64,000 nucleotides of DNA from the NCBI GenBank assembly GCA_965263355.1, contig CBDHHL010000056.1, positions 992,001 through 1,056,000 of the forward strand, given 5' to 3'. The notes under the pieces are model-generated. The model made no database searches. It worked only from the letters and a program-made list of their open reading frames with translations, and was not told the DNA's origin. The DNA is from Leptolyngbyaceae cyanobacterium. GTDB taxonomy: Bacteria > Cyanobacteriota > Cyanobacteriia > Phormidesmidales > Phormidesmidaceae. This document shows, piece after piece, positions 1-64,000 of the stretch (its first letter is position 1; each line of letters opens with the position of its first letter). Both the position numbers and the translations under genes were made by a program.

Positions 1-1
1 T

Positions 2-157
2 CAGGTCTTGAGCTATGACACGATCAATATGCCACCCGTTAGCCTGATTCGTAATGTCCGCATGGTTGGTGATTACTATACATTCAACAACACCGATGAT
101 GACACCCTCAAAAAACTAAAACTCCCTGCCAACATGCACTATCACTTTGGAGATTAA
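2..157 (+). CDS. csc1: 3' end of type I-D Cas5/Csc1 (partial, runs off window start)
   Basis: Open frame QVLSYDTINMPPVSLIRNVRMVGDYY...LKLPANMHYHFGD* resembles the Csc1 C-terminus; directly upstream of cas6. Confidence 0.75.
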   Translation, partial: QVLSYDTINMPPVSLIRNVRMVGDYYTFNNTDDDTLKKLKLPANMHYHFGD

Positions 158-162
158 CAATA

Positions 163-1050
163 ATGCCCTATAGTCTTGTGCTTAATCTGGTGCCTCAGGA
201 AACAATTCCCAAAAGTCATTTAAGTGGACGACATTTGCACGCCTTGTTTTTGGAGTTGGTGCGATCGCAATCCCCTACTCTGGCCACCACTCTCCACGGA
301 CAAACCACCACCAAAGCCTTTACCCTCAGCCCACTGCAGCCCACAGCCAAACAACATATCGGCACCCTACAGTGGACTTACCGTCGCGCCATTCCAGCCG
401 GTACCCCTTGCTGGTGGCGCATTACCCTACTAGACGATGCACTATTTGGACAATTGGCCCATCTCTGGTTGGGCCTTAGCAGCCAACAAAACTGGAGCTT
501 AGGCGGTAGCCCTATCCAGGTCGTCAGCGTACTAGGCACACCTCAATCAAACCAATCCTGGTCCAACTACACCCCTTACGACCAGCTTTACACCCAGGCC
601 TCAGATAGCAACCGTAAACTGCACTTTACCCTCTGTACCCCAACTACATTTCGTGTCAGCGACTACGACTGCGCCCTACCCACCCGAGAGAGTGTCTTCA
701 GAGGACTACTCAAACGCTGGAATCGTTATAGTCAAAGCACTTTCCCAGATACCCTTGTAGAGCCCGTATACCCAAGCTTTTTCAACATCCGCACCGAACT
801 AGCCACTGATAGTCGCAGTAAACTAATCGGCTGTGTTGGCGACATCACCTTTCAGATACTTGGAGATGTAAAACCAGAAACCATCAAGCAATTAAATACC
901 TTAACCAATTACGCTTTGTATACTGGCATTGGTCGCAAAACCCCCATGGGTATGGGACAAGTATTTCCAGCAAAAGCAGACACAAAAACTCGCTGTCAGC
1001 AGCAGCCACCTAAACCTCATAAATCCCGCCGCTATGCCACTGCCTCATAA
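163..1050 (+). CDS. cas6: CRISPR-associated endoribonuclease Cas6
   Basis: MPYSLVLNL start, GRHLHALF motif, C-terminal G-rich loop GIGRKTPMGMG. Confidence 0.93.
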   Translation: MPYSLVLNLVPQETIPKSHLSGRHLHALFLELVRSQSPTLATTLHGQTTTKAFTLSPLQPTAKQHIGTLQWTYRRAIPAGTPCWWRITLLDDALFGQLAHLWLGLSSQQNWSLGGSPIQVVSVLGTPQSNQSWSNYTPYDQLYTQASDSNRKLHFTLCTPTTFRVSDYDCALPTRESVFRGLLKRWNRYSQSTFPDTLVEPVYPSFFNIRTELATDSRSKLIGCVGDITFQILGDVKPETIKQLNTLTNYALYTGIGRKTPMGMGQVFPAKADTKTRCQQQPPKPHKSRRYATAS

Positions 1051-1240
1051 CCATAGACAGCTAAAGCTCGATGAGCTATTTCAACGCATTGATGCCCTTG
1101 AACCAGATTTCGATCAACCCTCTGACGAAGAAATTTGCCAGATAGTCCAGGAAGTTCGCCATAGGCGAGCCATCCATGAGAGTAATCCTTTCTTTAAACC
1201 CATTACGGATCAAGGGGTAAACCATGGCTCAGGTGCTTAA
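1034..1240 (+). CDS. small hypothetical protein (68 aa) between cas6 and cas4
   Basis: ATG at 1034 inside ORF 929-1240; overlaps the cas6 stop and the upstream extension of the cas4 ORF; helical PSDEEICQIVQEVR segment. Confidence 0.5.
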   Translation: MPLPHNHRQLKLDELFQRIDALEPDFDQPSDEEICQIVQEVRHRRAIHESNPFFKPITDQGVNHGSGA

Positions 1241-1280
1241 GCCTGAGCAGTCCTATACTTTTGGTGAAATCTTTGACCTT

Positions 1281-1862
1281 ATGAATGAAAATTATCTTCC
1301 TCTTGCGTACCTTAACGCATGGGAATATTGTCCTCGCCGCTTTTACCTGGAATATGAACTCGGCGAAATGCAAGACAATGCCCATATAGTTATGGGTCGT
1401 CACCTCCATCGTAACATTGACGAAGAAACTGTGCGCCAGGAAGGCGATACCCGCATTTACCAACAACAATGGGTCTGGAGCGATCGCCTGATGGTCTCTG
1501 GCAAAATCGATGCCGTCGAAGAAACCAATGGCCAGTTGGTGCCGCTCGAATACAAAAAAGGCCGTATGGGTCGGCACCTGAGCGATCACTTTCAGCTATG
1601 TGCTGCTGCCCTATGCATCGAAGAACGTACAGGCCGAGAGATTGACCATGGCGAGATTTTTTACCATGCTAATCGCAGGCGAGAGAATGTCACCTTTACT
1701 GATGAGCTAAGACAGGCGACTGAGGGTGCGATCATCAATGCTCAGAATGCAATTAACAAACCAATGCCAGCTCCTATTGACCATCTAAAAAAATGTCAGG
1801 CTTGCAGCTTGCAAGAGATTTGTTTGCCCATAGAAACGAAGGTATTGGGTATTAGGTATTAG
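1281..1862 (+). CDS. cas4: CRISPR-associated exonuclease Cas4
   Basis: YCPRR, GKIDAVE, EYKKG and QLCA motifs, C-terminal CxxCxxxxxC Fe-S ligands; likely start ATG 1281 (ORF is open from 1224). Confidence 0.93.
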   Translation: MNENYLPLAYLNAWEYCPRRFYLEYELGEMQDNAHIVMGRHLHRNIDEETVRQEGDTRIYQQQWVWSDRLMVSGKIDAVEETNGQLVPLEYKKGRMGRHLSDHFQLCAAALCIEERTGREIDHGEIFYHANRRRENVTFTDELRQATEGAIINAQNAINKPMPAPIDHLKKCQACSLQEICLPIETKVLGIRY

Positions 1863-1978
1863 GTTTTGGGTTTTAGATTTTAGATACACTACCCACCACC
1901 TATCACCCACCACTTATCACCCACCACCTATCACCCACCACCTATCACCCACCACCTATCACCCACCACCTATCACCC
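1843..1978. repeat. heptamer-based short tandem repeats (GGTATTA-like, then ACCCACCACCTATC about 6 times)
   Basis: Visible directly between cas4 and cas1; typical of cyanobacterial short tandem repeats. Confidence 0.9.
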
Positions 1979-2956
1979 ATGTCTTCGCTCTATATTACTC
2001 AACCCGATGCTGTTGTCAGCAAAAAATATGAGGCGTTTAATGTTGCCCTAAAACAAGAAGATGGTTCCTGGAAACGACAGTCTATTCCTGCTCAAACTGT
2101 GGAACAAGTGATTCTAATGGGTAACCCTCAAGTCACTGGAGATGCTTTAATGTATGCGTTAGAGCTGGGAATGCCAGTTCATTATCTATCCAGCTTTGGC
2201 AAATATTTAGGTGCTGCTCTACCAGGCCACTCACGTAATGGTCAACTACGGCTTGCTCAGTATGCAATGTATCGCGACATTGAACAACGGTTAATCCTGG
2301 TAAAAGCAATGATCACTGCCAAAATTCATAACCAGTATGCGGTGCTTTATCGCCATGGTCAAAAGGATAATCCATTAAAGCAACATAAACGTATGGTGGC
2401 ACAGCAAAAAACTTTGGATCAAGTACGTGGCATCGAAGGGCTAGCGGCACGAGAGTATTTTGCTAGTTGGATCCAAATGTTAGATAAGTCTTGGCAGTTT
2501 ACAGGACGTAATCGTAGACCGCCTACGGATCCGGTCAATGCATTGCTGAGTTTTGCCTATGCTTTGTTGCGAAGTCAGGTGACAGCAGCAGTCCATATTG
2601 CGGGGCTTGATCCGTATATTGGGTATCTCCATGAAGTTCATCATGGACAGCCTGCTATGGTTTTAGATTTGATGGAAGAATTTCGGCCTTTGGTAGCTGA
2701 TAATTTAGTTCTGGCGGCCATTAACAATCGTTCAATTCAGCAGAAGGATTTTACTGAGAGTTTAGGAGCCTATCGTTTATCAGATAATGCTCGAAAGGCT
2801 TTTCTACAAGCTTTTGATCGCAAAATGAATGATGAGTTTAAACATCCTGTTTTTGACTATCGGTGTAGTTATCGACGAGCAATTATTTTACAGGCACGGT
2901 TGCTGGCAAAGTATCTGCAAGAGGGAATCGAGTATAAGGGGCTAATGCTACGGTAA
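1979..2956 (+). CDS. cas1: type I-D CRISPR-associated endonuclease Cas1
   Basis: GIEGLAAREYF, RNRRPPTDPVNALLSFAY and DLMEEFRP motifs. Confidence 0.97.
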   Translation: MSSLYITQPDAVVSKKYEAFNVALKQEDGSWKRQSIPAQTVEQVILMGNPQVTGDALMYALELGMPVHYLSSFGKYLGAALPGHSRNGQLRLAQYAMYRDIEQRLILVKAMITAKIHNQYAVLYRHGQKDNPLKQHKRMVAQQKTLDQVRGIEGLAAREYFASWIQMLDKSWQFTGRNRRPPTDPVNALLSFAYALLRSQVTAAVHIAGLDPYIGYLHEVHHGQPAMVLDLMEEFRPLVADNLVLAAINNRSIQQKDFTESLGAYRLSDNARKAFLQAFDRKMNDEFKHPVFDYRCSYRRAIILQARLLAKYLQEGIEYKGLMLR

Positions 2957-3249
2957 TGACTACGCTCTTCTACCTTATCATCTACGACCTCCCTGATTCT
3001 AAAGCAGCGAATAAACGCCGTAATCGCTTGCATAAGCTTCTTTCTGGCTATGGTACCTGGACTCAATACAGTGTGTTTGAATGTTTTTTAACGGGAATGC
3101 AATTTGCTAAATTACAGACACAGATTGAGACGTTGATCAAACCTGATGAAGATTCTGTTCGTGTTTATGTCTTGGATGCAGGTGCGGTAAGGCGGACGAT
3201 TACCTATGGGTCTGAGAAACCACGTCAGGAGACGGCTATCATTCTGTGA
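2956..3249 (+). CDS. cas2: CRISPR-associated endoribonuclease Cas2
   Basis: YLIIYDL and QYSVFEC motifs, 97 aa, translationally coupled to cas1. Confidence 0.96.
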   Translation: MTTLFYLIIYDLPDSKAANKRRNRLHKLLSGYGTWTQYSVFECFLTGMQFAKLQTQIETLIKPDEDSVRVYVLDAGAVRRTITYGSEKPRQETAIIL

Positions 3250-3477
3250 TGCTAATTTTTCTAAATAGTTCACTCCTGTTCAACGTTTTTTTGGCAAACT
3301 AAAGCAAGGGCTAAATCCTTAGGGGTTTGCCAAATGGGTAGAACCTTGATAATTGAATAGTTTTAGAAGTTTATGAGTACCAAAGTTGAGCTTTATTAGG
3401 CTTGATCAGCTCATGATTTTGACCTTTGCCAAAGTTATGGGCAGAATGCTTATATGGCAAGCTTTTACAAGCGCGGG
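3250..3477 (+). promoter_or_regulatory. CRISPR leader
   Basis: AT-rich gap between cas2 and the first repeat; inverted repeat TTTGGCAAAC/GTTTGCCAAA (3290-3334) and a further TTTGCCAAA at 3425-3433. Confidence 0.85.
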
Positions 3478-6400
3478 CTCGCCAACCAAAAATCCCGACA
3501 ACCGGGACTGAAACTTGAACCATCGAACTATGATGGTAGCACCTTTAGCCTACTCGCCAACCAAAAATCCCGACAACCGGGACTGAAACTAGCCTGAACG
3601 ATAATCGAACTCAGAAAATTGTATTTACTGACTCGCCAACCAAAAATCCCGACAACCGGGACTGAAACAGCTCGTTGACGGGAACCCCCAATTTAACCCC
3701 TCGCCAACCAAAAATCCCGACAACCGGGACTGAAACAAATAGGGCCATCAAAAATCCCGACAACCGGGGATGATTCAGCTCTGCAGTTCATACTCGCCAA
3801 CCAAAAATCCCGACAACCGGGACTGAAACATCGATGAGAAAACTATGTTTGCTTAGAAAACCTGGCTGTAGTCTGCTCGCCAACCAAAAATCCCGACAAC
3901 CGGGACTGAAACGTATCTGAGGCAACACGATACGCTTCAATTAGCTCTGCAAGCTCGCCAACCAAAAATCCCGACAACCGGGACTGAAACCAGGGGACAT
4001 GGTTGGAGCAGTTTAACTTATGTAGCTCGCCAACCAAAAATCCCGACAACCGGGACTGAAACGGAAACTGAGCGTGATCACTTGGCGCACTGAAGCTCGC
4101 CAACCAAAAATCCCGACAACCGGGACTGAAACCAGGATATGGACGGACCCTGAGGATTTAAGACGTCATGGCTCGCCAACCAAAAATCCCGACAACCGGG
4201 ACTGAAACTCTGTCAGCATTACCTATCTTGTTCAGCTGGTTGAACGGCCTCGCCAACCAAAAATCCCGACAACCGGGACTGAAACAGAACGGAGGCCGTA
4301 GGCTCGCCAACCAAAAATCCCGACAACCGGGACTGCTCTTACCACTTCCTCGCCAACCAAAAATCCCGACAACCGGGACTGAAACTCGTCAATGTCTTGG
4401 CCATGCGCGACCTGCCCATGCTCGCCAACCAAAAATCCCGACAACCGGGACTGAAACATGGATTTCAGCGTTAGGAGCAGGCTCGCCAACCAAAAATCCC
4501 GACAACCGGGACTGAAACATGTCTGGCCTTCCTAATTCCTGCTGCTCGCCAACCAAAAATCCCGACAACCGGGACTGAAAACCCGAATGATCAGATAATT
4601 GATCTCTCACAGTGTGACTCGCCAACCAAAAATCCCGACAACCGGGACTGAAACATGCTTTCTGCGTCACGGGTTCTATCTCCCTACTAGCTCGCCAACC
4701 AAAAATCCCGACAACCGGGACTGAAAACTTAAGCTGTAACTTTCCTGGGAGTCAGGAACCCCTCGCCAACCAAAAATCCCGACAACCGGGACTGAAACGC
4801 CACTGTCGCAGCTTTGCCGCACCGTTGGCTTGTTGGCTCGCCAACCAAAAATCCCGACAACCGGGACTGAAACTTTGCCATCACGCAATTCATGATCACC
4901 CAATCCCCTCGCCAACCAAAAATCCCGACAACCGGGACTGAAACGCCAGTTATCAACTCTCCTTCCTCAATGTCAGCATGGCCGCACTCGCCAACCAAAA
5001 ATCCCGACAACCGGGACTGAAACGCATTAGGAGTATCCTTTGAACGGGTTGAATTGCTCTGCTCGCCAACCAAAAATCCCGACAACCGGGACTGAAACAT
5101 TTCCTAACCTGTATGGTTCCGTTCCTGCCCCAACTCGCCAACCAAAAATCCCGACAACCGGGACTGAAACTACGTGGATTCTATGGCTCGCCCTATACCT
5201 GCTAAAAGCTCGCCAACCAAAAATCCCGACAACCGGGACTGAAACATTATTTCTGGGGCTGCCATAGGGACTAACTTCCTCCTCGCCAACCAAAAATCCC
5301 GACAACCGGGACTGAAACTGGTTCTATGAATCGGGCCTGAATTAAAGGCATATTCAAGATACTCGCCAACCAAAAATCCCGACAACCGGGACTGAAACAT
5401 CAGGTTAACTCACTAACCTAGGGTCCGCCACTGCTCGCCAACCAAAAATCCCGACAACCGGGACTGAAACATTACCTGATAATCCGTCATAATAACAGTG
5501 AAACAGCTCCATTCACTCCTCGCCAACCAAAAATCCCGACAACCGGGACTGAAACTATTGGTTCCTTATACGTTAATCGTTGACATGTCGGGGAAGCTCG
5601 CCAACCAAAAATCCCGACAACCGGGACTGAAACATGGTGCATTGCTCCTCAGCAATTGAAGCGTTGCAGACTCGCCAACCAAAAATCCCGACAACCGGGA
5701 CTGAAACCTGATGACTTGGAGATGCATCAGTAGGCAGCTAAATACTCGCCAACCAAAAATCCCGACAACCGGGACTGAAACAGAAACTGAGCTAACAAGC
5801 TACGCTGCAGGTAATCAAAGATGAGCTCGCCAACCAAAAATCCCGACAACCGGGACTGAAACAAACCTCCGCCCATAGAAGCCTTAACAGAATTCCAGAC
5901 CCAAGCTCGCCAACCAAAAATCCCGACAACCGGGACTGAAACGCTCACTGTTTCCGTTCCTGCCTATTCGTGCGAGATCCCAAGCTCGCCAACCAAAAAT
6001 CCCGACAACCGGGACTGAAAACTTTGCCTTGGGGTTGTCGGCGCTGCAACACTCGCCAACCAAAAATCCCGACAACCGGGACTGAAACCGTAGATCTTCC
6101 CCCATGTGCCCCTTGGCTCGCCAACCAAAAATCCCGACAACCGGGACTGAAACCTTCCAAGCAGCTGGCCAATGCAACGGAGCTACCTCGCCAACCAAAA
6201 ATCCCGACAACCGGGACTGAAACTAGCTGCTTCACTGGAAGAAACAGTAAGTTGAAACTCGCCAACCAAAAATCCCGACAACCGGGACTGAAACTGAATC
6301 TTTACCGCAAGAATGGTATCTGTTTTCTCGCCAACCAAAAATCCCGACAACCGGGACTGAAACTCAGGTTGCACTCACTAACCTAGGGTGTAAGCGCCAC

Positions 6401-9400
6401 AGCTCGCCAACCAAAAATCCCGACAACCGGGACTGAAACGGTTAATTCGATGATCTTTTGCTGCCTAGTAATGTTCTTGCTCGCCAACCAAAAATCCCGA
6501 CAACCGGGACTGAAACGATTCACTAGAGTTATGAGTGACCGACCGACTGGTTCCTCGCCAACCAAAAATCCCGACAACCGGGACTGAAACACTGCTTTAA
6601 GTTTTGCGACTCGTTTTAGTCGTGTCAGCTCGCCAACCAAAAATCCCGACAACCGGGACTGAAACGCTTGTTACTTCAACGACGACAACAAGGATCAACT
6701 CGCCAACCAAAAATCCCGACAACCGGGACTGAAACTACAAAGAACTTGGCATTGAGTTTCAGGAGGGTTTCTCGCCAACCAAAAATCCCGACAACCGGGA
6801 CTGAAACTCCTGAGCTGGGCTTTCATTCGAAGAAACCGGGACTCGCCAACCAAAAATCCCGACAACCGGGACTGAAACATTTCTGTCTACTGTCATGTCG
6901 CTAGTGATGTTGTTCTCGCCAACCAAAAATCCCGACAACCGGGACTGAAACATCGGAACAGATCCAAGGACAGAGATACGGCAGCGCTCGCCAACCAAAA
7001 ATCCCGACAACCGGGACTGAAACACCCTCAACAGACCCTCTGCCCAATTATAAAGCAATCACTCGCCAACCAAAAATCCCGACAACCGGGACTGAAACTG
7101 CCATTTGGAGCTTGGATGACAACTTCGACTAGTTCGAGACTCGCCAACCAAAAATCCCGACAACCGGGACTGAAACGTGTCCAGCTGCCATGATGCTTGG
7201 CACCCCGAGCCTCGCCAACCAAAAATCCCGACAACCGGGACTGAAACGACCGGTTGGTTGATGCGTTTGGGGGCGCTTGAACCAGTCCTCGCCAACCAAA
7301 AATCCCGACAACCGGGACTGAAACTGAAGTTGAACCGCCATAAAACGTCTGTAACTAACTCGCCAACCAAAAATCCCGACAACCGGGACTGAAACAAAGT
7401 CCAGCTATTTCCGGCTTGGAGGACGCTAGGCTCGCCAACCAAAAATCCCGACAACCGGGACTGAAACCCAAATCACCTTGCTCTTTTAGAAGACTGTCAG
7501 GATCTCGCCAACCAAAAATCCCGACAACCGGGACTGAAACTGCTCTTTTTTTATCTGGAGTCGCAGCACCCGCTTACTCGCCAACCAAAAATCCCGACAA
7601 CCGGGACTGAAACACACAGCCAAAAGGGACAGAGGGATTCGAACCCCCCGACTCGCCAACCAAAAATCCCGACAACCGGGACTGAAACTTAGGCCACTTG
7701 TTTTTTATCTGCATTGTTTGGCCGATCTCGCCAACCAAAAATCCCGACAACCGGGACTGAAACTAATGCTCCGCAACTGGCCAGCATATATAGGCAGTGC
7801 TCGCCAACCAAAAATCCCGACAACCGGGACTGAAACCTGTCCACATATTCAAAGATGCTCTAAAGATGCTCGTCTCGCCAACCAAAAATCCCGACAACCG
7901 GGACTGAAACGCATCGCAAGGTTGGGCACAGTGTTCTGTGCTGTCTCGCCAACCAAAAATCCCGACAACCGGGACTGAAACTTTAAGCGAGAATTAGTAT
8001 CTTCTACGAACTCCTGCTCGCCAACCAAAAATCCCGACAACCGGGACTGAAACTGATCAATACCGCTCACTTTATCCGCTTTGCTCTCATCTCGCCAACC
8101 AAAAATCCCGACAACCGGGACTGAAACTTCTAACGAAAGAGAGTTTTGCATCAGCTGGGTCTACTCGCCAACCAAAAATCCCGACAACCGGGACTGAAAC
8201 TCGATAGTTTAGCCTAGGTTTGTGTAAAAATCCACAACTCGCCAACCAAAAATCCCGACAACCGGGACTGAAACATAAATTTACCTGAATTATTCGCCAT
8301 AGGAGGCTTGGCTCGCCAACCAAAAATCCCGACAACCGGGACTGAAACGCACATAGACGCAAGGCTTCAAACTGCACCAAACGCCCACTCGCCAACCAAA
8401 AATCCCGACAACCGGGACTGAAACTATTAGAAAATCAATTATTCAACAATACTAGGATTCCTCGCCAACCAAAAATCCCGACAACCGGGACTGAAACCTT
8501 GTGGGAATGGGGCGAAGTTACACCCTCTAACTACTCGCCAACCAAAAATCCCGACAACCGGGACTGAAACCACAGTCTTAGAAGCAGATTAAGGAGAGAA
8601 AAAACTCGCCAACCAAAAATCCCGACAACCGGGACTGAAACTGGGGTAAGCCTGCCGAGAACCTTTGTCAATACCGACTCGCCAACCAAAAATCCCGACA
8701 ACCGGGACTGAAACCATAGCCTGGAATAACCTTGGGCTCCCATCGATGACTCGCCAACCAAAAATCCCGACAACCGGGACTGAAACGACCGTTGGCACGG
8801 TCAGGCGCGAGCGTGGGCAGCGCTCGCCAACCAAAAATCCCGACAACCGGGACTGAAACTCTAAAGCTGAAGGTTCACCACAAGGATAACAATTTCCCTC
8901 GCCAACCAAAAATCCCGACAACCGGGACTGAAACGCGTTCTTGACTCTGCGTCCTGAGGCCCACTTCACTCGCCAACCAAAAATCCCGACAACCGGGACT
9001 GAAACAATTGCTTTTCATGGCCTACATATTCCCCTCAATTGCTCGCCAACCAAAAATCCCGACAACCGGGACTGAAACGCTACTGGGACAGCTGCCGAGT
9101 ACAGGATCAAAGACCTCGCCAACCAAAAATCCCGACAACCGGGACTGAAACGGCGATTGAGCCAAGCCCATCAACAACGTTACTGGCCTCGCCAACCAAA
9201 AATCCCGACAACCGGGACTGAAACTTTTGGCCACGGGTTGAGAACAGATAGAGGTAGAACTCGCCAACCAAAAATCCCGACAACCGGGACTGAAACGAGA
9301 CGAACCAGACGCTAAAGAGCAAGCTGGCCAGCTCGCCAACCAAAAATCCCGACAACCGGGACTGAAACATTGTTAATAAGTATCGGTGAAATTCTGCTGT

Positions 9401-11005
9401 TGCCTCGCCAACCAAAAATCCCGACAACCGGGACTGAAACTTCTGTTTCGCCTGAGTATTTGAACCTATCAATAGCTCGCCAACCAAAAATCCCGACAAC
9501 CGGGACTGAAACCTAAGGGTTAAATTGCCGCGCCTGGTCCCCAGCTGCCGGGGCTCGCCAACCAAAAATCCCGACAACCGGGACTGAAACGAACCTATTG
9601 AGCTAACCGCTACCAACCCTCCCAAAACTCGCCAACCAAAAATCCCGACAACCGGGACTGAAACGATCGACCACAGGCCTCAAAAAAGCCGGACTCGCCA
9701 ACCAAAAATCCCGACAACCGGGACTGAAACCCAATGCATCGCAAGCATCCACCACCGTTAGCTCGCCAACCAAAAATCCCGACAACCGGGACTGAAACAG
9801 AGTGACACCGTACATGTTTAGACTAGCAGTACTCGCCAACCAAAAATCCCGACAACCGGGACTGAAACCTACTACAACAGTTAATGACCAGGAAACCTAA
9901 TGAGGCTCGCCAACCAAAAATCCCGACAACCGGGACTGAAACTGATAAAAGTCAATCTGGTGATTATGGTTGAGGCCTCGCCAACCAAAAATCCCGACAA
10001 CCGGGACTGAAACGCCCATGAAGACCTCAGCATTTGTAATTTTTGTTTGCTCGCCAACCAAAAATCCCGACAACCGGGACTGAAACATTATTAGCTTTGC
10101 TATCGGACTAGGGCCAAAACTCGCCAACCAAAAATCCCGACAACCGGGACTGAAACTTTATTGTAACGGCTGATATTCAGGAACTAAGCTCGCCAACCAA
10201 AAATCCCGACAACCGGGACTGAAACAGACGTATTAGCCGTTGCATTAAAACCTAAGACTCCTCGCCAACCAAAAATCCCGACAACCGGGACTGAAACGTA
10301 GGATTTCTACTAGATAGCAAAACTACAAATCCTCGCCAACCAAAAATCCCGACAACCGGGACTGAAACGTAGCTAACACGATCTAAAAAACTACTTTCTT
10401 CTCCCTCGCCAACCAAAAATCCCGACAACCGGGACTGAAACTCATGCCCTAGTGACATGTTCAGATTTACATACTCGCCAACCAAAAATCCCGACAACCG
10501 GGACTGAAACGTAGCAGTAAGGAAATCGTTGGCTGGATAGCGCTCGCCAACCAAAAATCCCGACAACCGGGACTGAAACCTTATACTCAGTCACAGCAAG
10601 AGTGCTCGCCAACCAAAAATCCCGACAACCGGGACTGAAACTGGTGAGAAACTTAGACCCTGTTTGGTCTACAACAAACTCGCCAACCAAAAATCCCGAC
10701 AACCGGGACTGAAACGTTTTGGACTCTCCAGAGTCGGAGTCAATCAAGGTGCTCGCCAACCAAAAATCCCGACAACCGGGACTGAAACAGCATGGGCCAA
10801 AGCGGAGGACTGAGGATTTGAACCTCGCCAACCAAAAATCCCGACAACCGGGACTGAAACCTTAGGGCCTATTGGCACACCACGAAAGGACATTGCTCGC
10901 CAACCAAAAATCCCGACAACCGGGACTGAAACTCAATAGTGGTTTGAATGCTTTGCTGACCCAGCTATCTCGCCAACTATAAAACCGATCAGCTAATTTA
11001 AATCA
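3478..11005 (+). CRISPR. type I-D CRISPR array, 37-nt repeat CTCGCCAACCAAAAATCCCGACAACCGGGACTGAAAC, about 103 repeats plus a degenerate terminal repeat
   Basis: Near-identical repeats from 3478 to 10932 with mostly 30-46 nt unique spacers; TCCCG/CGGGA hairpin and GAAAC 3' end; degenerate copy CTCGCCAACTATAAAACCG at 10969. Confidence 0.99.
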
Positions 11006-11135
11006 CATTAACCTGCGTCAGACTTCTCCCTATCAGTTGTCTGCCCTAAGCTTATTGTGCGTTTCAGCACGGAAACGAATGATGGCCTAAGGGTATGTCT
11101 GCATTACTGCCATTAAACGTTTTCCTCTCCGCTCC

Positions 11136-12371
11136 ATGACACCGACACTTATCCTCAGAAACTGCACCTTGGCCAATGGCCCAGCCGACATCGCCATTGA
11201 AGCCTCAACCATTATCGCCATTGAACCCAATCTACAGCTGACCGCCCCCACCGAAATCGACTGCACTGACAAACTCGTCAGTCCCCCCTTTGTCGAATCC
11301 CACATTCATCTAGATTCAGCCCTCACCGCCGGACAGCCCCGCCACAACCAAAGCGGCACCCTGTTTGAAGGCATTGAAATTTGGCGCGATCGCAAACGCA
11401 CCCTCACCCTTGACGACATCAAACATCGTGCCACCAACGCCCTCAAACTCATGGCCAGCCAGGGCACCCTCTTCGTCCGTAGCCACGCCGATGTCAGCGA
11501 AGCCAGCCTCACCACCTTACAAGGCCTACTCGCCGTCCGCGACACCGTCAAAGACTGGATTACCGTGCAAGTCGTCGCCTTTCCCCAAGACGGCATCTAT
11601 GGCAGCCCTAAAAACGATGACCTGATGGAAGAAGCGATCAAACAAGGAGCCGATGCCGTCGGTGGCATTCCCCACTACGAACTTACCCGCGAAGACGGCG
11701 TCCGTTCTATCCATCGCATCTTTGAGCTGGCCCAAAAATATAACCGCCTGATCGACATCCACTGCGACGAAATCGACGACGACCACTCCCGCTTTCTCGA
11801 AGTCGTCTCCGCCTGCGCCCTACGCACTGGCCTCAAAGACCAGGTTACCGCCAGCCACACAACCGCCTTTGGCTCCTACAACGACGCCTATGCCCTCAAA
11901 CTTATGGGCTTTCTCAAACGCTCGGACATTAACTTTATCACCAACCCCCTGATTAACATTACCCTCCAGGGCCGCACCGACACCTACCCCAAACGTCGTG
12001 GTCTTACCCGCGTTAAAGAACTGTGGCAGGCCGGCCTCAACGTTAGTCTCGGCAACGACTGCATTCAAGACCCCTGGTACGGCCTCGGCACCGGCAATAT
12101 GCTAGATGTTGTCTCCATGGTTGTACATGCGGCTCAAATGACTGGCCTTAAAGAAATTGATGCCTGTTACGATATGGCAACAACCCATGGAGCCCGCACA
12201 TTAAATTTACAAGATTCCTATGGGCTAGAGGTAGGTAAACCCGCCAACCTAATTGTGTTGGACTGCCCCAGTAAGTATGAAGCCGTTCGTTGTCGTCCTG
12301 TTGTCAGCCACGTCATTTCTCGCGGACAGATTTTAGTAGAGACAACGACACCTGAGGTGAAATGGCGATGA
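11136..12371 (+). CDS. codA: cytosine deaminase
   Basis: FVESHIHLD, DIHCDE, ASHT and GNDCIQDPWY amidohydrolase motifs. Confidence 0.92.
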   Translation: MTPTLILRNCTLANGPADIAIEASTIIAIEPNLQLTAPTEIDCTDKLVSPPFVESHIHLDSALTAGQPRHNQSGTLFEGIEIWRDRKRTLTLDDIKHRATNALKLMASQGTLFVRSHADVSEASLTTLQGLLAVRDTVKDWITVQVVAFPQDGIYGSPKNDDLMEEAIKQGADAVGGIPHYELTREDGVRSIHRIFELAQKYNRLIDIHCDEIDDDHSRFLEVVSACALRTGLKDQVTASHTTAFGSYNDAYALKLMGFLKRSDINFITNPLINITLQGRTDTYPKRRGLTRVKELWQAGLNVSLGNDCIQDPWYGLGTGNMLDVVSMVVHAAQMTGLKEIDACYDMATTHGARTLNLQDSYGLEVGKPANLIVLDCPSKYEAVRCRPVVSHVISRGQILVETTTPEVKWR

Positions 12372-12385
12372 GCCATGGGATGACG

Positions 12386-12413
12386 GTAGAGAGGTTGCAT
12401 GCAACGCCTCTAC
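12386..12413. repeat. GTAG-type REP-like palindrome
   Basis: GTAGAGAGGTTGCATGCAACGCCTCTAC, an imperfect palindrome just after codA. Confidence 0.6.
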
Positions 12414-12456
12414 CAGCGTTTATCATGGAAATACCTCATTCTGTGGAGCCGGGTCG

Positions 12457-13017
12457 ATGACAGCAGTCAATAAAGTTCGCTGGACGGTAGATGACCTAGA
12501 AAGTCTTCCTGAAAGTAGCGATCGCTTCGAAATCATTAACGGAGATTTACATGTGACCAGAGCCCCCCATTGGAAGCATCAGGACGTAGCCGGTGCCATT
12601 TATGCAGAACTTAGGACATGGTCTCAGCAGTCACAATTGGGAAAACCGGTATTTACTCCGGGGATAATTTTTTCGCCTTCTGACGCGGTGATTCCTGACG
12701 TTGTATGGGCTAGCAATGAACGGATTGGCACCTTAATAGATGAGGCCGGACATTTCACAGGGGCTCCTGAGCTAATCATTGAGGTGTTATCAAAGTCCCA
12801 GACAGATAAAGATCGTGACAGAAAATACAAGCTCAAACTTTATTCTGTTGAAGGGGTGGGTGAATATTGGATCGTTGATCGCGAGCAAGAATTGATTGAG
12901 ATTTTTCGTCGTGATAACGGTGTTTTAGTTAAAGCAATTACCCTTTACACCAAAGATATCTTGACTAGCCCCTTACTGCCTGACTTTAGCTGCTCAGTGG
13001 CTTCTTTGTTTGCTTAA
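12457..13017 (+). CDS. Uma2 family endonuclease
   Basis: IPDVVW, GAPELIIEVLS and YSVEGVGEYWIVD motifs. Confidence 0.92.
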   Translation: MTAVNKVRWTVDDLESLPESSDRFEIINGDLHVTRAPHWKHQDVAGAIYAELRTWSQQSQLGKPVFTPGIIFSPSDAVIPDVVWASNERIGTLIDEAGHFTGAPELIIEVLSKSQTDKDRDRKYKLKLYSVEGVGEYWIVDREQELIEIFRRDNGVLVKAITLYTKDILTSPLLPDFSCSVASLFA

Positions 13018-13179
13018 AGCCCTCGCCCCACTTTCTATTCCCTACTGCCTCTTTTGCCACACTGATCACCACATAATTAAGCCCTATGACGTACCATAAA
13101 GAAATGTTTACCCCATACTAGTACTGATTTATCAGTCTAGCTATGATCTAGCTGCCTGCGCTGTAACTCATTCGTCCCC

Positions 13180-16100
13180 ATGCCCCAGTCAAAGACCTCT
13201 AAAACGGCCAAGACACGCAATGGCAAAACTGCTAATGGCAAAGCGTCCAACGGTCAGATGACCACCAATGGGAAAACAGCAAAGGCTAAACTCACCAATC
13301 TATCCGATGACCTGATCCGCATTCGCGGTGCCCGTCAGCACAACCTGAAAAACATCGATCTGGACTTACCCCGCAACCAGATGATTGTGTTCACAGGGGT
13401 GTCCGGTTCGGGTAAGTCCTCCCTCGCCTTCGATACAATTTTTGCTGAGGGCCAGCGTCGCTACGTCGAATCCTTGAGTGCCTATGCCCGACAGTTTCTA
13501 GGCCAGGTGGATAAGCCCGAAGTGGATTCCATTGAAGGGCTAAGTCCAGCTATTTCCATTGATCAGAAGTCCACCTCCCATAACCCTCGATCCACGGTGG
13601 GAACGGTGACTGAAATCTATGACTATTTGCGATTGCTGTATGGTCGGGCCGGACAGCCCCATTGTCCCCATTGCGATCGCTCCATTGCCCCCCAGGCCAT
13701 TGACCAAATGCTAGACCAGGTGATGGCTTTGCCCGACCGCACCCGGTTTCAGATTCTGGCCCCAGTGGTGCGGGGGAAGAAAGGCACCCATGCCAAGTTG
13801 CTGTCGGGCTTAGCCGCCGAAGGCTTTGTGCGGGTGCGGGTGGATGGTGAAATCCGTGAACTTAGTGACAATATTGAGCTAGCCAAAAATAAGACCCACG
13901 ACATTGAAGTGGTGGTGGACCGTCTGGTCAAGAAGGACGACATCCAGGAACGTCTGGCGGACTCATTAGCCACCTGTCTAAAGCGGGCTGAGGGGATTGC
14001 GATTATAGATATCCTCGAGGAGCGTAAAAAGGCGGATGTGGTCCCCCTAGAGTCAAAGCGCAAGGAAAAAGCTGACGTGCCTATGGCGGCAGAATCTGAG
14101 GGAGCATATGGTTCTGAACTGCCATCAGAACTGGTCTTTTCAGAGAACTTTGCCTGTCCAGAACATGGGGCGGTGATGGATGAACTATCACCCCGTTTGT
14201 TTTCGTTTAACTCACCCTATGGGGCCTGTCCTGACTGCCATGGATTAGGAAGCCATCGGCGGTTTGCGGCAGATTTGGTAGTGCCGGATCCGAGTTTGCC
14301 AGTGTATGCTGCGATCGCACCCTGGTCCGATAAAGACAACACCTACTATTTCTCTCTTCTCTACAGCGTTGGTCAGGCCTATGGGTTTGAGATCCAAGCC
14401 ACCTGGTCTAGTCTGACCGATAAACAGCGCGACATTATTCTCAACGGCTCGCCCGACAAAATTTATATCGAGACCGACTCTCGCTACGGCAATGGTAAAA
14501 AAGGCTATGAACGCAAATACGAGGGTGTCCTACCCATTTTGGATCGACAGTATCGCGAGAGCACGTCTGATCTGTACAAACAAAAGTTAGAAAAATATCT
14601 GATCGATCAAGTTTGTGAAACCTGTAATGGAGCCCGATTACGGCCTGAATCCCTGGCAGTCAGAATGGGACCCTATAACATTCTAGACTTTACTAGCGTT
14701 TCCATTCGTGATTGTCTGTACAACATTGAAGATCTCATGGGTGAGAATGGAGAAGACTCTGTTCTTAGCAAGAAACAGCTTGCCATTGGTGAGTTGGTGC
14801 TCAAAGAAATCAAGGCCCGTCTGACATTTTTGCTGGATGTGGGGTTAGACTACCTCACCCTAGATCGGACTGCCATGACGTTGTCCGGGGGAGAGGCACA
14901 ACGGATCCGCCTTGCGACTCAGATTGGCGCAGGTTTAACCGGCGTTCTATATGTGCTTGACGAACCAAGTATCGGTCTACATCAGCGTGATAACGAACGC
15001 TTACTAAAAACCCTCAATCGTCTGCGTAATTTAGGGAATACCCTAATTGTAGTAGAACATGACGAAGACACCATTCGAGCCGCTGACTACATCGTAGATA
15101 TTGGCCCTAGGGCTGGTGTTCACGGCGGCAATATTGTTGTCCAGGGTGATATGAAGGCTCTGTTGAAGAGTAAAGACTCTCTTACCGGTGCATATCTATC
15201 CGGTCGAGAGAGGATTGACACACCCGCTGAGCGTCGACCTGGCAACAAGAGCAAACTACAAATTCGGAATGCCCATCGTAACAACTTAGAGCATATTGAT
15301 GTTGATATTCCCCTGGGTAAGTTTGTCTGCATCACAGGGGTGTCTGGCTCTGGTAAATCGACTCTGGTTAACGAGTTGCTGTATCCGGCACTGCAGCATC
15401 ACTTTGGTAGTAAAGTACCTGACCCCAATCAGATGGAACCCATCAAGGGGCTGAAAGCCTTAGATAAAGTTATCGTGATTGACCAGTCTCCCATTGGTCG
15501 GACACCCCGCTCAAATCCGGCTACCTACACAGGGGTGTTCGATGTTATTCGCGATTTGTTTTCTGAAACAATTGAGGCAAAGGCCCGAGGCTATAAACGG
15601 GGACAGTTCTCATTTAACGTTAAAGGTGGTCGCTGTGAGGCCTGTGGTGGTCAGGGTGTAAACGTGATTGCCATGAATTTCTTGCCCGATGTGTATGTGC
15701 AATGTGAGGTGTGCAAAGGGGCACGTTACAACCGCGAGACACTACAGGTGAAGTACAAGGGCAAGACAATTTCTGATGTGCTCAATATGACTGCAGAAGA
15801 GGCCCTGGGGTTCTTTGAAAATATCCACAAGGCGGCAAATAAGCTGCAGACCATGGTGGATGTGGGGCTGGGATATATTCGTCTAGGTCAAACGGCTCCC
15901 ACACTGTCCGGTGGTGAAGCCCAACGGATGAAGCTGGCATCTGAATTGGCTCGCCGTTCGACGGGTCAAACCATGTATTTGATCGATGAACCGACGACGG
16001 GACTCTCTTTTTACGATGTGCATAAGCTGTTGGACGTGGTTCAACGCCTAGTAGATAAAGGGAATTCTGTGGTGATGATTGAGCATAACCTGGACGTGAT

Positions 16101-16263
16101 CCGCTGTTGTGATTGGATTATTGATTTAGGACCGGAAGGGGGCGATCGCGGTGGGCAGATTATTGCAGAAGGTACACCGGAGGAGGTGGCCCAGGTAGAA
16201 AATTCTTACACCGGGCATTATTTGAACCATGTGTTGGAACAACATCCCCCAAAAGAAACGTAG
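13180..16263 (+). CDS. uvrA: excinuclease ABC subunit A
   Basis: Two ABC ATPase modules (GVSGSGKS, LSGGEAQR), Zn fingers, IRGARQHNLKNIDL. Confidence 0.98.
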   Translation: MPQSKTSKTAKTRNGKTANGKASNGQMTTNGKTAKAKLTNLSDDLIRIRGARQHNLKNIDLDLPRNQMIVFTGVSGSGKSSLAFDTIFAEGQRRYVESLSAYARQFLGQVDKPEVDSIEGLSPAISIDQKSTSHNPRSTVGTVTEIYDYLRLLYGRAGQPHCPHCDRSIAPQAIDQMLDQVMALPDRTRFQILAPVVRGKKGTHAKLLSGLAAEGFVRVRVDGEIRELSDNIELAKNKTHDIEVVVDRLVKKDDIQERLADSLATCLKRAEGIAIIDILEERKKADVVPLESKRKEKADVPMAAESEGAYGSELPSELVFSENFACPEHGAVMDELSPRLFSFNSPYGACPDCHGLGSHRRFAADLVVPDPSLPVYAAIAPWSDKDNTYYFSLLYSVGQAYGFEIQATWSSLTDKQRDIILNGSPDKIYIETDSRYGNGKKGYERKYEGVLPILDRQYRESTSDLYKQKLEKYLIDQVCETCNGARLRPESLAVRMGPYNILDFTSVSIRDCLYNIEDLMGENGEDSVLSKKQLAIGELVLKEIKARLTFLLDVGLDYLTLDRTAMTLSGGEAQRIRLATQIGAGLTGVLYVLDEPSIGLHQRDNERLLKTLNRLRNLGNTLIVVEHDEDTIRAADYIVDIGPRAGVHGGNIVVQGDMKALLKSKDSLTGAYLSGRERIDTPAERRPGNKSKLQIRNAHRNNLEHIDVDIPLGKFVCITGVSGSGKSTLVNELLYPALQHHFGSKVPDPNQMEPIKGLKALDKVIVIDQSPIGRTPRSNPATYTGVFDVIRDLFSETIEAKARGYKRGQFSFNVKGGRCEACGGQGVNVIAMNFLPDVYVQCEVCKGARYNRETLQVKYKGKTISDVLNMTAEEALGFFENIHKAANKLQTMVDVGLGYIRLGQTAPTLSGGEAQRMKLASELARRSTGQTMYLIDEPTTGLSFYDVHKLLDVVQRLVDKGNSVVMIEHNLDVIRCCDWIIDLGPEGGDRGGQIIAEGTPEEVAQVENSYTGHYLNHVLEQHPPKET

Positions 16264-16297
16264 GTTGGGTTACCCCACGTCCATAATTCTCGCCTTT

Positions 16298-16401
16298 ATG
16301 GAAACCCATAATTAACCCAACATTACCAATCACCCATGACCATAATCAAATGGAAACCCATAATTAACCCAACATTACCAATCACCCATGACCATAATCA
16401 A
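16298..16401. repeat. perfect 52-bp tandem duplication
   Basis: ATGGAAACCCATAATTAACCCAACATTACCAATCACCCATGACCATAATCAA twice (16298-16349 and 16350-16401). Confidence 0.95.
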
Positions 16402-16404
16402 AAC

Positions 16405-16974
16405 CTAAAATCGATTGATTGTTGTTTCAAAGCCAGGGAGAATATCGTCTCCAGTGAGTATTTTCGGTAATGAATAAATGACTTTTGCCTGTTGGGGACG
16501 GTAAATTTCGACTTGCTGGTCCTGTGGATTAAACAACCAGCCTAGACGGACACCACTGACCATATATTCCTGCATTTTGTCTTGTAACGTTTGCAGGTTG
16601 TCGGTGCGGGACCTCAATTCCATCACAAAATCAGGCGCAATTGGAGGAAATTTAGCCCGCTCCTCAGGCGTCAGTGCCTCCCAACGCGACAGTTCTACCC
16701 AGGCGACGTCTGGAGAACGATCTCCACCGCCAGGAAGTTTGAAAACAGTGGATGAGCTAAAGACTTTACCTAACCCAGTCTGACGGTTCCAGATGCCTAA
16801 ATCTAGACCCAGCTCAAATTCGCGATTACCGCTTTCTCCACCGACTGGAGGCATAACAAGCAAAATTCCCTTAGCCGTGCGCTCCAAACGCATCTCTGAA
16901 TTATCTACACAAAGCTGGTAGAACTGCTCATCTGTGAGATGCACCTGACTGATATCCAACGTGATGGGGAGCAT
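16405..16974 (-). CDS. Uma2 family endonuclease
   Basis: RSPDVAWV, PIAPDFVMELRS and GVRLGWL motifs. Confidence 0.92.
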   Translation of the reverse strand: MLPITLDISQVHLTDEQFYQLCVDNSEMRLERTAKGILLVMPPVGGESGNREFELGLDLGIWNRQTGLGKVFSSSTVFKLPGGGDRSPDVAWVELSRWEALTPEERAKFPPIAPDFVMELRSRTDNLQTLQDKMQEYMVSGVRLGWLFNPQDQQVEIYRPQQAKVIYSLPKILTGDDILPGFETTINRF

Positions 16975-17033
16975 CGGGCAAACTCCTAAAGTCGGTGTGC
17001 TTGGAGCGCGTTGGCTTTGATCATAGCTTACAG

Positions 17034-17243
17034 TTAAGCAGCTGACTCAGTAGAGGTTTCGGTATCAGTAGGAATTTGGCCTTCGAGTTCGCCAATGGCA
17101 GCATTGATGGCGGCTAGATGAACCTGCATGCGATCGCGACTTGCCTTGAGCCACTGGAGCCTCATTTTTTGGCAATTGGCATAGAAGGTAGCATAATCGC
17201 TGCATTTACCAGAAGCAGATGGATTGCAGAAGGGAAAAAACAT
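17034..17243 (-). CDS. small hypothetical coiled-coil protein
   Basis: 69 aa ORF with ATG start and an amphipathic helix. Confidence 0.55.
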   Translation of the reverse strand: MFFPFCNPSASGKCSDYATFYANCQKMRLQWLKASRDRMQVHLAAINAAIGELEGQIPTDTETSTESAA

Positions 17244-17502
17244 GGTAGCAGGCTAATGAAACGAGGTACCCCTATAAGCTAACAACTTTCAAAAAAACAT
17301 GCGGCGATATGCTATGTAGAGTACCAAGTTATTGATAACTATTTGACTGGTGCAGGTTCCCAAATACAAACTCAAAGCGTCTGTACTAAGTTTCTTGGAT
17401 GTTAGGTACTATGTATCAGTTCATTGTCATCTTACTAAGTTCTTGATTTTTGACTGTTAATATTTGAGCATTCAGCAGTCATTGGGTGGCAGGCTTAGCA
17501 CT

Positions 17503-18108
17503 ATGTTTAGAGAGCAGTGGCTTAAATTAGGGATAATTAGCCTGGCTGTTTTTAGCATCACAGCTTGTGCAGAAGAAGAAATTCCTGCAATCTTATCGGA
17601 ATCAGTCCCTCAATCGGAATTCAAAGTAACGTTTCCAGAAGCGTTAGCCATTGCAGAAGCAACGGCTGATGGTCAACAAGCCTATAGTATGGAGCGGGAA
17701 ACAGAAAAGGGACAGCCAGTTATTGAAGTTGGTATTGATGGTCAGGAGATTTTTGTTCACGCCGTTACGGGTGAGATTATATCTATTGATAATCTTAGAG
17801 AAACAGACGACCAAGAGGATTTAGAAGAAGCTACAGAATTCTTGGCATTACAGGACCTTGCGACGGTTCCTATTTTGGAAGCACTGCAAGCGGGTGAAGC
17901 ATTTGCTGGAGAACAGGCCCATACAATCGAGCTGGAAAATGAGGATGGGAATCTGGTCTATGAAGTTGTGGTTGGGCGACAGGAAATCTACGTGGATGCT
18001 GGCACCGGACAGGTGCTTTATACAGAAGGCGGCTCTGGTGGTAATGAAACGGAGCAAGCTAGTAGCATTCAGGTTCCAGGTGGCAGTAATGATGACGATG
18101 AAGAATAA
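17503..18108 (+). CDS. PepSY domain lipoprotein (two PepSY repeats)
   Basis: Lipobox-like ITAC; repeated EAL..AE...ELE.E.G..VYEV...EIYVDAGTG pattern; ATG at 17503 preferred over TTG at 17464. Confidence 0.85.
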   Translation: MFREQWLKLGIISLAVFSITACAEEEIPAILSESVPQSEFKVTFPEALAIAEATADGQQAYSMERETEKGQPVIEVGIDGQEIFVHAVTGEIISIDNLRETDDQEDLEEATEFLALQDLATVPILEALQAGEAFAGEQAHTIELENEDGNLVYEVVVGRQEIYVDAGTGQVLYTEGGSGGNETEQASSIQVPGGSNDDDEE

Positions 18109-18371
18109 TAAATTCAGACTAACGATCGATTGAATGTAATTAGACCTCAGCAGAGATGTGGTAACTAATTGCTACTTTTACCCTAAGAAAATACTTTCTT
18201 GCATGGGCCAAACTTTCGGCCCATTTTTGTTGCCAAAAATCTCTCTTCACTTCATACAAATCTTACTAACTTCTTGATTTTCGATCTCTATAACTATCTT
18301 CGAAGAGGTTTCTCAGAAGAAAACCATGGTGTGTACATCACAACAGTTCTTTTGAGTCTCGGACTTACACG

Positions 18372-20318
18372 ATGTCAATTTTTGGAGATAGATCAATGAC
18401 TACGCTTCTTCCTGATTTTAATGATGCTACGTTCGAACCTGGTGCTGTTATTGACAATGAATATTTCCCTCTGAATCCAGGCAATCTTTATGTGTACGAA
18501 GGCCAGGAGGTAGATGAAGACGATGGCGATAACGAACAACGTGTGGTATTGGTGACCAACGAAACAGAGGATATCTTGGGAGTGACCACCAGGGTTGTGC
18601 GTGATAGCGAGTTTGACGATGGACTACTGACAGAAGATAAGTTGGTTTACTATGCTCAAGATGATCTGGGTAATGTCTGGCTGATGGGGGAGTCAGTCAC
18701 TGAATACGAGTATGACGAGAGTGGTAACGTCATCGATACGGACACCAATGATAGCTGGTTAGCGGGTGAGGAGGATAACCTACCTGGATTTATCATGTTG
18801 GCCGATCCTGAGGAGGGAGATGCCTACTATCAGCGATTTCAACTTGGGGAAGAAGAAGAGCAGGCCCTGGTGTTAGATGACGATTCTGAAATTGAGCTTG
18901 ATGGTGAAGAGATTGAGGATGTCCTACGGGTGAAAGAATTTTCTGCTTTAGAACCCGATGAATTTGATATTACTTACTACGCAGAGGACGTGGGTCAGGT
19001 AGCCCAGAAAGAATTTGAAGACGATGGAGAACTTGAGTTTGTATCTGAGCTAGTGGAGACCAAGGATTTAGGGGAGACATTACTACCAGACTTTAGTGCG
19101 GCCACATTTGAACCAGGGGCATTTGGCGATAATCCTTATATTTCGCTGACGCCCGGTTCAGTGCATAGCTATGAGTTAGAAGTGATCGATGAAGAGACCG
19201 GTGAAATTAGTCTGGAAAATAATCAGGTCTTTGTCACCTATGACACTAAAAATATTCTAGGGGTCGATGCCCGTGTGGTGAGAGATCGCGAATATGTCGA
19301 TGGTTTGCTGGTGGAAGATACCTTTGATTGGTATGCCCAGGATACGGATGGTAATGTGTGGTATATGGGTGAAGATTCCACCAGCTTTGAGTATGACGAT
19401 GCGGGGAATTTAATCGAAACTAATACTGACGGTTCCTGGCAAGCGGGTGTTGATGGTGCTTTGCCAGGTATTTTAATGTATGCGCAACCAGAAGTCGGGG
19501 CGAATTACTACCAGGAATTTTTCCTTGGGGAAGCCGAGGATGAGGCCCAGGTAGTAAGTTTAGATGAGTCCATCTCCATTGGGTTAGGCAGCTATGATAA
19601 TGTACTCCAAACCTTTGAATCCACTGCATTAGAGCCTGATGCTCTAGAGTTTAAGTACTATGCACCGGGGGTAGGGCTGCTGCGTATTGAGGCATTGGAT
19701 GAAGAGGGCGAGCCGGAAGAGGTCACAGAGTTCACTGGCATGGAGATGTTTGATCAGTTCTTCTTTGGTGAAGATGGCCGAGATAAGTTTGTTGGGGGTG
19801 ACGGCAATGACTTTATCGATGGTGGCGCTGGCAATGACAAGATTGCGGGTGGTCTAGGTGACGATAAAATCCTGGGTGGTGCTGGTAATGATGTATTGCG
19901 CGGTGATCTAAACCGTCGTAGTCCTCAAAATAATGTTGATGGTGGTGACGACCTGATCGATGGTGGCGCTGGTAATGACCGTATTGGTGGTAAGAGTGGT
20001 GATGACACCCTCTATGGTGGTACTGGCAATGATAGGCTATGGGGCGATGCTGGCGATGATTTGTTATTTGGCGGTGAGGGTAAGGATAAGCTATGGGGTG
20101 GTCTTGGCAGTGACACCTTTGTTCTGAGTGTTGGTGAAGGGCGAGACAAGATTATGGACTTTAAGGTGGGCACAGACCTGATTGGGTTGGGTGAGGACAT
20201 TTCCCTGGGTCAGCTTGAGTTTCAGGGGAATAAGATTCTGTTTGAGGATGAGGTTCTAGCTACGCTCTCTGGAGTGCATACCTGTACTCTTGGGGAGAGT
20301 AGTTTTGTGATGGTGTAA
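18372..20318 (+). CDS. acidic calcium-binding RTX-repeat protein with a duplicated N-terminal domain
   Basis: Two copies of LLPDF..ATFEPGA..DN.Y..L.PG...YAQD..GNVW.MGE; C-terminal GGxGxD nonapeptides. Confidence 0.85.
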   Translation: MSIFGDRSMTTLLPDFNDATFEPGAVIDNEYFPLNPGNLYVYEGQEVDEDDGDNEQRVVLVTNETEDILGVTTRVVRDSEFDDGLLTEDKLVYYAQDDLGNVWLMGESVTEYEYDESGNVIDTDTNDSWLAGEEDNLPGFIMLADPEEGDAYYQRFQLGEEEEQALVLDDDSEIELDGEEIEDVLRVKEFSALEPDEFDITYYAEDVGQVAQKEFEDDGELEFVSELVETKDLGETLLPDFSAATFEPGAFGDNPYISLTPGSVHSYELEVIDEETGEISLENNQVFVTYDTKNILGVDARVVRDREYVDGLLVEDTFDWYAQDTDGNVWYMGEDSTSFEYDDAGNLIETNTDGSWQAGVDGALPGILMYAQPEVGANYYQEFFLGEAEDEAQVVSLDESISIGLGSYDNVLQTFESTALEPDALEFKYYAPGVGLLRIEALDEEGEPEEVTEFTGMEMFDQFFFGEDGRDKFVGGDGNDFIDGGAGNDKIAGGLGDDKILGGAGNDVLRGDLNRRSPQNNVDGGDDLIDGGAGNDRIGGKSGDDTLYGGTGNDRLWGDAGDDLLFGGEGKDKLWGGLGSDTFVLSVGEGRDKIMDFKVGTDLIGLGEDISLGQLEFQGNKILFEDEVLATLSGVHTCTLGESSFVMV

Positions 20319-20327
20319 TCAGTTGCT

Positions 20328-20352
20328 GGGGCTCCTCATCGGAGCCCCTTTG
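20328..20352 (+). terminator. intrinsic terminator
   Basis: GGGGCTCC-TCATC-GGAGCCCC followed by TTTGTT. Confidence 0.7.
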
Positions 20353-20462
20353 TTACAGATTTTGCCTTGAGTTAGTTGGCTTAAATATCTACAAACTAGT
20401 GTTGCCAATGCCGAGTTTTATAGGCTTAAACTGACCTGTGGTGGTGGGTGCGATTATGTATG

Positions 20463-20546
20463 AGTGTACGTCGAAGTTCAACGGCGGCAGTAACTTTAAA
20501 TTTTAACTGACTGCTGATGCTCCGCCGTTGCAACGCAGTGTTAGGC
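20463..20546 (-). mobile_element. attC-like integron cassette recombination site (degenerate R' end)
   Basis: Minus strand GCCTAAC-ACTGCGTTGCAACGGCGG...CCGCCGTTGAACTT; the antitoxin stop codon lies in the RYYYAAC core. Confidence 0.6.
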
Positions 20547-20894
20547 ATCACCGTCCGTTTTTGACGGTGCTTTGGCTGCGTCTTGTATCTTTTGCTGAAG
20601 AAGAGCAACCGTGCCAGAGTCTAGCGCCTTTTCCGGTGGCACTGTTTCTCGTTCAATCAATGCAGTTGCAATCTCAGATGAAGAAGCCTTTCCTAGGTCT
20701 TGTATCAAAGATTGGAATGCTAGTTTTTGTTGTTGAACCTCTTCTTTAGGAACTTCACTAACAGAATAGGTAAGGGTTACCTGTCGTGTTAGAGCATAGA
20801 CAATATATTGATTTAAGGAAACACCTTCACCTTCTGCCAAATTAGTTAATTGTTGGTGTAGTGTTTCTGGTAATCGAAGGGTTAATCGACTCAT
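20541..20894 (-). CDS. HicB-like/ribbon-helix-helix antitoxin
   Basis: MSRLTLRLPETLHQQL...EGVSLNQYIVYAL; overlaps the PIN gene by 4 nt. Confidence 0.85.
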   Translation of the reverse strand: MSRLTLRLPETLHQQLTNLAEGEGVSLNQYIVYALTRQVTLTYSVSEVPKEEVQQQKLAFQSLIQDLGKASSSEIATALIERETVPPEKALDSGTVALLQQKIQDAAKAPSKTDGDA

Positions 20895-21331
20895 GTTTCA
20901 CCTCCATTTCCTGCTAATTTGACGACTAATTCAATTGGAGTCATAACTCGTAAGCCTAACGATACTTCAGCACTTCGGAAGTCACGCAGATTAGATGTAA
21001 TGACGGTTGCTCCTGCATTCATGGCACAGTCCACAACTAAATCATCACCGGGATCTGGTGAAGTGGGTCTCCACGAATAGTAAATTGCTGCAAAATTACA
21101 AAGGTGTAGCAATTTACCTACAACGGGTCGAAGTGTTTGCCAGCGTTTTTCGGAAAGCTTACGGGATAAAACATCGACGTACTCGTAAGCAAGGGCATTA
21201 GAAACATAAACGGTTAACAAACCAGCCAACCATACATCTATGACTAACCCAGCAGCACCGCCCTGCTTGGTTAAGCCCTCGAATACCACGTTTGTATCAA
21301 TCACAACCCGCAAAGATGCATCAATAGCCAT
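20891..21331 (-). CDS. PIN-domain toxin
   Basis: VVIDTNV, DPGDDLVVDCA and VITSNLRDF motifs. Confidence 0.9.
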   Translation of the reverse strand: MAIDASLRVVIDTNVVFEGLTKQGGAAGLVIDVWLAGLLTVYVSNALAYEYVDVLSRKLSEKRWQTLRPVVGKLLHLCNFAAIYYSWRPTSPDPGDDLVVDCAMNAGATVITSNLRDFRSAEVSLGLRVMTPIELVVKLAGNGGET

Positions 21332-21811
21332 GACACTACTATAGCACTGTATCTGGTGTCATGACTTTATGCGAAGCTATTCGATATCAAACCCATTAGC
21401 TGACACCGACCAATACCGAATGGCCAAATTTCGCAGCTGTGCTATAGACTTCAATCCGCATGGGGTGGAGATGCAGTTGACTTAGGACTCCTCTTTACTC
21501 CGAGGGCGAGGTGTTCGTAGTCGATATTTAGACGCTACCGACCCTCATTTGCCCCAAAATGCTCGTATCAGCCATTTCGAGCACCTAAATTAACGAAGCT
21601 TCATCAAGGATTCACTTACATTACCCTTAGCAACCTTGCTCTAGCCTGCACCCTCGATTTGGCTTCAAAGGTGCTTCGACATTTATCCTCGTCTGCTGAT
21701 ACTGCCCTTCCATTACTGGTCGAACATTTCGAGGCGGACATCCACCTGAACACTGGCGGGAAGAGACTTTTGGGAGTCTCTTCAACTCCTCCAAACGACT
21801 TCGAGTCGCAC

Positions 21812-21895
21812 ACCTAGCGTGGAGCTGAGCGGCGGTCAGTATTTTTGCATCGATGCCTGGTCGTAAATTCCGTCCGCTCCTGCGTAGGGTTAGAC
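21812..21895 (-). mobile_element. attC-like site
   Basis: Minus strand GTCTAAC-CCTACGCAGGAGCGGACGG...CCGCCGCTCAGCTCCAC-GCTAGGT, typical attC layout with one mismatch in the R' core. Confidence 0.65.
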
Positions 21896-22067
21896 AGCAG
21901 GCCCGAGGGAATTGTCGATATGCACATCAGTAGTCTCTTGCCTTAAAAACACATAAATATAATGCGTTCTAATAAGCTTATCGGTGGAATCATATGAATT
22001 ACATCGAGTAACGCACCATACGGCCTGCTGGGAGGGATCAGTAGTGGAATAGCGGAATGCATGACAA

Positions 22068-22310
22068 TTAAGTCTGATCCGCTGACTCTAAAGTCTGTAT
22101 CAGCATGGCACCAACCCCAAAACTGTTGTAAGGGGTCGGCAAATCATAGGCCTTGAAGGGTTCCAAGGGCGAGATATCCTCTGCTGACTCTAGATCCTCT
22201 GCTAAAATTCGGATTAACCTGAGCTTCTCGATAATAGAAAATCGGTGAACGGATGGTAGAACTTCAGATAAAGTAGTACAAATGTTTCTAAGCAGAAAAG
22301 CTATAAGCAA
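22068..22310 (-). CDS. small hypothetical protein, possibly a degraded toxin-antitoxin-associated gene
   Basis: LSEVLPSVHRFSIIEKLRLIRILAEDLE...YDLPTPYNSFG; start uncertain. Confidence 0.45.
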   Translation of the reverse strand: MLIAFLLRNICTTLSEVLPSVHRFSIIEKLRLIRILAEDLESAEDISPLEPFKAYDLPTPYNSFGVGAMLIQTLESADQT

Positions 22311-22393
22311 ACTCTAACCTTTATTTGCCAAAACAATTCGGCTATCGTAAGCAATTCGAAGACCAAAATTTCCTTCAAGGTAGAATCACCTGA

Positions 22394-23083
22394 TCATAAA
22401 GGTATCCAGCTTTTTTCAAGACTATTCTTTAAAGCTTCAGGCAGTCGAAACTGCTTTACATTGCTAATGTGTAGTAAGGCTGGGTCAATCGGAACGGCAG
22501 CATACCAATTGTGATACACACGAAGATGGATGTTGTCCTCGTCGTATGCATCGATAGCTGCTACTGCACTAATTGTAGTATTAATATCAGAGCGCATCGC
22601 ACGTTTACCACCCGACTCTACTTTTCCAAAAACATTTGGTTGCTTAGGATCTCTAGGAACTGCAACTGGTATCTGATCAACACCCTTCATAGCGGTCATT
22701 ACGCAATATTCACTTGTATGGCCTAACCATGGGCCTAAACATGGATCGGGGAAAACGTTATCGAAAACGAATAGCAAAGTTGGTATCTTTCCTTTGGAAA
22801 GCTGTTTCAATTGTGAGTTTGCCTTACGAATTGCTTTCCTAATTCTTTCTCCAGGATTTATGGAAAAAGCAATACCTTCTCCCTGCTGCTGTCTCTTGAT
22901 TATTTCTTGCTCTTCCTCATTGAGATCAAACTGTTTGATCTCAACAATAAAATCTTGTCCAGATAGATTGATTTTGTAATCTGGCCTTCTTGCTAGGGAA
23001 GATTCTTCAATTTTTTCCCATGAAATTTGATTTAAATTGCAGAAAGTTTCAAACAATTTTTCGGACTTAGATTTCTGACTCAT
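22394..23083 (-). CDS. hypothetical protein with a PD-(D/E)xK-like motif
   Basis: RRPDYKI...IVEIKQ; AT-rich, cassette-like context. Confidence 0.7.
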   Translation of the reverse strand: MSQKSKSEKLFETFCNLNQISWEKIEESSLARRPDYKINLSGQDFIVEIKQFDLNEEEQEIIKRQQQGEGIAFSINPGERIRKAIRKANSQLKQLSKGKIPTLLFVFDNVFPDPCLGPWLGHTSEYCVMTAMKGVDQIPVAVPRDPKQPNVFGKVESGGKRAMRSDINTTISAVAAIDAYDEDNIHLRVYHNWYAAVPIDPALLHISNVKQFRLPEALKNSLEKSWIPL

Positions 23084-23670
23084 CTGACTTACATAAGGTC
23101 ATCTTCTTGAATTTTCTAACCAGGAACAATACACCTTAATTTTTTATACTCAAAGGCATATACAGATTTTCTTAGGTCGGTCTAACTCTTGATTAGATCT
23201 ACTCTTTCAGTCTATCTCCCCTTATTGGCATACTATACTGCACACTTGCAGTCTATCCACCCAAATTGGCGTACTATACTGCGAGGTGTCTATATAGCCC
23301 CCTATATTAGACGGATATATGGAAAATTTCAGTATAGTTACCCTTTGAACAGGTTAATGCGTAGCATCGTAACATTCAGGACAATTAGCTCTGATCAGAA
23401 ACTACTGCTTAAACCAATAACCCTGATGGGTGCGCCAAGCATTTAGGCAAAGAACTGGATAACTTGTAATTCAATGTCAGAACTGCTGAATAAGATCCAC
23501 TCTTCCGGGTGTTATTCAGCATTTTTGCGAAATAACATCCCTATTCATAAAACCTATACTTGATGTCTACTGTATAACCCCAAGAATCTATGGTGTTATC
23601 CATTACTTTCGACAGATAAGCATCCCTAAAAGGGAGTTATACAGCATTTATATGACACCACTTGCTAGCT

Positions 23671-24891
23671 CTAATCCGCAGGTAGCTCAACTGTAAAACA
23701 ACTGCCCTGCCCAAGCTGGCTGGTTACCTTAATCTCACCCCCATGGCTGTGGGCAATACTCTGGGCGATAGCCAAGCCTAACCCTGCGCCGTCGCTTTTG
23801 TAAGCCCGAGCCTGATCGGCTTGCCAGAAGCGTTCAAAAATATGGTCTAAATGGTCAGGGGAAATGCCAATGCCGGTATCTTTTACACTAATAATGAGTT
23901 TAGGAGATATATGTTTAGCCGTTATTTTAACCGTGCCTCCTTCAGGGGTATAGCGTAGGGCATTGTCGATTAAATTAGTAATCAGACGAGTGATCTGGAC
24001 CTGGTTGCCAATGGTCAGTAGCCTGGTTGCAAATTGGGCCTGTAGACGAATCTGTTTAGCATTTGCCTGAGGCAGATATAGGGTATGGAGCTGTTCCAGG
24101 ACGGGGGTGAGATCAATTGAGGTGTGTTCGACAACCATTTTCTGATCTAACCTTGTCAGTATTAATAAGTCTTCGGTAAGGGCCTTCATTTGCATAGAGG
24201 CACTTTTGATTGCTTGAAATTTTTCTGCATCTGAAGGGCGCATATTGTCTGGATATTTGAGCGCCACAGTGGCATTGGTCTGGATTGCCATGAGCGGGCT
24301 ACGCAGTTCATGGGAGGCATCAGATGTGAATCGCTGCAACCGCTGAAAACTGTTTTCAATGGGATGCATGGCCTGATGTGTGAGCCATAGACCACCCAAG
24401 GTACTAAGCATAAGGGCTGCGATAATACCGCTCCCTAAGCCTATATCCAGGGTTCGTAATGTATTATTGTTAGCAAGGGTAGACTCGCTTACTCGGGTGT
24501 AGCCAAGAAATACGCCTTTGTTCTCATCAGTGACAGGAATCGTTAAGGCCTTTACTGGATGAGGATGCTGTTGGATTTGAAGCGAGGTTTCTAGCTTTAA
24601 AGGGAGTGTGGTGACATACTGCCCCTGGCTTTCTAAAAGGGTACCGTCTTCATCAAACCATTGTACAGCTTGATTTTCGTTGGTAATATTTTCGAGATCA
24701 ACGCTGAGGGTGCCACCGTCAAGTTCCAGTTCAAGGGCGGCTGAGCGGGCTAAGGTGGCTAATCGATTATTGAGTTGCTGGTTAAGGCTATAGGCAAATG
24801 TGGTGCGGACTGCGATCGCAAACACCCCTAACACTACAGTCAATACCACCAGATAAGACAACAACAGTCGAGTTTGAATTTGCTTGAACAC
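23671..24891 (-). CDS. two-component sensor histidine kinase
   Basis: Two TM segments, H-box DASHELRSPL, N box NLIDNALRYT, G boxes DTGIGI and GAGLGLAI. Confidence 0.95.
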   Translation of the reverse strand: MFKQIQTRLLLSYLVVLTVVLGVFAIAVRTTFAYSLNQQLNNRLATLARSAALELELDGGTLSVDLENITNENQAVQWFDEDGTLLESQGQYVTTLPLKLETSLQIQQHPHPVKALTIPVTDENKGVFLGYTRVSESTLANNNTLRTLDIGLGSGIIAALMLSTLGGLWLTHQAMHPIENSFQRLQRFTSDASHELRSPLMAIQTNATVALKYPDNMRPSDAEKFQAIKSASMQMKALTEDLLILTRLDQKMVVEHTSIDLTPVLEQLHTLYLPQANAKQIRLQAQFATRLLTIGNQVQITRLITNLIDNALRYTPEGGTVKITAKHISPKLIISVKDTGIGISPDHLDHIFERFWQADQARAYKSDGAGLGLAIAQSIAHSHGGEIKVTSQLGQGSCFTVELPAD

Positions 24892-24983
24892 CGCGTTAAA
24901 TTCCTGTTGCCCCTTGAAACCATTATGGCATTACCCATTAGTCGTCCACCATGGTATACATTGCGTAATTCTTACACAGTTAA

Positions 24984-26237
24984 CTAAAATTCAAAAGCTG
25001 TTCTTACGGTAAAGAGAACAATATCATCGTTATCATTATTGTGGTCAGGGGCCGTGAGCCAGACAAAGCCAGGAGTTATTGAGAGATAGTCATTTAACTG
25101 ATGCGTGTAGAATGCCTCAATGTGAAAGGACGTATCGGGATCACGCTGCCGGTCATCAATAGAAAACCCACTAGTGTCCATTAATTTAGGCTCTTGACCA
25201 AGAATAATGCCCAACAGATTATCCTCTCCTCCCAAGTCTGGAAATGCCAGGGTTAAGGCATAGTTCAAAAGATAAGCGTTGCCCTCGTCAATCACCCTGG
25301 CGTTGGTATAGCCTACCCACCCGCCGATAGCTAGCCACTCATTGGGGGACCAGTTCCCTGCCAAACCATAGGAATTACCAATGACGGGTTGTTCTAAATC
25401 AAGCTGCGACCGAAAACTGCCGGTATCTGTTTCTAGACTACTATCGTTGTTGGTATACACATAGGTGAAACCCAAAAGTAGCTCATCGCTTGGTTCATAG
25501 CCAACCTGGATAAAGGCACTGTTGTTGCGGTCAAACAAACCTGTCGATGCGTCGCTAGCACTGTCAGCAAAGTAACCTATGCCAATATCTAAACCCTCTA
25601 TGGGCTCATAGTTTATCTGGATGCCCACATCTTCCACCAGGCTATGGATAGGGTTTTCGCTGCCGAACTCAGAAATTGCCCCAGTGAGATCATCTTCTAA
25701 AAGGGGATTGAAGTCATCGAGATCGTCACCTGTGGTTGAGAGATATACAGTCCCATCATCACCAATGGGAAACTCATAGGACAGTTCGCTCATCTCGACA
25801 TTGTCATCCGTATCGGTTAGAAAGCTAAGCTGTCCTTCGGCTGTAATCTCATCATTAAAGCTAAATTCTCCGGCGTTACCCGCTTCAATGCCAATTTCTA
25901 ACTGGTCTTCTCCTGTAAAGGTGACACCCAGGATAAGTTCAATACTGCGGTCAAATCTGCTGCTGTCGCTAATATCATTACCGGCAACATCACTGATACC
26001 GAAGATGGCCTCTCCCGATAGGGTAATTACAGGAGATACCTGTTCTTCTTCTAGGTTAGAGATGCGATTTTCCAAATCATCGACCTGTGTTTCTATCGCT
26101 GCTTGTTCCTTTAGCAGTTCTTCAAGCTCGGAGACAAGAGAAAATGGGATATCAGAGTCCTGATCAATCAGACTTTGGGCGATAATTGGCTGTACTTCAA
26201 TCGGGTGTAAAGGGGCAAGATATTCGATGAAAAGCAT
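24984..26237 (-). CDS. cyanobacterial outer-membrane porin (carbohydrate/iron-uptake porin family), no SLH domain seen
   Basis: Coiled coil then LSGEAIFG, LAFPDLGGEDNLLGIILGQEP and HIEAFY...ITPG, terminal F. Confidence 0.8.
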   Translation of the reverse strand: MLFIEYLAPLHPIEVQPIIAQSLIDQDSDIPFSLVSELEELLKEQAAIETQVDDLENRISNLEEEQVSPVITLSGEAIFGISDVAGNDISDSSRFDRSIELILGVTFTGEDQLEIGIEAGNAGEFSFNDEITAEGQLSFLTDTDDNVEMSELSYEFPIGDDGTVYLSTTGDDLDDFNPLLEDDLTGAISEFGSENPIHSLVEDVGIQINYEPIEGLDIGIGYFADSASDASTGLFDRNNSAFIQVGYEPSDELLLGFTYVYTNNDSSLETDTGSFRSQLDLEQPVIGNSYGLAGNWSPNEWLAIGGWVGYTNARVIDEGNAYLLNYALTLAFPDLGGEDNLLGIILGQEPKLMDTSGFSIDDRQRDPDTSFHIEAFYTHQLNDYLSITPGFVWLTAPDHNNDNDDIVLFTVRTAFEF

Positions 26238-26247
26238 AAATTGTCTC

Positions 26248-26928
26248 TTAATGGTTTAGCCTGTTGAGGCGATAGCCGACGCCATAAACGGTTTCTATAT
26301 ACGGATGCTTGCTGCCAGCACTTTTGAATTTTTGGCGGAGGTTGTTGATATGGGTGCGGATGGTCCCTTCTCCAGAGTCGCGATCGCACTCCCAAAGCTT
26401 GTCTAATAACATGGCTCGGGTAAACACCTGCCCTGGATGTTGCATCAGATGCTCCAGAATTAAATACTCTTTGGGCGTCAGCTCTAGAGTTTTGCCTGCA
26501 TAGCTCACCAGATGGGTGCCTGGATCTAGCTGCAGCTGGCCCTGCTGTAAAACAAGAGCCTGAATCTGAGTAGGGCGACGCGATAAAGCCCGAATACGCG
26601 CAGCTAGCTCATCCACCTCAAAGGGTTTGACCATATAGTCATCGGCCCCAGCATCCAGACCGATAATTTTATCGGTGGTGGTGTCCTTAGCAGTTAGCAT
26701 GAGCACAAAGCCGCTAAAGCCAGATGTACGCAACTTTTTGCATAGACTAATGCCATCCAGGCGAGGCAGCATTAAATCCAGCAGAATCAGGTCATAATCA
26801 ATACTCTGGGCATAGTCCCAACCATCTACGCCATCAGCAGCCATATCGACAACATGCTGTTGGTACTTGAGATCTTCCGCTAGCGGCTTAGCGATACGGT
26901 CATCATCTTCGACTAATAGGATTCTCAC
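26248..26928 (-). CDS. OmpR-family response regulator
   Basis: ILLVEDD, LILLDLMLP, GADDYMVKPF and IETVYGVGYRL. Confidence 0.96.
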   Translation of the reverse strand: MRILLVEDDDRIAKPLAEDLKYQQHVVDMAADGVDGWDYAQSIDYDLILLDLMLPRLDGISLCKKLRTSGFSGFVLMLTAKDTTTDKIIGLDAGADDYMVKPFEVDELAARIRALSRRPTQIQALVLQQGQLQLDPGTHLVSYAGKTLELTPKEYLILEHLMQHPGQVFTRAMLLDKLWECDRDSGEGTIRTHINNLRQKFKSAGSKHPYIETVYGVGYRLNRLNH

Positions 26929-27247
26929 CCATCTATTCTCCCAAGAGTCCAGTTGACTTCATTCATATGCCACAGCTATACAGTACTCCTAAAAGATCAA
27001 GAACTTGATAAGTTTTTGATCTTGAAACGATATAACTCAAAAAGAGCAATGCTGGAATCTTAAGATTTCTCAATTAGATTTGAAAGACGTCCTTAATCAA
27101 TAGATCTAATAGTGTATTGACTGTTAAATTTTAGCATCAGGGCTCTCGATAACAGAGTTACATCCTTCTTTCAAAGATAAAACGAATGCCGATTATGTAC
27201 CTTAATGACTACAATGACGTCTAAGTTCTGTAGGACGCCTAGACGCT

Positions 27248-27607
27248 ATGAATAAGCATGAAAAAATAAACTACATTGAATTGCCTGCTCATGATATTCC
27301 GGCGACAAAGGCGTTTTTTACCCAGGTCTTTGGTTGGTCTTTTGAGGATTTTGGTTCTGAGTACACGGCATTTACCGACCAGGGGTTAGACGGTGGCTTC
27401 TTTAAATCTTACCTGGCATCATCTACTAAAAACGGTGGAGCGCTGATTGTTTTTTACAGTCAGGAGCTGGAGGCGACACAGGCTAAGATTGAAGCAGCAG
27501 GCGGTGTCATTGTTGAAACTATATTCTCGTTTCCAGGGGGTCAGCGGTTTCATTTTACTGAGCCTAGTGGTAATGAGTTTGCTGTCTGGTCAGATCTGGG
27601 TAAATGA
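27248..27607 (+). CDS. VOC/glyoxalase family protein
   Basis: INYIELPA and FPGGQRFHFTEPSGNEFAVWS. Confidence 0.9.
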   Translation: MNKHEKINYIELPAHDIPATKAFFTQVFGWSFEDFGSEYTAFTDQGLDGGFFKSYLASSTKNGGALIVFYSQELEATQAKIEAAGGVIVETIFSFPGGQRFHFTEPSGNEFAVWSDLGK

Positions 27608-28500
27608 AAATAAGGTTAGGATATTTCTTGAGTAGACGATGGATTATCTTTGCTTGCCTGCTTGCCCTTGAAAGTTGTGGCAGTGATCTTGCACCTGCAG
27701 ACTCAACAAATCTCATTCGTCATAATTTCTTGGTAGAGGATCAGCATTTTTCTGTTTTACTGCCAGCTAATATACAGCCAATGTCGTCCAGGTCCGAGAG
27801 GGCTGAAGTTGTTTTTTCAGATAATGAGAGGCAGCGTGTGATTCAATACATCAGGTTTTTACCATCAGATGCCTCCACAAATGCTGATTATTCCAAGGTT
27901 ATATCATTGGAGAGTAGCGCTGTTTTAGGATATAAAATTTCTCAACCAAAGGAAATTGGTTCTGGGGGGCCTGAGGTTGTTTTAATGGGGGAGCTAGACT
28001 TTGGTAATGCTCAAATCAAAGTGGAGTGCCATACTCAGCATGAATGGGAGCCTAAGGGACAATGGTGCATACCGTTTTTACATCATGTGCTCAATCAGCA
28101 GGCCGACTCTTCTGTAGTAGTGGAAACAGCCACGCCACCTTTAATTGAGGCGACACTGGCAGGAAATAGCGAGGTGGTGAGCAGGCTGCTTGAGCAAGGC
28201 ACCGATCCAAATCTGGTCTACAACACCAATACTGCCCTCACCTATGCAGCTCGTGATGGCTTTACAGACATCGCTCGTCTACTTATTGACCATGGTGCCA
28301 ATGTTAACTGGATCGATGGAGAAGGCGTTACACCATTAATTCTGGCATCGTTCAAAGACCACATTGAGTTAGTTGAACTCTTGCTAGCCCATGGTGCTGA
28401 CACAACTATTAGAGATCAATGGAATCGAACAGCGCTGGACTATGCCCTACGTCGTGGACCAGCAGACCCCATTGTTCAGTTATTAAGAGAAAGACCATGA
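27604..28500 (+). CDS. lipoprotein with C-terminal ankyrin repeats
   Basis: Lipobox LESC; TALTYAARDG, TPLILASFKDH and TALDYA ankyrin repeats. Confidence 0.8.
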   Translation: MKIRLGYFLSRRWIIFACLLALESCGSDLAPADSTNLIRHNFLVEDQHFSVLLPANIQPMSSRSERAEVVFSDNERQRVIQYIRFLPSDASTNADYSKVISLESSAVLGYKISQPKEIGSGGPEVVLMGELDFGNAQIKVECHTQHEWEPKGQWCIPFLHHVLNQQADSSVVVETATPPLIEATLAGNSEVVSRLLEQGTDPNLVYNTNTALTYAARDGFTDIARLLIDHGANVNWIDGEGVTPLILASFKDHIELVELLLAHGADTTIRDQWNRTALDYALRRGPADPIVQLLRERP

Positions 28501-28642
28501 TAAATTTTTCTCAAGCATAACGGATTCCACTTTTAATGCTGCTTTACTTACAAAATACTGGTTACGGGAACCAATGAACAAGGGTAACAATCAGCCGCCT
28601 TTAGCCTAAAATTAAGGTATTACCACCGGCTGATAAATTGCA

Positions 28643-29431
28643 ATGAGTCAGGCTCAAGACTCCCCTTCTTGGGAACTTTTCTTACATCTTTCGCTCTTGT
28701 TAGCGTGGGTTATCCCCATTCCCTTTATAGATATTCTATTGCCAATTCTTATTTGGCAAATTGCTAAACGGCGATATCCTCAGGTCGAGCCCCATGGCCA
28801 GAATGTTCTCAACTGGTTGATTTCGTCAACGCTCTATAGCGTTATTCTCTTGCTCACGTTAGTCGGCACTGTTTTACTGCCCATATTGTGGGGAATGCGG
28901 CTTGTATTTCCTATTATTGCAGCGATTCAGGCCAGTAAAGGTAACGTGTGGCGGTACCCTCTTACTATTGACGTCCTGGGTGCTAAACCAGAGAAGCAGT
29001 TGCAAAGAGCTGCCGTTGGCTTCCTGTCATTGGTTGTGATGCCGTTGGCGGCTTTTGTCGGTTCTTATATTTGGCGAAATAATCGTAGCAATTGGCTGGC
29101 CAGCCTATCACCAGCCACTGGTACGGTGACCCAAGTGATGGAAAAAACGGATGAATATGGCGACACGCTTTATCAACCCGTGATTAAATTCGAGGGGCCT
29201 CAAAAAGAGTCTTATAAGGTTCCTTCAACTAGTTGGTCCAGCTACCTATCCTATAAAAAAGGAGATTCTGTTGATGTGCTTTATTTGCCATCTGATCCAA
29301 GTGATGCTGTTGTGGATGAATGGTTTGCCAAATGGGGATTTGTCACCATAGTCTTGATACTCAGCACAATTGTTTTAGGCTTCTCTTTTATCCCTAGTCT
29401 CTTTTGTTTGGTGGTTTCACGCTTTATGTAG
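28643..29431 (+). CDS. membrane protein (DUF4870-like N-terminus plus DUF3592-like C-terminus)
   Basis: LHLSLL...GQNVLNWLIS...ASKGNVWRYPLTI; ATGTV...GDSVDVLYLPSDP. Confidence 0.65.
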   Translation: MSQAQDSPSWELFLHLSLLLAWVIPIPFIDILLPILIWQIAKRRYPQVEPHGQNVLNWLISSTLYSVILLLTLVGTVLLPILWGMRLVFPIIAAIQASKGNVWRYPLTIDVLGAKPEKQLQRAAVGFLSLVVMPLAAFVGSYIWRNNRSNWLASLSPATGTVTQVMEKTDEYGDTLYQPVIKFEGPQKESYKVPSTSWSSYLSYKKGDSVDVLYLPSDPSDAVVDEWFAKWGFVTIVLILSTIVLGFSFIPSLFCLVVSRFM

Positions 29432-29533
29432 AAAGGACGCGTAGGGTGATCAGGGAGGAATGCGTCAGTGCTAAGTGGTAAAATTGAACGCTGCTCACCA
29501 GGTAATGGGCCGACAGAGCATTGCTCACCGGGC

Positions 29534-30298
29534 TTAAACCAGATTAAACCGCTGCAGTTTTGCATCCAGCATTTTAGGCAGTGCCTTTTGCAGTACAGAT
29601 TTACTGGTAAACTCCAGTTTATGCTGGGCAGCGATGTCAAATGGAAACTGCCCAGGCAAGTCGTCCCGTTCCATTTGGGCCACAATCAATTGCTCAGGGC
29701 GCTTTTGACATAGGGCATACCCCAATTCCACGCAGACCGCTGGGTTAGGCAGAAGCAGGGGTAAATCGCTCTCGACTTCTACAATCGGTGTGGCGTCGGC
29801 AATAAATAGCAGGCTACGACGAATGTGGCGCATCAGATTGCTGTTGAGTCTAACGGGGCCATTACTAAGCCGATGGGATTCAACTAGCTGGATGGGGATA
29901 CGGGAACGGCGGTTAAACTTTTCGATGTAAGTTTCCAGGGCATCGTGCAGCAGATCGCTGGATTCGGAATATTCCTCCTGGTAGCAAAGGAATATGGTGG
30001 GATCAAGATTGGCGAGGGAGTCGGCCTTAGCAAAGTAGATTTCGTGGCTGATCAGATCGATGTTTGCGATCGCATACGTCCCACTCCCCTCCACATAGAA
30101 CTCCACCCCATCGCCTTCTAGATAACGCTGAAACCACTCTGCCTCACGGACCTCGTCAATATCATCCAAAAAGTCAGCCCGTAGCGCCGATTTGAGCAAG
30201 CTATTTTTAGCTAGCCGCAGATCGTGGGGCCGATTTTCCAGATCTCGAATTGGCTCATAATCCTGGAGATACCAAGCCTTCAGTGCAATAATCGCCAT
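29534..30298 (-). CDS. conserved cyanobacterial hypothetical protein
   Basis: 254 aa ORF; FIADATP and VCVELGYAL motifs suggest a TIR/deoxyribosyltransferase-like C-terminal fold. Confidence 0.75.
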   Translation of the reverse strand: MAIIALKAWYLQDYEPIRDLENRPHDLRLAKNSLLKSALRADFLDDIDEVREAEWFQRYLEGDGVEFYVEGSGTYAIANIDLISHEIYFAKADSLANLDPTIFLCYQEEYSESSDLLHDALETYIEKFNRRSRIPIQLVESHRLSNGPVRLNSNLMRHIRRSLLFIADATPIVEVESDLPLLLPNPAVCVELGYALCQKRPEQLIVAQMERDDLPGQFPFDIAAQHKLEFTSKSVLQKALPKMLDAKLQRFNLV

Positions 30299-30562
30299 AT
30301 ATAAATACCTCGGCTTAAAATTTTAAATACATAGTTAGTAGTTCAGGTTCGAAATAGTACGCTTTTAGTACAACCAATTCTGTAAGCATACCTCTTAGAT
30401 TATTTGAAATTACCCTTCCTAAGGATCTACTTAGAAATTTGTGTAAAAAATTGCTTACGTTAGCTAAATCAAGTTAGCTGCCATTACCTTTCAGCAATCT
30501 AGATTTTTTTGAATTTTAGTTGAGTTAGCGGGCAAATTGTCTCATATGAGAAAACTGATTCG

Positions 30563-30667
30563 GAGCTTTATTCGCTTTATGGTGTGCAAGAATACTGGGT
30601 TGCAAGCTAGCAGTTGCAAACAATGGAAGTCTATCGTCGTAAAGAGGGGCAATTAGAGCTTATCGGC
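30563..30667 (+). pseudogene. Uma2 endonuclease C-terminal remnant
   Basis: Translates ELYSLYGVQEYWVAS*QLQTMEVYRRKEGQLELIG with an internal stop; resembles the Uma2 at 12457. Confidence 0.7.
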
Positions 30668-30680
30668 TCGAAGCCCGGAC

Positions 30681-31031
30681 TTATTCATCCTCACCAAAGT
30701 CAATCGTCTCAATCATTGCTGGAGGCGGCTGCCAACGATACTTACCCAAATTAATCTTGTTACCATCAAACTCTATCCCTTCTTCTTCTAACAATACTCT
30801 CTGCAGATCGTCTGACCCATCTCGAAAGGCAGATGTCGAGATCTCCCCCTTGGCGTTGATCACTCGCTGCCAGGGAATGTTGTCGTCAGGTGCTACTTTG
30901 TAGAGGGCATAGCCGACTACACGGGGCTTGCCAATCAGGCCAGCCAGCTCAGCTACCTGGCCGTAGGTGGCAACTTTACCCACGGGAATTTGGCGAACAA
31001 CGGCATAGATACGGTCATAGCTGTTGGCCAT
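30681..31031 (-). CDS. MGMT-family alkyltransferase-like (ATL) protein
   Basis: IPVGKVATYGQVA, RVVG and IPWQRVIN (Trp instead of the catalytic Cys). Confidence 0.9.
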   Translation of the reverse strand: MANSYDRIYAVVRQIPVGKVATYGQVAELAGLIGKPRVVGYALYKVAPDDNIPWQRVINAKGEISTSAFRDGSDDLQRVLLEEEGIEFDGNKINLGKYRWQPPPAMIETIDFGEDE

Positions 31032-31040
31032 AATTTACCC

Positions 31041-33245
31041 TCATTTAGAGATAGTGCGAGTGGCACCGTTGGAACTAGAAGCAGTGTCAAAGCAGTGGGG
31101 ACAGGCTAACAAAACTAGCGACCAGGCCGCCACAGGAACTTTTTGATCATGGTCATATACGGGGCCCTTGTCTACAAACCCTGTAGGATTTTTCGTATCT
31201 AGAATAACGCGCCAATCTTTACGTTCTACCGTTGGTGGCAGAGAAAATTCCTGGAGTTCGGGATAGGCGTTAAAAAAGACCAGAAAACTGTCGTCAATCA
31301 TACGTTGGCCTTGGTCATCGGTGTTGAGAATTTCTTCTCCGTTGAGAAAGATACTGATGGCTTTGGAACTGCCATCGTGCCAGTCTTCTTCACTGATAAT
31401 GGTGCCGTCAGGATTAAACCAACCGATGTCAATGACGCCGGACCCATGGATCTCTCGACCCAAGAACCACTGACGACGACAGAGGATGGGATGCTGTTTA
31501 CGAAACTCAATCAGACGCTGGGTAAAGGTAAACAGTTCTTTGTTTTTATAGCGGTAGCTCCAATCAAACCAAGCAATTTCATTATCCTGGCAGTAGGTGT
31601 TATTGTTACCCTGCTGGGTACGGCCCATTTCATCACCACCTAATATCATGGGTACACCCTGGGAGAGAAATAAGGTGGCAAGAAGATTGCGTTGTTGTTG
31701 CGATCGCAACAACAAAATCTCCTCATTCTCCGTCTCACCCTCCGCACCACAGTTCCAGGAACGGTTATAGCTTTCACCATCCCGATTACCTTCACCATTG
31801 GCCTCATTATGCTTTTCGTTGTAGCTCACCAGATCGTGCAGGGTAAAGCCATCGTGGGCAGTAATAAAATTAATACTGGCATGGGGCAGTTTTCCATTGG
31901 CCTGGTAAAGGTCAGAGCTGCCCGTAAACCGAAACGCAAACTCACCTAAACGACAGTGATGGTCACGCCAAAAGTCTCGCATAGTATCCCGATATTTCCC
32001 ATTCCATTCAGACCAGAGTAAGGGGAAATTGCCCACCTGATAGCCACCTTCCCCCAGATCCCAGGGTTCTGCAATCAGTTTGGTTGTCGATAGTACTGGA
32101 TCTTGATGAATAATATGAAAAAAGGCAGCGAGACTATTCACCTCGTATAGTTCACGGGCCAGGGCTGACGCTAAATCAAACCGGAAACCGTCCACATGCA
32201 TTTCCTGTACCCAGTAACGCAGGCTGTCCATAATTAACTTGAGCACTTGGGGATGGCATACATTTAGAGAATTACCACAGCCGGTAAAGTCCATATAGTA
32301 GCGGGGAGTACGCTCCACCAGCCGATAGTAAGCTTCATTGTCGATACCCCGTAGGGACAGGGTAGGGCCAAAGTGATTACCTTCCCCCGTGTGGTTATAC
32401 ACCACATCTAAAATGACCTCGATACCTTCCTGGTGTAGCGCCTTGACCATGGCCTTAAACTCATTTACCTGACCGCCCTCATCCCCAGCGGCACTGTAGC
32501 CGGCAAAGGGAGAAAAATAGTTAATTGAGTCATAGCCCCAGTAATTATGCAGACCAACACTGACTAAATGCCCAGGGTAAGCATTGTAATGGTGGACGGG
32601 TAGCAGCTCGACAGCGGTCACACCCAAGGCTTTGAGATGCTCAATGGCGGCAGGATGGCTCAGACCAGCATAGGTGCCCTGGAGTTCAGGTGGAATATTG
32701 GGATGCTGGCGGGTAAATCCCTTGACATGGACTTCGTAGATGATCGTTTCATGCCAGGGGGTATCGGGATGACGGTCATCGCCCCAATCAAAGTGCTGAT
32801 CGATAACGATGCCCTTGGGTACGTATGGCCGATTATCCAGGGTGGACTTTTCTAGGTCGCGATCGCTATCAGCAAAGCGGTCCATGGGATAGCCAAAAAT
32901 AGCCGGGCCAAATTTCATATCACCGCTAATGGCTAGGGCATAGGGGTCTAACAGTAACTTATTAGGGTTAAATCGTTTACCCTCTTTGGGTTTGTAGGGA
33001 CCATAGGCACGGTATCCGTAGCGTTGCCCTGGTCCTACCTCCGGTAAATAACCATGCCATACATGGTTAGTCACCTCCGGTAGGGTAAACCGTTGTTCGT
33101 TACCCTGCGGATCAAACAGGCATAGCTCTATCGCCGTGGCATTTTCTGAGAAAACCGCAAAATTTGTACCCTGACCGTCCCAGGTAGCGCCCAAGGGATG
33201 GGAACGACCTGGCCATACTGCTAACGACATGATGCAATACATCAA
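31041..33245 (-). CDS. glgX: glycogen debranching enzyme (isoamylase)
   Basis: HPLGATWDG, NYWGYD, DVVYNHTGEG, DGFRFDLA, AEPWD and TAHDGFTL motifs. Confidence 0.97.
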   Translation of the reverse strand: MMYCIMSLAVWPGRSHPLGATWDGQGTNFAVFSENATAIELCLFDPQGNEQRFTLPEVTNHVWHGYLPEVGPGQRYGYRAYGPYKPKEGKRFNPNKLLLDPYALAISGDMKFGPAIFGYPMDRFADSDRDLEKSTLDNRPYVPKGIVIDQHFDWGDDRHPDTPWHETIIYEVHVKGFTRQHPNIPPELQGTYAGLSHPAAIEHLKALGVTAVELLPVHHYNAYPGHLVSVGLHNYWGYDSINYFSPFAGYSAAGDEGGQVNEFKAMVKALHQEGIEVILDVVYNHTGEGNHFGPTLSLRGIDNEAYYRLVERTPRYYMDFTGCGNSLNVCHPQVLKLIMDSLRYWVQEMHVDGFRFDLASALARELYEVNSLAAFFHIIHQDPVLSTTKLIAEPWDLGEGGYQVGNFPLLWSEWNGKYRDTMRDFWRDHHCRLGEFAFRFTGSSDLYQANGKLPHASINFITAHDGFTLHDLVSYNEKHNEANGEGNRDGESYNRSWNCGAEGETENEEILLLRSQQQRNLLATLFLSQGVPMILGGDEMGRTQQGNNNTYCQDNEIAWFDWSYRYKNKELFTFTQRLIEFRKQHPILCRRQWFLGREIHGSGVIDIGWFNPDGTIISEEDWHDGSSKAISIFLNGEEILNTDDQGQRMIDDSFLVFFNAYPELQEFSLPPTVERKDWRVILDTKNPTGFVDKGPVYDHDQKVPVAAWSLVLLACPHCFDTASSSNGATRTISK

Positions 33246-33417
33246 AACTGTCTTATATAGTAAGCCTCTGATTTTTTTCGCTGTTACCTGAAAACTAGAA
33301 GGCTGGCATTGAGAACAGCATAATCCCTAGACTCTGTCCGTATTCCAAGTTAATTTTGCGAAGAAAAAATGAAGGGCATCACCCCCTCTAAAAAGCTTTG
33401 GTGAGCTTTTTGCTTTA

Positions 33418-33477
33418 TTAAACCTGGCTTAATTTAACATAATCTTTTCTTAATCTTATTTTTAATTTCCTTAACCT
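33418..33477 (+). promoter_or_regulatory. putative Pho box cluster (SphR/PhoB)
   Basis: CTTAATTT, CATAATCT, CTTAATCT, TTTAATTT and CTTAACCT at roughly 10-11 bp period upstream of a 5'-nucleotidase. Confidence 0.55.
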
Positions 33478-33578
33478 CCACTCGGTAGATTTTCATTAAG
33501 GGGAACCAGGCTAACCGCTAGTGGGTGGTCCTGAGTGGCAAAACAGAAATTTTTCCATAGAGAGCTTTAAGTATTAGT

Positions 33579-35495
33579 ATGAAACGGTTCGAATTATTAG
33601 GTCGCATGGCTGCTATGGCTGCGACCGTCAGTTTGGTGAGCTTGGCTGGAAATGAAGCGGCCCAGGCATTTAGTCTGACTATTTTGCATAATAATGACGG
33701 CGAATCTGACCTACTGATTGGAGATGACGGTTTTGGTGGCGTCGCTCAGTTTGTAGGTGAAGTCAATAACATTCGCAATAACGCAACGACAGATGATGTT
33801 TTAGTCCTTTCCTCTGGGGATAACTTTCTTCCAGGTAAGGAGTTTAATGCCAGCCTAGCTGACGGTGTTTTCTATGATGCCATTGGTCTACGTAATATTG
33901 GCTACGATGCCATTATTCTGGGGAACCACGACTTTGACTTTGGCCCCGAAATTCTGGCCGATTTCATCAGTGAATACAATGCTATCGGCGGGGGTGCGAC
34001 TTACCTGAGTGCTAACCTTGACTTCTCAGGCGAAGCAGGCCTTCAGGCACTTGTAGACAATGGCAGCATTGCTAAGAGCATCGTTGTTGAAAAAGCAGGC
34101 GAGCAAATTGGTATCGTTGGTGCAACTACGCCTAACTTGCCCTTTATTGCTAGCCCCGGCAACGTTGTTGTTAGTCAGGATGTACAAGCAGCTGTTCAAG
34201 CTGAGATTGATGCTCTAGACGCGGCTGGTGTAGAGAACATTATTTTTGTTAGCCACTTGCAAGGGGTAGCTGAAGATCAAGAACTGATCGCTCAGTTAAG
34301 TGGTGTGGATGTTGCGATCGCAGGTGGTGGTGACGAAATTCTCGACAGCGGCGACACTGGTAACCTGATTCCTGGTGATGAAGGTGAAGTAACAAATACT
34401 TACCCCATCACTGTTACCGATGCCGATGGCAATGATGTCCCCGTTGTCACCACAGCAGGTCAGTATCGCTACGTTGGTCAGCTAGTGGTTGAATTCGAAA
34501 ATGGTGTAGCTACCGTTATCGAGCCGGGTACAGTCAGTGACCCCGTTGCTGTTATTGGTGAAACAGATGCAGCCACTCAGAATGCTGTGTCTGCTCCAGT
34601 TGAAGCGGCTGTTGCTGTCATTGATAATAACGTTATTGCGACTTCTGACGTTGGTCTAGACGGTATTACCGACAATATCCGATCTCGTGAAACTAATCTG
34701 GGTAACCTGATTGCTGATTCCTTCCTATGGCAAGCCAATGAGGCTGCGGCTGACTTTGGCCTTGGCAGTGTGGATATTGCCCTTGCTAATGGTGGCGGTA
34801 TCCGTAACGATAACGTTCTGCCTGCTGGCGATTTGACTGAGGGTGACACGTTTGACATACTGCCCTTTACTAACTTCCTCAGTGTTTTTGAAGAGATTGA
34901 TGGTGTTACCCTCAAGAATCTGCTTGAGAATGCCGTCTCTCGTATTGTTCTAGATGCTAACGGTGAGCCCCAGCGTGAAGGTGACGGTACAGGCCGCTTT
35001 GCTCAAATAGCGGGTCTTAGCCTTGAGTACAATCCTGAGCTAACAGCGCTGGCAATTGATGTGGATGGGAACATTACTACATCTGGTGAGCGCGTCATCA
35101 ACGTGACTCTCGATGATGGTACAGCCATCATTCAGGATGGTCAGATTCTACCCGATGCGCCCAGTGTTTCCTTGGCCATTGTTGATTTCTTAGCTCGTGG
35201 CGGTGACCAGTATCCCTTTGGTGATGCATCCTTCACTAACTTGGGTGTGACCTATCAACAAGCATTGGTTAACTACATCACCGATGAACTCGGGGGTGTA
35301 GTTTCAGCCGCTGACTATCCTGAGGGTGGTGAAGGCCGTACGTTAGTGACCAGTGCCCTACCCGTTGCCCCCCCGGTAGTGATTCCCCCGGTGGTTGTTC
35401 CCCCAACGTCTGAGTCTGTACCTGAGCCTGGCATGGTTGCTGGTCTAGTTGGGTTGGGCTTGTTTGGTGTCCGTCGCCTAAAGCGTCAAGCCTAA
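33579..35495 (+). CDS. secreted 5'-nucleotidase/metallophosphatase with a PEP-CTERM sorting signal
   Basis: Signal peptide; ILHNNDGES, SSGDNF, LGNHDFD and NGGGIR motifs; VPEP plus TM plus basic tail. Confidence 0.92.
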   Translation: MKRFELLGRMAAMAATVSLVSLAGNEAAQAFSLTILHNNDGESDLLIGDDGFGGVAQFVGEVNNIRNNATTDDVLVLSSGDNFLPGKEFNASLADGVFYDAIGLRNIGYDAIILGNHDFDFGPEILADFISEYNAIGGGATYLSANLDFSGEAGLQALVDNGSIAKSIVVEKAGEQIGIVGATTPNLPFIASPGNVVVSQDVQAAVQAEIDALDAAGVENIIFVSHLQGVAEDQELIAQLSGVDVAIAGGGDEILDSGDTGNLIPGDEGEVTNTYPITVTDADGNDVPVVTTAGQYRYVGQLVVEFENGVATVIEPGTVSDPVAVIGETDAATQNAVSAPVEAAVAVIDNNVIATSDVGLDGITDNIRSRETNLGNLIADSFLWQANEAAADFGLGSVDIALANGGGIRNDNVLPAGDLTEGDTFDILPFTNFLSVFEEIDGVTLKNLLENAVSRIVLDANGEPQREGDGTGRFAQIAGLSLEYNPELTALAIDVDGNITTSGERVINVTLDDGTAIIQDGQILPDAPSVSLAIVDFLARGGDQYPFGDASFTNLGVTYQQALVNYITDELGGVVSAADYPEGGEGRTLVTSALPVAPPVVIPPVVVPPTSESVPEPGMVAGLVGLGLFGVRRLKRQA

Positions 35496-35562
35496 AAGTA
35501 AGTAGGAAATTAAGCGGGGTGACGGTGTAGATTGACGCCTTAACCATCTTGACAAACCAGTT

Positions 35563-35602
35563 AAAAAGCAGAGAAACCACCAGCGGATTTCTCTGCTTTT
35601 TT
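35563..35602 (+). terminator. intrinsic (possibly bidirectional) terminator
   Basis: AAAAAGCAGAGAAA...TTTCTCTGCTTTTTT. Confidence 0.75.
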
Positions 35603-35711
35603 GTGATAAAAATCACATGAGCCTTAACAATCGATCACTCAAATTTTTGTGGAAATCGAGCCACAATAAATGAATTCGTAAATATATAGAGTTGTGAAAA
35701 TCGCTAAATCA

Positions 35712-35834
35712 ATGCCCAAAGTTTGTACTAAACCTTTGAAGCAGCAGCCATTTCATACCTATCGTGATCCCAAAACTGGGCGTTGGTATGTGATCCGTAA
35801 ACCGGCTCCTATGAAACTCGCTGCTGTAAAGTAG
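35712..35834 (+). CDS. 40-aa small protein missing from the ORF track
   Basis: MPKVCTKPLKQQPFHTYRDPKTGRWYVIRKPAPMKLAAVK*; contains a YRDPxTGRW motif. Confidence 0.5.
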   Translation: MPKVCTKPLKQQPFHTYRDPKTGRWYVIRKPAPMKLAAVK

Positions 35835-35906
35835 TTTTTGTAAAATCAACATAGGAATATGCTGTTTGGGTGCGACAATAGCGAGGAAAATCGTCGCTAG
35901 TCCCTG

Positions 35907-36854
35907 ATGCCCCAAGCCTATCCCCCCATTGCCCCCTACCGACAGGGGCACCTGTCAGTTTCTTCGCTTCATACGCTCTATTTTGAAGAGGTCGGGAACC
36001 CAACGGGTAAACCTGTTGTGTTTTTACACGGTGGCCCTGGGGGAGGAACGGTGCCATTTTATCGCCAGTTTTTTGATCCAGAACGGTGGCGTATCATTCT
36101 CTTTGACCAAAGGGGATGTGGGCAAAGCACTCCCCGTGCTGAGCTGGTTGATAACACCACCTGGGACTTGGTGGATGATATTGAACGATTGCGATCTCAC
36201 CTCGCCATTGATCGATGGACTGTCTTTGGTGGCAGCTGGGGGAGTACCCTTGCTCTGGCCTATGCCCAGCGCTATCCGCAACAATGTACAGGGCTGATTT
36301 TGCGGGGTATTTTTATGCTGCGGCCCAAGGAGATTCGTTGGTTTTACCAAGAAGGTGCCAGCTATATTTTTCCGGATGCTTGGGAGCATTATTTGGCACC
36401 CATTCCTGAAACAGAGCGCCACGATTTAGTGACGGCTTACTACCAACGCTTAACCAGTCCTGAGCCACAGATTCGCCAGCAAGCAGCTCGGGCCTGGGCT
36501 ATGTGGGAAGCTAGTACCAGCTATCTGATTCAAAACCCCCAAATCATTGAGCGATTTAGCCAGGATGAGTTTGCTGATGCCTTTGCCCGGATTGAATGCC
36601 ACTACTTTATCAATGGTGGCTTCTTTAATCCGGCTGATCAGCTCCTAAAACATATCGCTAAAATTCGCCATATTCCAGCTGTGATTGTTCAGGGGCGCTA
36701 TGACATGGTGTGCCCCATGGCATCCGCCTGGGAATTACATTGTACCTGGCCCGAAGCAGAGCTAGTTGTTATTCCCGATGCCGGACATTCAGCAACGGAA
36801 CCCGGTATTTTGAGCGCCTTAGTGGAGGCAACCAATCGGTTTGCCCTCATGTAA
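35907..36854 (+). CDS. pip: proline iminopeptidase
   Basis: HGGPGGG, DQRGCG, GGSWGS and DAGHS motifs. Confidence 0.95.
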   Translation: MPQAYPPIAPYRQGHLSVSSLHTLYFEEVGNPTGKPVVFLHGGPGGGTVPFYRQFFDPERWRIILFDQRGCGQSTPRAELVDNTTWDLVDDIERLRSHLAIDRWTVFGGSWGSTLALAYAQRYPQQCTGLILRGIFMLRPKEIRWFYQEGASYIFPDAWEHYLAPIPETERHDLVTAYYQRLTSPEPQIRQQAARAWAMWEASTSYLIQNPQIIERFSQDEFADAFARIECHYFINGGFFNPADQLLKHIAKIRHIPAVIVQGRYDMVCPMASAWELHCTWPEAELVVIPDAGHSATEPGILSALVEATNRFALM

Positions 36855-36868
36855 AAATGCTGGTGCAA

Positions 36869-37342
36869 TCAGCCCAACACTACCACAGCTATTGAAACAA
36901 ACGCGATCACCAAGGTCAGGCTCACAATGCGTTTTAGTGCCATGGTCCGGCGGTATTGATGGAGCGTGGGCAGTGGGGTCTCCCTATGGTTTAAACGGTT
37001 GTGAGGAGGGCAGCCTTGGTAGTCAAGCTGATTATTGTGGATAGCTTGATTCGCCCAAGGATCGATGGTGTATAAACAGGGCTTGAGTAAGGAATCAAGT
37101 TCTTTATCCCGCCAACCGGCAGAGGCTAGGAGCTGTCGGGCTCGATGAAGTGTGGTGGGCGTAATGGTTGTAGCTTTTATTACATCCCCATCGTTTTTTT
37201 GGTGAGTTTGGTTGCCTAGCTGATGAAATGCGGCTTGAGGCAGAGGGAATACAAGTACACCGTTAATTTCACCAGGAAACCAGCCCTCAGTTAGCAATAA
37301 CTCTGCGACATCCAGTTCTGTTTTCAGCGAGAGAGCGCTCAT
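36869..37342 (-). CDS. hypothetical protein with a C-terminal TM helix
   Basis: 157 aa ORF with a hydrophobic tail. Confidence 0.6.
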   Translation of the reverse strand: MSALSLKTELDVAELLLTEGWFPGEINGVLVFPLPQAAFHQLGNQTHQKNDGDVIKATTITPTTLHRARQLLASAGWRDKELDSLLKPCLYTIDPWANQAIHNNQLDYQGCPPHNRLNHRETPLPTLHQYRRTMALKRIVSLTLVIAFVSIAVVVLG

Positions 37343-37743
37343 CGATCACGCTATATAAGTGTTCTCACTGAAACTAACATAGCCTTCTTGACTATCCTTA
37401 AGGCGGTCTGAGGCTATTACATAGGTTTCATCGAAGTGGCTGCGTAGCTGAACTATCCTTCATCAGGATTTCATGGCGGTGGCTGACTGGAACTTCTATT
37501 TAAGCCAGTTGTCGTAGGACAGTAGGCATGATCCGACAGGTGTATTTATTTGAGAAAAGAATTTCTACGTTGGAAAATCTATGAGGAAACAAGCAAAATT
37601 GTTGTGAAGGATTGGTTATTCGCCATGAGCCCCAGTGCTTGTTTCTGTAACTGTAAACACTGATTAAATTATTAATTTCATGTCTAAGCTACCGCTATCG
37701 CACTGATCTGGTTTTGCCCTGAGATGATTAGGCTAAGGGTAGC

Positions 37744-38913
37744 TTGGGCATTAATAACGACAGGAATACTGATTTATTTATTATGGATATGTATAGTTGG
37801 TACGCACGACAACGAGCACGTTTGGCCTACCGGCGTGGTTGCACATTGGCAAGACAGGGAAATCATCAGAGTGCGATCGCAATTCTATCCAAAGCATTAG
37901 CCTATTCTTCTGATCCGGCATCCGTATATGTGACCCGTGGCTTAAGCTATCGTGCTTTGGGCCAACTAGACAGCGCCCGTCAAGATTTTATAGCGGCCAT
38001 TAACAGTGCAGAAAATCCAGCAGTTGCCTACTTTCAGCGTGGTCGCCTGGCCTGTGAACAAGGAGATATAGCTGCCGCCCTAAGTGACTGGCAACAGGCA
38101 ATTCATGTGAGTCCTAACTATGCAGAGGCTCACTACCAGCTTGGTGTGGTTCAAAGTCAACACCATGACTGGACAGCGGCACTAGCCAGTTTTGACTGCG
38201 TCCTAACGATCAATCCCAACTGGGCTGAGGCCTATTTAAAGCGTGGTAATGTCCGTCATCAGCTAGAAGATTTAGACGGGGCCAGAGCCGATTGGCAACT
38301 GGCGGTGCTCAATGATGCATCATTAGCGCAGTTGGTACCCCCTGTTGCCCAACCAGATGGGTTAACCCCGATTAGAGAGCTACTGCAAGCAGCACTTCAG
38401 CCCATTAAGGTAGATGTTAAACAACGGGGCAAACACCTGGAAATTTCGCTTAAGCGTCAAGTGGGTGAAGGGGTAAGTTATTTCACGCTGCCCAATCAAA
38501 TCCGTGATTTGCTATTGCCCCTAGAATTGTCAGAAATCACTAAGTTTACGCTGATTGGCTATGTGGGGAATGTACGTGGCTCCGAATGGGACAAAAGCTA
38601 TGACCTATATAAAGATCAACCCTGTCCACCTAGCCATTGGTCAACCGCACTTGCCGCACTAGTCACGTTTCCACCCTTAGGAGTAACTGCCTTACTCTAT
38701 GCCAGTCAGGTACAACGATTTTATCGTCGTGGTCAGTACCCTGATGCTCGTCGGGCGTCCAAAGCGGTTAGACATTTATCATTGGTTGGCACTGGTGCAA
38801 TGTGCCTACTGGCATCCTTACCCCTAGCTTACACAGCAGTCAAATCAATTCAAAATGAGCCTGCCCCCCCCGTTAGAACAGCACGGGCGATTGATTATGA
38901 CTTTATTCAATAG
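37744..38913 (+). CDS. TPR-repeat protein with a C-terminal CD225/dispanin-like domain
   Basis: Several TPRs (AYFQRG, AEAHYQLG, AEAYLKRG); PPSHW...FPPLGVTALLYASQV...GQY..ARRASK; true start probably the ATG near 37783. Confidence 0.8.
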   Translation: MGINNDRNTDLFIMDMYSWYARQRARLAYRRGCTLARQGNHQSAIAILSKALAYSSDPASVYVTRGLSYRALGQLDSARQDFIAAINSAENPAVAYFQRGRLACEQGDIAAALSDWQQAIHVSPNYAEAHYQLGVVQSQHHDWTAALASFDCVLTINPNWAEAYLKRGNVRHQLEDLDGARADWQLAVLNDASLAQLVPPVAQPDGLTPIRELLQAALQPIKVDVKQRGKHLEISLKRQVGEGVSYFTLPNQIRDLLLPLELSEITKFTLIGYVGNVRGSEWDKSYDLYKDQPCPPSHWSTALAALVTFPPLGVTALLYASQVQRFYRRGQYPDARRASKAVRHLSLVGTGAMCLLASLPLAYTAVKSIQNEPAPPVRTARAIDYDFIQ

Positions 38914-38964
38914 GTGTCGTATTGCTTTACTAGACAACGTTCGCCCTCGGGTACTGCTGTCATA

Positions 38965-39057
38965 GAGGAATGGCGGCCCTGGCGATCAGTCGCGGCCAGG
39001 CTACTGTGGCATTTTTATCTGAGTGAACGGCGACAGGTTTATCCCACTCTAAATTAG
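38965..39057 (+). pseudogene. C-terminal remnant of a DNA-3-methyladenine glycosylase (AlkA-like)
   Basis: EEWRPWRSVAARLLWHFYLSERR with no matching upstream coding sequence. Confidence 0.65.
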
Positions 39058-39142
39058 GATTTTTTTAGCTACATCCGGAATCATCAATTCTCAACGTGTT
39101 ACTGACTATAGCTCTCTAAGAGAATGTAGCTCTAACAGCGAA

Positions 39143-39180
39143 TTTATGGTTTTAATGCTATCCAGCATTAAAACCATAAA
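39143..39180. repeat. perfect 17-bp inverted repeat
   Basis: TTTATGGTTTTAATGCT-ATCC-AGCATTAAAACCATAAA. Confidence 0.9.
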
Positions 39181-39195
39181 GTTCTTCAAAATGGG

Positions 39196-39224
39196 TGGAC
39201 ATTATCATGCTACACGTGTAGCAT
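39196..39224 (+). promoter_or_regulatory. putative sigma70 promoter overlapped by an 18-bp palindromic operator
   Basis: TGGACA-17 nt-TAGCAT; perfect palindrome ATGCTACACGTGTAGCAT at 39207-39224. Confidence 0.6.
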
Positions 39225-39616
39225 AGTGAGTGACATAGAAAAAGCGACCCGGTCGAGTTGCTTTGGTTTGGCGTAATCTGCGTCCTTATTTATCAATTAT
39301 TCTGACACCAAAGGTATAGGTCCCATGAAGTTCTCTATAGAATTCAGCGTCATGCATAGATATTTAAATCTGTTTGGCCGTTTGACACGGGTGGTGCGGT
39401 GTCTAGGGATGGGATTTAGTTATCCGACCATTGGTGACCTTTGGACCAACGTAATTGATCACGCTGAATCAGAGCGTTGTGACGCGAGTAAATTATTCCA
39501 TGGCTCGATTATAGGTTATCTCAACCAACCAAAACTCAACCGACATAAACGAAGCGGGGAACCCAGGCGCTTAGCCACGTTACCCATCTAACCCCAAGAC
39601 CAACGCAGGTTTTTGG

Positions 39617-39657
39617 CCCCCGCTTCCCGGACCCGGAAGCGGGGGTTGATTATTTTT
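39617..39657 (+). terminator. terminator/attenuator hairpin upstream of the HNH gene
   Basis: CCCCCGCTTCC-CGGACCC-GGAAGCGGGGG followed by TTGATTATTTTT. Confidence 0.75.
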
Positions 39658-39688
39658 AGACATTTTTTTGGACTCCGAGGGCTTAGCC

Positions 39689-40207
39689 ATGACATTACAA
39701 CCGTATAAGCACGTATTGCCCAAACATCGACCCATCGTCCTCTTTTCCAAAAATTACCTTCCCATGGCGCGAATTAATTTGAAGCGAGCAACGGTTCTTT
39801 TAGTAACAGGTCGGGCAGAACCTGTAGATCTAATCGGGAAAACCTGGCAGATGCGATCGCCCAGCCTAACCCTTGAGATTCCTGAGCATATTCGTCTGCG
39901 GGCTGGGGATAGCGATCGCATCTGGAAGACGCCACCGGTTAATCGTCGCGAAGTCCTGCGGCGCGATGGCCATACTTGTCAATATTGCGGTAGCAAGCGG
40001 CAGCTCACGCTGGATCATGTGGTGCCGCGATCGCAAAGTGGCTCTCACACGTGGGATAACGTGGTTACCGCGTGCGCCCCCTGCAATGCCCGCAAAGGGG
40101 CCTTTACCCCTGAGGTTGCCAATATGCAGCTCAGGCGACGCCCCAAAGCGCCTATGCATCCAGTTGTCGCTTTTGCAAAAAATTTCTGGAAAGAGCAGAA
40201 GATTTAA
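39689..40207 (+). CDS. HNH endonuclease (McrA-like)
   Basis: RRDGHTCQYCG, LTLDHVVPRS and WDNVVTACAPCNARKG; ATG 39689 after GAGG. Confidence 0.93.
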   Translation: MTLQPYKHVLPKHRPIVLFSKNYLPMARINLKRATVLLVTGRAEPVDLIGKTWQMRSPSLTLEIPEHIRLRAGDSDRIWKTPPVNRREVLRRDGHTCQYCGSKRQLTLDHVVPRSQSGSHTWDNVVTACAPCNARKGAFTPEVANMQLRRRPKAPMHPVVAFAKNFWKEQKI

Positions 40208-40263
40208 TAGTTTGTGCCGCCGTCGGCATGTGATTGCCCTACTATCCATGGAGATTGTCAGCC

Positions 40264-40650
40264 GTGTTAAAGCTGAACTATAACGATTTCGGCTTATTCC
40301 TTGAACGGGTACCTATATCGTGGGAAACAGTTGCTAATCAGCGAGTCATATTAGCGATGCGCTCTGGTGAGCCCTTGCATCTAGACCCTAGCTGGGCTTC
40401 CTTTTTGTTACCTGTTGAATTATCTGGTGTTACTCGGCTTAAGTGCTTGCTACGGAAATATTCAGCAGATGCGATCGCACTAACCAAAGTTGACGATGAA
40501 TTTGTTGAAGTCAGCCTGAAAGGGATTTGGATGGCGAGTAGCGTTAACGCTGAATCTGGCACCTTTATTACTGCCCTTGCCTCTGAAAGCGAAATGTTAA
40601 TCTATGAACTGTGGCAAGCGACCCAACGACAGAATGCATATTTTGTATAA
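40264..40650 (+). CDS. Alr0857-family-like protein
   Basis: (M)LKLNYNDFGLFLERV...RVILAMRSG...PSWASFLLP...VEVSLKGIW; GTG start after GGAG. Confidence 0.7.
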   Translation: MLKLNYNDFGLFLERVPISWETVANQRVILAMRSGEPLHLDPSWASFLLPVELSGVTRLKCLLRKYSADAIALTKVDDEFVEVSLKGIWMASSVNAESGTFITALASESEMLIYELWQATQRQNAYFV

Positions 40651-40949
40651 CTGTTGAAGGTGAACTTAAAACGTTTTTTACTGTAGTTTTACAGTAGAGG
40701 TTGTGTCTTTAGTCAACATCTCCAGTTCCCTCTTTTGATCAGGGGGAACTAGGGGGACGTTGCGATCGCTAATATAAGTTTCCCCCTCCTGAAGTGCTCT
40801 TCTATGGGGGGAAACGTTAAGCTGGACAAATCTTGTCTATGTTAAGCATGTAAACATGTGAAACAATTGCCCATATTAAGTAGATGATCCTAATTAGTTA
40901 TCATCCCAACTCTGAATTCGTTAAACCCGATTAAAAATGGACAATCCTG

Positions 40950-40980
40950 TAGGGGCACTCCCTTGTGGATGCCCTGCGAT
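40950..40980. repeat. REP-like element, copy 1
   Basis: TAGGGGCACTCCCTTGTGGATGCCCTGCGAT, near-identical to 48643-48673. Confidence 0.7.
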
Positions 40981-41524
40981 ATCGGCTGCTACTAACCAGG
41001 ATTTCGTATAAAACAAACGCTAAACGGTTTGTTTATATCTTACAAAAGATTAAATACACTTACTTACTAGAGGAGAATCAATACCTCCTCTTCTATCTCT
41101 TGCTGAAAAATACTGCATCTGCAACAGACTCCATAAACATAAGCAGCCTATTACATAAGCCGCAAAAACTTCTTTCCTAACAGGAGAATTACCATGCATT
41201 TTGCTGCACCGATTTTTCTTACCTTGAGCCATAAGCTCTTTAAGCATTTACAACTTCCAAGACAACAACGATCGCCCAACCTAAGTTCACCCAACGAGAG
41301 AAATTCAACAACATCCATTGACAGACATCATGCTGACACTGGAAACAAAGCACAAAAGGTAAAGCGACTTTATCCCCTTGAACGCAACCCCTTTACATAA
41401 GGACTGGGAAGATCCAGAAAGATTCTCTATGTCTATTTTGTTTTTACCCGAGATCCAAGACCACCCACAAAAACCCCTTACAAGCATAGACTCGAGAATC
41501 TCTCAAAAAATCTCCCAAAACCTC

Positions 41525-41553
41525 TTGACACCTTGTAGCGCATTTTGTATTAT
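41525..41553 (+). promoter_or_regulatory. near-consensus sigma70 promoter of the tRNA array
   Basis: TTGACA-17 nt-TATTAT about 100 nt upstream of the first tRNA. Confidence 0.8.
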
Positions 41554-41627
41554 AGAAATAACGCAAGGCGCACTACGAACTTAAGTTTCGAAGATAAGTA
41601 TTAAGCAAATCATCAAGACTCAATCAA

Positions 41628-41640
41628 GAACCTTGAAAAC
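41628..41640 (+). promoter_or_regulatory. rrn-type BoxA antitermination element
   Basis: GAACCTTGAAAAC, matching the cyanobacterial rRNA-operon BoxA, 17 nt before the first tRNA. Confidence 0.6.
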
Positions 41641-41656
41641 TAAATAGTTCTCTTTT

Positions 41657-41730
41657 GGGGGTGTAACTCAGTGGTCTAGAGTGCCTGTCTGTCGAACAGG
41701 AAGTCGCGAGTTCAAATCTCGTCACCCCCG
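41657..41730 (+). tRNA. trnD: tRNA-Asp(GTC)
   Basis: Cloverleaf; anticodon arm CCTGT-CTGTCGA-ACAGG; TTCAAAT T-loop. Confidence 0.92.
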
Positions 41731-41736
41731 CCTTAT

Positions 41737-41813
41737 AGCCTTGTGGGCGATTAGATAAGCCGCTATGGTTCTCAGCCATAGAGAAGCGGGTGCAACTCCC
41801 GTCAGGGCTCCCA
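41737..41813 (+). tRNA. trnE: tRNA-Glu(CTC), atypical
   Basis: TATGG-TTCTCAG-CCATA; TGCAACT T-loop; encoded CCA. Confidence 0.72.
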
Positions 41814-41885
41814 AAGTTAACTCATGTCGAAGCTGTAGACGCTCTGGAGAAGAAACTTCAGGTTTGTAGCTTGGACATGGTTTAA

Positions 41886-41963
41886 GTCCAGGTAGCCAAG
41901 TTGGTTTAAGGCGTCGGTCTGCAAAACCGAAAATCGTGGGTTCAACTCCCACCCTGGATTCCA
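41886..41963 (+). tRNA. trnC: tRNA-Cys(GCA)
   Basis: TCGGT-CTGCAAA-ACCGA; U discriminator plus CCA. Confidence 0.9.
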
Positions 41964-41965
41964 TT

Positions 41966-42037
41966 GCAGAGATGGTGTAACGGTTAGCACCTCGGTCTCC
42001 AAAACCGATGATCTGGGTTCGAATCCTAGTCTCTGTG
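41966..42037 (+). tRNA. trnW: tRNA-Trp(CCA)
   Basis: TCGGT-CTCCAAA-ACCGA; GGTTCGAATCC. Confidence 0.9.
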
Positions 42038-42068
42038 TTCTGTTGTAGGTCTTCTGCAACAGAAACTT

Positions 42069-42270
42069 GTCTGTACCGTATCCCCATAGAAAAAGCTTAC
42101 ATACTAGCTCAGTTGGTAGAGCATCTGTTTGCAGAACAGACTGTCGCAGGTTCAATTCCTGTCGTATCACGCTTATCCACATCCAGAACTGATGTGTTTT
42201 CCAAAGAAAGCGCTAGGTTTTAACTTGGATGTGGTTGGCACAACGCTTTTTCAACTTATACGGCACAGGC
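42069..42270 (+). ncRNA. structured RNA, scaffold copy A, enclosing a tRNA-like cloverleaf (42098-42170) with a defective acceptor stem
   Basis: Outer stem GTCTGTACCGTAT/ATACGGCACAGGC; inner stem GAAAAAGC/GCTTTTTC; TTACAT and AACTT linkers. Confidence 0.55.
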
Positions 42271-42274
42271 TTTT

Positions 42275-42315
42275 GGTGGCGTAGGCAAATTGGTAAAGCC
42301 ACACGGCTTTCAATT
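42275..42315 (+). pseudogene. 5' half of tRNA-Glu(TTC)
   Basis: GGTGGCGTAGGCAAATTGGTAAAGCCACACGGCTTTCAA, then no 3' half. Confidence 0.6.
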
Positions 42316-42332
42316 CTCACCCGACCCTCCTT

Positions 42333-42423
42333 GGAGAGATCGCCATTGGTAAAGCAAACTGCCTGCTAAGCAGTCGTGAGATAGCAAATCTCACTATGGG
42401 TTCGACTCCCATTCTCTCCTCCA
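42333..42423 (+). tRNA. trnS: tRNA-Ser(GCT)
   Basis: ACTGC-CTGCTAA-GCAGT; long variable arm GTGAGAT/ATCTCAC; CCA. Confidence 0.85.
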
Positions 42424-42518
42424 GAGAACATGGTATAACCGAATAACACAGTTGAAACCTGTAGTTTTCTCGACGGTCAAAAATAGTTCTAGACGTGGAA
42501 ATGGTTTACACAGAAAAT

Positions 42519-42593
42519 CCCCTGGTAGCTCAGTCAGGTAAGAGCGCTTGTCTGAAAAACAAGAGGTCATCCGTTCAAATCGGATCTGGGGGA
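42519..42593 (+). tRNA. trnF: tRNA-Phe(GAA)
   Basis: CTTGT-CTGAAAA-ACAAG; ATCCG-TTCAAAT-CGGAT. Confidence 0.88.
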
Positions 42594-42618
42594 CTTGCAC
42601 TCACTGATGAGTGCTCAA

Positions 42619-42694
42619 TGGGGTGTAGTTCAATTGGCAGAGCGCCTGGTTGTTACCCAGGAAGTTAGAGGTTCGACTCCTCTCGCCCCAGCCA
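42619..42694 (+). tRNA. trnN: tRNA-Asn(GTT)
   Basis: CCTGG-TTGTTAC-CCAGG; GCCA end. Confidence 0.88.
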
Positions 42695-42699
42695 TTTAT

Positions 42700-42775
42700 T
42701 GCCGAGTGGACGAATTAGCAAGTCGCCTGACTCTGAATCAGGAGATTGTAGGTGCAAATCCTACCTCGGCATCCA
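42700..42775 (+). tRNA. trnQ: tRNA-Gln(CTG)
   Basis: CCTGA-CTCTGAA-TCAGG; TGCAAAT T-loop; CCA. Confidence 0.82.
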
Positions 42776-42776
42776 A

Positions 42777-42850
42777 TCCCCTGTGGTGCAATTGGCAGTT
42801 CACGTCCGATTTTGGATCGGAAAATCTAGGTTCAAATCCTAGCGGGGGAG
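42777..42850 (+). tRNA. trnQ: tRNA-Gln(TTG)
   Basis: TCCGA-TTTTGGA-TCGGA; GGTTCAAATCC. Confidence 0.85.
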
Positions 42851-42864
42851 TTGGAGTACCAAAT

Positions 42865-42941
<77 letters not shown>

Positions 42942-42944
42942 AAT

Positions 42945-43068
42945 CGGGATGTAATTCAGTGGTCAGAGGCCTTGTTTGCAATTGGTAGACATGCCGTGCT
43001 CAGAACGCGGTTGCTGTGGGTAACTCCTAGCGGAGACGCTTCGCGAACGAATCTCTGGCGACCCACCA
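42945..43068 (+). pseudogene. chimeric tRNA remnant: Pro-like 5' end fused to a Leu(CAG) body with a T-loop insertion
   Basis: CGGGATGTAATTCAGTGGTCAGAG, then D arm TGCAATTGGTAGACATG, CCGTG-CTCAGAA-CGCGG, and GTGGGT[26-nt insert]CGAAT. Confidence 0.6.
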
Positions 43069-43108
43069 AATACCTCACCTATACAACCCATGGACTTTTA
43101 AGTCCCTT

Positions 43109-43182
43109 GCCCCTGTGATGCAATTGGTAGACATGATCCGCTTAAAACGGATTTGTTGCAGGTTCGACTCCTGTCAGGGGTA
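43109..43182 (+). tRNA. trnL: tRNA-Leu(TAA), short variable loop, no intron
   Basis: ATCCG-CTTAAAA-CGGAT; GCAGG-TTCGACT-CCTGT. Confidence 0.85.
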
Positions 43183-43229
43183 TGGCAGTAATGCCAATAA
43201 AAACAAATTTGCAAAAGGAGGTGAATCCG

Positions 43230-43688
43230 ATGAAACTTGCAGAGGCCCTAATGCAACGGGCAGATTGTCAGAAGAGAATCGCTCAGTTGCGTCAGCGATT
43301 GACGCGCAGCGCCAAGGTCCAGGAGGGCGAACAGCCTCCCGAGAATCCTCAAGAGCTGTTGTCAGAGGTGGATACTGCAGTTGCTGAACTTACGCATTTG
43401 GTGCAGCGGATTAATCAGACTAATGCTAGTACAGCATTGGCTGATGGTTCTTTATCAGATGCCCTGGCTCAGCGGGATACTCTATTCACTAAGCGAAGTG
43501 TTTTGGAAAACTTAATCCAAGCTGCATCCATTACCCATGATCGGTACAGCCGTTCGGAGGTAAGATTTGTAAGTACGGTGGATATTGGCAGTCTACAGCG
43601 TCAGTTAGACGATATCTCACGAGACTATCGTTTGCTAGATGCACAGATTCAATCGCTAAACTGGCAGATTGACCTAATAGGTAGTTAA
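43230..43688 (+). CDS. DIP1984 family protein
   Basis: MKLAEALMQRAD...AKVQEGEQPPENP...RYSRSEVRFVST...IQSLNW; RBS AAGGAGGTG. Confidence 0.85.
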   Translation: MKLAEALMQRADCQKRIAQLRQRLTRSAKVQEGEQPPENPQELLSEVDTAVAELTHLVQRINQTNASTALADGSLSDALAQRDTLFTKRSVLENLIQAASITHDRYSRSEVRFVSTVDIGSLQRQLDDISRDYRLLDAQIQSLNWQIDLIGS

Positions 43689-43690
43689 AA

Positions 43691-43919
43691 CAAATAGTCG
43701 GTAGCTAAATTCAACAGAAGCGAACACAACCCGCCAACTGGGCAAGTTGGGAAATGTCGTATACTAAACGACCCTTGGATGCGCTGGGGCAGGGCAAATG
43801 GGTTCGACTCCCGTTTATAAATTACGCCCAGCATTGTGACAGGTGCACATCATACTGTGATTGCTTACTACCCTGTGTTGATCGGTTGAATTTAGTGAGG
43901 GTGGGTTCGGGGACTATTG
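43691..43919 (+). ncRNA. putative structured RNA downstream of the DIP1984 gene
   Basis: Long-range stems ATAGTC/GACTAT, GCTAAATTCAAC/GTTGAATTTAGT and AACACA/TGTGTT; internal T-arm-like ATGGG-TTCGACT-CCCGT. Confidence 0.5.
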
Positions 43920-43965
43920 CTGGTGTAGCTCAATTGGCAGAACAACTGTCTTGTTAGGACTACCA
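43919..43965 (+). pseudogene. 5' half of tRNA-Thr(TGT)
   Basis: GCTGGTGTAGCTCAATTGGCAGAACAACTGTCTTGT, then truncated. Confidence 0.6.
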
Positions 43966-43968
43966 CTT

Positions 43969-44043
43969 GCCTCTATAGCTCAACGGACTCAGAGCAGCGC
44001 CCTTCGAAGGCGACGGTTCCAGGTTCGAATCCTGGTAGAGGTG
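43969..44043 (+). tRNA. trnR: tRNA-Arg(TCG)
   Basis: GCGCC-CTTCGAA-GGCGA; CCAGG-TTCGAAT-CCTGG. Confidence 0.88.
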
Positions 44044-44101
44044 CTTGTTATTAATCAGTAAGGAGGTTGTTTTCATTGAAGCTTATGTTATTTAGTTTTA
44101 A

Positions 44102-44332
44102 GCCAGGATCGTAATGCGTGCCCTCACGGTTAGAGCCTACATACTTTAAGTACGAGAGGAACAGTAACACCAAAACGGTGTGCGTTTGCAAACAGGGATC
44201 GCGAAGAATCTGAAAGGTTGGCTTTAAAGTAGCCATCCTCTAAGGAGTGTGTTAAAACTCATCATTGGAGCCCCCTTAGTAGCTGAGAAAACGCTATGCT
44301 CTAAATACTTGCACGACATTGGGAATCCTGGT
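44102..44332 (+). ncRNA. putative 23S rRNA-mimic RNA (sarcin-ricin loop plus L11-binding GTPase-associated centre)
   Basis: AGTACGAGAGGA at 44149-44160; 54-nt gap-free match to 23S 1053-1106 at 44211-44264 with compensatory changes; three nested enclosing helices. Confidence 0.7.
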
Positions 44333-44455
44333 CATTGGCCTTGATGTATACAGAGAGAACAACATCGGGGAGCCTAGGCAGGACTTCGGCGTAAGCTCAG
44401 TCGAACGCACGAGGCGATTACCCTACAAGAATTGTCCAGATAAAATGGAGGTTTT

Positions 44456-44905
44456 ATGACGATTTATTTTTATAGCGATCGCAAAAAACCTTATGGGTGT
44501 TTCTCCAATTTTTCGAAGCATGGGGTATTGTTGAATGGTCGATGGTGGCCGACAACAGAACATTATTTCCAGGCTCAGAAATTTATAGACACCGATCCTG
44601 ATTGGGCTGACAAAATTGGTAATGCGAAAGCACCCAAGACTGCTGCAGTAATGGGTAGAGACCGAAGCCACCCTCTCCGTTCTGATTGGGAACAAGTCAA
44701 AGACGACATCATGCATCGAGCCGTGCTCACTAAGTTCCAAACCCATGCAGATATCCAAGCTATTTTGCTAGGGACTGGTGCCGAGCCAATCGTTGAAAAT
44801 GCCCCTGGAGATTACTATTGGGGCTGTGGTAAAGACGGTAGTGGTCTAAATAAATTAGGCCGAATTCTAGAAGCTGTGAGGGCAACAATTCGCGAAACAA
44901 TTTAA
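44456..44905 (+). CDS. NADAR (YbiA-like) family protein
   Basis: YGCFSNFS, WPTTEHYFQAQKF, RSDWEQVK and DYYWGCGKDGSGLNKLG motifs. Confidence 0.93.
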   Translation: MTIYFYSDRKKPYGCFSNFSKHGVLLNGRWWPTTEHYFQAQKFIDTDPDWADKIGNAKAPKTAAVMGRDRSHPLRSDWEQVKDDIMHRAVLTKFQTHADIQAILLGTGAEPIVENAPGDYYWGCGKDGSGLNKLGRILEAVRATIRETI

Positions 44906-44908
44906 CAA

Positions 44909-44983
44909 GGGAGTGTCGCCTAAAGGATGGGCATCGATCTTCTAAATCGATCTGTGTAGGTTCAAATCCTACCACTCCTGCCA
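44909..44983 (+). tRNA. trnR: tRNA-Arg(TCT)
   Basis: TCGAT-CTTCTAA-ATCGA; GCCA end. Confidence 0.88.
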
Positions 44984-44993
44984 ATCAAAAAAT

Positions 44994-45094
44994 GGGCCTG
45001 TAGCTTAACTGCGAAAGCATCTGCCTTGCAAGCAGAAAGATGTCGGTACTCTAGCGAGAAGGCTAACGCCTACGAAGCCGACCAGTGGCCACCA
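44994..45094 (+). pseudogene. tRNA-Ala(TGC) with a 25-nt T-loop insertion
   Basis: TCTGC-CTTGCAA-GCAGA; GTCGGT[ACTCTAGCGAGAAGGCTAACGCCTA]CGAAGCCGAC; imperfect acceptor stem, ACCA end. Confidence 0.7.
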
Positions 45095-45113
45095 AATAAT
45101 TTCTTTAACGCAT

Positions 45114-45191
45114 GTTGGCCGAATCCGAAGTGGACGAGGAGCTGGTCTGTGAAACCAGTGTTAGCGGGTTCAAGCCCCGTCGGTCAACCCA
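45114..45191 (+). tRNA. trnH: tRNA-His(GTG)
   Basis: CTGGT-CTGTGAA-ACCAG; G-1 pairing with C73; CCA. Confidence 0.85.
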
Positions 45192-45194
45192 ATT

Positions 45195-45581
<387 letters not shown>

Positions 45582-45606
45582 AGATTGCTAGATTTTTTCT
45601 CTTTTT

Positions 45607-45750
45607 TCCTGCGCCCTAACCTGTAAAGCATACACACTTTCGGCTTAAAAACCGGGAAAGTGCAAGTTCGAATCTCGCGAGACCGCCATCGGTCTGTAGC
45701 CCAATTGGTAGAGGCACCATGTAACTAAGGCTTTTCAAACTTGCGTGGGA
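45607..45750 (+). ncRNA. structured RNA, scaffold copy B, with a circularly permuted tRNA-like module (YrlA-type topology)
   Basis: T arm GCAAG-TTCGAAT-CTCGC, then AGACCG-CCAT-CGGTCT, then D arm TAGCCCAATTGGTAGAGGC, enclosed by TGTAAAGC/GCTTTTCA and TCCTGCGC/GCGTGGGA. Confidence 0.65.
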
Positions 45751-45768
45751 TTTTTATTAAGTTTGTAT

Positions 45769-46494
45769 ATGAGCGAACATCGACTGAGTGAAATTGTGAT
45801 TGAACGTCCCCGTGGTGGGATGCGTGTGAGTTCTAGAAAGCTGAAGGGACATCGAAAAGAACTGGAGCAGATTACGCGGGTAGCAACCGAAGATGGGTTG
45901 CTGAGTCCCTATTTGATTAAGCCCAGACGGAAGTCAAAGTGGTTATCAGATCATCTAGGGCCATTGCGTAAGTTGTTGCAGTCTCAAGTGGGTCAGCCCT
46001 GGGATCAGGTCTATAGTCGCCTGTGTCGCGATCTAAATCCTCGTACCATGGCTGGCCAGCATGTGATCGATCATCTCTGGGGTTATGTAGAACAGCATGT
46101 GGAGATCATTGATGGTTTACCCTATACCAAACAGAATCACTGGTATTGGCAAGGTGAACGACGTTCTTTATCGGACTACTATGGAACAAAGTTCTATGTG
46201 AATCCTGAGACAGGTTTACTGTGTGTGGCTCCTAACGTGTGTCGCAGACGAGAACCTGCCCCTCCTGAAGAGGTGATTCAGGTGAACACCTATGAACAGT
46301 ATCGTTGCATAGATCAGATTTGGTATTGCATCACTTTTGAGATATTACATTCACCATTTGCATGGGATGTGCTGTTCAAAGACACTCTTGATGCTAAAAA
46401 GGCTTTACAGTCCTATCGCCGTAAGATCTATGCTGCGAAGAAGCGTCAATGTGGAAAGCGAGACCTTAAAAAGATTCGTAGAATGTTGAAGTAA
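45769..46494 (+). CDS. basic hypothetical protein
   Basis: MSEHRLSEIVIERPRGG...LSDHLGPLRKLLQSQVGQPWDQVYS...FYVNPETGLL. Confidence 0.8.
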   Translation: MSEHRLSEIVIERPRGGMRVSSRKLKGHRKELEQITRVATEDGLLSPYLIKPRRKSKWLSDHLGPLRKLLQSQVGQPWDQVYSRLCRDLNPRTMAGQHVIDHLWGYVEQHVEIIDGLPYTKQNHWYWQGERRSLSDYYGTKFYVNPETGLLCVAPNVCRRREPAPPEEVIQVNTYEQYRCIDQIWYCITFEILHSPFAWDVLFKDTLDAKKALQSYRRKIYAAKKRQCGKRDLKKIRRMLK

Positions 46495-46496
46495 TT

Positions 46497-46674
46497 GGCA
46501 GTTGTTGCTGTGACCTAACTTAAAGAGCTTACATTCTCTACCAACCAAACAGGTGGTGTGCTGATTGGAGAGTCAGCACTGCAAACCCGGACCTTAGCGG
46601 GCGAAGTTATCTTATTGTCTTTTAGCAAACGATGACTTCATGCTCTTTTAACTCATGCAGCGGCAACATCTGCC
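46497..46674 (+). ncRNA. structured RNA, scaffold copy C, immediately upstream of the TROVE-like/vWA gene
   Basis: GTTGTTGCTGTGA/TCATGCAGCGGCAAC outer stem; CCTAACT; AAAGAGC/GCTCTTT; TTACAT; AACT. Confidence 0.55.
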
Positions 46675-46684
46675 TCCTGATTAA

Positions 46685-48142
<1,458 letters not shown>

Positions 48143-48147
48143 GGTTA

Positions 48148-48184
48148 GCCACGGATAATTTTCACAATAAAAATTATCCGTGGC
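48148..48184 (+). terminator. stem-loop after the vWA gene
   Basis: GCCACGGATAATTTT/AAAATTATCCGTGGC followed by TCTTT. Confidence 0.65.
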
Positions 48185-48226
48185 TCTTTATACCTTGCTC
48201 CTATCCGAAAGCTACGAGGTAATGCC

Positions 48227-48595
48227 ATGAATACTGCACGGCGAGTTCTAACATCTTCTAGGGATAAAATCAAGTACTCTTTCCTCGATCGCCTTTTTCA
48301 ACGTCTAGAAGAGGCTCTCCAGGAAGGAACAGAGGTAAAATTTCGTCTGGCCTGGGGGAATATCACTGGGATTCCCATTTATTTGGATCCTACCTGTGTC
48401 GAAATCGTCTCTGTTAATGTATATATGGAAGACGATGACGCCCCTTCTGAGGAGATCTCCTGGCGAACGGTTTGGCTGATTCGTTTGGAGGAGGTTAATG
48501 CGATCGCATACCTCAGCGAAAGTTGGTCAAAAAAACGACTTGAACAACTGTTGCCAGAAGAAGAGCAGCCATCTGAGAAGCAGGAAGACAGATAG
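48227..48595 (+). CDS. hypothetical protein (possible Sm/LSM-like beta fold)
   Basis: 122 aa; RBS GAGGT; helix followed by beta strands (VKFRL, ITGIPIYLD, VEIV, WLIRLEEVNAI). Confidence 0.7.
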   Translation: MNTARRVLTSSRDKIKYSFLDRLFQRLEEALQEGTEVKFRLAWGNITGIPIYLDPTCVEIVSVNVYMEDDDAPSEEISWRTVWLIRLEEVNAIAYLSESWSKKRLEQLLPEEEQPSEKQEDR

Positions 48596-48642
48596 AAAAA
48601 ATAAAGAGGGTTTATCAGACCTAATTGAAGGTGACAATCCCT

Positions 48643-48673
48643 TAGGGGAACTCCCTTGTGGATGCCCTTCGAT
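48643..48673. repeat. REP-like element, copy 2
   Basis: TAGGGGAACTCCCTTGTGGATGCCCTTCGAT. Confidence 0.7.
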
Positions 48674-48755
48674 ACCAAGTGCTACTAGTTAGGCTTTCGT
48701 AAAGCAGGTAATCCCAATTAGCTATCAAATATCGAGGACCCGTTCGATAGATAAC

Positions 48756-51700
48756 TTATGAGCAATCTCGGCTCATTACCAAGCGACCATCGGACAATAG
48801 ATAAACAGCTTGAGGTTCCGTAAGGAAATCGTCATCATTATTGTTCTGAGTTGTTGCGGCTTCGTCAGGCAAAGAACGTACAGTGCCTGTGGAAAGTGTT
48901 GATAGGTATACTGCAGTTGGCTGTTGTGGCAAACCATCTCTACCTGTTACCACAAATCGTCCACTACCCTGGGCGACAGGAGCAATACAACTACTGGCCA
49001 CCAGTGTGTCAGTATTCACCAGAACGTCCGACAACTCCGTTAGATTGTTTTCGATAAAACTCACGTCTGGAAAGGTAATCGTACCTGACGAGAGCTGGCC
49101 ACTGGCATTAATATCCACCCGACCATTCATATCTAGGTCAGCTAGCTCTGTACCCGATGGAGATGGTACAAAGCCTTGGCCAAAGAAAATCGGTAAGGTG
49201 ATATTTCCGCCAGCACCATCCTGGGCAAAGGCCAAAATATCGCTATCATCTAAGGCAACCAAATAACCAGCAGCAATGACGATATCACCACCATTATCGG
49301 CCCCACTCGCCACATTGGTCAGAATATCCCCATCACCTGACAAAACAATATTACCTGCACTAATGTTGATTGCTCCACCCGCCGACTGCCTGGCGTCTGT
49401 GCGAATATCTCCATCAGTCACTGTTAGTTGAGCGCCAATGTCAATGATAATACTACCTGCGTTTCCTTGTCCAAAGGCCTGAGCACTTACGGTTCCTCCA
49501 TCCTGAATAATTAGCCCTAAGGAACCGCCAGAGTCTCGAATATTAATTTGTCCTGCGTCACCACTGCCCTCTGTCACTGTAAAAATTCCACTTGAAGGTG
49601 GGGTGTCACCGACGTCTTCAGCGGCAGTTCCTGAAATAGGAGCTGCTGCTGCGACTGTGATACTGTCGGCTTCAGAGACAGGTCTTGAGTTAAGAACCTC
49701 ATCTGATTCAGAGGCAAATCTTGAGTCAGGAATCTCATCTGAGGCGGTTGTGATATTGTCATCTTCAGGAGCCGTTCCTGAAATAAGAATTTCATCTGAG
49801 GCGGTGACATTAATATTACCGGCCTGTCCCTCAGCCGATGTGGATGCCACCAGTTGACCTCCATTTAGGAGTTCTACTTGACCAGCCGTAATGTTAACAT
49901 CACCCCCACGGGCATTTCTGGCAGTACTGCTATCAACAGTGGCACCGTTGTTTAACTGCACTAAACGACCCTGAAGGGTAATATCGCCACCGGCTCCAGC
50001 CATTGCCCCCGCTTCGCTAGCGTCCTGTGCGCGTGCCTCTGCGTTAACAGTCCCCTCATTCTGAATCACAATATCCAGATGGCCATTGCCAGCATCCTGA
50101 ATCTTGATCTCACCTGCAGCCCCCATGCCTTCTGTAAAGGCAAACACTCCACTTTGGGCAGGTTCGTCTTCACTTACGGTAGGATCAATACCCGAAATTA
50201 GGACTTCTTCCGATGCGGTGACATTAATACTACCGGCCTGTCCCTCAGCTGATGTGGACGCCACCAGTTGACCTCCATTTAGGAGTTCTACTTGCTCAGC
50301 GGTGATATTAACATCACCCCCACGGGCATTTCGGGCCGTACTGCTATCAACAGTTGCATTGTTGGTTAGCTGCACTGAACGACCCTGAAGGGTAATATCA
50401 CCACCAGTACCAGCCATTGCGCCTGCTTCTTCGCTAGTACCCTGTGCGCGTGCCTCTGCGTTAACAGTTCCCTCATTCTGAATCACGATATCCAGATGGC
50501 CATTGCCATCATCTTGAATAGTGATCTGGCCCGCAGCCCCCATCCCTTCTGTAAAGGTGAATACTCCACTTTGGATAGTGTCGTCTTCACTCACAATAAA
50601 GTTATTATCATCAGCCTTATTCTCAATGAACCCGTCATCTCTAGGATCAATACCCGAAATCAGCAATTCATCTGATGCGGTGATAATAATACTACCCGCC
50701 TGACCACCTGCCGATGTGGACGCTATGAGCTGTGCCCCATCCAGTATCTCTATGTGTTCAGCCGTAATCTCAATATCACCACCTTGAAAATCTCCGTCGC
50801 TACTACTATCAATAATGCCGCCAGTTCCTATCCGTAACGAACGAACATGGAGAACAATGTCACCACCTGCTCCAGAACTATCACCATCATTGCTGACTTC
50901 ACTGTTACTAAAAAATCCACTGGGTGAGTTTCGTAAGTCGTCTGGATCAAATGAACCAAATGTTCCGATTTCAATCGAGTCAGCAGTCACCTCGATCTGT
51001 CCGGCATCGCCTGCTCCTTCAATAGCAAAGACTTTAATCTGACCATTGTCCGAGAGTCTCACAGCATGGGCATTGACAATAACATTACCCGTATTAATAT
51101 TGTTTTCAACGCCTGCATTTGGCCCTTCCACAGAAGCATTGATATCGCTATTCCCGTCAATGATCAAATCCCCTGTGAGAGTAATCTCAATGTTGCCCGG
51201 TTCTCCATTGGCTTTATTAAAAACTTTAATCGCACTGACCTCAATCAAGGTAAGGGAATGGGCATTAATGATTACATCTCCACCAGTTCCTACAGAACCG
51301 CCCTTGACAATAGATTCGATTTTGCCACGGTCGGTCATAAGCATGTCACCGTTGACAGTAATAAAGACAGATCCGGCATCACCAAGGGCATTATCAGAGG
51401 AACTGGACGTAATGCCACTAGATCCAGATTCAACCGGACCATTCATAGTAAATTCATTGACCGTAATGTAAATATCCCCAGCATCACCAGTATCTTCAGT
51501 CGTCGTGGAAATCAAGGCCTGATCACCATTGTCATCATCTACCGGTGTTTCAAATCGTAACGAGTCAGCCACAATTCGAATATCGCCGGAGTCTCCTTGG
51601 CCACCATTATCGTCGACACGATTAGTGATTTGCCCCCCATCTAAAAACAGCTCCCCACCAGCTGTTATAACGGTATCGCCTGTCCCTCCAATGCCCTTAA

Positions 51701-53594
51701 GTTCATTCTCAATTTGAGAGTTTCTGAAATAAATGTCACCATCCACAGTTATATCAATACTGCCACTAAAGCCGCCTACGGCATTCCTGGCTAGAGTGTT
51801 GATAATTTTACTTTTATTAAATGCTTCGAGATCACCGGTCAATACAATGATGACATCCCCAGACTGCCTACCCAAGGTGCCTCTTCTACTATCATAACCA
51901 CCCCCTACATTGGACTTGTTCATCAGGATCAAGTTATGGGCATAGATCCGGACATCGCCATTTTCTCCAGTGTCCCCCTTTAGCTCACTTTCGATGTCAC
52001 TCCTGTCTAGCTCAATATCACCCGCCACGGTCACAAGAACACCGCCACTATCACCGATGGCTCCCCTCGATAACTCAGTGGAAATGTCGCTGTCAAAGGC
52101 ATCGAGATTACCGGTTAACTCGATAATGACATCCCCTGATTGAATGTCCGGTAGGGTGCCATCAAAATCATCATCAACCTCGCTATCATTCTCCGCTTGA
52201 ATCGCACTACCGTTCAGGTTCAAATTATGGGCAGAGATTTGAATATCACCACTACTGCCAATGCCTTCATCGATCAGATTTTTAATTTCGGTATCCTCTA
52301 GATCAATATCACCAGCCACAGTCACAACAATATCGCCAATGCTCCCTTGAGCATCTTCAGATAGTTGGTTAATAATTTCACTGTCGCTAAACGTCTGAAG
52401 ATTTCCAGTTAGGTCGATAATAATATCTCCTGACTGGCTGTTGGGTGAGCCTGCTTCGTCATCAAAACCACTGGTAATTTTACTCTCATTCATTAGGGTT
52501 AGATTACGAGCAGAGATTTGAATATCACCACTACTGCCAATGCCCTCGATCTCGCTGTTGATTTCGGTATTATCTAGGGTAATATCGCCGACAACGGTCA
52601 AAACAATATTGCCGATGGTGCCTTGGGCATCGTCGTCTAGTTTATTAGAAATCTCGCTGTTAGTCGCTTGGAGATTACCCGTTAGGTCAATAATAATATC
52701 CCCTGACTCACTGTTGGGTGTGTCTCCCTGGTCTCGTAACCCTGCGTCAAGTTCACTATCGTTTAGGGTTAAATCATGGGCATAAATTCGAATACTACCG
52801 CCATCATTACCGTCTACTTGAAGTTCGACATCATTTACGATGTCAACATCTGCACGCACAGCATTCTCGGGAAATTGGAGCATGCCTTCGGGCGAAAACT
52901 CCACCCGTCCAGGGGCAGCCAAGCCACCAAGTTCAATTAATCCTTCACGGGCTCGAACCCTGGTGTCTTCATTTTCTAAGATGACCTTTCCACCTACAAG
53001 TTGAAATGCTTCACCTCGCTCCATTTCTAATCGCCCCTGGCTACTGATTTCATTGGGGACCAACTGATTAAAGATCAGGGCAGACGGTTGGATGACGAGT
53101 AAACTATCGGGAGGTGCGATCGGGTCTTGAGTACCAAAGAGAAACTCCTCTCCAAATTCGATACCATCGGCAGTGGAGGCCAGAAATGAGCCCTCCATAT
53201 CGAGTTCGGCATTAGGACCGATAAAAATACCGTTGGGGTTAATTAGGAAAAAGTCTGCATCTTCAGAGATACTCAACGTACCTAAGATGTCAGACATGTT
53301 AGCGCCTGTGACACGGGTAAAGATAGTTGCAATACTGTCATCGAGAGAGAACTCTACTGTCTGGCCCTCATCGATACTAAATTCTGAAAAACTGTGGAAC
53401 AGGTTGGAACCTCGGGCTGCGCCACCTTCTACCAGGTCGGCATTAAACTGGGAGTTCTCGAGCCCGAGGGTATTATCAGGGATAATGTCTGCGCGAAGGA
53501 TGGGACAAAGTACTACTTGACTCAAGAAACTGATGAATACAGCGATACTGGTTCGTGTAGTACCTTTTTTCCAGTTTTGCCAGTTCGTAATCAT
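48756..53594 (-). CDS. filamentous haemagglutinin-family (TpsA-like) exoprotein
   Basis: Signal peptide; TPS domain NLFHSFSEF and FFLINPNGI; beta-helix repeats; C-terminal FVVTGRDGLP. Confidence 0.92.
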   Translation of the reverse strand: MITNWQNWKKGTTRTSIAVFISFLSQVVLCPILRADIIPDNTLGLENSQFNADLVEGGAARGSNLFHSFSEFSIDEGQTVEFSLDDSIATIFTRVTGANMSDILGTLSISEDADFFLINPNGIFIGPNAELDMEGSFLASTADGIEFGEEFLFGTQDPIAPPDSLLVIQPSALIFNQLVPNEISSQGRLEMERGEAFQLVGGKVILENEDTRVRAREGLIELGGLAAPGRVEFSPEGMLQFPENAVRADVDIVNDVELQVDGNDGGSIRIYAHDLTLNDSELDAGLRDQGDTPNSESGDIIIDLTGNLQATNSEISNKLDDDAQGTIGNIVLTVVGDITLDNTEINSEIEGIGSSGDIQISARNLTLMNESKITSGFDDEAGSPNSQSGDIIIDLTGNLQTFSDSEIINQLSEDAQGSIGDIVVTVAGDIDLEDTEIKNLIDEGIGSSGDIQISAHNLNLNGSAIQAENDSEVDDDFDGTLPDIQSGDVIIELTGNLDAFDSDISTELSRGAIGDSGGVLVTVAGDIELDRSDIESELKGDTGENGDVRIYAHNLILMNKSNVGGGYDSRRGTLGRQSGDVIIVLTGDLEAFNKSKIINTLARNAVGGFSGSIDITVDGDIYFRNSQIENELKGIGGTGDTVITAGGELFLDGGQITNRVDDNGGQGDSGDIRIVADSLRFETPVDDDNGDQALISTTTEDTGDAGDIYITVNEFTMNGPVESGSSGITSSSSDNALGDAGSVFITVNGDMLMTDRGKIESIVKGGSVGTGGDVIINAHSLTLIEVSAIKVFNKANGEPGNIEITLTGDLIIDGNSDINASVEGPNAGVENNINTGNVIVNAHAVRLSDNGQIKVFAIEGAGDAGQIEVTADSIEIGTFGSFDPDDLRNSPSGFFSNSEVSNDGDSSGAGGDIVLHVRSLRIGTGGIIDSSSDGDFQGGDIEITAEHIEILDGAQLIASTSAGGQAGSIIITASDELLISGIDPRDDGFIENKADDNNFIVSEDDTIQSGVFTFTEGMGAAGQITIQDDGNGHLDIVIQNEGTVNAEARAQGTSEEAGAMAGTGGDITLQGRSVQLTNNATVDSSTARNARGGDVNITAEQVELLNGGQLVASTSAEGQAGSINVTASEEVLISGIDPTVSEDEPAQSGVFAFTEGMGAAGEIKIQDAGNGHLDIVIQNEGTVNAEARAQDASEAGAMAGAGGDITLQGRLVQLNNGATVDSSTARNARGGDVNITAGQVELLNGGQLVASTSAEGQAGNINVTASDEILISGTAPEDDNITTASDEIPDSRFASESDEVLNSRPVSEADSITVAAAAPISGTAAEDVGDTPPSSGIFTVTEGSGDAGQINIRDSGGSLGLIIQDGGTVSAQAFGQGNAGSIIIDIGAQLTVTDGDIRTDARQSAGGAINISAGNIVLSGDGDILTNVASGADNGGDIVIAAGYLVALDDSDILAFAQDGAGGNITLPIFFGQGFVPSPSGTELADLDMNGRVDINASGQLSSGTITFPDVSFIENNLTELSDVLVNTDTLVASSCIAPVAQGSGRFVVTGRDGLPQQPTAVYLSTLSTGTVRSLPDEAATTQNNNDDDFLTEPQAVYLLSDGRLVMSRDCS

Positions 53595-53993
53595 CAGTTT
53601 CTCCTCCTTACTCAGGATTTAGCATGAAAAAATGGCATGCCAAAAGCATATCAGTGACTTGGAGGTGTTGATCATGGGTTAATGAAAATAATTAAATTTT
53701 TCTACGAAGTAGACCAGTTCAATCCTTGGCATGCCCCACCTACACAACCTGAATATATTCAGCTCAACTGGGAACCGCTGGCTATAGTTAGGGTGCTGGA
53801 TTTAATCCTGACGGCTGGCTCAATTGCTGGAGGAAGTGAAGGAATTCATGACATTAGCAAAAACCTCAGTCACCTTTTTCCGGACATACCGCCAAAATTA
53901 TTGATTTTGTCCAATCTATTAGGCAAGATCTCGTATAGTTTTCGCTAAGCATTAGGAATTAACACCGGGGTTGCTGTTAAAGACATTCAGGAG

Positions 53994-54836
53994 GTGATCC
54001 CCATGGTTAATATCCATCAGCTACTAAATCATTTTATTGATACTGAGCAGGAACTCTGCCAGTCCGACTTTTTGGCTCCCTGTGTACGGCAGGGCTGTCT
54101 ACGTACCCGTGTGAATGGGTTGGTGTATACCTTTAATTTAAAGGGATGGCCGTTTGAAGGTTGGGGGGTGTTTCGTCCGGCAACGTTTGAGACGGCAACG
54201 TTGGTGATGGAAGCTAATTTGCCCCAGGTGGAGCAGTACTTGACACCACTGCCTGCTTTTCGACTGCGTCTGTTGTATCGGCTGCAACATTGTAGCTGGT
54301 TGGCCTATCCCACCAATGAATCGGATGCTCGACAGCGGTTAGGGCAGGTAAAGCCTGTAGTAGTACACCTTGTGTCTGAGGGGGGTGCCTTTGATCAGGT
54401 CATTGCTCGCTGGGATGGGAATGCGTTTTGGTTTGATCAGGTGGATCGCCGAGCGGATGTGGCAATTGCGCCCTATCTCCGTCAATCTCTCACTGACGAA
54501 ACCTGGCCTGATGATCTTCGCATCAAGGGCCTCACCCCAGAGGATCGGACAGCCTATGACCTGGCTATCCAGCATATACCTGGATTTTTTCCGGAAAAGC
54601 AAGATGAACAACGGTTACGTCGGGCACTCAAAACTGGTGGTGGTAATCTGCAACAGTTTCAGGATCAGGGAGACTTTTGGACGGTCCATTGGACGACGGC
54701 AGATGGTGAATATCACACGAGTGCCATTGCTAAGGATGATCTGACGGTGATTAGCGCAGGAATTTGTTTGAGCGATCGCGATCGCGACTTTGATCTGCAA
54801 TCCCTGGTCGGTGTAGTAGAGAAGAGTGATCTGTAG
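53994..54836 (+). CDS. hypothetical protein linked to ThiF
   Basis: FLAPCV...FEGWGVF...SAGICLSDRDRDFDLQSLVGVVE; RBS AGGAGG. Confidence 0.82.
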   Translation: MIPMVNIHQLLNHFIDTEQELCQSDFLAPCVRQGCLRTRVNGLVYTFNLKGWPFEGWGVFRPATFETATLVMEANLPQVEQYLTPLPAFRLRLLYRLQHCSWLAYPTNESDARQRLGQVKPVVVHLVSEGGAFDQVIARWDGNAFWFDQVDRRADVAIAPYLRQSLTDETWPDDLRIKGLTPEDRTAYDLAIQHIPGFFPEKQDEQRLRRALKTGGGNLQQFQDQGDFWTVHWTTADGEYHTSAIAKDDLTVISAGICLSDRDRDFDLQSLVGVVEKSDL

Positions 54837-54877
54837 GCTTCAACTTCGCTCAGCCTACAGAGACGGAGGAGATAACG

Positions 54878-55510
54878 ATGACATATTTGTTTCATGAGCG
54901 ACTGGCTCGATCGACTAAGGCGATGGAGCAGCTAAGGCAGTCTGCTGTGACGATCTGTGGTGCCGGTGCCTTGGGTGGAAATATTGCTGAGACACTGGTG
55001 CGATCTGGGGTAGGGCAGTTGAAGGTGATTGATTGCGATCGCATCGAAGAACGCAACCTGTCCACCCAGCCCTACACTCGTGCGGATGTAGGAGGCTTTA
55101 AGGCCAAGGTGTTAGCCAATAGCTTGTATCGAGCTGTGGGGACCCTGGCCGAGGCAGAAACCAAGCGATTCACCGCAGCCAATGGTCATAAGCTGTTAGG
55201 TAGCCCTAATTTGGTGATCGATGCTTTTGACAACAGCGGTTCTCGTCAAGCTGTTAAAGATAGCTGTAACAAAATTCACGTACCTTGTCTGCATGCAGGG
55301 TTGAGCGAAGACTACGCTGAAGTGATTTGGAATCCTTTATATAAAGTCCCTTCACCTGCCAATGATGATATGTGCGATTATCCTTTGAGTCGGACTTTGG
55401 TCATGCTCACGGCTACTGTGACTGCAGAAGTCGCTATCCGTTTCTTGATTGATGGAACGACTCAGAGTTTCACAATGACTCAAAAAGACTTTTCCATTAC
55501 GCCTTTTTAG
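54878..55510 (+). CDS. ThiF/E1-like adenylyltransferase
   Basis: ICGAGALGG, IDCDRIEERNLSTQ and VIDAFDN motifs. Confidence 0.9.
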   Translation: MTYLFHERLARSTKAMEQLRQSAVTICGAGALGGNIAETLVRSGVGQLKVIDCDRIEERNLSTQPYTRADVGGFKAKVLANSLYRAVGTLAEAETKRFTAANGHKLLGSPNLVIDAFDNSGSRQAVKDSCNKIHVPCLHAGLSEDYAEVIWNPLYKVPSPANDDMCDYPLSRTLVMLTATVTAEVAIRFLIDGTTQSFTMTQKDFSITPF

Positions 55511-55569
55511 ATCAAGGAATTGCAATGATTACTTAGGGAGTGTCATGATAAATGATGCTTTATAACTGG

Positions 55570-56241
55570 TCACAACAGCCGACCATCTTCCATTTTGATA
55601 ATACGATCAGCAACATCAAAAAAACGATGGTCATGGGTTACCATCAAAATCGTTGTGCCGTCCCCCTTGGCCAAGTGCTGAAATAGGTCTATGACTGTTC
55701 GACCTGTTTTACTATCCAGGGCAGCGGTAGGTTCATCTGCCAAAATTAGGGGTGGGCAGCTGACCAGGGCACGGGCAATGGCGACCCGCTGCTTTTGGCC
55801 ACCGGAGAGATTTTGGGGATAGTAATTTGCTCGGTTGCCCAGCCCTACGGACTGGAGCATGGCCTTGGCGCGATCGCAAGCCGCACGGGAAGATACATTT
55901 TCATGAAGTTCCACCGACATTTGAACATTTTGTCGAGCCGTCATAAAGGGCAATAAATTGTGCCCTTGGAAAATATAGCCAATGTGTCGTCGCACCTGGA
56001 TTAGTTGCTTCTCAGAGGCACCGTAGAGTTCTTTACCGACGGATAGTAGTCGCCCCGTTTGCACCGAGCGTAAGCCCCCAATCAGTGATAACAACGTGGT
56101 TTTTCCTGATCCTGAAGCCCCAGTGAGAATAACCATCTCCCCTCGAGAGAGATTTAAATTAATATCAAATAAAACTTGCTGACGCAGTTCCTGTTGACCG
56201 TAAAAATGATTGAGATTGCCAATGTGAACGGTTGTTTCCAT
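55570..56241 (-). CDS. devA: DevA-family ABC exporter ATP-binding protein
   Basis: [17 protein letters not shown] and [10 protein letters not shown] motifs. Confidence 0.88.
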
Positions 56242-56282
56242 TGTCTTGTTCTCGCTGCTGTGTTTAGGTTATAGACACATTA

Positions 56283-57455
56283 CTAAAACACATCTGCCGG
56301 ATCCGCATCTTGGAGTTTTTGCATGGCGATGGCTCCAGCCATAAAGCACATCATGCCGGTTAGGAGCAACACGGCAAAGGCTTTGGGTAGGGTCATGACG
56401 ATGGGCAAAGAGGTGGCATCCCTAGAAATTTTGTAGGAGATGAGGGCAATGATCACGCCTTGGACATAGCCCAATACGGCCAAAATAACAGATTGCTGGA
56501 ACACCAGGGACAAAAGATAGGGATGGGTATATCCCATAGCCTTTAAGGTGGCATATTCTGGAAGATAGTTGGTGACATTGGTATATAGGATTTGATACAC
56601 CACCACAATGCCAACAATGATGGCCAAAGCAACACTCAGATTAAATACAAAGCCGATGGCGGTGCTGCTTTGCCAATAGGTTTTCTCAAATTGGATAAAT
56701 TCTTTTTTAGACAAAACGTTCACATCATCGGGCAGTGCTTGTCTGATTTTATCCACCAGGTGGTCCACGTCAGTGCCTGGTTTAAGTTTAATCAGGCCCA
56801 CTTCAATCAGTCCTTGAGGGCGATGACTAAAGATTCTGAAAAAGTTTAAATGGCTGGTGATTAGATTCCCATCGGCCCCAAAGGATGTGCCGAGTTTAAA
56901 TAATCCGGTAACGGTAACACCCCGGTTAGCTTGGCCTCGGCTGCCCAGTTCGGTGGTAATGGTATGGCCTGCTTTAAAAGTCTCCGCTACGGGGCCAAAT
57001 TCAGACCGTGAGGCTTGATCAAACAACACCCGATCCGGCAGCTGGAGAGTTCTTAAGTTGTTTTCAACCCCAGGGAGGTTAAAGACTCCGCTCCTGAGTT
57101 TAAAACCGATGACATAAATAGGACGCCAATAGTTACGGGTCTCTGGATGTCGCCATTGGGCAAAGGCTAGATAAATGGGAGTAACAAAATCAACTTCTTC
57201 AAAGGCTAAGGTTTGATCCAGTCGCCGTTCAGAAAAACTTTCCATGGCAGTGAGCGATGTTGAGCGAGGGCTAACCAGAAAAATATCGCCTTGCCAACTT
57301 TTATGGAGATGAACAGCACTGTCAAATAGGGCTTCGCGAAATCCCAGTTGCATAAAGATCATAACCACGGCAAACACGATGCCGGATACGGCAACAGTTG
57401 TGCGGCGATAGTCGTGTTTTAGCTGTAGCCAGGCCACCGGTAATTTGGTGTTCAT
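56283..57455 (-). CDS. devC: DevC-family ABC exporter permease
   Basis: AWLQL, FMQLGF, GTSFGADGNL and EYATLKAMGY...ADPADVF. Confidence 0.88.
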   Translation of the reverse strand: MNTKLPVAWLQLKHDYRRTTVAVSGIVFAVVMIFMQLGFREALFDSAVHLHKSWQGDIFLVSPRSTSLTAMESFSERRLDQTLAFEEVDFVTPIYLAFAQWRHPETRNYWRPIYVIGFKLRSGVFNLPGVENNLRTLQLPDRVLFDQASRSEFGPVAETFKAGHTITTELGSRGQANRGVTVTGLFKLGTSFGADGNLITSHLNFFRIFSHRPQGLIEVGLIKLKPGTDVDHLVDKIRQALPDDVNVLSKKEFIQFEKTYWQSSTAIGFVFNLSVALAIIVGIVVVYQILYTNVTNYLPEYATLKAMGYTHPYLLSLVFQQSVILAVLGYVQGVIIALISYKISRDATSLPIVMTLPKAFAVLLLTGMMCFMAGAIAMQKLQDADPADVF

Positions 57456-58837
57456 GGGTTTGCACCAGAGACATCGATCACGGCATGAATTTCTAAGTTG
57501 GTTAGCCCAGACACGCGTTGACTCTCCTGGAGACGAATTTTGACTTCCACTACCCGAGCATCGGCGTCAGCGGCGGGATCCGTTCCCAGCACATCCCGTT
57601 TAGCGATTTGAATACCCAGGTCTTCCACCACCCCCTGTAATGTGCCAGGAAAGCCATCGCTGGTAATGGTGGCGGTTTGGCCCACTCTGACCTGATGGAT
57701 GTCCGTTTCGTATACTTCTGCGATCGCATACATTTGGTCAGTTGCTCCCAACTCCAAGATGCCATCGCGACCAATGATTTCCCCCGGCCAGGTTTGGATC
57801 TTGAGGATTTGACCCGCCTGGGGGGCTTTGACGTAGGCTAAGTCCAAATGGGTTTGGGCCTCTTCCACCGCTGCAATCGCCCGAGATAACTCAGCTTCTG
57901 CCAGGGTGACATCCACCGTACGCACTTCAGCAATCGCCCCTAACCTGGCGTCGGATTCGACAATTTGTTGTTCTAAGGTGGTGACTGTTCGATTTAAATT
58001 GGCCTTTGCTTCGCCAATGTCCTTGGTTAAGGTGTCCACCGTCTGCACTAACCTGGCATTGGCTTCCTGTAACTGTTCTCCCACAGCAGTAGCCTCTAGA
58101 CAAACACTTTCATACAGAGACGTAGAAACAGCGCCATCTGCATGTAACGACTGGTAGCGGCGACATTCTTTTTCTGCAGTTATTAATTCAGCATTCAATC
58201 GCTCAATCGTTTCCGCTTGGGTATTTTGTTCGCCCCTGAGACGTGCCTGCAAACTATCAATAGTGGCTTCTTGGGTGGAAATTTGGCCTTGCAGTTCAGC
58301 GGCTAACCGTTCAGTCGTAGCGGCTTGGGCGTTGATACTGCCTGACTTTGCACCGGCTTTGACTTGAGCAACATTAGCCCTAGCAATACTAACCTGTTGC
58401 TGGGCCAAGTTAACTGCAGCAGCTAAGCGATCGCGACTATCTAAAATCGCAACTACATCCCCTGATTGGACCCTGTCACCTCTCTTCACCAGTAGTTGCT
58501 CAACCCTGGCTCCCTCTCTAAATGCTGGGGCAGACATCTGAATAACTTCTCCCTTGGGTTCCAGGTAACCCGACGCGGAGATGGCCTCCATGGGATAACC
58601 GTCAGTGACATCAAGCGTTGCCGTCTCTGGTTGCGTAGTCGTCTTTGCGCCTGAAGATTCGTTTGATCGAGGCAGCCCAAACCACAGGGTAACCATGGTC
58701 GAAACGACGGCTGTCACAACGCTTAAGGCTACCATTGTCGATGCCAGAAGCCACCGATTGGCATCAAGCTTTTGCAATGGAATTCCTAATTCAGTCAGGC
58801 TAGCCCCAGGGTGAGTAATCCACTGGCGAATGTTCAT
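57452..58837 (-). CDS. devB: DevB-family membrane fusion protein
   Basis: GYLEPKGEV, long coiled coil, AEVYETDI and DARVVEVKIRL. Confidence 0.88.
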   Translation of the reverse strand: MNIRQWITHPGASLTELGIPLQKLDANRWLLASTMVALSVVTAVVSTMVTLWFGLPRSNESSGAKTTTQPETATLDVTDGYPMEAISASGYLEPKGEVIQMSAPAFREGARVEQLLVKRGDRVQSGDVVAILDSRDRLAAAVNLAQQQVSIARANVAQVKAGAKSGSINAQAATTERLAAELQGQISTQEATIDSLQARLRGEQNTQAETIERLNAELITAEKECRRYQSLHADGAVSTSLYESVCLEATAVGEQLQEANARLVQTVDTLTKDIGEAKANLNRTVTTLEQQIVESDARLGAIAEVRTVDVTLAEAELSRAIAAVEEAQTHLDLAYVKAPQAGQILKIQTWPGEIIGRDGILELGATDQMYAIAEVYETDIHQVRVGQTATITSDGFPGTLQGVVEDLGIQIAKRDVLGTDPAADADARVVEVKIRLQESQRVSGLTNLEIHAVIDVSGANP

Positions 58838-58959
58838 GGAAGTTCAGTATTCCTATATTCAGTCACTAGCAGCAATAGGTGGAATTAATGATTAACCAAA
58901 CTAAATGACTCGTCCGCTAATATACCCACAGCTTGGGAAGCATCATCATCCTTTAAAGT

Positions 58960-61900
58960 CTATTGCTGAGGATGAACCACTAGCGCAATCATGCGAGTTT
59001 GACCACGCGTGAGCTGAATCGGGAAAGAAATTATCTTTTGAGATAAGTTATCCCCACTAAAAAGAATACTGTCGCCAATGCGGGCGTCAATTCTCAGATC
59101 CAGATTCTGGATTGCATGTTGTGCCTTAACCAAGGCTTCCAGGGCTGTCCAAATGCGAGCACCCGCTAAGGCCGCCCCATCCATATCCATAAGCTGTTGT
59201 AATAAGGGGCGTCTGGACTCTCCCAAAAGGGCAATCCAGTCTGACACAGTCCGGGGCTTAACTGGTTCAATATCACACCCCTGTACTCCATAATCAGCTA
59301 CACAGAGACATACTCGATCATCGTGGGCTAGGGAAATATCAAGGTTGTCGGGCACGCAATTCTGAACAACTGGCTTCCCTGACTCCAGCCAGATAAATTC
59401 TGGCTCTAGAGACTCAAAAGGTTGGGATTGGATGGCCAGAGTTTGTTTTAATTCACCATTCCCCCTATGTCGCAGTTTGCTCATCACTGTTTGGATGAGC
59501 GGTAATTCCAGTTGGTGACGATCGCTGGCTTCCCGTTGATGTAACCCCAGAATATTCATTACGGCGGCTGCAGGCATTGGCATACCAAATTTCTTGGAAA
59601 TCTCCGCCAGCTTGGCCTGAAGAATTTCCCCATCTCTTTGGTCAGGATGGGCCAACTGTTGCGCAGTTGGATTGTCCGGTCGATGCTCTAAGCGTCGCAG
59701 GCGATAACCAGTCAGTCTTTCAATCAGGTTGCCTTCTCCATCGACCACGGCAATCGAAAGGGTGTAGCCTTGCTCGTCCTGGGCATTTAATGTGGCCACA
59801 CCCGTGAGCGATCGCACCCCCCGGTGGGTGGGTGGGTAAATCTCCCAGCTATCGATGCCAATGGGCAAACACACGTCTTGGGGCATCGCCGCTTGGCCCG
59901 ATTGGAGCAGCGCATCTCGGAAAAAGGGATCCCCCAACAATCCAGTTTCATTCAAGTTGTCTGGATTATCCGATTCGCCCGTGGCAATCTGCTGGGCGGT
60001 GAAGAGATAGCGATCGCCGGTAATGCTGTAGAACTGCTCTAACCGCTGAAAGCAGGGACCCTGAAACAGGAGAGAACCGTACAAATCCTCATCTGGCCTA
60101 ATATCCAATGGGGTATCGGGTAACTCAACCGGCTCGCGAGGGGGTACTGCATCGATATCTAAAACGAACGTCGCCGAAAAGTGATCCTTGGCAAATCCTG
60201 ATAGCTCTGTGCGAATAGCCGCTTTCACCTTTCGAGATTCATCCTTCGTTTGCCGTTCGATCACATGGGCCTGGATTTCAATCTCAGTCCCTTTTTCTGG
60301 ATCGACCACAATCCCTCGTTCTAATTGGATATCTTCAATCCTGACAACCCTAAAATCATCATCTCCTATTACCAGTGCAGCGGCTTGGGCCATCGCCTCC
60401 AAGCCAAACACCGTTGGGAACAGATAGGAGCCTTTATAATGGTGATCCTTAAGATAAGGGTGATTTTCTAAGGAAAGTTGAGTTCGTGTAACAATCTCTA
60501 CCCGAGGTTCATGAGTAGCCATTCCAGATACAGTCAGGAATTTTGAGGCCCGCGCACAGGGTTTGGGCTGAGACCTCCACGTGTCATAGCCAGCAGTTGA
60601 CGCTGCCATCGTTCTCATTGGCCCAGTGACTAAGATACGGTTCTGTCCAGGGTCATTGTGTACAAGGTTGAGGAATCGGCGGACCCCCTCGTCTTTACTA
60701 ATTGCTCCAATGCCCATTTGACGTAGAAAACGTACTGCTCCCATCTCGAAGCCCATACCCACTTCGTCCCACACTCCATACGCGGGACAAAGCACCTCAG
60801 TTTGAGGATGCTGGGCACCAAATGCTTGCAATAGTAATTCCATGGCTTCATTGGAGAACCCATACCAGCCGTTGCGCTGCATACCGGTAAAGCCAATGAT
60901 GGAAGAGAGCCCGACAAATAGTTTGAGTGGAACGTCGTTTAGTGCAGTGCATAGATTGATAACGCCGTTCAGCTTAGGCGCAATTTCCGTCAATGCCTCT
61001 GCGGTAGAAATGCTATCAAGACTCCGAGGTCGATTAATGGCTGCGCCGTGGATCACTCCAGTAATAGCACCCATTTCACGTTGAACCTGGGCGACTAAAT
61101 TTTGGACCGCTTCAAAATCCGTCACATCGCATGGGTAGTATCGGCAGGTCAATGACTTTTCTTCAAAGCGTTTCAGAGTGGTTAAAATTGCTTGGCTGCG
61201 GGGATTGTCGTCAGCTTCATTGGGCTGGGGAGAGCTGCCGACCAGGGCCATTTTCACCCCGGTTGATTCTGCAAGTGCGATCGCGCATTCTGCCGTAATT
61301 CCCTTTGCTCCCCCAGTTACCAGCATCACATCTTCACCGGTCCAGGTAATCGAACGGGGTTGATAATCAGCCGCTTCTTGCACTACCGGGCGTGGCATCA
61401 GACGCTGTAGCTCTGCGTTATACCCGACCGCCGCATAGGGCTCTGGGGTAGCGAGTTCAGCCATCACTCGCTCAGCTAACTGGGGGGGAGACACAGTGGG
61501 AGAAAAATCAAGCGACCTCACCTTAAGATCGGGACGTTCTAGATGTAAGCTAGCTGCCAATGCCTGGGTGCAGGTTTGATCAATAGCCGCCCCTGGATAA
61601 TTGGTGCCAAAGACGCCGCCACCGAATTGCACATAGCCCACGGTTAAATTGGCATGCTGTCTGCTGTCTGCAGCAGGGGGAGCCGTGAAGGGCTGCAGAC
61701 GATCCACGATAGCCCTAAGGCTGTTGGGGGATATCGTGGTCGCTTTAGACTGTCGGGGCAAAATGGCAATTAGATGAGAAAATGCTGTCATCTCGATCTG
61801 AAGGGGATGACAAACCTGTTCAAAGGAGACTACCTGCACTTGAGCACCTTGAGCCTGCATCGCTTCTCGTAAGCAACTGGCAAACTCTACCTCTGCAGAT

Positions 61901-64000
61901 TCGCAAGCGATCAGGCAGTTAGTCGCAGTCCAATCTATGTTTTCAGGTACGTCTGCTTGAACCGATGTTACTAAAGGTAAGTCTTCCGGTAGGTACTCCA
62001 CTGTGAAGTTTCTTACCCAGGTCTTCCCTTGTTCCTTAGTCTCAGACGACACCCTACCTGTAGCAACTGCATGGCGAATCACCTCAGCAATTTCAGTCAG
62101 GGTGCTGTTGGCTAACTCAGGTGGCTCAACCACACCAGCCACACCATATTTTGCCGCCGTAGCACCAATAATTTCTCCTGCCTTAATGGACTCCAACCTA
62201 AGATCTTCCAGCAACCTCGCCGATAGGGGAATACTCTCTTTGGTGAACCCTGTTTCCTGGATAATCTTTTCCAACAGGGCATCTTCAATCGATTGCTCAC
62301 CTTCCCCGGTTTCAGTTTGCGACTGTCCATCCGGATTAGCTGAGTCTGCATCCGTAAGAGCTTGGTCCTTTAAGGTATCACCGAAGGTCGCCTCTGAATC
62401 CGACGGCCAATGTTGCACATCGGCTTTAATCATCTCGGCGACAAACGGTGCTCGCACATTCAAATAGTTTGAAAATGCCTGGGGCGATAGCTCCGTCAGC
62501 TGGCTCAATTGGTTGGAAATGCCAAAACCTACTGCTTCTGACGGGAGTTCAATCTCCTCAAAGGGTGTCTCACAAGGATTCGCAATAAACTGCTTGGGCC
62601 ACACCCAAGCACGCACCAAACGATTTTCATAAAGGACATTCCAATGAATGTCGCCGCCGTTGGCGTACGTGGCTGCCACTACTGTGTTGATATCTCGATC
62701 GGCACCACCTTTAGATTCAACCGGCAAGCAGGATGGCCCCTCCGTCCCCTGAATACTAAAAGTCAGCCCCGATAGTACTTTTCCAGGCCCCACCTCCACT
62801 AGCACATCACAGTGGGTAGAAAGAGACTCCACCAAGGCCATAAAATCTACCTGGGCAGTGATTTGGCGACTAAAATGTTCTCGCAGATCGAGTCCCGTCT
62901 CCATGGGCTGACCGTTGATACTAGAGAACAACGGTATCCTTGTTATGCCCAACGTATCAGGAATTTGGGCAGACTGGCGGAGTTTGGTGGCAGCGGCGGC
63001 CACAAACGGAGAGTGGAAGGCATTAGATACCGACAACAGACGTGTTTGGAAACCTGCATCTGTCGCCAGGTCAATCAAAACGTCCACATCGTCGCTTGAT
63101 CCAGAAACAATCGTCTGTGTTGGGCCATTGATATTGGCAATCACCACATTACGAGTGGTATTTTCACTCACCATCGCTAACAATGCCTCGGCTTGCTGCT
63201 TAGAGCATGCCAAACTAGCCATTGTGCCTGCATTATTTGTAGTAGACGCCATGGCCTGTCCCCTAAGGGCGGCTAACTGTAACAGCACTTTTTCATCAAA
63301 AGCACCAGCGGCATAAAAAGCGCTCAGTTCCCCCAAGCTATGTCCGCCAACGGCGACAGCTTCAATGCCAAGCTTTTGGAGATAATGCATCCAAATTAAC
63401 GAGGCCAAGCAAATGGCGGGTTGGGCTATGTCGGTTTGTGCAAGTTCTTTTTTCCAGGTACGAATCTGTTCTTTATCGTCTGCTCTATCTAGGGAGCGAT
63501 AGATGTAAGGGCCTACGGGAGAAATTTCCATGTCTTGCAGCCAGTCGTCCGCTTGACGCACCATGTCCTTGGCCCAGTCAAAACGCTCCATCAGCATGCG
63601 GGCCATGTTCAGCTGCTGCGAACCCTGGCCAGGGAATAGCAGGCCGATGCGACATTGGGACTTAGCATTAGATAGCCAAACAGTTTTTATAGCATTGACC
63701 TTGACTTCGCCAACGGATGGCGGCATCTCAATGAGAGTTTGTTCTAGCCATTGGAGGTGATCCGTAAGTTCGTCGGCAGTACTGGCCAATACTGCGGCGC
63801 GAATGGGGTGCTTTGGGTCTAGTTTGTGGGTGAGATCGGCGGCGAAATCAACTAATTCGCCGACACTAAGATGGCGTGCGATCGCAGCAACATCCTTAAC
63901 CTGTCGTTGTAATGAGTCAATAGACTCGGCGCTGAAGGCAAATAGCTCACTCTCCTGACTAGAGACAAGTAACTTATCTTCCGGTAAGTCTGGCTGCAGT
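58960..64000 (-). CDS. iterative type I polyketide synthase, enediyne PKSE-like (AT-ACP-KR-DH-PPTase visible; 5' end outside window)
   Basis: AT FPGQGSQ/GHSLGE/AFHS; ACP LLEDLRLESI; KR VTGGAKGIT; DH YLKDHHYKGSYLFP; PPTase GCDIEP/WTALEALVKA; frame stays open upstream of 63789. Confidence 0.85.
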   Translation of the reverse strand, partial: LQPDLPEDKLLVSSQESELFAFSAESIDSLQRQVKDVAAIARHLSVGELVDFAADLTHKLDPKHPIRAAVLASTADELTDHLQWLEQTLIEMPPSVGEVKVNAIKTVWLSNAKSQCRIGLLFPGQGSQQLNMARMLMERFDWAKDMVRQADDWLQDMEISPVGPYIYRSLDRADDKEQIRTWKKELAQTDIAQPAICLASLIWMHYLQKLGIEAVAVGGHSLGELSAFYAAGAFDEKVLLQLAALRGQAMASTTNNAGTMASLACSKQQAEALLAMVSENTTRNVVIANINGPTQTIVSGSSDDVDVLIDLATDAGFQTRLLSVSNAFHSPFVAAAATKLRQSAQIPDTLGITRIPLFSSINGQPMETGLDLREHFSRQITAQVDFMALVESLSTHCDVLVEVGPGKVLSGLTFSIQGTEGPSCLPVESKGGADRDINTVVAATYANGGDIHWNVLYENRLVRAWVWPKQFIANPCETPFEEIELPSEAVGFGISNQLSQLTELSPQAFSNYLNVRAPFVAEMIKADVQHWPSDSEATFGDTLKDQALTDADSANPDGQSQTETGEGEQSIEDALLEKIIQETGFTKESIPLSARLLEDLRLESIKAGEIIGATAAKYGVAGVVEPPELANSTLTEIAEVIRHAVATGRVSSETKEQGKTWVRNFTVEYLPEDLPLVTSVQADVPENIDWTATNCLIACESAEVEFASCLREAMQAQGAQVQVVSFEQVCHPLQIEMTAFSHLIAILPRQSKATTISPNSLRAIVDRLQPFTAPPAADSRQHANLTVGYVQFGGGVFGTNYPGAAIDQTCTQALAASLHLERPDLKVRSLDFSPTVSPPQLAERVMAELATPEPYAAVGYNAELQRLMPRPVVQEAADYQPRSITWTGEDVMLVTGGAKGITAECAIALAESTGVKMALVGSSPQPNEADDNPRSQAILTTLKRFEEKSLTCRYYPCDVTDFEAVQNLVAQVQREMGAITGVIHGAAINRPRSLDSISTAEALTEIAPKLNGVINLCTALNDVPLKLFVGLSSIIGFTGMQRNGWYGFSNEAMELLLQAFGAQHPQTEVLCPAYGVWDEVGMGFEMGAVRFLRQMGIGAISKDEGVRRFLNLVHNDPGQNRILVTGPMRTMAASTAGYDTWRSQPKPCARASKFLTVSGMATHEPRVEIVTRTQLSLENHPYLKDHHYKGSYLFPTVFGLEAMAQAAALVIGDDDFRVVRIEDIQLERGIVVDPEKGTEIEIQAHVIERQTKDESRKVKAAIRTELSGFAKDHFSATFVLDIDAVPPREPVELPDTPLDIRPDEDLYGSLLFQGPCFQRLEQFYSITGDRYLFTAQQIATGESDNPDNLNETGLLGDPFFRDALLQSGQAAMPQDVCLPIGIDSWEIYPPTHRGVRSLTGVATLNAQDEQGYTLSIAVVDGEGNLIERLTGYRLRRLEHRPDNPTAQQLAHPDQRDGEILQAKLAEISKKFGMPMPAAAVMNILGLHQREASDRHQLELPLIQTVMSKLRHRGNGELKQTLAIQSQPFESLEPEFIWLESGKPVVQNCVPDNLDISLAHDDRVCLCVADYGVQGCDIEPVKPRTVSDWIALLGESRRPLLQQLMDMDGAALAGARIWTALEALVKAQHAIQNLDLRIDARIGDSILFSGDNLSQKIISFPIQLTRGQTRMIALVVHPQQ

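Follow-up and report, generated by a model that had tools for sequence, protein, structure and literature searches.

A conserved cyanobacterial RNA resembling the sarcin-ricin loop and the GTPase-associated centre of 23S rRNA, and its possible tie to a Ro60-like protein

Bacterial Y RNAs (YrlA, Yrn1), which are bound by Ro60/Rsr, pair their two ends into a stem that a conserved internal loop interrupts and have, separate from this stem, an effector module that mimics an RNA of translation. They are encoded near a Ro60-type gene, on the same strand and together with RNA-repair genes, and one locus can hold several different RNAs. These traits recur in the RNA described here, the nearness to a Ro60-type gene in a part of the loci, with the difference that the effector of the known Y RNAs mimics a tRNA whereas that of our RNA mimics rRNA. 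A more general comparison is offered by 6S RNA, a non-coding RNA that mimics a nucleic-acid ligand to capture a protein. Our RNA follows the same logic of a stable RNA copying a docking site of a large machine, but it has another target, another fold and no sequence relation to 6S RNA, and any sequestration by it is putative. The L10 and L20 ribosomal-protein leaders are also short RNAs that copy the protein-binding site of an rRNA (PMC7247131). Unlike these leaders, our RNA copies two distant rRNA sites at once and adjoins no ribosomal-protein gene, and many of its copies are followed only by tRNA genes. The genomic setting resembles the trn operon of Anabaena sp. PCC 7120 (PMC8421152), an array of the same type with HNH and alr0857-family genes upstream, and the TrcR regulon (PMC10272220), with its RtcB and TIGR02452-type genes and its tandem boxes overlapping the -10 element. 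The main texts of these two papers, in their available parts, mention no non-tRNA structured RNA, 23S-like sequence, Ro60 or vWA protein.

The window, a 64,000-nt stretch of a Leptolyngbyaceae genome, contains one copy of this structured RNA at 44111-44319 on the forward strand (~210 nt), and the copy belongs to a conserved family. The original prediction, made from the sequence alone, had described it as two elements of 23S rRNA joined in one small RNA inside a tRNA array and had called for homologues in cyanobacteria and phages. A pattern scan located at least 115 family loci in cyanobacterial genomes, and two plasmids also carry copies, with ~75% identity; among 80 locus titles, three are labelled only "uncultured bacterium" and the rest bear cyanobacterial names. 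No phage copy was found, as neither a blastn search of phage records nor an exact-letter pattern scan of viral contigs, which diverged copies could escape, returned a match. The tRNA-array setting applies to the window copy and to 46 of the 118 copies that could be classified, but not to the other 72 (~60%), which stand alone. At four Nostoc loci, truncated and decaying copies lie beside intact ones. No Rfam family matched the element at the gathering cut-off or at E values up to 10, in agreement with the earlier impression that it belongs to no described family. The features of the window copy and its surroundings are listed in Table 1.

Table 1. Features of the window copy of the RNA and of its surroundings (window coordinates).
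Feature	Position	Strand	Details and evidence
Likely array promoter TTGACA-17-TATTAT	41525-41553	+	boxes TGTAGCGC, TGTATTAT; the second overlaps the -10 element
Sister scaffold RNA, tRNA-like cargo and long hairpin	42071-42265	+	30.5 bits, scaffold only
Outer helix, 5' strand GCCAGGAU (= GCCAGGAT)	44102-44109	+	pairs with 44325-44332 in minimum-energy fold
Scaffold helix P1, 5' strand	44114-44121	+	pairs with 44311-44319, one bulged A; 8 pairs, 5 double-changed
Scaffold internal loop, 5' side, CCUCACGG	44122-44129	+	family consensus CCCUAAC..; candidate protein-binding motif
Scaffold helix P2, 5' strand	44130-44136	+	pairs with 44298-44304; 7 pairs, 4 double-changed
Scaffold junction CUACAUAC	44137-44144	+	3' part is 5' strand of first cargo stem; motif in all cargo classes
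Sarcin-ricin-loop hairpin	44142-44166	+	stem UACU/AGUA; core AGUACGAGAGGAA at 44149-44161
Hairpin P4 between the mimic modules	44168-44180	+	6 pairs, 6/6 double-changed
Helix P3, 5' strand	44182-44187	+	pairs with 44289-44294, encloses GTPase-centre arm; 6 pairs, 3 double-changed
Helix P5, 5' strand (base of H42-like arm)	44194-44197	+	pairs with 44273-44276
K-turn-like bulged strand GCGAAGAA	44201-44208	+	opposite GGAGC at 44267-44271; place of Kt-42
GTPase-associated-centre mimic: top of H42, H43, H44	44209-44266	+	LSU model, blastn, pair counts
Single-stranded joiner UAGUAGCUGAGA	44277-44288	+	conserved; family consensus UAGUAACUGAGA
Scaffold 3' half: P2 3' strand, loop ..ACUU, P1 3' strand	44298-44319	+	pair counts, shared-scaffold matches
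Outer helix, 3' strand AUCCUGGU (= ATCCTGGT)	44325-44332	+	read directly; minimum-energy fold
NADAR-domain gene	44456-44905	+	directly downstream of the RNA; E 8.9e-39
Sister scaffold RNA, YrlA-like circularly permuted tRNA cargo	45604-45750	+	model match, fold
Sister scaffold RNA, cargo of no assigned type	46503-46662	+	directly upstream of Ro60-like gene
Divergent Ro60/Rsr-like gene, 478 aa, helical repeats and vWA domain	46706-48142	+	hhalign, Foldseek, ESM Atlas

The region is more stable in folding than all of 200 shuffled sequences (z = -3.1). The three nested helices proposed earlier (GCCAGGAT/ATCCTGGT, AATGCGTGC/GCACGACATT and TTAGAGC/GCTCTAA) are all present; the outer one (44102-44109/44325-44332) is specific to the window copy, as the flanks are not conserved in the alignment and other array copies use different flanking palindromes. 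Pairs were counted in an alignment of 69 sequences on a secondary structure set by hand. Left to itself, RNAalifold paired UAC with GUA inside the sarcin-ricin motif, which is wrong, and missed the rRNA pairing of H43 and H44, so the rRNA-based pairing was substituted for these parts before the pairs were counted. In the hand-set structure 96.5% of the cells pair, as against 34-53% when the partners are slid, a control that flatters the fit because the structure was partly derived from the same 69 sequences. Both sides have changed in 25 of the 52 pairs, and none of 500 shuffles matched the observed values.

The first rRNA-like module is the sarcin-ricin loop. At the place where it had been predicted, AGTACGAGAGGAAC can be read directly at 44149-44162, flanked by TACT (44142-44145) and AGTA (44163-44166). 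The core AGUACGAGAGGA at 44149-44160 is expected from its sequence to form the bulged-G motif and the GAGA tetraloop on a Watson-Crick stem (44142-44145/44163-44166), and its 12 nucleotides are identical to those of H95 in 23S rRNA. This 12-mer occurs once in the window, where 0.12 matches with at most one mismatch would be expected. The core is intact in all 11 full-length copies found with the covariance model and mutated in all four truncated ones, a sign of strong purifying selection. The nucleotide after GGA is A in the RNA and C in the 23S rRNA of genomes that carry relatives. The stem shows no covariation among the 69 sequences, because its 5' strand is part of the invariant scaffold.

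The second module corresponds to H42 (5' strand and K-turn), H43 and H44. The stretch 44209-44266 aligns with 23S positions 1051-1108 (E. coli numbering), and two genomes that carry relatives of the RNA served as the source of 23S references. The 54-nt stretch at 44211-44264 to which the original prediction had pointed is present, and its likeness to 23S rRNA came from the relatives: the LSU model RF02541 matched the element in two of them with 56.1 bits (E 2e-15, above the cut-off) and 46.6 bits (below it), confined to model positions 1091-1152, and blastn against the 23S rRNA of the same genomes aligned 59-69 nt with 74-79% identity (E 1e-8 to 4e-10). The GTPase-centre part of the window copy gave no significant BLAST match, and no match to the LSU model at E values up to 10. 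In the reverse direction, the covariance model of the RNA (R1) found real 23S genes with 45-67 bits, over approximately model positions 86-169. The similarity is not continuous and consists of only two separate patches of 59-69 nt and 12-14 nt, which in 23S rRNA lie ~1500-1590 nt apart (~1600 had been estimated) and in the opposite order. In contrast to 23S rRNA, only ~80 nt of the 210-nt RNA are rRNA-like, and the joining helices have no rRNA counterpart.

Within this module the pairs and tertiary positions of 23S rRNA are kept or covary. The four helices of the domain are 97.8-100% paired in the 69 sequences, with double changes at alignment columns 113-166, 115-164, 118-140, 122-136, 142-146 and 152-159, and the compensatory differences proposed at 1053-1106, 1054-1105, 1055-1104, 1058-1080 and 1082-1086 held when compared with a tool-derived cyanobacterial 23S rRNA. 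U1060.A1088 and G1071.(G1091-C1100), which had been described as kept, are invariant in all 69 sequences, as is A1077-U1078. The base triple 1072.(1092-1099), which had been read as U.(U-A) in place of the C.(C-G) of rRNA, stood up to the same comparison and switches as one unit: it is U.(U-A) in 66 sequences, U.(U.G) in two and C.(C-G), the rRNA state, in one. The suggested Kt-42-like GA/GAG elements also appear in the alignment, where the position of Kt-42 has, at the level of sequence, the make-up of a K-turn with a variable 3-nt loop, a C-G closing pair in 69 of 69 and tandem pairs in most sequences (G.A 64, A.G 67, A.G 65). The position aligned with A1067, a key factor contact in real ribosomes, is less constant (A 54, G 12, C 2, U 1), and thus varies in 15 of the 69 sequences. 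This variability, together with the U that the window copy has at both the A1067 and the A1095 positions, speaks against the view that the RNA faithfully reproduces the site of EF-G or of thiopeptides. The window copy is alone among the 69 in having U at either position, a detail on which the earlier picture of the element is corrected.

The number of loci, the covariation, the reversed order, the A for C after GGA and the lack of an Rfam family support the view, already taken in the original prediction, that the RNA is a selected structural mimic and not an rRNA fragment. What that prediction had missed is the scaffold around the mimic and its tie to a Ro60-like protein. The outer stem-loop-stem, in which a conserved internal loop separates helices P1 and P2 and a UACAUAC junction follows, is a scaffold common to the RNA and to a set of sister RNAs, a finding new to this analysis. 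Model R1 matched three further elements of the window in their scaffold alone, and 26 more such elements in a set of 91 other loci; these fold with P1 and P2 of differing sequence, and the architecture is present in 25 sister elements. The cargo of the sisters is of other types, namely anticodon-like hairpins with 7-nt loops, acceptor-less tRNAs and a YrlA-like permuted tRNA. In the window, the sister at 42071-42265 contains an Rfam tRNA match at 42105-42162 (model positions 8-63), and that at 45604-45750 is laid out as in YrlA, with a T arm, a closed acceptor stem and a D arm (PMC4201824). The Rfam YrlA model gives this sister 16.5 bits (E 3.5), the gathering score being 69. A scaffold RNA precedes each protein gene in the array of the window.

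The scaffold has the long 5'/3'-end stem with a large internal loop that is typical of Y RNAs, with covariation in P1 and P2. The Ro-binding motif of Y RNAs is GNCGAAN0-1G (GGUCCGA in vertebrates), near the 5' end (PMC4201824). At the corresponding place, where the 5' strand of the stem runs into the loop, the scaffold has G-Y-N-C-C-Y-N-A-A-Y, which is similar to but not the same as this motif, and the Rfam Y_RNA and YrlA models (RF00019, RF02553) gave no match on the RNA element.

By profile comparison and structural search, the 477-478 aa protein (478 aa in the window, encoded at 46706-48142) is a divergent Ro60/Rsr homologue, which we propose as the partner of the scaffold. An hhalign comparison with 11 canonical cyanobacterial TROVE-vWA proteins gave a probability of 95.3% (E 2.3e-8, 269 columns). 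The best 11 matches listed by Foldseek in the PDB are all Ro60, Rsr or TROVE proteins (E 4e-7 to 1e-4), a ranking that we relied on solely together with hhalign, the AlphaFold model being poor (pLDDT 55, TM ~0.25 to Ro60). TROVE clusters are among its ESM Atlas neighbours (0.94-0.95). In a Pfam search at E values up to 10 the protein reached only weak vWA families and not TROVE, with vWA_Ro60 at E 0.043 in one of 26 members, and a PDB sequence search with the Ro-like profile returned no match at E values up to 10. The known Y RNA systems differ in this respect, for the protein here is a distant Ro60 relative from a family that Pfam TROVE misses and that comprises 2465 proteins at E values up to 1e-5.

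The RNA and the protein are associated in the genomes. At all 19 testable loci the 450 nt upstream of the Ro60-like gene contain a scaffold motif, compared with 419 of 3400 background windows. Among 151 sampled genomes the RNA was present in 11 and the protein in 11, with both in 10, one genome having only the RNA and one only the protein; these counts ignore shared ancestry. In the window, the Ro60-like gene starts 2.4 kb downstream of the RNA on the same strand, and the two lie within 3 kb of each other in 35 of 80 loci; in several genomes they are 31-57 kb apart or on separate contigs. Canonical TROVE genes are present at other sites in these genomes; 12 loci of this kind gave no scaffold match.

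The array that holds the window copy contains 14 tRNA genes according to ARAGORN. The boxes in its likely promoter (41535-41553) were identified by eye by comparison with the TrcR sites of PMC10272220, in which the trn promoter has TGTAGTAT as its TrcR site; a strict tandem-box pattern had no match in the window, and a look for a trcR-like gene shortly before the array, in the ORFs of 37800-39700, found none. Stand-alone copies of the RNA have TrcR-type operator boxes in tandem, and TGTANTAY boxes accompany 50 of the 72 stand-alone copies and no array copy (0 of 46), the background being 44 of 4250 windows. Neighbours of the RNA include genes for HNH, an alr0857-family protein, a TIGR02452 PARG-like protein, RNA ligase, NADAR and Macro proteins, and the order of RNA followed by NADAR recurs in seven other loci. 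HNH, alr0857, TIGR02452 and RtcB are listed as TrcR-regulated (Table 1 of PMC10272220). The TrcR-type boxes and the array context support, as sequence signals, the link to translational stress that had been suggested for the RNA. In stand-alone loci the RNA is always upstream of an ORF on the same strand. Of the 80 loci that extend over 3 kb or more, 38 have here the gene for a 277-aa protein, which has no Pfam or NCBIfam family and no Atlas match and is unrelated to the 249-aa ORF of the window.

Because of the position of the scaffold and the genomic context, we favour the reading that the RNA is Y-like, with an effector domain that copies the factor-binding site of the ribosome and with the Ro60-like protein as the partner of its scaffold, and we give this reading a probability of about 0.55. 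In this mechanism, the RNA would be made within a TrcR-controlled regulon for translational stress and RNA repair, either cut from the long tRNA-array transcript, as in the window, or transcribed from its own TrcR-type promoter. The outer scaffold would correspond to the stem by which a Y RNA binds Ro, with the protein of 46706-48142 as its partner, and the RNA may tether to or gate the Ro-like ring as other Y RNAs do. The inner cargo, consisting of the sarcin-ricin-loop hairpin and the K-turn/H43/H44 GTPase-associated centre, may capture a protein whose normal target is this part of the rRNA. The candidates are uL11 and the uL10 stalk base, translational GTPases, and enzymes or toxins directed against the site. 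The analysis shows the RNA family with its structure, its likeness to rRNA, the common scaffold, the genomic tie to the Ro-like gene and the operator boxes, whereas expression of the RNA, its binding by the Ro-like protein and the nature of its cargo ligand are inferences.

A different and rather unlikely explanation is that the RNA acts without the Ro-like protein as a free-standing decoy, sponge or bait. It would soak up, or report on, agents that bind or attack the sarcin-ricin loop and the GTPase centre, such as ribotoxic nucleases and glycosidases, toxins induced by stress, or translation factors present in excess. The original prediction had raised this idea, suggesting that the RNA may be a ribotoxin decoy or may bind L11/L10, EF-G/EF-Tu or RelA. 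The sisters display other minimal targets of RNA toxins (anticodon-like 7-nt loops and tRNA bodies), enzymes for RNA repair and ADP-ribose removal adjoin, the sarcin-ricin core is under strong purifying selection, and isolated sarcin-ricin RNA binds IF2 and EF-G (PMC3496166). However, a free-standing decoy leaves unexplained why one scaffold is shared by all cargo classes and why all 19 loci have it in front of the Ro-like gene. Moreover, no ribotoxin gene recurs in the neighbourhood clusters, and we know of no nuclease aimed at the GTPase centre.

We consider it doubtful that the elements form a modular bait system in which one Ro60-like ring serves several scaffold RNAs, each displaying a minimal toxin or antibiotic target (the anticodon loop, the body of a tRNA, or the sarcin-ricin loop with the GTPase centre). 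When a bait is damaged or occupied, the ring would capture this and pass it on to the repair enzymes encoded with it, namely RNA ligases, ADP-ribose removers and an exonuclease, so that the system would be both canary and decoy for attacks on the ribosome. If this were true, 44111-44319 would encode the first case of a natural "ribosome in pieces" that a cell puts to use.

It is quite improbable that the RNA is a cis-acting 5' leader in which a protein that binds the rRNA fold controls the translation or stability of a downstream gene, as in ribosomal-protein leaders. The stand-alone RNA is indeed always 5' of a same-strand ORF, that of the 277-aa protein in 38 of 80 loci, and each protein gene of the array in the window follows a scaffold RNA. 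In Kovacikia-type copies, an extended P1 pairs with AGGAG 6 nt before the start codon, but this pairing is confined to few lineages. The upstream position does not tell a leader from a Y-like RNA, because processing of the 5' part of rsr transcripts likewise yields Y RNAs (PMC4201824). Against the leader, the downstream partner varies between the 277-aa protein, NADAR, RNA ligase and the next tRNA, and no ribosomal-protein gene occurs among the neighbour clusters.

We rejected as very improbable the idea of a sponge for antibiotics of the GTPase centre (thiopeptides) that is induced by translation inhibitors, as the two adenines that form the thiopeptide pocket in ribosomes, A1067 and A1095, are not both kept in the RNA. 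The conserved GTPase-centre fold and the sequence signals of an antibiotic-induced regulon (PMC8421152) would fit such a sponge, but the sarcin-ricin module and the tRNA-like sisters would be left unexplained. The chance that the RNA is a decayed 23S fragment, a chimeric pseudogene or a fortuitous resemblance is negligible and was likewise rejected, since the missing rRNA match of the window copy on its GTPase-centre part and the truncated Nostoc copies are outweighed by the spread over many cyanobacterial genera, the compensatory changes, the reversed modules and a sarcin-ricin core that is kept in intact copies and lost in truncated ones.

As far as the searches show, the RNA would be the first natural small RNA to copy the sarcin-ricin loop and the GTPase-associated centre together, and, if our reading of it as a Y-like RNA is true, it would offer a ready-made minimal system for studying how proteins read the ribosomal factor-binding site. 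The concept of the Y RNA would then be widened from tRNA mimicry to rRNA mimicry, and Ro60 relatives beyond the reach of Pfam TROVE would be indicated. For cyanobacteria, the long tRNA arrays would gain a new component, and the arrays, RtcB-type repair and the ADP-ribose-removing enzymes would together make up one stress module.

On direct reading of the coordinates, the sequence description in the original prediction was borne out. AGTACGAGAGGAAC occupies 44149-44162 and is flanked by TACT (44142-44145) and AGTA (44163-44166), a GTPase-associated-centre-like stretch of 54 nt lies at 44211-44264, and both rRNA-like parts are enclosed by three nested pairs of complementary segments. We refer to the predicted RNA of about 210 nt (44111-44319, +) as SRL-GAC RNA, after its copies of the sarcin-ricin loop (SRL) and the GTPase-associated centre. 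The SRL 12-mer occurs once in the window, against a chance expectation of 0.12 at up to one mismatch, and the 246-nt region has a folding energy of -76.9 kcal/mol, compared with -62.4 ± 4.7 kcal/mol for shuffled sequences, none of which (0/200) equalled it. The element lies within an array of 14 tRNA genes (41657-45281; ARAGORN), with tRNA-Arg(tcg) (43969-44044) on its 5' side and, on its 3' side, a NADAR-domain ORF (44456-44905) that is followed by tRNA-Arg(tct). Just upstream of it, the array also holds a DUF6847/DIP1984-family gene (43182-43688, +). Two Rfam matches on the + strand, one weak and tRNA-like at 44994-45051 (25.1 bits) and one to tRNA at 45115-45188 (41.9 bits), have no counterpart in the ARAGORN output and may be degenerate or unusual array members.

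The original prediction had recognised no described family for the element and had suggested an Rfam search. At gathering thresholds the whole window gave 14 matches, all to tRNA and none on the element, and at E-values up to 10 over 43100-45400 the element was again without a match. Full-text literature searches returned no description of SRL-GAC RNA. In the text covered, PMC8421152 and PMC10272220 mention no 23S-like RNA, Ro60 or vWA protein; their supplements might list unannotated transcripts.

To describe the structure, we aligned 69 copies that are mutually less than 94% identical, leaving out three disrupted copies, namely that of locus L066, that of L108 and the second copy of L060. 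RNAalifold supported five helices, with compensatory changes in 20 of 43 pairs, and mis-paired both rRNA-like parts; the structure was therefore written by hand from the RNAalifold-supported helices and rRNA-type pairing for both modules, after which the pairs were counted. Standard pairs fill 96.5% of 3580 cells, compared with 34-53% when the partners are slid by 1-3 columns, and no shuffle (0/500) reached any of five measures, controls that somewhat overstate the support because the structure was partly taken from these related sequences. Double changes are still numerous, with both sides changed in 25 of 52 pairs.

Features of SRL-GAC RNA, its second copies and the other scaffold RNAs (window coordinates; locus coordinates where a locus is named)
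Feature	Position	Strand	Remarks
P1	44114-44121 with 44311-44319	+	
Internal loop	between P1 and P2	+	
P2	44130-44136 with 44298-44304	+	
Junction	CUACAUAC	+	after P2
Sarcin-ricin hairpin	44142-44166	+	
Hairpin P4	44168-44180	+	
P3	44182-44187 with 44289-44294	+	
P5	44194-44197 with 44273-44276	+	
K-turn-like element	44201-44208 opposite 44267-44271	+	
H42-top/H43/H44 module	44209-44266	+	
Scaffold RNA	42071-42265	+	tRNA-like cargo (D, anticodon-like and T arms), then long extra hairpin
Scaffold RNA	45604-45750	+	circularly permuted YrlA-like tRNA cargo; T arm GUUCGAAUC, acceptor-like hairpin closed by CCAU
Scaffold RNA	46503-46662	+	106-nt cargo; directly upstream of Ro60-like gene
Second copy	L060:4566-4767	-	3'-truncated, 3' scaffold lost, SRL core substituted
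Second copy	L014:4513-4722	-	as for L060
Second copy	L039:1263-1469	+	as for L060
Second copy	L008:1258-1468	+	as for L060

At the level of sequence comparison, the rRNA likeness of SRL-GAC RNA is real for the family. In two carrier genomes, the bacterial LSU model matched the 23S genes and the element itself, the latter scoring 56.1 bits in one genome (E 2e-15, model positions 1091-1152) and 46.6 bits in the other. Blastn alignments of these copies with 23S from their own genomes span 59-69 nt, are 74-79% identical (E 1e-8 to 4e-10) and begin in the 5' strand of H42. R1, our covariance model of the RNA, matches real 23S genes at 45-67 bits (roughly model positions 86-169) in many of 151 sampled Cyanobacteriota genomes, and in genome G001 these matches fall inside 23S genes located by the LSU model. 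The window copy is more diverged and on its own gives only the 12-nt sarcin-ricin match to 23S by blastn.

Ribosomal positions (1060, 1067, 1072, 1088 and so on) are given in E. coli numbering and were assigned through a gap-free alignment to cyanobacterial 23S. The positions of ribosomal tertiary contacts behave as if under selection. U1060.A1088, A1077-U1078 and G1071.(G1091-C1100) are invariant (69/69), and the triple 1072.(1092-1099) is U.(U-A) in 66 copies, U.(U.G) in two and C.(C-G), the state of cyanobacterial 23S, in one. The K-turn signature is kept (G.A in 64/69, A.G in 67/69 and A.G in 65/69) with an invariant closing C-G and a variable 3-nt loop. The A1067-aligned position varies (A 54, G 12, C 2, U 1), which counts against perfect mimicry, and the window copy has U at the A1067- and A1095-aligned positions. 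Because the SRL core was fixed by the search pattern, its invariance in the pattern-found set means little; the 12-mer is kept in all 11 full-length copies that R1 found in the genome sample, three of which lack the search pattern, and the core is substituted in four 3'-truncated second copies of Nostoc loci. All copies have A directly after GGA, where host 23S has C. In 23S, the SRL and the GTPase centre are about 1500-1590 nt apart, in the order opposite to that of the element. The compensatory changes, the reversed order and the conserved tertiary positions bear out the earlier claim of a selected structural mimic rather than an rRNA fragment, and it is as such a mimic that we read SRL-GAC RNA.

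A pattern from the most conserved stretch found at least 115 loci in a one-genome-per-species collection. Among the titles of 80 of them, three read only 'uncultured bacterium' and the others are cyanobacterial, with genera including Nostoc, Microcoleus, Calothrix, Tolypothrix, Coleofasciculus and Chroococcidiopsis. Blastn aligned 76% of the query, at about 75% identity, with two cyanobacterial plasmids, Kovacikia minuta pA and Dolichospermum flos-aquae pAfl69, and matched no phage record; the original prediction had suggested collecting homologues from both cyanobacterial and phage tRNA arrays. The second copies, which look like decaying duplicates, lie about 1.5 kb upstream of an intact copy in four Nostoc loci. 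The copy at L066:2776-3048(-) carries a 67-nt insertion within the K-turn region, yet scores 166 bits, and a 273-nt match in the genome sample (G082:C23:732163-732435, 166.4 bits) equals it in score. P1 is longer in Kovacikia/Leptolyngbya-type loci (L001:2997-3220(+), L093, L096, L099), where it reaches CUCCUGCGUGC/GCACGCAGGAG; in L001 the scaffold pairs an AGGAG located 6 nt ahead of the start codon that follows, a hint that translation may be controlled in cis in this lineage.

The 120 extracted copies (118 distinct) occur in two settings: with tRNA genes within 400 nt as the definition of an array, 46 lie in tRNA arrays and 72 stand alone. Array copies are on the same strand as the tRNAs, mostly after tRNA-Arg. 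Stand-alone copies, mainly from Nostocales, are immediately preceded by TGTAGTAT, 2-3 nt, TGTATTAT and then TAATAT, and TGTANTAY is present in the final 40 nt upstream of 50/72 stand-alone copies, 0/46 array copies and 44/4250 random 40-nt windows. In the Anabaena trn operon, the TrcR site that overlaps the -10 is reported to have the sequence TGTAGTAT (PMC10272220), and the regulatory element is described as two tandem repeats with 2-3 nt spacing over the -10 and start site (PMC8421152). By eye, a promoter candidate of the window array consists of TTGACA (41525-41530), 17 nt and TATTAT (41548-41553), with boxes TGTAGCGC and TGTATTAT. Upstream of the array (39668-40650, +), genes for an HNH endonuclease and an alr0857-family protein are of the same families as the TrcR-regulated Anabaena all8564/alr0856 and alr0857; none of the ORFs of 37800-39700 was seen to be trcR-like. 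HNH genes, alr0857, RtcB and a TIGR02452 protein are de-repressed in a trcR mutant (PMC10272220, Table 1), and a TIGR02452 PARG-like gene adjoins SRL-GAC RNA in 13 loci. Given the TrcR-type boxes and regulon-type neighbours, SRL-GAC RNA would, by sequence signals, belong to a translational-stress regulon.

The outer part of R1 alone matches three further window sites at 25.7-30.5 bits and gives 26 scaffold-only matches in 91 other loci. The 25 folded elements share a plan of P1, 5' loop CCCUAAC.., P2, UACAUA, cargo, P2', 3' loop ..ACUU and P1', in which the sequences of P1 and P2 vary and complementarity is kept. The enclosed cargo may be a lone hairpin whose 7-nt loop resembles an anticodon loop (75-83 nt forms), or the D, anticodon and T arms of a tRNA lacking a normal acceptor stem (about 125 nt). 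At the first window site, Rfam tRNA matches 42105-42162 over model positions 8-63 only and ARAGORN makes no call. The second window site has the order T arm, closed acceptor-like hairpin, D arm, which according to PMC4201824 defines YrlA, an RNA of which that paper reports few cyanobacterial examples; Rfam YrlA scores it at only 16.5 bits. A 249-aa ORF with no family match (45745-46494) lies directly downstream of this RNA. For the 106-nt cargo of the third, Rfam gave no match at E up to 10. With the scaffold common to several cargo types, SRL-GAC RNA represents a single cargo class within a modular family.

In 80 loci with at least 3 kb of sequence, the same-strand neighbour that recurs most often is a 277-aa protein, in 38 loci, followed by a 477-aa protein in 35 and a protein that is ThiF-like by Pfam in 34. 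The 277-aa protein (L008:4266-5099(+) and 37 other loci), which has no match in Pfam, NCBIfam or Atlas, follows stand-alone copies and usually precedes a ThiF-family adenylyltransferase-like gene; the two may be an unrecognised functional pair. The window 478-aa ORF (46706-48142) is a member of the 477-aa family, whose 2465 relatives at E up to 1e-5 are named 'hypothetical' or 'vWA domain-containing' and in which Pfam detects a weak vWA domain and nothing else. A PDB sequence search gave no match. The AlphaFold model is poor (pLDDT 55) and places an alpha/beta domain after about 18 helices, and the best 11 Foldseek PDB matches listed are all Ro60, Rsr or TROVE (E 4e-7 to 1e-4, TM about 0.25), the next listed being at E 6e-3. 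ESM Atlas neighbours include TROVE clusters (0.94-0.95), and a profile-profile comparison with 11 canonical cyanobacterial TROVE-vWA proteins gave 95.3% probability (E 2.3e-8) over 269 columns that span the vWA domain and part of the helical region. On these sequence and model comparisons we call the protein a divergent Ro60/Rsr homologue.

In all 19 testable loci, a scaffold 5' motif precedes the Ro60-like gene by no more than 450 nt, compared with 419/3400 random windows from the same loci. Among the 151 genomes, the full-length RNA is present in 11, the protein in 11 and both in 10 (Fisher p about 1e-13, a statistic that ignores shared ancestry), and the RNA-to-gene distance ranges from 1.8 kb to separate contigs. 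Canonical TROVE genes occur in 30/151 genomes at other sites, likewise beside tRNA genes, and 12 canonical TROVE loci had neither an R1 match nor Rfam YrlA at gathering. In four of the canonical loci (L151, L152, L158, L159) the genes are flanked by same-strand tRNA runs, some of whose Rfam tRNA matches are oddly long (98-127 nt), and none of the four gives YrlA at the gathering score.

Bacterial Y RNAs are described as binding Ro60/Rsr through their stem and as having another module that either gates the ring or tethers a further protein; repair operons are reported to encode them together with rsr and rtcB (PMC4201824; 10.1101/312249). The arrangement of SRL-GAC RNA agrees with this scheme, with a new effector module, and by this analogy we propose that it is a Y-like RNA. 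A serious alternative is a bait or decoy in RNA-damage surveillance, in line with the bare anticodon loops displayed by the sister RNAs and with neighbours that include RNA ligase, NADAR, Macro, PARG-like and RNase T genes. As a Y-like RNA, SRL-GAC RNA would use its cargo to bring in a protein that recognises the factor-binding site of the ribosome. Among candidate ligands, conservation of the K-turn, H43 stem and tertiary core would favour the stalk-base proteins uL11 and uL10, and the joint presence of the SRL a translational GTPase or an SRL-directed enzyme; variation at A1067 counts against a faithful EF-G or thiopeptide site. No precedent for an rRNA factor-site mimic was found in the literature searches, and we rate as new here a Y-like RNA that would combine an rRNA-mimic module with a divergent Ro partner.
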